Assembly: GCA_937136395.1 (NCBI GenBank)
Contig: CAKZOI010000035.1
Coordinates: 88,225 to 112,224, forward strand
DNA: 24,000 nt
Source of the DNA: an uncultured Opitutia bacterium
GTDB lineage: Bacteria > Verrucomicrobiota > Verrucomicrobiia > Opitutales > Coraliomargaritaceae
Direction of reading: 5' to 3'
Shown: positions 1 through 24,000 of the stretch, one piece after another
Numbering within the stretch: the stretch's first letter is position 1
How the letters are laid out: the number at the start of each line of letters is the position of its first letter
The notes under the pieces: generated by a model
Databases searched by the model: none
The model's input: the letters and a program-made list of their open reading frames with translations, nothing else
Told to the model about the DNA's origin: nothing
Program-made: the position numbers and the translations under genes

Positions 1-979
1 TGTATTCGCTGAACTTCATACGGGCTAGGATCGTGTAGACGATCAAAGGCTTTGCCAGTAGCACAAAGAGGCTAAGTCCGACCGCCGCTGGCCAGATTGT
101 CGCCATTTCACCGAATTCCATTTTAATGCCGAGTGTGACGAGGAAGATTGCGATGAAGAAAGTCATGAGCGGATGCAGGCGCCGATGGAGGTCTTCATGT
201 ATCGGAAGTTGGGCAATGGCGATCCCCGCAAGGAAGGCGCCGATCTCGACCGACAGATGGAATTGATGTGCGAGGAGCACGACTAAGAAGCACCAGCAAA
301 GTGCCCAGATGAAGACCGTGTCTGGCGAACGCGATGCCCATGCGAAGGGCTTCGGTAGCACGTATCTTGAGGCCGCGAGGGAAACGATCAGTAAGACTGC
401 CATGCCACCAAACGCGAAGGCTAGGTTTTTAGCGAGCTGCACTAGTTCAATTGATTCACCGTCCCCGAGGCCGCTCAAGATCGTTAGACAGACGATGACG
501 ACAATGTCTTGCGCCAAAAAGAGCGAGATCGCAATTCGCCCATAGAGTCGATTCGTGGCACCTTTTTGATCCAAAAGCTTGATGACCACAACCGTGCTGC
601 TGAAGGTGACGGTAGCTCCCAAGAAAACGGATTCGATGACTCCGAAGCCCATCAGCTTTGCTACGGCAAAGCCGCCGACCGCAGTTAATAGCACCTGCAA
701 GCCTCCTAAAATTAGCGCTACCTTGCCGAGATCTTTGATTTTTTGTAGGCTTAATTCGATGCCGACTAGAAAGAGAAGTAGAGCGATTCCGAGCTCAGAG
801 ATGACTTCCAGAGAATGGTCTAGTTCGACCAGTCCGACTCCAGGTCCTAGCACCATGCCGGCTAGAATGTAGCTCACAATTGACGGCATCTTGACTAGCT
901 TTCCAAGGAAAGCGAAGCCTGCCGCCGTAATGACGATGAATCCAAGGTTGAGAAGTAGGTGTAGGTCGGGTGTCGGCAT
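1..979 (-). CDS. Cation:proton antiporter, CPA2/Kef-type membrane domain (partial; C-terminal part lies beyond the window start)
   Basis: I translated the minus strand from the ATG at 977-979: [86 protein letters not shown]... The frame stays open to position 1. It has many hydrophobic helices and the LLFLVGIEL and ILAGxxLGP motifs typical of Na+/H+ exchanger family proteins. It is absent from the ORF track because it has no stop codon in the window. Confidence 0.8.
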
Positions 980-1075
980 TGCTCTCTGCTAGGGCGTGTC
1001 GATGATTAATTCAGCAGGTATCGCGCCGCGCGTAAACGGAAATGATTAAAGTCTTGTGATCTTTTGAGATCCGTG

Positions 1076-1142
1076 GGGGCTTCATTCATGAAGGCCACCG
1101 AGGAAGAGTCTTGCACGCTGCGGCCTTCATAAATGAAGCCCC
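1076..1142. repeat. Long inverted repeat (21-nt arms, 20/21 complementary, 25-nt spacer); each arm contains a CTTCAT-NN-ATGAAG palindrome
   Basis: Arm 1 is ggggcttcattcatgaaggcc (1076-1096) and arm 2 is ggccttcataaatgaagcccc (1122-1142). The repeat lies 5 nt downstream of the tlyA stop and about 100-165 nt upstream of the antiporter start. Confidence 0.75.
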
Positions 1143-1147
1143 TACGC

Positions 1148-1906
1148 TCAATAGCTTTCACGAACCAGCCCCATCAGAAACTCGCGGTTGCCGTCGGTGC
1201 CTTTGATCGGGGAATCCATGGTGCCGATCAACTGTGCGCCCGGCAGTTCTTTGAGTGCGAAGGCCTGAATGCTTTTAAGCACTCGCTCGTGGATTGCGTT
1301 ATCGCGGATGATTCCACGACCGGCGTCCACTTCGTGCTTTTGTGCCTCAAATTGCGGCTTAACAAGTGCTACGAGGCGCCCGCCTGGAGCCATGAACTGC
1401 CACATGGCGGGCAGGACCTTCGTGAGTGAGATAAAGGAAACGTCGGTAACGATAATCGGGTAGTCCTCGCGTGGGAGATCGCCTGGCTTTAAATGGCGAG
1501 CGTTGGTTTTTTCGATGTTGGTAACGCGCTCGTCTTGGATGAGTTTATTGTGCATTTGCGCACGACCGACATCCACACAAGTGGCGCTGATGGCTCCGCG
1601 TTGTAAGCAGCAGTCGGTAAAGCCGCCAGTGGAGGCGCCGATGTCGAGTATTGGCAAACCTTCAACTGAAATGTCGAATCGATCTAAAAAGCCCTCGAGC
1701 TTTTCGCCACCGCGACTCACGAATCTGGGGGGCGATTCTACATCGACAGCGCTATCGATCGGGAGACTGCGTCCGGGTTTGTCGAGCCGCTCGGTGCCGA
1801 GCTTTACTTTACCAGCAAGGATGAGCGCCTTAGCCCGTGAACGTGTGTCAGCGAGGCCGTTGGCAACCAGTAATTCATCTAGGCGGATTTTCTTAACGGA
1901 AGCCAT
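1148..1906 (-). CDS. tlyA: TlyA-family rRNA 2'-O-ribose methyltransferase / hemolysin-like protein (S4 domain plus FtsJ-like methyltransferase)
   Basis: 252 aa. The N-terminal S4-like region reads [27 protein letters not shown]. It is followed by [16 protein letters not shown] and the SAM-binding motif [19 protein letters not shown]. The start abuts the stop of the upstream mscS-like gene (1906/1907). Confidence 0.9.
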
Positions 1907-3184
1907 CTATGAGAGTTCTGGATCAGGATTAGTGCGTTGAACGACATCGATGTCACTAGAGCGGATATGTAGGTCGCGCTGAGGGAAGGGTATTTCGATA
2001 TTATGTTCCTTAAATAGATCCCAAACTTTTAAAAGCACTTCGCTGCGCACGCTGCCGACACCATTTGACGGGTCCGCGATCCACATGCGTAGCTCCAAAT
2101 CCACTGAGCTATCTCCAAAACCAAGTAGTTGGCAGGCGGGAGGTGGGCTATTTAGCACTCGACTAGTGCCTTGGGCGGCGTCGAGGACGAGTTGAATGCA
2201 TTGATGCGGATCTGCGTTGTAAGAGACGCCGATAGGCACGCGCACACGCACTAGATTATCCGTGAAGGACCAATTGATCACTCGTTGAGTGATTAAATCT
2301 TCATTTGGGATCAAGTGCTCAGTGCCATCGCGAGTGATAACTGAGGCGTAGCGTGCGCGTAAATTATTAATCCATCCATAGGTGCCATCAATTTCGATTA
2401 CATCGCCTGGTTTGATCGAATTATCCATGAGCAGAATGATTCCGCTGACGAAATTCGACACCACTTTTTGCAGGCCGAAACCCAGACCGATGCCGATCGC
2501 ACCACCGAGAAAGGCAAATGCTGAAAGGTCGATGCCGATCGATCCGATCGCAGTGACGACGGCAACCGTTATCAGTATAATGCGGACGATCTTCGAAATC
2601 AGCACTTTTAGGGATCCACTCAATCGAGGGATCCGTTCTATTTGCGTTTCAGCGATTCGAGCAACCGCTAGACCAACCCACAAGGTCAATGCGAATGCGA
2701 TAATGCCAGCGAGAATTTTCCATGCCGAGATGGTCAGATCGCCCATCGTGAAGTGCATTTCATCCAGCAAGGTGATGCTGTCTTTGACTAGATCGAGACC
2801 GAAGAGACCTGTGAGCAGGTATGCAATCGCCGCGACCGATTGTGCCCAAAAGCGCTCTCGAAGGAGGCTTGTCAGTAGGCCAATGGCAATCCAGGTGGCA
2901 CCCAGGTAGGTGAAAAATCGCAGGATTGGGGTGTCTATGCCGATAATGAGCGAGAGTAACAAATAGACGGGCAATAGGGTGAGCCACTGTGCGACAAAAG
3001 CGGAGTTCGTTTGCAGCCAAAGCTTGGGCGTGAAATTGTCCCGTTCTTCAGGCCTATTTTTCTTGCCGAAAAGACGTCGATAAAGACTAAGCAAAAGCAA
3101 CACGATGAGGACTTGCCACAAGTCACCGATCTTAAAGCCACCTTCAGGAGCCAGTAGATCGCCCCAATTTTCCATAAATTCCAT
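1907..3184 (-). CDS. Mechanosensitive ion channel, MscS family
   Basis: 425 aa with several N-terminal TM helices. The conserved MscS core reads VVSNFVSGIILLMDNSIKPGDVIEIDGTYGWINNLRARYASVITRDGTEHLIPNEDLITQRVINWSF. Confidence 0.9.
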   Translation of the reverse strand: MEFMENWGDLLAPEGGFKIGDLWQVLIVLLLLSLYRRLFGKKNRPEERDNFTPKLWLQTNSAFVAQWLTLLPVYLLLSLIIGIDTPILRFFTYLGATWIAIGLLTSLLRERFWAQSVAAIAYLLTGLFGLDLVKDSITLLDEMHFTMGDLTISAWKILAGIIAFALTLWVGLAVARIAETQIERIPRLSGSLKVLISKIVRIILITVAVVTAIGSIGIDLSAFAFLGGAIGIGLGFGLQKVVSNFVSGIILLMDNSIKPGDVIEIDGTYGWINNLRARYASVITRDGTEHLIPNEDLITQRVINWSFTDNLVRVRVPIGVSYNADPHQCIQLVLDAAQGTSRVLNSPPPACQLLGFGDSSVDLELRMWIADPSNGVGSVRSEVLLKVWDLFKEHNIEIPFPQRDLHIRSSDIDVVQRTNPDPELS

Positions 3185-3259
3185 GGTGCTTAGTAAGTCG
3201 CGATAATTCGATGTCGCAATCTTTTTGCATATTTACAAATAGTCCTCATATTGACGCGA

Positions 3260-4678
3260 ATGCGCCATATCATTCTACCTATTGTTATTATTGCCTGTGT
3301 CTCTAGTCACACATCTGCTCAAAACCGGATCGGGACTGGAGAGGTTGATAAGCTATATAAGTCGACCTGTGCTAGTTGTCATGGTGAGGACCTTAAAGGT
3401 GGATTGGGCGGTTCATTACTGACGATCGATACATGGAAGCAGGTCGGTAAGACCACGAGTTTTTTGGACTATGTTAAAGAGGGTAACCTAGAGATGGGTA
3501 TGCCAGCATTTGGAGGCGCTTTGTCCGACCCGCAAATTCGGTCGCTCGAAATCTATATTGATGAAATGCGCCAAAGCGCCGCCCGTGATGGTGCCACTTT
3601 GGTTGAGGCGCACGATGGAGTGTATTCGGCAGGTGGATACCAGTTTACGGTAGAGACGATTGTTGCTGAAACAAACAAGCCATGGTCGATTGCGTTTTTG
3701 CTCGATGGTAACGCGCTCGTTGCCGATCGTGATGGGGACTTACAGGTTTTGAAGGATGGCCAGTTGTCAAAACCAATAGCAAATACACCAGAGGTCTGGG
3801 CGAGAGGGCAGGGTGGCTTGCTCGAAGTCGCGCTGCATCCAGAGTATGCGAAGAATGGTTGGGTCTATCTATCCTTTTCCGAAAGTGGCGGTAAAGTGGC
3901 TGGAAAAGTCGCGGGTATGACAAAGGTCGTTCGCGGACGTATCGTCAATCATGAATGGACTGATCAAGAAGTGTTGTTTGAAACGCCACTTAAGTTCCAT
4001 CGCTCCTCTGGGGCGCATTTTGGTTCACGTTTTGTCTTCAAAGATGGCTATCTCTTTTTTGGTATTGGCGACCGTGGTGCCCAAGATATGGCGCAAGATC
4101 TCAACGCTCCGAATGGCAAGATTCATCGTATTCACGACGATGGGCGAGTGCCGAAGGATAACCCGTTTGTAGATGTCCCAAATGCCTATCCGACAATTTG
4201 GACCTACGGAAATCGCAATCCGCAAGGCTTAGACCTGCATCCTGCCACTGGTGAACTTTGGGAGTCCGAGCACGGTCCCCGCGGTGGTGATGAGATCAAT
4301 GTCATCGAGCGTGAGAACAATTACGGTTGGCCGGTCATCACCTACGGTATGAACTATAATGGCAAGCCGATCACGGCGATTACTGAGAAGGAGGGTATGG
4401 AGCAACCGAAGCATTATTGGACGCCTTCGATCGCTGTTTGTGGCATCGACTTTTACGAGGGTGACGTTTTCTCAGACTGGCAAAATGACTTACTCGTAGC
4501 TGGGTTGGCTTCTCAGGAGTTACACCGTTTGGAGGTAGAAGATGGCAAGGTCTTAAGCGATCAGATCATTCTGCATGGTATCGGTCGTATACGTGACGTG
4601 GCAAGTGGACCTGATGGGTTCATCTATCTCTTGCTTGATCGCCCTGGGAAAATAGTGCGCTTAGTCCCAGTTCAATAG
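3260..4678 (+). CDS. PQQ-dependent (soluble glucose/sorbosone dehydrogenase-type, GSDH beta-propeller) dehydrogenase with an N-terminal c-type cytochrome domain and signal peptide
   Basis: The heme-binding motif CASCHG lies near the N-terminus, after a signal-like MRHIILPIVIIACVSSHTSAQ. GSDH-family motifs follow: NGKIHRIHDDGRVPKDNPF, YGNRNPQGL, HGPRGGDEIN and NYGWP. The track ORF begins at a TTG at 3251. I prefer the ATG at 3260. Confidence 0.85.
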   Translation: MRHIILPIVIIACVSSHTSAQNRIGTGEVDKLYKSTCASCHGEDLKGGLGGSLLTIDTWKQVGKTTSFLDYVKEGNLEMGMPAFGGALSDPQIRSLEIYIDEMRQSAARDGATLVEAHDGVYSAGGYQFTVETIVAETNKPWSIAFLLDGNALVADRDGDLQVLKDGQLSKPIANTPEVWARGQGGLLEVALHPEYAKNGWVYLSFSESGGKVAGKVAGMTKVVRGRIVNHEWTDQEVLFETPLKFHRSSGAHFGSRFVFKDGYLFFGIGDRGAQDMAQDLNAPNGKIHRIHDDGRVPKDNPFVDVPNAYPTIWTYGNRNPQGLDLHPATGELWESEHGPRGGDEINVIERENNYGWPVITYGMNYNGKPITAITEKEGMEQPKHYWTPSIAVCGIDFYEGDVFSDWQNDLLVAGLASQELHRLEVEDGKVLSDQIILHGIGRIRDVASGPDGFIYLLLDRPGKIVRLVPVQ

Positions 4679-4694
4679 ATCGATTGTTATTAAT

Positions 4695-5552
4695 ATGCAT
4701 TTGCGAGCGACGGTTGCGTTCGATGCGGAGTCACTGTTGCGGGCGCAAGCCTTGGCGGATCGTTTTGATGTGCCCTGCTTAGATGCGCGGCATTTAGATA
4801 CCTTGAAGCCACGTGCGATCCATCGATTGGTTGCCGATAATGTTGATGAATTAGAGCAAGATGGCGTCTTCGTGTGCGCTCAAGATGGTGTGCGACTATT
4901 GTCCGGTGGCGATCAGGACGGACTGATGATTCAAGCGGATTTCGTAGGTGCCACGGTATCGTATCGACGCGAAAAAGGAGGTGGGCGTCGCCAAATGATC
5001 GCCAAAGCGATGGGACTGAAGTCTGGAGTTTTTCCGCATGTTTTGGACGCCACTGCAGGCCTGGGAGGCGATGCATTTGTTCTCGCGAGCCTTGGATGTC
5101 GACTTACTTTGCTGGAACGTTCACCAATTGTCCGTGCACTTTTGGCAGAGGGCTTAAGCCATGGCTTAAGGGTCGCAGAAGAGACGGACCCTGAGCTTTC
5201 GAAGATTCTTAGCGCGATGTCGTTACACGAAGCCGATGCGTCGACACATCTTGACCAACTTGAAGGAGCCGCCTGCCCTGATGTCGTATATCTCGATCCC
5301 ATGTTTCCAGAACGCTCTAAAAGCGCACTCGTAAAAAAGGAGATGCGGGTATTCCACCGTCTCGTTGGCGAAGATGCCGACGCCGGTGCCTTATTGCCCT
5401 TGGCATTGAGTAAAGCTCGCTATCGTGTGGTAGTGAAACGGCCTCGATTGGCGCCCTTTTTAAACGAAACGAAGCCCAGCCATAGTTTAACGGGTAAGCG
5501 TAATCGTTTTGATGTCTACGTTCTGAAGGGCATGCCTGACAGGCTCGGCTAA
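4695..5552 (+). CDS. rsmJ: 16S rRNA (guanine1516-N2)-methyltransferase RsmJ-like class I SAM methyltransferase
   Basis: 285 aa. Motifs [31 protein letters not shown] and [21 protein letters not shown] match the RsmJ/YhiQ signature as I recall it. Confidence 0.8.
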
Positions 5553-5706
5553 GTCGACTTTATCATGCGCGTCATTCGTGACTGTGGCGTCTACACTTGA
5601 ACATTGCTTAACAATAAATTTTTCCAGATTTTGGAGGGACGTCCATTCCGTCACTTTTTTCGGCGCTGCTGTTGACCTTCTCACGTTTTTGCTTGGGATG
5701 CTGCAT

Positions 5707-6822
5707 ATGGAACCAAATTTTACAAAACTAGCTGGTGTGTTGACCGCGTTCTCTACCAATTTGCAAAAAGGTGAGCGGGTGCTGATTGATGCCTTCGATA
5801 TCCCAGAAGCGATGGTTGTGGCACTTGTGCGTGCGGCTCGCGACCGGGGCGCAATTCCATTTGTGAATATTCAGCGTGCTCGTGTGAGCCGTGAGCTAGT
5901 CAACGATATAGATGCTGATCAGTTTGAGACGCAGGCCACTTGGGAGCTCGCGCGTATGCAGAAGATGGATGCCTATATCGCGGTGCGCGGTTCAGATAAT
6001 ATTTTTGAGATGTCCGACGTTGACCCTGTTAAAGTGAGCCGTGTGATGCGGGCGATGAAGGAAGTGCTCGATTACCGTGTAAACAAAACCAAGTGGGTGA
6101 TCTTACGTTGGCCGACGCCTGCGATGGCACAGCAAGCAATGATGAGCACCGAAAGCTTTGAAGACTTTTTCTTTCGAGTATGCACGCAGGACTACGCTCG
6201 TATGACTGAAGGTATGCAAGCTCTTGAAGACTTGATGTCGCAGACAGATCGAGTAGAACTCAAGGGGCCGAAGACCGATCTGCGTTTTTCGATCAAAGGC
6301 ATCGGAGCGGTTGCCTGCGGTGGTAAGCATAACATCCCCGACGGTGAGGTGTTTTCTTGCCCAGTTCGTGACTCTGTCGAAGGTGAGATCACCTACAACG
6401 CACCGACGATCTACCAAGGCGTTTCTTTCGATAATATCCATCTCAAGTTTGAGAAAGGGAAGATTGTTCACGCCGAGAGTTCCAACACAAAACGTTTGAA
6501 CGAGATCCTTAATTCCGACGAGGGGGCACGCTTTATCGGTGAGTTTGCAATTGGCTTTAACCCACATGTGCTCGAGCCGATGCGCGATATACTATTCGAC
6601 GAGAAAATCGCGGGTTCTTTCCACTTCACACCCGGGCAAGCTTATGAGGAAGCCGACAATGGTAACCGTTCTCAAGTCCATTGGGACATGGTGCAGATCC
6701 AGCGCCCTGAATATGGCGGCGGTGAAGTCTGGTTTGATGGTGAGTTGATCCGCAAGGATGGCCTCTTCGTAAAGGAATCACTTAAGAAATTGAATCCTGA
6801 CTACTTGCTCGGTGGTGAGTAA
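5707..6822 (+). CDS. Aminopeptidase, M29 (AmpS/PepS thermophilic metalloprotease) family
   Basis: The sequence from [49 protein letters not shown] through [19 protein letters not shown] and SQVHWDMV resembles M29 aminopeptidases. The track ORF starts at 5578, but its first 43 codons look non-protein-like. I prefer the ATG at 5707. Confidence 0.8.
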
Positions 6823-7981
6823 GCCTCAGAGTCTAACGAATCACCCAAAACTGGGCGTGTATGTTCACGTTCCCTTCTGTGCATCGACTTGTGATTTCTG
6901 TGCCTTTTATCAAGAAAAACCACGACGTGGCGACCTTGACCGTTACCTCATGGGCATGGATGCCGAGTTTGCGCTATTACCGCAGGACCGGCGAGTGGAC
7001 ACTGTTTTCTGGGGTGGTGGCACGCCAGGTTTACTCGCTGCGAAAGACTTGGAGCGACTGGGTCAATCCATGCTCGAGCATTTAGTCGAGCCGCCAAAAG
7101 AGTGGACGATAGAGATGGCTCCCTCCACTGTGAAGGAGGACAAGCTCGAAGTTCTCAAGGAGCTCGGTGTGACACGTGTTTCGATGGGTGTGCAAAGTTT
7201 TGATGCAGACTTATTGGAGTCCCTAGGGCGCTTGCACCGGCCGAATCAAATCTACACAGCATGGGAGCGCTTGAAGGCCGCAGACTTTCCGCAGACCAAT
7301 CTCGACCTTATGTTCGCGATTCCTAATCAATCATTGGAGCAGTGGGAAGCCGCTATTTATGAAGCCGCCCGTTTAGGCCCCACGCATTTGTCGACTTACT
7401 GCCTCACCTTCGAAGAAGATACCGCTCTCTATGTAAAACTCTCCGAGGGTAAAGTCTCGATCGATGAAGAGCGCGAGCGACGCTTTTATGAACGCGGTTG
7501 GGAGTTATTAGCCGAGCTCGGCTACGCACAATATGAAGTCTCCAATTTTTCAAAGCCTGGAGCTGAGTGTGTCCATAATGTGAATACATGGCGTATGCAG
7601 GAGTGGATCGGTTGCGGTCCTTCGGCTGCCAGCCAATATCAAGGTGAGCGCTATCAACGGCCAGCCAATCTTGATGAATGGGGAGCCTCTATGGAGTCGG
7701 GCCAACCTGCTAAGACCGAACGAGTCGAGCTGGATGCGTCGATTCTCTTTGCCGATGCACTCGTATTTGGGCTGCGAATGAATACTGGCTGCAATTTAGA
7801 TATGATTCGCGATCAGTTCCACGCCCCTGAAGTCTTGCAGTCAATAGAGACCTTATTGAAGCGCCTTGAAGTAGAAGGTCTACTCCTGCGAAAGGGTGCC
7901 AACATACAGCTCACGCATAAAGGTCGCCTCGTCTGCGACGCCATAGGCAGCTCTATCTTGCAAGCCGTTGATGAAGCTTGA
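6812..7981 (+). CDS. hemW: Radical SAM heme chaperone HemW (oxygen-independent coproporphyrinogen III oxidase-like, HemN family)
   Basis: The CxxxCxxC radical SAM motif sits in [16 protein letters not shown], followed by FWGGGTP and the HemN C-terminal domain. The GTG start at 6812 overlaps the aminopeptidase stop (6820-6822), which suggests translational coupling. Confidence 0.9.
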
Positions 7982-8011
7982 GTAGACTTGACCTCACATT
8001 GGCGACATGAC

Positions 8012-8485
8012 TCAGAGCGAATCGATGGAGCTGTCGGCTGAGCTTTGTGCGATCGGTTTTGCGCAGACAATGCGCCAGTCGCCGTTTTCAGTCTGCCCAA
8101 TTGTGAATAGGCTGGTTAAGTCGTCTTCGACGTTATAGTAGACACGCATTCTGTAGCCAGGTTCTAGGCTTGGACCGTATTGGACACCATTGTGTGTGTA
8201 GTCTATAGATTCCTCTGGCGCGTTTGTCAGGGGTTCGAAACTGATCGCTTTGATTGGTAAACCGAGCTCGTTGTTGAGCGCACTCTTTAGGAGTGTCAGT
8301 GTCGCAGCGTCACAGCCTTCAGTATGGTAGAGTGAAAGTAGGGGTTGGATGGTCGCTGCGTTATTAGCAGCTTTGAATTCGTCGCGGAGAGTTTCGAGTG
8401 CTTCGCTATAGTCAGCTTTGGGTGCGCACGCACTGACGAGGGCAATTGTTAAGATGATGCCTATTTTATGAGCGATATGGCGCAT
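8012..8485 (-). CDS. Hypothetical lipoprotein
   Basis: From the ATG at 8483-8485 the protein reads MRHIAHKIGIILTIALVSACAPKADY. This looks like a signal peptide plus a lipobox-like LVSAC. I recognise no family. The track ORF extends to 8548, but the extra 21 codons precede the signal peptide. Confidence 0.55.
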   Translation of the reverse strand: MRHIAHKIGIILTIALVSACAPKADYSEALETLRDEFKAANNAATIQPLLSLYHTEGCDAATLTLLKSALNNELGLPIKAISFEPLTNAPEESIDYTHNGVQYGPSLEPGYRMRVYYNVEDDLTSLFTIGQTENGDWRIVCAKPIAQSSADSSIDSL

Positions 8486-8570
8486 TCGATTTATAAAAAT
8501 CCCTGCTATGACCCGCCTGCTATGGGGTTTACGCACTGCGGTCGTCACGAGTGGCGGCCCTAGGATTTGG

Positions 8571-9125
8571 CTACTTCGTGTGGTCGTCGGTTTCGATCAT
8601 TTCGTCGCCTGCGTCAATCGGGTCGTCGTAGGCATCTAGTGTTGGGTCTTCAAGTTGTTTCACTGTGTTGGATTGATCGATCCGTCCACTTTTGAAACCA
8701 GTGGCTGTGATGTTGATATAGCCCAGGTTTTCGATGCCTAAATTCTCACTGAGCGCATGGCGCAGGTGCGATTGCAGAGTGTCTTCGATCTCACGGAGGC
8801 GGCCTCCAGCGAGTAGCTTTATGCTGACGTCGAGATTGGTGACCTTACGTTTGCTGACTAGCTTAACTCGCGGTTTGGAGACATTGTTAAGTTGTTCGCA
8901 GGAGGTTTGAACGAGTTCGACAATGGCTGAACGGCTGACCATGACGTGCCCGTTCTCAGTGGCATATGCGAGCACTTTGTTGGGCTGACGACGTAGCCGT
9001 AAGACAAGCAGGAATCCTAGCAGGAGGACCAAAATGACAACGCATCCGATGGCCATGGGTGGGGCATCTGTCAGTTTCTGTATGAACTCTGATAAGGTTG
9101 AGGAAGTCGTGCTTGAAGAATTCAT
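8571..9125 (-). CDS. Membrane-anchored Asp23-like protein, AmaP-like (alkaline shock response membrane anchor-like)
   Basis: 184 aa with one N-terminal TM helix ([21 protein letters not shown]). An Asp23-like pattern follows ([29 protein letters not shown]...[11 protein letters not shown]...[18 protein letters not shown]) and then an acidic tail. It lies directly downstream of an Asp23-family gene. The assignment rests on architecture and context only. Confidence 0.45.
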
Positions 9126-9147
9126 GGAAGCTTAGGAGGGGGCCGAT

Positions 9148-9588
9148 TTAGTCTGTATGTGGCTGGTGGTCCCAGTCGTCTTTCGCTTCCTCTTCGTTTG
9201 TGCGGACGCCGTCGATGACTACGTTCACGCAGGCGACGTTTTTGCTAGTCATTTTCTCAACTTGTTCGGCGACGCGTTCTTGGATTTGAGTCGCAACAGT
9301 GGCGAGCTCGACGCCGAAGCGAAGGATGACGCGAATTTCGATTTGGTAGTCGCCCACTTCGTCTTGGTCGACGCGGGCACCACGTTCATCACCTTTCTTG
9401 GCTTTGAAGATGTCGGCAATGCCGTCGACAAAGCCGCCGCCAACTGCGGAAACACCGGAAACTTCAAGTGCGGCGAGGCGCACGATGCTGGCAACCACGC
9501 TGTGGTTGATGCGAATTTCTCCAAGGGTATTGGAGTCCTCAGACATTGTTGGGATTGTTGATTCGTCGTTTTCAGATGAATGGCTCAT
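9148..9588 (-). CDS. Asp23/Gls24-family envelope stress response protein
   Basis: 146 aa. The core [29 protein letters not shown]...[48 protein letters not shown] is typical of Asp23 (DUF322). An alternative start is the ATG at 9546. Confidence 0.85.
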
Positions 9589-9614
9589 AATCTTAGTGTG
9601 CTTATGGGATCGGT

Positions 9615-10979
9615 TTAGGTGTAAAGGTCTTCAGGGACGCGTTCGATGAATTCTTCGATATACTTCGTTGTGGCTTTACCCTCGCGGAAGATGGGGTCGC
9701 GAATGATTGCGCGCGAGAAAGGAATATTGGTTTTGATGCCTCGGATGATGTATTCGCCGAGTGCGCGATCCATGCGGTCCATTGCGAGTTCACGGGTCTT
9801 GCCGAAGGTCATGACTTTGGCGATCATACTGTCATAGTATGGTGGGATGGTATAGCCGCCATAACAGTGAGAGTCGATACGCACGCCGTGGCCACCAGGA
9901 GCATAGTAGAGTGAGATTTCTCCGGGGCAGGGGGCAAAGTTGCGGCCTGGGTCTTCAGCGCAAACACGGCATTCGATGCAGTGCTTGGTGATTTTAATGT
10001 CTTTTTGCTGGTAGCTAAGCTTTTGACCGCTGGCTACAAGTAGTTGCTCTTTAACAAGGTCGACACCGGTAACTTCTTCGGTGACGCCGTGCTCGACTTG
10101 AATACGGGTATTCATCTCGATGAAAAAGTAATCGCCATTGCCGTCGACGAGGAACTCTACGGTGCCAGCGCCTTCGTAATTGACTGATTTTGCGAGTTTG
10201 ACCGCATCTTCACCCATTTTTTTACGAATCTTATCGGAAATGAACGGTGAGGGCGCTTCTTCGATCACTTTTTGGTGACGGCGCTGGATCGAGCAGTCTC
10301 GTTCACCAAGGTGAATCACGTTGCCGTGTTGATCGCCCATGAGCTGGATTTCGATGTGGCGTGGTGCCTCAAGGAAGCGCTCCAGGTAAACCGCGCCGTT
10401 GCCAAATGCTTTTTCGGCTTCGTTACGGGCATTGTTATATTCTTTGACGAATGCGACAGCGTTGTTTGCGGTGCGCATACCTTTGCCACCGCCGCCAGCG
10501 ACTGCTTTAATGATTACCGGAAAACCGATTTTCTTAGCGGTTTCAATAGCGTCTGTTTCGTTATCAACGGTGCCATCACTTCCAGGAATGACGGGAACGT
10601 TTGCCTTAACCGCCATGTCACGAGCCTTTGCTTTGTCGCCAAAATTGATGATGGCTTCAGGGCCGGGGCCGATAAACTTGATATTGCACTTAGCGCATTG
10701 TTCAGCGAAATCAGCATTTTCTGCAAGAAAGCCGTAGCCAGGGTGGATGGCATCGACATCCGCGATTTCGGCGGCTGCAATAATACGATCAGCTTTCAGG
10801 TAACTAAGGTTGCCGGCTGGTGGGCCGATGCAAATCGCTTCGTCCGCGAGTTGCACGTGAAGTGATTGCTCGTCGGCCTCGGAGTAAACGGCGAGCGTTT
10901 TGATTCCAAGTTCGTTACAAGCACGGACGATGCGGAGCGCAATTTCGCCCCGATTTGCGATAAGAACTTTTTTAATCAT
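9615..10979 (-). CDS. accC: Acetyl-CoA carboxylase, biotin carboxylase subunit
   Basis: 454 aa. It begins [36 protein letters not shown], carries the ATP-grasp motifs GGGGKGMR and [14 protein letters not shown], and has a full-length AccC architecture. Confidence 0.97.
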
Positions 10980-10988
10980 TCAGAAAAC

Positions 10989-11453
10989 TTAGGCCGTTTT
11001 AACTTTGAAGAGTGGTTGGCCGTATTCGACAGCTTCACCATTTTCGATGAGCACTTCTGTGACGGTGCCACCGATTTCAGCTTGGATCTCATTCATCACC
11101 TTCATGGCTTCGATGATGCATACGATGGAGTCTGCAGTGACTTTATCGCCAACCTTTACGAAGGCAGGGCTTTCTGGCGAACTCGCGCTGTAGAAAGTGC
11201 CAACCATGGGTGATTTTACGATTTCGACGCCTTTTTCCTCTACAGGTGCAGCAGCGGCTGCGGGAGCCGCAGTAGGCGCAGCGGTTGCGGGCGCGGCAAC
11301 AGGTGCGGGAGCTGCTGCTTGGATGATTTGAGGTGCCACGTCGCCGTTCTTGCGAGTGAGGCGGAGCTTGAAGCCTTCCTCCTCTAGTTCAAATTCGGAG
11401 AGCTCCGAACGTTTCATCAAGTCGACTACTTGCTTTATTGCTTTTAGGTCCAA
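10989..11453 (-). CDS. accB: Acetyl-CoA carboxylase, biotin carboxyl carrier protein
   Basis: 154 aa. It has an Ala/Pro-rich linker and a C-terminal biotinyl domain with the EAMKVMNEI biotinylation motif. It lies 9 nt upstream of accC. Confidence 0.95.
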
Positions 11454-11743
11454 GGTGTTTCCTTTGTTAGGCGTTAATAAGTGAAGTGAGATCTTGTATT
11501 TCCGATCCAGAGGATCTGTATGCGAAAATAGTTATAGAGGTATCTAAGTGTAGCTTTTCAGAAGGTGCAATGCCTTTGTTGCCTATTTGGTTTCGCTTTG
11601 AACGCGCATTTTTGGTGTTCTCGTCGCGGAACTCGATTTTCTGCCAGTTTTTCTTTCTTGCTCGATTTAGTGATGCGTTACTCAATTATTCCCACGGTCG
11701 CTCTACTGGAAACTGTCTTTCATCTACAAGCTGTCTTCATTCT
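11454..11743. promoter_or_regulatory. Divergent intergenic region between accB (minus) and the acyl-tailoring operon (plus); presumed to hold both promoters
   Basis: This is 290 nt without a credible ORF. The track ORF 11486-12064 only becomes protein-like at about 11744. A near-direct repeat CTGTCTTTCATCTA / CTGTCTTCATTCTA sits at 11713-11744. I could not identify -35/-10 elements with confidence. Confidence 0.35.
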
Positions 11744-12064
11744 ATGCCGAAGGCCGAAATGCTCATTATGCCTAACTCTGAAGAAGTTGAAACTCTCGTG
11801 ATCGAATCAGTGCGCTTATTAGCCGAAGATTTTGATCTAGCCGCCTTGCAGCAGCCAAACTCGGCATCTGCCCTGTATGGAAATGAAGGAGTGCTCGATA
11901 GTATGGCACTGGTTAATTTGATCGCGGACATTGAGGATGCAGTTTCTGAGAAGTTCGGCGCTTCAATTACACTCGCCAATGAGAAAGCTATGAGCGCGCG
12001 CCAGTCTCCGTTCTTAAATGTAAAAACCCTTAGTCAAGCGGTTTTAGAGAGAATCGGCTCATGA
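11744..12064 (+). CDS. Acyl carrier protein-like phosphopantetheine-binding protein (ACP1)
   Basis: The C-terminal roughly 100 aa of ORF 11486-12064 read EEVETLVIESVRLLAEDFDL...GVLDSMALVNLIADIEDAVSEKFG. The DSM/L serine motif sits at the usual helix-2 position. Candidate starts are ATG 11744, 11759 and 11768. The stop overlaps the next gene's start (ATGA at 12061-12064). Confidence 0.7.
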   Translation: MPKAEMLIMPNSEEVETLVIESVRLLAEDFDLAALQQPNSASALYGNEGVLDSMALVNLIADIEDAVSEKFGASITLANEKAMSARQSPFLNVKTLSQAVLERIGS

Positions 12065-12756
12065 AACAGATTGTTATCACAGGCACGCGTAAGGGGATCG
12101 GTCGATCTTTAGCGGAACATTATTTAGCTTTGGGCTGGGGCGTGATTGGTTGCAGTCGTGGCGAGCCCTCAATTGAGCATGCTCAGTATCGCCACTATTC
12201 AGTGGACGTGAGCGATGAGGTGGCGGTCATTGAAATGGCGCGTGATGTTAAGCGACAATTCGGTGAGGTGGATGTTTTGTTAAACAATGCGGGCATCGCT
12301 TCGATGAACCACTGTTTGCTAACTCCTGGTTCGACAGTAAATAGTATATTGCAGACGAACGTTGTCGGCACATTTTTATTTTGCCGCGAGTTTGCAAAGC
12401 TCATGCGCAAGGCCGAGCAACCGCGAATCGTGAACTTTACAACCGTGGCACACCCGTTGAATTTGGAAGGTGAGGCGATTTACGCGGCTAGTAAGGCAGC
12501 AGTAGAGAGCTTGACTCGAATTATGGCGCGTGAATTGGCAGAGCTGGGCATTACCGTAAATGCGGTCGGCCCCACCCCTGTGTTGACAGATCTGATTAAG
12601 GGCGTCTCCTCCGAAAAAATGGATGCCTTGCTAGCGCGGCAAGCGATTCCACGTTATGGAAAGCCAGAAGATGTGATCAATGCTGTCGATTTCTTCATCC
12701 GTCCAGAAAGTGATTTTATTACGGGGCAAGTGCTTTATTTAGGTGGAGTGACGTAA
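12061..12756 (+). CDS. Short-chain dehydrogenase/reductase, FabG-like (SDR1)
   Basis: 231 aa. It has the cofactor motif ITGTRKGIGRSLA, NNAG, and the catalytic YAASK (YxxxK). Confidence 0.85.
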   Translation: MKQIVITGTRKGIGRSLAEHYLALGWGVIGCSRGEPSIEHAQYRHYSVDVSDEVAVIEMARDVKRQFGEVDVLLNNAGIASMNHCLLTPGSTVNSILQTNVVGTFLFCREFAKLMRKAEQPRIVNFTTVAHPLNLEGEAIYAASKAAVESLTRIMARELAELGITVNAVGPTPVLTDLIKGVSSEKMDALLARQAIPRYGKPEDVINAVDFFIRPESDFITGQVLYLGGVT

Positions 12757-12759
12757 GTT

Positions 12760-14088
12760 GTGAGCTGGATTGATCGCCAGTTTGCTGAGTTTGAGGATCG
12801 AGTAGCGTGCCATGAGGCCGGACGCCTGTGGACATATTCTGACTTTCTTGCTGAGGTCGATCGCTCTACCGAATTATTGGCTCCAGCAGTAGGCTCAAAG
12901 CCAGTCGTGATTGCAATTCATATGCAGGGCACGCTATTAGCGCTCGCAGCGATGCTTGCCGTGGCACGTCTAAAACAAGTTGCCCTGCCGCTTTCACCTC
13001 AGGCGACTTTAGCTGAACGGCTTGAGCAGCAGGGCATTGCTGGTGCATGCTTTGTGTTGACTGAGCAGGGGCTGGATTCGACGCAACTCAGTAGGGCGTC
13101 ATCAAAATGGTTTGGCGAGCTGGCGAAACGTGAGCATGCAGGCCTCGTCTTGTTTAGTAGCGGCACCAGCGGTGAGCCGAAGGGGATGCTGCATGATTTA
13201 GATGCTTTGCTAGACCGCTATCGCACGGTGCGCCCCCGCGGAGACCGGACTGTGCAGTTGCTATTGGCCGATCATATCGGTGGGCTTGATTCGGCGTTTC
13301 GCACTTTATTTGCGGGTTCGACCTTGGTTGTGCCAGAAGCCCGCACTGCAGTCGCAGTGGGTGAAGCGATTCAGCAGCATCGAGTGAATATACTGCCTGC
13401 ATCGCCGACGTTTTTAAATCTCATGTTGCTCGCGCATGTGCCAGAGAAATTTGATTGTTCGAGCCTCGAGGTCGTTGCATACGGTGCGGAGCCGATGCCG
13501 GAAGGACTGCTCGCTCGATTGATCGAGGCATTTTCCAAGGTTTCACTTCAGCAGAAGTTTGGCACGAGTGAGACGGGTGCCATTCGTATCAAGAGCCAGT
13601 GCACCGGTAGTTTGTTTTTCAAAATCGAGGATTCTGGTGTGGAGTGGCGTATCGAGAATGAGGAGTTGTGGCTGAAGACCAGTTCACGGATATTGGGCTA
13701 CTTAAATGCGGACGAGTCATCCTTGGAGGCCGATGGTTGGTATCGAACTGGCGACCTGGTTGAGGTGGCGGATGGTGGTTACATACGAATCATTGGGCGC
13801 CGTAGTGAACTCATTAATATCGGTGGTCAAAAAGTGCATCCCGCTGAGATTGAGCAGGTGGTCGCCGAGATTGATGGCGTTGATGCGTGCGCTGTCTTTG
13901 GTCAGCCCGCTCCCGTAACGGGGAGTATGGTGGCATGTGTGATTGTGACGACTGTCGATCGAGACCTGCGCTCATGGAAGCGCATGGTGCGGAACCATTG
14001 TCGGGGTAAATTAGCTGATTGGAAAATCCCTGTATCCATTGAATTGCGCGATGAGTTGTCGCTGACTGATCGTTTGAAGCGCGCATAG
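12760..14088 (+). CDS. Adenylate-forming acyl ligase (AMP-binding superfamily; likely acyl-ACP or acyl-CoA synthetase)
   Basis: 442 aa. Motifs are A3 [12 protein letters not shown]5-like FGTSETG, A7 YRTGD and A8 [20 protein letters not shown]. The GTG start lies 3 nt after the SDR1 stop. Confidence 0.85.
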
Positions 14089-14146
14089 CATTCATCTCCC
14101 TAAAATGGGCTTTCACTTTTGTGTGATCCTATGCATCGTCACTCTT

Positions 14147-15229
14147 ATGGCAAAATCCAGTTTTAACCATGTTCAAATCGGCGGGGTCGTTACCTGTGTG
14201 CCGCCGCTTGAAAAATGTATCGATGATGAATTGGAGTTGTTCGGTGGGAATGCGAAGCAAATCGCCCGTTTAAAGAAAACGATAGGCTTGGATCGCCGCC
14301 GCGTCGTGGAGTCCGGGACGACGGCTGCGGATCTCTCTGAAACCGCTGCAAAGCGCTTGCTTGAGCAGGCTGGGCTCACGCCCGATGCAGTGGATGCGCT
14401 CATTTTTGTGACGCAGACACCCGATTACGCCCAGCCATGTAATGCTGCAGTTCTACATGGGCGTTTAGATTTACCTAAAAGCTGCGCGGCTTTAGACGTC
14501 AACTTAGGCTGTTCTGGTTATGTGTATGGGCTTTGGTTGGCGCACATGATGGTCAGCTCAGGTGGTTGTGAACGTGTCTTGTTGCTTGCGGGCGATACGA
14601 TCAGTCGAATCGTGAATCCCAAAGATCGCGCTGTGGCACCTTTGTTTGGCGATGGCGGTAGTGCGACTTTAGTTCAGCGCAGTGAGTGCGCGAGTGCTGC
14701 GTGGTTCAGTCTCGAAACAGATGGTAAAGGTTTTGATAAGTTGATCGTTCCTGCTGGTGGTCAGCGCGCGCCAAGTTCTACGGAGACTCAAGTTGAAGTC
14801 ACCGATGAGGCGGGTAATATTCGGTGCCAGGAAAACCTCTTTATGGATGGTGCGGAGATCTTTAACTTCTCTATCGTCGAGGAACCGAAAGCGGTGCGCG
14901 AATTAGTCGAGTATGCGGGTCTTGATATGGACGCGGTGGATTATTTTGTCTTTCACCAAGCGAATCGCTATATATTGACCAATATCGCGAAGCGCCTAAA
15001 AATCGATTTAGCAAAAGTTCCGATGCAAACTGTCGAACGCTATGGGAATCAGAGTTCAGCGTCGATCCCATCGGCGATGTGCGGTGAGTTGCATGATACT
15101 TTACGTAGTGCTGATTCAACGCGAGTTTTATTGTCAGGATTTGGCGTTGGGCTCTCTTGGGCGAGCGTTATTTTGGATATTGCCGAACTGCCCGTTTGTG
15201 AAATCATTGAATATTCTAGCTGTAATTAG
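14147..15229 (+). CDS. 3-oxoacyl-ACP synthase III (KASIII/FabH-like)
   Basis: All three catalytic triad contexts are present: Cys in [10 protein letters not shown], His in [11 protein letters not shown] and Asn in [10 protein letters not shown]. The track ORF starts at 14105, but the extra [14 protein letters not shown] is atypical. I prefer the ATG at 14147. Confidence 0.85.
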
Positions 15230-15279
15230 AACCTTGTTAGGCGCGCCGTGAGCAGGTATTAGTCTTTTAAATACACCCC

Positions 15280-15504
15280 ATGAGTTTAGAAAAATTTGTA
15301 GAAGATTTCGAAGAGGCCGTCGAAGATGTCGAGCCTGGGTCATTAACCGCTCTCACAAAGTATCGAGAACTTGAAGCCTGGGATTCGCTAGCAGTTTTGA
15401 CTGTCATCGCAATGGTCGATGCAGAATACGATGTGCGCCTTAAAGCAGAAATGCTGAAAGCTAACGACACCTTAGAAGCGCTGTATGCACAAGTGTGTGG
15501 ATAA
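15280..15504 (+). CDS. Acyl carrier protein (ACP2)
   Basis: 74 aa and acidic, with the serine attachment motif in LEAWDSLAVLTVIAMVDAEYDV. Confidence 0.75.
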   Translation: MSLEKFVEDFEEAVEDVEPGSLTALTKYRELEAWDSLAVLTVIAMVDAEYDVRLKAEMLKANDTLEALYAQVCG

Positions 15505-15510
15505 ATTTAA

Positions 15511-16251
15511 ATGATGACGACTGCAGCCAAATTCGAGAATCAACAGATACTAGTTGTTGGTGCGACTGGTGGGCTCGGGGCAGCGATTGCGCGTCAACTG
15601 CAAGAGGAGGGTGCGCGTTTAATTCTAGCTGGTCGTGATACGGAAAAGTTGTCGGCCTTGGTCAAGGATTTGGAGTGCGACTCAGTTGCCGTGGACTTGG
15701 CAAATGCCGAAGGCCGCTTTCAGTTGGTAGATGCAGTCGATGCGCTAGATGGCCTCGTCTATGCCGCCGGCGTGGCACCTATAGCGCCCGTGCGCTATCT
15801 CAAAGATGCAGATGTAGACAGTTGCTTGAACCTAAATGCTGCCGCGCCCTGGTTACTTGTTCGCGATTTACTGAAAAAGAAAAAGTTAAATTCAGGCGCG
15901 TCGATTGTGTGCTTATCGTCAGTTGCTGCGGGCCGAGGCACTGCTGGGTATTCGGCATATTCCGCTAGCAAAGCTGCACTGGAGGCATTTGTGCGCTGCC
16001 TAGCGCTTGAGATCGCACCGAAAGGAATGCGAGCAAATTGCATCGCACCAGGTATGATTGAGACCGACATGACCGAAGCAGCTGCGGAGCGAATTTCCGA
16101 TGAAGCGCTCGCCGAACATTTAAAAGCTTATCCACTTGGAGTTGGAAAGCCTTCTGATGTGGCTGAGGCGACTTCATTCTTACTATCAGAAGCGTCCCGT
16201 TGGGTGACGGGGATTACCCTGTCAGTAGATGGTGGCTATTCGATCCACTAG
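15511..16251 (+). CDS. Short-chain dehydrogenase/reductase, FabG-like (SDR2)
   Basis: 246 aa. It has VVGATGGLGAAIARQL, LSSVAAG and the catalytic YSASKAALEAF. Confidence 0.85.
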   Translation: MMTTAAKFENQQILVVGATGGLGAAIARQLQEEGARLILAGRDTEKLSALVKDLECDSVAVDLANAEGRFQLVDAVDALDGLVYAAGVAPIAPVRYLKDADVDSCLNLNAAAPWLLVRDLLKKKKLNSGASIVCLSSVAAGRGTAGYSAYSASKAALEAFVRCLALEIAPKGMRANCIAPGMIETDMTEAAAERISDEALAEHLKAYPLGVGKPSDVAEATSFLLSEASRWVTGITLSVDGGYSIH

Positions 16252-16274
16252 TTGTCTTTAAGTTCTGATCCATT

Positions 16275-16907
16275 ATGAAAAAACTGATTATTGTAGGCGC
16301 AGGAGGATTCGGTCGCGAAGTGTATGCGTGGGCAAAGCAGCATCCAGATTGTGGCCAGGTTTGGGAGCTCGCTGGTTTTCTTGACGATGATTTATCGGTT
16401 CTCGATGGCTATGATTATTCGGTCAATGTGCTTGGGCCTATTGAAGGGTATATGCCCGCGGAAGATGAAGTCTTTGTTTGTGCGATCGGTGCTCCTGAAA
16501 TCAAAAAAAAGGTTTGTGAGTCTCTGCTAGCGAATGCGGCGACTTTTATCAATTTGGTCCATCCATCGGTTATCCTTGGTGAGAATATACGCTTGGGCGT
16601 CGGTGTTGTGCTTTGCCCGCGAGTGACGTTAACTGCGGATATTTCGATCGGCGACTTCGTGGCGATAAATTGTCACAGCAGTGCGGGGCACGATGTCACG
16701 ATCGGTGCTTGGGCGACGATTAGCGGGCACTGTGATTTGACTGGGAATACCAGCTATGGCACGGGCGCGTTTCTAGCGACAGGTGTGCGGATTGCGCCGA
16801 GTAAATCTGTCGGCAAGCTCGCTTATGTGGGTGCTGGTTCTGTCGTGATCCGCTCAGTCAAGGATGGTCAAAAAGTCTTTGGTAACCCCGCTCGCGTGAT
16901 CGCTTAG
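16275..16907 (+). CDS. NeuD/PglD-family left-handed beta-helix acyl/acetyltransferase
   Basis: 210 aa. The N-terminal Rossmann-like motif is MKKLIIVGAGGFGREVYAWA. LAGFLDDD follows, then hexapeptide-repeat-like segments (IGDFVAINCHSSAGHDVTIGAWATISGHCDLTGNTSYGTGAFLATGVRI). Confidence 0.8.
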   Translation: MKKLIIVGAGGFGREVYAWAKQHPDCGQVWELAGFLDDDLSVLDGYDYSVNVLGPIEGYMPAEDEVFVCAIGAPEIKKKVCESLLANAATFINLVHPSVILGENIRLGVGVVLCPRVTLTADISIGDFVAINCHSSAGHDVTIGAWATISGHCDLTGNTSYGTGAFLATGVRIAPSKSVGKLAYVGAGSVVIRSVKDGQKVFGNPARVIA

Positions 16908-17602
16908 AGAGCGCTGCTTTGCTCGCTCTCAGAAAGACCGAGCTCAGATAGGCTTGCGAGGATCTCTTCAAAACCTGCGGTTTTTTTGAGTTGTTCGAGG
17001 CTCCGATTGCTTGATAGGCGAATGAAAAATTGCTCTTGGCGCAAGTCGAGTCCGTGCTCCTTGATATCGATGAGTGCACCGAAAATATTGTGACCGCCTT
17101 GCTGCTTGTAGCCAAAGGCGGTGCCACCTACTAAGTGCCAAAAGTAGACATTTTGTGCAGTGCCGTTCTTTTCATACACGCCAAATTCTGCGGGTTGGAA
17201 TTCGGTATCTCCATTTTGAAAGGGCACGCTATATTCGCGGTCGGTGCAGGTCCATCCGTTTTGCACCCAGCAAGTGTCGGGGGTGTGTGCGCCTGCCCAG
17301 CGATAGGATGCTTTGCCTGGGCTCCAGTAGGCGATGTATAGACCAACGAAAGCATCGCCTTTTTCGAAGACGCGAAAGAGCGCATCGTCAAAATTCAGGA
17401 ACTCGCTGATACGGGCGCTGGATTCTGGCGACTCCGCCATATCTAGGTCATTAATTTTCCATCCACTGAGTTCACTTGGGACGATCTCGGCAATTTGTTG
17501 GTGCAAGGTCGCTTCTGGGGGAGGCACAATGGTGAAGTAGCCACGCAGGCCGATGGCGGAAGCGAGCGTGATGAAGCCAACGATAAATAGGATCTTTTTC
17601 AT
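16904..17602 (-). CDS. EpsI-family (exosortase-associated, DUF3485-like) protein
   Basis: It has an N-terminal TM/signal segment (MKKILFIVGFITLASAIG). It then shows the pattern I associate with EpsI: WK..D....E....L..DD...R.Y, followed by VGLYIAYW....ASYRWAGAHTPDTCWVQNGW and VYFWHLVGG. The ATG at 17600-17602 is preferred over the TTG at 17620. The stop codon overlaps the stop codon of the convergent NeuD-like gene. Confidence 0.6.
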   Translation of the reverse strand: MKKILFIVGFITLASAIGLRGYFTIVPPPEATLHQQIAEIVPSELSGWKINDLDMAESPESSARISEFLNFDDALFRVFEKGDAFVGLYIAYWSPGKASYRWAGAHTPDTCWVQNGWTCTDREYSVPFQNGDTEFQPAEFGVYEKNGTAQNVYFWHLVGGTAFGYKQQGGHNIFGALIDIKEHGLDLRQEQFFIRLSSNRSLEQLKKTAGFEEILASLSELGLSESEQSSAL

Positions 17603-17622
17603 AGCAAAGTGGAGAAGCAATA

Positions 17623-17658
17623 TGCCTTGTTTGATGCGGTTCTCAAGTAAACAAGGCA
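17623..17658. repeat. Perfect 10-bp inverted repeat TGCCTTGTTT-N16-AAACAAGGCA in the epsI/SNF2 divergent intergenic region
   Basis: Read directly: 17623-17632 is the reverse complement of 17649-17658. It lies about 20 nt upstream of the preferred epsI start. Confidence 0.75.
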
Positions 17659-17773
17659 GTATTTAAGTGAGTAGTTGGGGAAAAATACGTACTATTCTAT
17701 TCATGGTAGTGAGATCAACCCGCAATAGTCCTTGCGGCGCGTATTCTAAAAAAGCTATCCTGTAGGACTTTCT

Positions 17774-20293
17774 ATGTCTCATCGTTTATCCAGTCGTGTC
17801 TATAATCCTGCCGCTTTAGAGGTGTGGTTTAGCAATGTCGGGCTGGATTGGGAGCAGGCGTTTTCAAGGGAAGTCATACGTCGTGGACGCGAAATCTACC
17901 TAAAAGGACAGATCTCAGGAATCGAACTGGCGAAAGAGGATGCGATTGTGCACTGCAAGTTTGCCCGCAAAGATACCTGCTACGCAGTGATTGATTGGAC
18001 CTCTGATGGGCCAGAAGTGCGTTTTTCGGGAGAAGATCGTGACTTGGGGAAAGCCGTGGCTGTCGGCGGGCTTTATGAGATTGAGGAGCTGATTGCCGAC
18101 GAGATCACGCCAATTGCATATGAGCCAAGTGGCTCAGCAGAAGCGCTTCCCGATGCACCTCAGGATAGTGAAGCCGAGGTCGAAGTCGTTGAAGAGCGGC
18201 CCGAGCGTAAACTGACACCACGACTGGAGGGATCCCAATCAGGGCTGCGTTTGACTGCCTATTGGACCAACGCTGATTTTTCAAAGGAAGCTGCATTTCG
18301 CAGCGATGAGCAACCGCTGATGAGTCTTGAGCGTGAGGCATTGGTGCGCTTGGCAGGGCGCGCGAAAGAAGCCGGTTTCCAATTCAGACGCGATTCGAAC
18401 GATTATATACTGAGGGACTTTGAACGTATCGCGCCATTTTTTTCACATACACGGAAGCGCTGGGAAAGTATATTTGAATTTCTTGACCTTGATTATGAGG
18501 CGCAAGTCATGGCTGAAGGCGTGCGCCAAGTCAAAATTGTTGGACGAGTTGAGGCGGCTGAAGCGGAGACGATGCGAGTGGATTGGCGCTTCAAGTTGGG
18601 TAAGCGCTGGCTGGATCCAGAAGACGCTGAACGTATTGCAAAAGCAGGCCGCGGCACGCACATGGTGCCTGGTTTGGGGCTCGTGCGTATCCGTGACGAC
18701 CAATCGGCGGCTTTGGCAGAGTGGCGGGTGGCCGCGGCCAATCATTCCGAGGCGGCGCAAATCTGGCCACGTTATATGGTATTTTCACTTTTTGCGGAAA
18801 GGGGTGCGGAGCTAGATCTCGAAGAGGCATTGAAAGCATGGCGTGCGGCGACTGTTGAGCTCGTTGGCAAGCAAGCAGTCTTGCCCGACTTCTTGCGCCC
18901 TTACCAGGCTCAGGGCGTGCATTGGATGGCGAATTTGCGCAAGCAGGGCTGCCATGGTTTACTGGCGGATGAAATGGGTTTGGGTAAAACCTTGCAGGTG
19001 TTGACGCTGCTCGACGAGCACCCTTATGCAGATAAGAATAGTTTAATCGTCTGTCCGGCAAGTGTTGTTCCAGTCTGGGAGAGTGAAGCGAAAAAATGGT
19101 ATCCAAAATTGAATACGCAGATACTTGGAAGTGTTGTGAATTTTGAGAATAATGAAGTGTCGATGCCGACGCTGTGGATTGCTAGCTACACACAGTTACG
19201 CCGACATAAGCATCAACTTGAGCAAGTCGGCTTTGGCTATGCAGTTCTCGATGAAGCGCAACAGATCAAAAATCCCGACGCAAAAGTCACGCAAGCTTGT
19301 TGCGCGATTAAGGCTGAGTGTCGTCTAGCACTGACTGGAACGCCGATCGAGAATCGCTTGTTGGACTTGTGGACACTCTTTCGTTTTCTGATGCCTGGTT
19401 TGTTGGGCACACGTCGTCGCTTTGAGCATGCCATCGAGGCGGAGAATGCTGAGCTGCGAGCGAGCTTTGAGGACCGACTGCGTCAGCAGGTTGCTCCGTT
19501 TATCCTACGCCGGCAGAAAGATAAAGTCGGTAAAGATTTACCACCCAAGGTAGAGATGGACTTGATTTGTCCGATTACTGAGGTGCAAAAGCAGGTGTAT
19601 GAACAACTGTTATCTCGTGGCAAAGAAACGCTGGGCGACGACTTACAATCAGCGATGCAGACGCAGTCGATGAACTTCTTTACCTTGCTTACGCGATTGC
19701 GCCAAGCCTGCTGTGATCCTGGATTGATACCAGACGTTGACGCAGACCTGAGTCAAAGCGGGAAAGTACAGATGCTACTGACCCGCTTAGACGAAGGGCT
19801 TCAGGGGGATGGCGCGCGAAAGGTCGTTATATTTAGTCAGTTTTTACAATTGTTGAAGCGTTTGAAACCACTCATTCAAAAGGAGTTTCCGGAGGTCGCC
19901 TTGTTGGAGTTGAGCGGTGAGACTCGCAATCGAGCAAAGCCAGTAGAGACTTTCCAGAACACAAAGGGCCCTGCGGTGATTTTAGTCAGTTTACGCGCAG
20001 GCGGCACAGGCATTACACTGCACGCCGCGGATTATGTCTTTTTGCTCGATCCTTGGTGGAATCCCGCAGTGGAGAATCAGGCCGTCGATAGAGTGCACCG
20101 CATCGGTCAAGATCGCCGCGTTTTTGTCTATCGTATGATCACTCAAGGCACAATTGAAGAACGGATTCAGCATTTAAAAAAAGAGAAGCGTGAGCTCTTT
20201 GAAAATACACTTGGGCATTTAGGTAGTGCCAAAGATCTCGCAGAGCATTTTGGTGATCTCGAAGAATTGGCTAAGTTATTGCCACCAAAATAG
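17774..20293 (+). CDS. SNF2-family DNA-dependent ATPase/helicase with a bacterial SNF2-associated N-terminal region
   Basis: 839 aa. Helicase motifs are LRPYQAQGVHWM, LADEMGLGKTLQ (motif I), VLDEAQQIKN (DEAQ box), LTGTPIENRL and LDPWWNPAVENQAVDRVHRIGQ (motif VI). The roughly 370-aa N-terminal region precedes the ATPase core. Confidence 0.9.
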   Translation: MSHRLSSRVYNPAALEVWFSNVGLDWEQAFSREVIRRGREIYLKGQISGIELAKEDAIVHCKFARKDTCYAVIDWTSDGPEVRFSGEDRDLGKAVAVGGLYEIEELIADEITPIAYEPSGSAEALPDAPQDSEAEVEVVEERPERKLTPRLEGSQSGLRLTAYWTNADFSKEAAFRSDEQPLMSLEREALVRLAGRAKEAGFQFRRDSNDYILRDFERIAPFFSHTRKRWESIFEFLDLDYEAQVMAEGVRQVKIVGRVEAAEAETMRVDWRFKLGKRWLDPEDAERIAKAGRGTHMVPGLGLVRIRDDQSAALAEWRVAAANHSEAAQIWPRYMVFSLFAERGAELDLEEALKAWRAATVELVGKQAVLPDFLRPYQAQGVHWMANLRKQGCHGLLADEMGLGKTLQVLTLLDEHPYADKNSLIVCPASVVPVWESEAKKWYPKLNTQILGSVVNFENNEVSMPTLWIASYTQLRRHKHQLEQVGFGYAVLDEAQQIKNPDAKVTQACCAIKAECRLALTGTPIENRLLDLWTLFRFLMPGLLGTRRRFEHAIEAENAELRASFEDRLRQQVAPFILRRQKDKVGKDLPPKVEMDLICPITEVQKQVYEQLLSRGKETLGDDLQSAMQTQSMNFFTLLTRLRQACCDPGLIPDVDADLSQSGKVQMLLTRLDEGLQGDGARKVVIFSQFLQLLKRLKPLIQKEFPEVALLELSGETRNRAKPVETFQNTKGPAVILVSLRAGGTGITLHAADYVFLLDPWWNPAVENQAVDRVHRIGQDRRVFVYRMITQGTIEERIQHLKKEKRELFENTLGHLGSAKDLAEHFGDLEELAKLLPPK

Positions 20294-20514
20294 GGAGGCT
20301 CCCTCCGTCTATTGGGGCGACCGCGCATCAAGCCTCCACGATTCGTTCTATTCGTGTAGACTTCTCATGCGCAGGCCCGAGTAAACTCGGACGCCACGTA
20401 TACCATCTTGCATTCAACCACTAGCTGCTTGTCTTTACTTCAGATTTCGTAGCACTGATTTCTGTCAGTATTTTCGCCTTCTCATCTGTGGATCGCCACG
20501 GCACACTGCACCGC

Positions 20515-20883
20515 ATGAAACAGACGACTTCACTTAAACTAAAGGACTTGGCATTTTTTGCGCGACACGGTGCGTTAGCAGAAGAGGCCAAGCTGGGCCA
20601 GCGTTTCAAGTTGGATGTGCGCTTAAAGTTAGTAGATGATCTCAGCTACGAGGATGATCGAATCGAGGATGCCGTTAATTACGCAGACGTCTATGAAGTG
20701 GTGAAGGACGTGTTTACTGGGTTTCGTTTTAATCTGCTCGAACGTGCGGCGGAAGTCATTGCCACAGAGATTCTCGAACGCTTCGAAAAAGTCGTTGAAG
20801 TCTCGGTTAACGTGAAAAAGCCATCCGTGCCAGTGGATTGTATTTGTGAGTATTTCGCGGCGGAGGTCACACGATGCCGATAG
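20515..20883 (+). CDS. folB: Dihydroneopterin aldolase
   Basis: LKLKDLAFFARHGALAEEAKLGQRFKLDVRL...DAVNYADVYEVVKDV matches the FolB pattern. The ATG at 20515 is preferred over the GTG at 20488. The 3' end overlaps the folK start by 10 nt. Confidence 0.85.
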   Translation: MKQTTSLKLKDLAFFARHGALAEEAKLGQRFKLDVRLKLVDDLSYEDDRIEDAVNYADVYEVVKDVFTGFRFNLLERAAEVIATEILERFEKVVEVSVNVKKPSVPVDCICEYFAAEVTRCR

Positions 20884-21368
20884 CTTACTTAGCGCTTGGT
20901 AGTAATCTTGGAGATCGTTTTGCGCAGATGCGTGCGGCGCTGGTTGCACTTGAAAGCCAGTATTCGTTACGCGTCCTTGCCAGTAGTTCGGTGTATGAAA
21001 ACCGAGCAGTCGGTATGAATGATGCCGATGATTTCTTAAATGCGGTCGTCTCGGTGGAGACCGAGCTTGAGCCGGAGGCTTTGCTGGATGCCTGTCTGTC
21101 AGTGGAGAATCAATTGGGACGTGTGCGCACTGGAGTGTGGGCACCGCGCACGATCGATCTCGATGTCTTGGCGTATGCGAATCGATCGATTCAAACTGAG
21201 CGTTTACAGATTCCGCATCCACGAATTACCGAGCGTGATTTTGTGGCTCAGCCGCTCAGTGAGGTGGCGCCTGGTCTCGTGGTTTTCGGCAAACGGATCG
21301 AGGCGATTGTCGCCGCATTACCGTCGGTCGATTTGAAGCGAATGTCTGAATCACTTAGGAATGCATGA
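20874..21368 (+). CDS. folK: 2-amino-4-hydroxy-6-hydroxymethyldihydropterin pyrophosphokinase
   Basis: 164 aa with IAYLALGSNLGDR, WAPRTIDLDVL and IPHPRITERDFVAQPL. Confidence 0.9.
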   Translation: MPIAYLALGSNLGDRFAQMRAALVALESQYSLRVLASSSVYENRAVGMNDADDFLNAVVSVETELEPEALLDACLSVENQLGRVRTGVWAPRTIDLDVLAYANRSIQTERLQIPHPRITERDFVAQPLSEVAPGLVVFGKRIEAIVAALPSVDLKRMSESLRNA

Positions 21369-21607
21369 TTCGGGATACCGCACAATCTGAAGGGCACATA
21401 CTAAGTGACCTCATTTGGAGGGCGTTGCTTTGTCAACGCAACGGAAGCGCCTAAATCGATCGTAGCATCGGCGGTTGCGACGGAGCGCAACCCACCAGGA
21501 TCTCACTGCATTTCTTCTTTAGGTTGTGCTATTCGAGAAGCAGTGGCGCTAGCAAAATCATACATTTTGAAAAAGTATATTTTCAGGCGAAGGTCGAAGC
21601 GCTCGGA

Positions 21608-23236
21608 CTACTTATTCAAATTTTCGGCGGTTTCTTGTTCCAGGCGCTTGATGTATTCCGAGACGTTGCAGGTGAGCATACGTGTGCTGCCAGGGGAGAC
21701 TTCGAGAACCTTGGTGACGACTCCATCGAGGAAGGCGCGGTCGTGACTGACTAGAATGACAGTGCCTTCGTAAAGATTGATGGCTTCCTGCAGTACTTCC
21801 TTAGACTTGATGTCCAAGTGATTGGTTGGTTCGTCAAGAATCATACAATTACAAGGGTGCATGAGCATCTTAGCGAGAGCGACGCGATTCTTTTCACCTC
21901 CAGAGAGAACGGAGGTTTTCTTTAGGGCTTCGTCGCCAGAGAATAGAAGTGCGCCTAGAGCACCACGAGGGTTGGCGTCGTCGTTGCCGATGGCGGCTTT
22001 TTCGACCTCTTCGAGCACTGTGTTTTCGGGGTCGAGCTCTTCGGCTTGCGACTGTGCAAAGTAACCGAGCACGGTGTTGAGGCCTTTTTCGACTGTGCCG
22101 CTTTGGTAGGGTTCGGTGCCAGCCATGATGCGGGCGAGGGTAGACTTACCCGCGCCGTTGACACCGACCACCGCGATGCGGTCGCCTTTGTCGATGCGAA
22201 GGTTGAGTCCGTTAAAAATTACATTGTCGTCGTAAGCTTTGTGAAGATCGGTGATGGTGATCACCTTGGCGCTGGCTGGAGGAGACTTTGGAAAACGAAA
22301 GAACATCTTCTTCTCATCGCGTGGGATGGTGATAAGCTCCATTTTTTCCAAGGCCTTAATGCGACTCTGCACCATGCTGGCCTTCTTGACGTTAGAGCGG
22401 AAACGATTGATCCAGTCTTTGACCTCTTTAATCTCTTTTTGTTGGTTGGCGTATGCTTTGCGCAGCGTTTCTAGGCGCTTGTCACTTTCTTTGACGTAGT
22501 AACTGTAGTTGCCCTTAAAGCTGTTGAGGTTGCCGAGTTTGAGTTCAATCGTGCGATTGGTCACTTCGTCGAGGAAGGCTCGGTCGTGAGAAATGACGAT
22601 GAGAGCCCCTTGGTAGTGCTTTAGGTATTGCTCCACCCAGTTTTGCGAAACGATGTCCAAGTGGTTAGTCGGTTCGTCGAGGATGATTAGGCTCGGGTTT
22701 TGTAGAAGCAACTTAGCAAGTGCGATACGCATCTGCCAGCCGCCTGAGAACTCGCCAGTATCACGCTCGAAGTCTGTTTGCTTGAAGCCCATGCCGAGCA
22801 AAATACGCTCGATTCGGGATTTCATTTTACCTGGTTCATGGTCTTCAAGTTGTTGCTCCCATTCACCGATAGTGTCGATCAGTTCGTAGTATTCTTCGGC
22901 CTCGGTATCCATGTTGAGCAGTTGTTCGTCGGCCTGTTCGATCTTTTTCTGCAGACTGAGGACATCGCCAAAGGCACTTTCGGCTTCGGCGAAGAGGGTC
23001 TTGCCTGATACCGAGATCCCGTCTTGCGGGAGGTAGCCGACACTTGCGTAATCTGGCTTATCTATAGAGCCACCGTCGGGTTCAATTTCTCCCATAAGCA
23101 TGCGCAGAAGCGTCGTTTTACCCGAGCCGTTAGAGCCAACGAGAGCGATGCGGTCATGCGCATTGATGACACAGTTGATGCCGTTAAAGAGAACCTTCTT
23201 GCCGAAGTTGTGAGTGACTTGATTGATTGTGATCAT
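21608..23236 (-). CDS. ABC-F family ATPase (two tandem ABC domains, no transmembrane domain)
   Basis: There are two Walker A motifs (GSNGSGKTT, GVNGAGKST), two signature motifs (FSGGWQMR, LSGGEKNR) and two Walker B motifs (LIILDEPTNHLD, CMILDEPTNHLD), joined by a charged linker. I prefer the start at MITINQVTHNFG (ATG 23234-23236). The track ORF extends to 23410, which runs into the upstream gene's terminator. Confidence 0.9.
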   Translation of the reverse strand: MITINQVTHNFGKKVLFNGINCVINAHDRIALVGSNGSGKTTLLRMLMGEIEPDGGSIDKPDYASVGYLPQDGISVSGKTLFAEAESAFGDVLSLQKKIEQADEQLLNMDTEAEEYYELIDTIGEWEQQLEDHEPGKMKSRIERILLGMGFKQTDFERDTGEFSGGWQMRIALAKLLLQNPSLIILDEPTNHLDIVSQNWVEQYLKHYQGALIVISHDRAFLDEVTNRTIELKLGNLNSFKGNYSYYVKESDKRLETLRKAYANQQKEIKEVKDWINRFRSNVKKASMVQSRIKALEKMELITIPRDEKKMFFRFPKSPPASAKVITITDLHKAYDDNVIFNGLNLRIDKGDRIAVVGVNGAGKSTLARIMAGTEPYQSGTVEKGLNTVLGYFAQSQAEELDPENTVLEEVEKAAIGNDDANPRGALGALLFSGDEALKKTSVLSGGEKNRVALAKMLMHPCNCMILDEPTNHLDIKSKEVLQEAINLYEGTVILVSHDRAFLDGVVTKVLEVSPGSTRMLTCNVSEYIKRLEQETAENLNK

Positions 23237-23394
23237 TTGAGAAAGGAAGTGGGAAGTCGGAATGCAGGAGTCAGAGCACTCTAGAATCGGACTTTTGAAA
23301 GAGACTCGAAGTAGTCGAGTGTTGTAAAGCGCGGGAAATAAACAAGCTCTAGCTTCAGATGCAAAGGAAAAGGAGACCCTAGGCATATGAACGC

Positions 23395-23428
23395 AAAAAA
23401 GCCCGGGCATTGCTGCGCCGGGCTTTTG
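23395..23428 (-). terminator. Rho-independent terminator downstream of the EF-hand gene
   Basis: On the minus strand the sequence reads aaaaGCCCGGcgcagcaatgcCCGGGCtttttt. This is a GC-rich 6-bp stem followed by a T6 run, 20 nt after the EF-hand gene stop at 23448. Confidence 0.7.
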
Positions 23429-23447
23429 ATAAAATACAGGCTAGGAA

Positions 23448-23960
23448 TTAGATCTCGCGAGAGTCGTCATCTTTTTTCGGGCCTTTTTTGTCGCCCTTTT
23501 TACCTTTGCGTTTTTCTGCCGCTGCTTTGAGTTCCTCCTTGGTGATTTCGCCGTCGCCGTTGCTATCGATTTCGTCGAAACGCTCTAGTAAGCGCTCTCC
23601 GGCTTCATCTTTTGAGAGAGAACCGTTACCATCGGTATCCATTTCATCGAATCGTTCACCCTTATCGCCACCTTTGCGGCGCTCGCGCATCTTCTTTTCA
23701 GCTTTTGCGAATTCCTTTTTAGTGATTTCACCGTCGCCGTCTGCATCGATCTTATCGAAGTGCTTTTTGAGTGGGCCTTTGGCTTCTTCTTTGGAAACGC
23801 CGCCGCTGTTATCAGTATCGAGGCGTTGAATGAGTTGCCCTGGGTTCGGGCGTTCGCCTCCTCTGCCTTCCCGTTCGCCGTCGCCGCTAGGCTTAGCTTG
23901 AGAGATTGCAGGGATGATTGCAGTGGCGATGAGTGCAAGTAGGATATTTTTTGTTTTCAT
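23448..23960 (-). CDS. Secreted EF-hand calcium-binding protein (four EF-hand loops in two duplicated halves)
   Basis: A signal peptide MKTKNILLALIATAIIPAISQA is followed by four DxDxDG-type loops: DTDNSGGVSKEE, DADGDGEITKKE, DTDGNGSLSKDE and DSNGDGEITKEE. The tail is Lys-rich. The ATG at 23958-23960 is preferred over the one at 23987. Confidence 0.8.
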   Translation of the reverse strand: MKTKNILLALIATAIIPAISQAKPSGDGEREGRGGERPNPGQLIQRLDTDNSGGVSKEEAKGPLKKHFDKIDADGDGEITKKEFAKAEKKMRERRKGGDKGERFDEMDTDGNGSLSKDEAGERLLERFDEIDSNGDGEITKEELKAAAEKRKGKKGDKKGPKKDDDSREI

Positions 23961-24000
23961 TATTTGTATTGGATTTGAATTTTTCATTACGCGGCGTCGT

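What the first reader, a model, noticed from the sequence alone, without database searches (positions are those of the whole stretch)
11744..16907. Seven-gene carrier-protein-dependent acyl-tailoring operon ending in a NeuD/PglD-type transferase (candidate uncharacterised N-acylation pathway)
Seen in the sequence: seven same-strand genes with gaps of -4 to 58 nt. The order is ACP1 (LDSMALV), SDR1, adenylate-forming ligase, KASIII with an intact Cys/His/Asn triad, ACP2 (WDSLAVL), SDR2, and a left-handed beta-helix transferase with the GAGGFGRE N-terminus of the NeuD/PglD family. The operon lacks a malonyl-CoA:ACP transacylase, dehydratase, enoyl reductase, thioesterase and PPTase. It therefore cannot run iterative fatty acid synthesis. 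Inference: the ligase loads a free acid onto a dedicated ACP. KASIII then performs one condensation with a malonyl unit on the other ACP, or alternatively shuttles the acyl group between ACPs, as some KASIII-like enzymes do. One or both SDRs reduce the 3-oxo group. The NeuD-like enzyme uses the resulting 3-oxo or 3-hydroxy acyl-ACP instead of acetyl-CoA to acylate an amine, most plausibly a nucleotide-linked amino sugar. Established precedents for this logic are the Vibrio cholerae O1 rfbKLMNO genes (ACP, ligase and acetyltransferase-like enzyme making the tetronate N-acyl group on perosamine) and the dedicated ACP plus AMP-ligase pair in exosortase A loci. I cannot match this exact gene set to a characterised pathway. 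No glycosyltransferase or aminotransferase lies in the window, so the acceptor is unknown.
Basis: partly seen in the sequence, partly recalled or inferred. Interest (0 to 1): 0.72.

Follow-up and report, generated by a model that had tools for sequence, protein, structure and literature searches.

The report
Sugar N-acyl side-chain synthesis cassette
Seven adjacent genes in a marine Verrucomicrobium most likely build a short hydroxylated acyl chain on dedicated carrier proteins and attach it to the amino group of an activated amino sugar of a surface glycan; this is a larger, modular version of a system already known from Pseudomonas syringae flagellin and Flavobacterium psychrophilum O-antigen.

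Summary
Seven co-oriented genes (11768-16907, gaps -4 to 58 nt) encode ACP1, a FabG-like SDR, an ANL ligase, a KASIII with a Cys/His/Asn triad, ACP2, a second FabG-like SDR and a NeuD/PglB/VioB-family transferase. The source is an uncultured marine Opitutales (Lentimonas-like) bacterium.

Comparison of about 100 related loci shows two modules rather than one fixed operon. KASIII-ACP2-(SDR2)-LbH matches the P. syringae viosamine island (vioS/acp/vioR/vioB, makes N-3-hydroxybutanoyl-viosamine) and F. psychrophilum wfpC-G (predicted 3,5-dihydroxyhexanoyl on Qui2NAc4N). ACP1-SDR1-ligase is a separate, widespread, uncharacterised triad. It also occurs alone behind a PglC-like sugar-phosphate transferase.

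Close relatives carry 7, 4 or 3 of the genes. In distant lineages the same seven families sit directly beside RmlA/RmlB/DegT or PglF-like/DegT genes. This supports a nucleotide-linked 4-amino-4,6-dideoxyhexose as acceptor.

An EpsI-like gene converges on the cassette in all ten full-flank loci of the clade; this is unexplained. Verdict: new variant of a known kind, moderate interest.

The parts
11454..11767 (.). Divergent intergenic region between accB and ACP1 (presumed promoters)
   Evidence: Conserved sequence blocks across 8 related loci. No Rfam match. Consensus scans found no promoter-like site on the + strand here; they found one - strand promoter-like site (11712-11685) and one weak + strand terminator-like hairpin at 11626-11644.
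11768..12064 (+). ACP1, a 98-aa stand-alone carrier protein of a family without its own Pfam/NCBIfam model. Ser45 (nt 11900-11902) sits in LDSMALV. It carries a conserved C-terminal motif LADEKAMSxxxSPF.
   Evidence: invariant Ser; weak DltC/ACP similarity; four-helix model, ACP-like fold matches; start codon; 1,639 clusters at 50% identity with E<=1e-3.
12061..12756 (+). SDR1, a FabG-like short-chain reductase (TGxxxGIG, YAASK)
   Evidence: It lies between ACP1 and the ligase in nearly every locus mapped where all three are present; in L176 a methyltransferase gene separates SDR1 from the ligase.
12760..14088 (+). Short (442 aa) ANL adenylate-forming ligase of the carboxylic-acid type. Motifs: [21 protein letters not shown], and C-terminal Lys440.
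   Evidence: No NCBIfam cut-off is reached. Best solved relative is FadD13 at only 100 bits.
14147..15229 (+). KASIII (FabH-like condensing enzyme) with Cys122/His270/Asn301
   Evidence: (best PDB match 4efi, 279 bits). It falls below the NCBIfam FabH cut-offs, so it is not a FabH equivalog.
15280..15504 (+). ACP2, a 74-aa carrier protein with Ser36 in WDSLAVL
   Evidence: (PF00550).
15511..16251 (+). SDR2, a FabG-like ketoreductase (GATGGLG, YSASK). It is dispensable in many relatives.
16275..16907 (+). NeuD/PglB/VioB-family left-handed beta-helix N-acyltransferase. It has the GAGGFGRE N-terminus, and His139 aligns with the VioB histidine.
   Evidence: TIGR03570 above cut-off; PglD_N; VioB 7txp, 114 bits.
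16904..17620 (-). EpsI-like (PF11984/DUF3485) membrane-anchored protein. It is convergent with the transferase gene and overlaps it by 4 nt. It is a conserved neighbour; its role is unknown.
   Evidence: 10 of 10 clade loci; also L125 and L136.
9615..11453 (-). accC-accB (biotin carboxylase and BCCP), a conserved divergent neighbour and a possible link to malonyl supply
   Evidence: 10 of 10 clade loci.

Best explanation
This is a carrier-protein-dependent side-chain synthesis cassette. It makes a short hydroxylated acyl group and N-acylates a nucleotide-linked 4-amino-4,6-dideoxyhexose destined for a surface glycan. The acceptor is either a bacillosamine-type UDP-sugar or a viosamine-type dTDP-sugar. 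The cassette consists of two modules.

Module B is KASIII-ACP2-SDR2-LbH. It is the counterpart of P. syringae vioS-acp-vioR-vioB.
- KASIII condenses a starter with malonyl-ACP2. The malonyl unit would be loaded by the housekeeping FabD (inferred).
- SDR2 reduces the 3-oxo group.
- The VioB-like transferase moves the acyl group from the phosphopantetheine arm to the sugar's C4 amine.

Module A is ACP1-SDR1-ligase.
- The ligase adenylates a free short oxo- or hydroxy-acid and loads it on ACP1.
- The FabG-like SDR1 sets its hydroxyl group.
- The resulting acyl-ACP1 serves as KASIII starter in place of acetyl-CoA.
- The most economical chemistry is acetoacetate or 3-hydroxybutyrate giving 3-hydroxybutanoyl-ACP1, then 5-hydroxy-3-oxohexanoyl-ACP2, then a 3,5-dihydroxyhexanoyl-type amide. 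This acyl group is known on Qui2NAc4N in F. psychrophilum.

Relatives with fewer genes would make shorter or less reduced groups (3-hydroxybutanoyl, acetoacetyl). That gives strain-level glycan diversity.

Shown here: the gene content, catalytic motifs, modular recurrence and sugar-gene neighbourhoods. Inferred: the substrates, the order of steps, acyl-ACP use by the transferase, and the product.
For: The same seven families recur together in distant lineages, in identical or permuted order:
- L133: identical order, Campylobacterota-like.
- L117: LbH-KAS-ACP2-SDR2-ACP1-SDR1-LIG.
- Also L116, L120, L122, L136, L143 and L159.

Sugar genes lie directly adjacent in those loci:
- L133: RmlB, RmlA, RmlC, RmlD and DegT immediately upstream; GT2, NeuB and CTP_transf_3 downstream.
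- L117: RmlB-RmlA-DegT-LbH.
- L136: Bac_transf, then the cassette, then DegT plus a PglF-like Polysacc_synt_2.
- L013, L015, L090 and L091: Bac_transf-ACP1-SDR1-LIG.

Other support:
- The transferase's best solved relative is VioB.
- Literature: vioB and vioR mutants lose the N-(3-hydroxy-1-oxobutyl) viosamine (PMC3927599). wfpC-G is predicted to make a 3,5-dihydroxyhexanoyl group that is transferred from ACP by a PglD homologue (PMC6519341).
- No terminator-like site lies inside the operon.
- The 6 full-flank loci with a second KASIII lack the ligase module, and the 6 full-flank non-clade loci with the ligase module have a single KASIII. This is compatible with the ligase module and a second KASIII being alternative starter sources.
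Against: - No dehydratase, aminotransferase, glycosyltransferase or phosphoglycosyl transferase lies in the window or within about 9 kb upstream and 3 kb downstream of it. The acceptor pathway of this genome is therefore unseen.
- Modules A and B occur independently in close relatives, so sequential coupling is not proven.
- L116, L134 and L139 have both the ligase module and two KASIIIs. The 'alternative starter' logic is therefore not strict.
- The ligase substrate cannot be read from the sequence.
- All solved relatives of the transferase use acyl-CoA, not acyl-ACP.
- KASIII is unusually conserved (70% identity to Coraliomargarita, against 55% for the ligase) and sits beside accBC. This could point to a more central role.
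Confidence: 0.68

Rival explanations
1. The two modules are functionally independent. KASIII-ACP2-SDR2-LbH makes an ordinary 3-hydroxybutanoyl amide from acetyl-CoA plus malonyl-ACP, as in P. syringae. ACP1-SDR1-ligase makes a different acyl group for another transferase or acceptor. Their adjacency reflects a shared glycan locus, not a shared pathway.
For: Module A occurs alone behind Bac_transf in L015, L090 and L091. It occurs with other transferases in L016, L017 and L176. Module B occurs alone in L100, L105-L113 and L162-L173. In L094 the two modules are divergent transcription units.
Against: The two modules are adjacent in at least nine distinct arrangements across distant lineages. The window holds only one transferase for two ACPs. 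In L013 the orthologous LbH pairs with module A without any KASIII, so this transferase subfamily can plausibly take module A products.
Confidence: 0.17
2. The KASIII-like enzyme does not condense. It shuttles the acyl group from ACP1 to ACP2 (or to the transferase), as some KASIII-like acyltransferases do. The product then keeps the chain length loaded by the ligase.
For: There are two ACPs but no malonyl transferase in the operon. SDR2 is dispensable in many relatives.
Against: The Cys/His/Asn triad that drives decarboxylative condensation is invariant. Most relatives have KASIII without module A, so in those there would be nothing to shuttle. FabD from primary metabolism can supply malonyl-ACP (established knowledge).
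Confidence: 0.06
3. The cassette serves a lipid or an exosortase-related process rather than a nucleotide sugar. One option is acylation of a membrane lipid or lipid A-like amine. Another is acylation of a molecule handled by the EpsI-like protein and an exosortase.
For: accB-accC and an EpsI-like gene flank the cassette in 10 of 10 clade loci, and EpsI also appears in L125 and L136. KASIII is highly conserved. No sugar genes lie near the window.
Against: The transferase is a NeuD/PglB/VioB-family member with a PglD_N nucleotide-sugar domain, not LpxA/LpxD. Homologous cassettes sit inside sugar pathways. There is no exosortase gene in the window. Module content varies between close strains, which is unusual for a core lipid pathway.
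Confidence: 0.07

Closest known systems
Pseudomonas syringae pv. tabaci viosamine island (vioA, vioS, vioB, vioR, acp, vioM, vioT) and the P. aeruginosa PAK flagellin glycosylation island orfA-E (PMC3927599)
   Same: It has KASIII (vioS), a small ACP, a 3-oxoacyl-ACP reductase (vioR) and a VioB-type LbH transferase clustered together. vioB and vioR mutants lose the N-(3-hydroxy-1-oxobutyl) group on viosamine. The window's transferase is most similar to a solved VioB.
   Different: It has no ligase, no second ACP and no second SDR. The sugar genes (vioA) and the glycosyltransferase lie in the same island, whereas here they are absent from the window. No direct sequence comparison with the Pseudomonas proteins was possible with these tools.
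Flavobacterium psychrophilum O-polysaccharide genes wfpC-wfpG (PMC6519341)
   Same: It has two KAS genes, an ACP, a ketoreductase and a PglD homologue. These are predicted to build a 3,5-dihydroxyhexanoyl group on ACP and transfer it to UDP-Qui2NAc4N. Architectures of this type (KAS-ACP-KAS-SDR-LbH, with Bac_transf) appear among the window KASIII's relatives (L116, L141, L142, L160, L174).
   Different: It uses a second KAS instead of the ligase-ACP1-SDR1 module. The function is predicted from the glycan structure, not tested biochemically.
Aeromonas polar-flagellin glycosylation island group II, orf1-orf3 plus luxE/luxC (PMC7874193)
   Same: It has ACP, 3-oxoacyl-ACP reductase and AMP-dependent synthetase in that order, next to nonulosonic-acid genes. 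This is the same order as ACP1-SDR1-ligase here.
   Different: It is followed by LuxE/LuxC, not by KASIII/ACP/LbH. It is uncharacterised. Homology to the window proteins was not tested because no sequences were available.
   Same: An ACP, an AMP-ligase and an LbH acetyltransferase-like enzyme make an unusual N-acyl group on a 4-amino-4,6-dideoxyhexose.
   Different: As recalled, it has no KASIII and instead uses alcohol dehydrogenase and LuxC-like reductase chemistry. It was not compared by sequence here.
Campylobacter PglD / Neisseria PglB-ATD / Acinetobacter VioB and WeeI (solved NeuD-family N-acetyltransferases)
   Same: They share the fold family, the PglD_N domain and an aligned histidine (shown for VioB only). 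Their acceptors are nucleotide-linked 4-amino-4,6-dideoxyhexoses.
   Different: These enzymes use acetyl-CoA. Here the gene is always embedded with dedicated ACPs.

Membership tests
NeuD/PglB/VioB sugar N-acyltransferase family (TIGR03570) | Whole-protein score above the curated cut-off, plus the PglD N-terminal domain and hexapeptide beta-helix | tested here: met
   174.3 bits against a cut-off of 160.8. PglD_N 45.8 bits and Hexapep.
NeuD/PglB/VioB sugar N-acyltransferase family (TIGR03570) | Catalytic histidine in the beta-helix aligned with solved members | tested here: met
   His139 (SAGHDV) aligns with the His of VioB 7txp in the phmmer alignment.
NeuD/PglB/VioB sugar N-acyltransferase family (TIGR03570) | Acyl donor is acetyl-CoA | not testable with these tools
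   Only gene context (two dedicated ACPs) argues for an acyl-ACP donor. The pocket was not analysed.
FabH / KASIII condensing enzymes | ACP_syn_III N- and C-terminal domains and the Cys-His-Asn triad | tested here: met
   PF08545 and PF08541. Cys122, His270 and Asn301 are invariant in 10 orthologues.
FabH / KASIII condensing enzymes | Equivalog of housekeeping FabH (NCBIfam cut-offs) | tested here: not met
   NF009519 303 bits against 436; NF006829 238.9 against 249; TIGR00747 218 against 292.
ACP-dependent N-acyl side-chain cassettes of 4-amino-4,6-dideoxyhexoses (viosamine island / wfpC-G type) | KASIII, small ACP, FabG-like reductase and PglD/VioB-type transferase clustered together | tested here: met
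   Genes at 14147-16907. Literature definitions in PMC3927599 and PMC6519341.
ACP-dependent N-acyl side-chain cassettes of 4-amino-4,6-dideoxyhexoses (viosamine island / wfpC-G type) | Linked 4,6-dehydratase and DegT-type aminotransferase that supply the amino sugar | tested here: inconclusive
   Absent from the window and from flanks reaching about 9 kb upstream and 3 kb downstream. Present beside homologous cassettes in L133, L117 and L136. The rest of this genome was not seen.
ACP-dependent N-acyl side-chain cassettes of 4-amino-4,6-dideoxyhexoses (viosamine island / wfpC-G type) | An N-acyl (hydroxyacyl) amino sugar is present in the organism's glycan | not testable with these tools
   The organism is uncultured and no glycan data exist.
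ANL adenylate-forming enzymes | Core motifs A3, A5, A7 and A8 and the A10 lysine | tested here: met
   [37 protein letters not shown] and Lys440 are all invariant in 12 orthologues. PF00501 and PF13193.
ANL adenylate-forming enzymes | Membership of a named subfamily (FadD, MenE, an exosortase-A-associated ligase, etc.) | tested here: not met
   The best NCBIfam score is 172 bits against a cut-off of 476. None of the 25 best families listed reaches its cut-off.
Phosphopantetheine carrier proteins | PP-binding profile match and the conserved DS serine | tested here: met
   ACP2: PF00550 23.0 bits against 20.8. The Ser is invariant.
Phosphopantetheine carrier proteins | The same criteria applied to ACP1 | tested here: inconclusive
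   No Pfam or NCBIfam hit at 1e-3. The Ser is invariant in 40 representatives. 26 of 40 members hit the DltC model weakly. The profile against PDB gives E=0.009 to an ACP. The AF2 model has pLDDT 89.8 with ACP-like top fold matches, but Foldseek E>0.3.
PEP-CTERM / exosortase system | EpsI-family protein | tested here: met
   PF11984 54.9 bits against 26.1. It is below the NCBIfam EpsI cut-offs (31 against 42.8).
PEP-CTERM / exosortase system | An exosortase (EpsH/Xrt) gene in the locus | tested here: not met
   No exosortase lies in the window or its flanks.

The most novel reading that the evidence does not exclude
The ACP1-FabG-like-ligase triad is an unrecognised, widespread 'salvage starter' module. 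The ACP1 family alone spans 1,639 clusters at 50% identity and has no curated model. The triad would feed free short oxo- or hydroxy-acids into carrier-protein chemistry on sugars. Combined with a KASIII it would give polyketide-like dihydroxyacyl decorations. Gain and loss of the module would drive strain-level surface-glycan diversity in abundant marine Verrucomicrobia. In addition, the invariant pairing with an orphan EpsI-like protein would mean that EpsI-type proteins, so far linked only to exosortases, handle or recognise an N-acylated bacillosamine-type glycan.
Probability: 0.2. Interest if true: 0.65.

Novelty: new variant of a known kind. Interest (0 to 1): 0.42.

Why it matters
N-acyl decorations on amino sugars set serotype, phage sensitivity and immune recognition of bacterial surfaces. 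Yet the enzymology that builds acyl groups other than acetyl is almost untested. Only mutant data (P. syringae) and predictions (F. psychrophilum) were found here.

This locus adds a defined, testable extension: a ligase, carrier protein and reductase starter module coupled to a KASIII. It also provides natural 7-, 4- and 3-gene variants in closely related marine Opitutales, which predict distinct acyl masses.

It also flags an unannotated carrier-protein family and a recurrent, unexplained link to an EpsI-like protein. It does not reveal a new kind of system.

Tried and rejected
- Exact-sequence look-ups failed for KASIII (both start codons), the EF-hand protein, and the Coraliomargarita ligase and KASIII proteins.
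- The genome-collection scan with the ligase alignment was limited by its two peptide patterns. It returned mostly unrelated ANL ligases below 31% identity; only L009-L018 were informative.
- Literature searches on '3-hydroxybutanoyl + ACP', 'exosortase + ACP + EpsI' and Cj1303/Cj1307 gave nothing relevant. The Arora 2001 PNAS paper on the PAK island is not held. I could therefore not verify my recollection that the C. jejuni Cj1298-Cj1308 region and PAK orfH-M hold similar genes.
- Two further searches found no biochemical characterisation of a ligase-ACP-SDR plus KASIII route.
- The 200-aa protein next to DegT in Aliarcobacter cryaerophilus (L176) is not similar to the window's LbH.
- No Rfam family matched in the window.
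- I considered an amino-acid-activating, DltA-like role for the ligase because ACP1 weakly resembles DltC. I rejected it because the A4 region has the acyl-CoA-synthetase-type His (DHIGG) rather than the amino-acid Asp motif (inference from established ANL motifs), and because fatty-acid and MenE-type models score best.
- I considered housekeeping FabH for the KASIII. I rejected it as the leading reading because of the dedicated ACP and transferase, the sub-threshold FabH scores, and variable module content.

Full report
**Observation**

The window carries seven co-oriented genes between 11768 and 16907. The gaps are -4, 3, 58, 50, 6 and 23 nt.

Profile searches assign the genes as follows:
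- SDR1 (12061-12756) and SDR2 (15511-16251) are classical short-chain reductases.
- The 442-aa protein at 12760-14088 is an AMP-binding (ANL) enzyme.
- The protein at 14147-15229 is a KASIII.
- The 74-aa protein at 15280-15504 is a PP-binding carrier protein.
- The 210-aa protein at 16275-16907 belongs to the NeuD/PglB/VioB family: TIGR03570 at 174 bits against a cut-off of 160.8, plus the PglD_N domain.

Both SDRs are most similar to solved FabG 3-oxoacyl-ACP reductases. KASIII Cys122, His270 and Asn301 are invariant in ten orthologues. The ligase has all ANL core motifs and the C-terminal lysine.

ACP1 has no Pfam or NCBIfam hit, but several lines mark it as a carrier protein:
- Its DS serine is invariant in 40 family representatives.
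- 26 of 40 representatives weakly hit the DltC model.
- A confident AlphaFold model (pLDDT 89.8) is a four-helix bundle. Its best PDB fold matches are acyl carrier proteins, although at weak E-values.

Two small corrections apply. ACP1 most likely starts at 11768, because the upstream ATGs at 11744 and 11759 are interrupted by stop codons in relatives. KASIII most likely starts at 14147.

The window holds no malonyl transferase, dehydratase, enoyl reductase, thioesterase, PPTase, glycosyltransferase or aminotransferase. No terminator-like site lies inside the operon.

**Source and surroundings**

The ligase and KASIII are closest to proteins of Lentimonas and other Opitutales MAGs. The ligase is 82% identical to its Lentimonas sp. 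homologue and the KASIII 88%; they are 55% and 70% identical to their Coraliomargarita homologues. The identical locus occurs on 17 marine metagenome contigs.

The neighbours are housekeeping genes: TlyA, MscS, RsmJ, HemW, Asp23/AmaP, accC-accB divergent upstream, a Snf2 helicase, FolK and an ABC-F protein. The flanks that could be reached beyond the window are housekeeping too.

The one non-housekeeping neighbour is an EpsI-like gene (PF11984) at 16904-17620. It is convergent with the transferase gene and overlaps it by 4 nt.

**The cassette is modular**

I mapped the window proteins onto loci fetched with the ligase and with KASIII. This shows two modules.

Within the marine Opitutales clade, recognisable by accCB on one side and EpsI on the other, I found four architectures:
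- The full seven genes: L096, L097, L099, L101 and L103, plus L007 and L010 from the ligase-anchored searches. L098 and L144 show the same order but are cut before the last genes.
- KASIII-ACP2-SDR2-LbH only: L100, L105, L106, L115.
- KASIII-ACP2-LbH only: L107-L113, L119.
- A variant with ligase-SDR1-ACP1 inverted into a divergent unit and no SDR2: L094, L104.

Among the ten clade loci with at least 4.5 kb of flank on both sides, all have LbH and EpsI, five have SDR2, and four have the ligase module.

In other Opitutales the triad ACP1-SDR1-ligase stands alone, directly behind a small PglC-like sugar-phosphate transferase (Bac_transf): L015, L090 and L091. In L013 the same arrangement converges on an orthologous LbH (269 bits) plus an ACP2-like gene, inside a cluster with a sulfotransferase, GT4 and methyltransferase.

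Outside the phylum, the triad sits next to other hexapeptide transferases (L016; L017 from Cereibacter). It also sits inside an O-antigen-like locus of Aliarcobacter cryaerophilus next to a DegT aminotransferase. The order ACP1-SDR1-ligase held in every locus mapped; in the A. cryaerophilus locus a methyltransferase gene is inserted between SDR1 and the ligase.

**The acceptor**

In distant lineages (KASIII 42-61% identical) the same seven families recur together in identical or permuted order: L133, L117, L116, L120, L122, L136, L143, L159. There they lie beside sugar genes:
- L133 (Campylobacterota-like) reads Ugd, RmlB, RmlA, RmlC, RmlD, ABC transporter, DegT, then the seven genes in the window's order, then GT2, NeuB and CTP_transf_3.
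- L117 reads RmlB, RmlA, DegT, LbH, KASIII, ACP2, SDR2, ACP1, SDR1, ligase.
- L136 has Bac_transf, then the cassette, then LbH and EpsI on the opposite strand, then DegT and a PglF-like membrane dehydratase.

These are the pathways to dTDP-viosamine-type and UDP-bacillosamine-type 4-amino-4,6-dideoxyhexoses.

The window transferase's best solved relative is VioB (7txp, 114 bits). It is followed by WeeI-like 4m9c, PerB, PglB-ATD and PglD, all of which N-acetylate such sugars.

For the window organism I favour a bacillosamine-type UDP-sugar. The reason is the Bac_transf and PglF-like links in the L136 cassette, whose taxon is unassigned, and the Bac_transf link in Opitutales loci. This is inference; the genes are not in view.

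**Known precedents**

The P. syringae pv. tabaci viosamine island contains vioA, vioS (KASIII), vioB, vioR (3-oxoacyl-ACP reductase), acp, vioM and vioT. It makes dTDP-N-(3-hydroxy-1-oxobutyl)-2-O-methylviosamine for flagellin. vioB and vioR mutants lack the modified sugar, and all seven ORFs have homologues in the P. aeruginosa PAK island (PMC3927599).

In F. psychrophilum, wfpC and wfpE (KAS), wfpD (ACP), wfpF (ketoreductase) and wfpG (PglD homologue) are predicted to build 3,5-dihydroxyhexanoyl on ACP. They would then transfer it to UDP-Qui2NAc4N (PMC6519341).

Aeromonas group II flagellin glycosylation islands carry ACP, 3-oxoacyl-ACP reductase and AMP-dependent synthetase in the window's order, uncharacterised (PMC7874193).

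I found no paper that tests a ligase-ACP-SDR plus KASIII route.

**Proposed mechanism**

Shown: the gene content, the motifs, the modular recurrence and the sugar context.

Inferred:
1. The ligase loads a short oxo- or hydroxy-acid on ACP1.
2. The FabG-like SDR1 reduces it.
3. KASIII extends acyl-ACP1 with malonyl-ACP2.
4. SDR2 reduces the new 3-oxo group.
5. The VioB-like enzyme transfers the chain to the C4 amine.

Acetoacetate or 3-hydroxybutyrate as the input would give a 3,5-dihydroxyhexanoyl-type amide. The four-gene variants would give 3-hydroxybutanoyl and the three-gene variants acetoacetyl.

Among full-flank loci, those with a second KASIII lack the ligase module and vice versa. This fits alternative starter supply. 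However, L116, L134 and L139 carry both.

The rivals are independent modules, KASIII acting as an ACP-to-ACP shuttle, and a lipid or exosortase-related acceptor. They are listed with their tests in the rival explanations.

**Unexplained**

The EpsI-like gene accompanies the cassette in all ten full-flank clade loci. It is usually followed by a Wzy_C/TPR protein and a 286-aa protein, and it also appears in the more distant L125 and L136. accB-accC adjacency is equally constant. KASIII is much more conserved than the ligase.

**Verdict**

The finding is real and coherent. This is a new, modular variant of a known kind of glycan-tailoring system, with an uncharacterised starter module.

Noticed in passing
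window 16904-16907; L007 14119-14122; L094 11986-11993: The stop codons of the transferase gene and the convergent EpsI-like gene overlap by 4 nt (8 nt in L094). This leaves no room for terminators between the two genes. The overlap is conserved across relatives that are 54-70% identical.
   Followed up: partly
window 17774-20293: An 839-aa Snf2-family helicase sits where relatives (L007, L094, L099, L101, L103) carry a Wzy_C/TPR membrane protein and a 286-aa protein after EpsI. Its best NCBIfam hits are 'pilus expression-regulating Snf2 helicase' at 345 bits and ZorD at 250 bits, both far below cut-off. This suggests a local replacement or rearrangement in this lineage; L105 and L106 share it.
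   Followed up: partly
window 11454-11767: The accB-ACP1 divergent intergenic region contains blocks conserved across 8 loci. Examples are TAAGTnnAGCTTT, GGTGCAATnnCTTTGTTnCnTATTTG and TTTTTCTTTCTTGCTCGA...TTACTCAATT. They are presumably promoter or regulatory elements. There is no Rfam match.
   Followed up: partly
window 11768-12064 and the P0361-P0510 representatives: ACP1 belongs to a family of roughly 100-aa proteins (1,639 clusters at 50% identity with E<=1e-3). The family has an invariant Ser and a conserved LADEKAMSxxxSPF motif. It is not captured by any Pfam or NCBIfam model at normal thresholds.
   Followed up: partly
L093 (Rhizobium sp. T136 plasmid pT136b, 394799-402422): An SDR plus a homologous ligase (44% identity) lie with two small hypothetical proteins, a CmlS-like FADH2-dependent halogenase, an alpha/beta hydrolase and a GNAT. 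The SDR-ligase pair therefore also occurs in what looks like a small-molecule pathway. Bacillus cereus-group megaplasmids carry the ligase next to a 105-aa hypothetical protein.
   Followed up: no
L015 7022-8227 (-), L090 6413-7585 (-), L091 7088-8293 (-), L013 5212-6381 (-): A 390-402-aa protein with no Pfam hit lies divergently upstream of Bac_transf-ACP1-SDR1-ligase in four Opitutales loci. In three of the four (L013, L015, L090) a methyltransferase lies next to it. It is a conserved unknown partner of the triad.
   Followed up: no
L176 9226-9996: In Aliarcobacter cryaerophilus a methyltransferase gene is inserted between SDR1 and the ligase. The triad lies after DegT inside an O-antigen/capsule-like locus that lacks KASIII.
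   Followed up: no
window 23448-23987 (-): A 179-aa protein has EF-hand repeats with weak hits to XopAW-type calcium-binding effectors and to lanmodulin. All hits are below cut-off.
   Followed up: no
window 3251-4678: A 475-aa protein fuses a cytochrome c domain to a PQQ-dependent glucose/sorbosone dehydrogenase-like domain.
   Followed up: no
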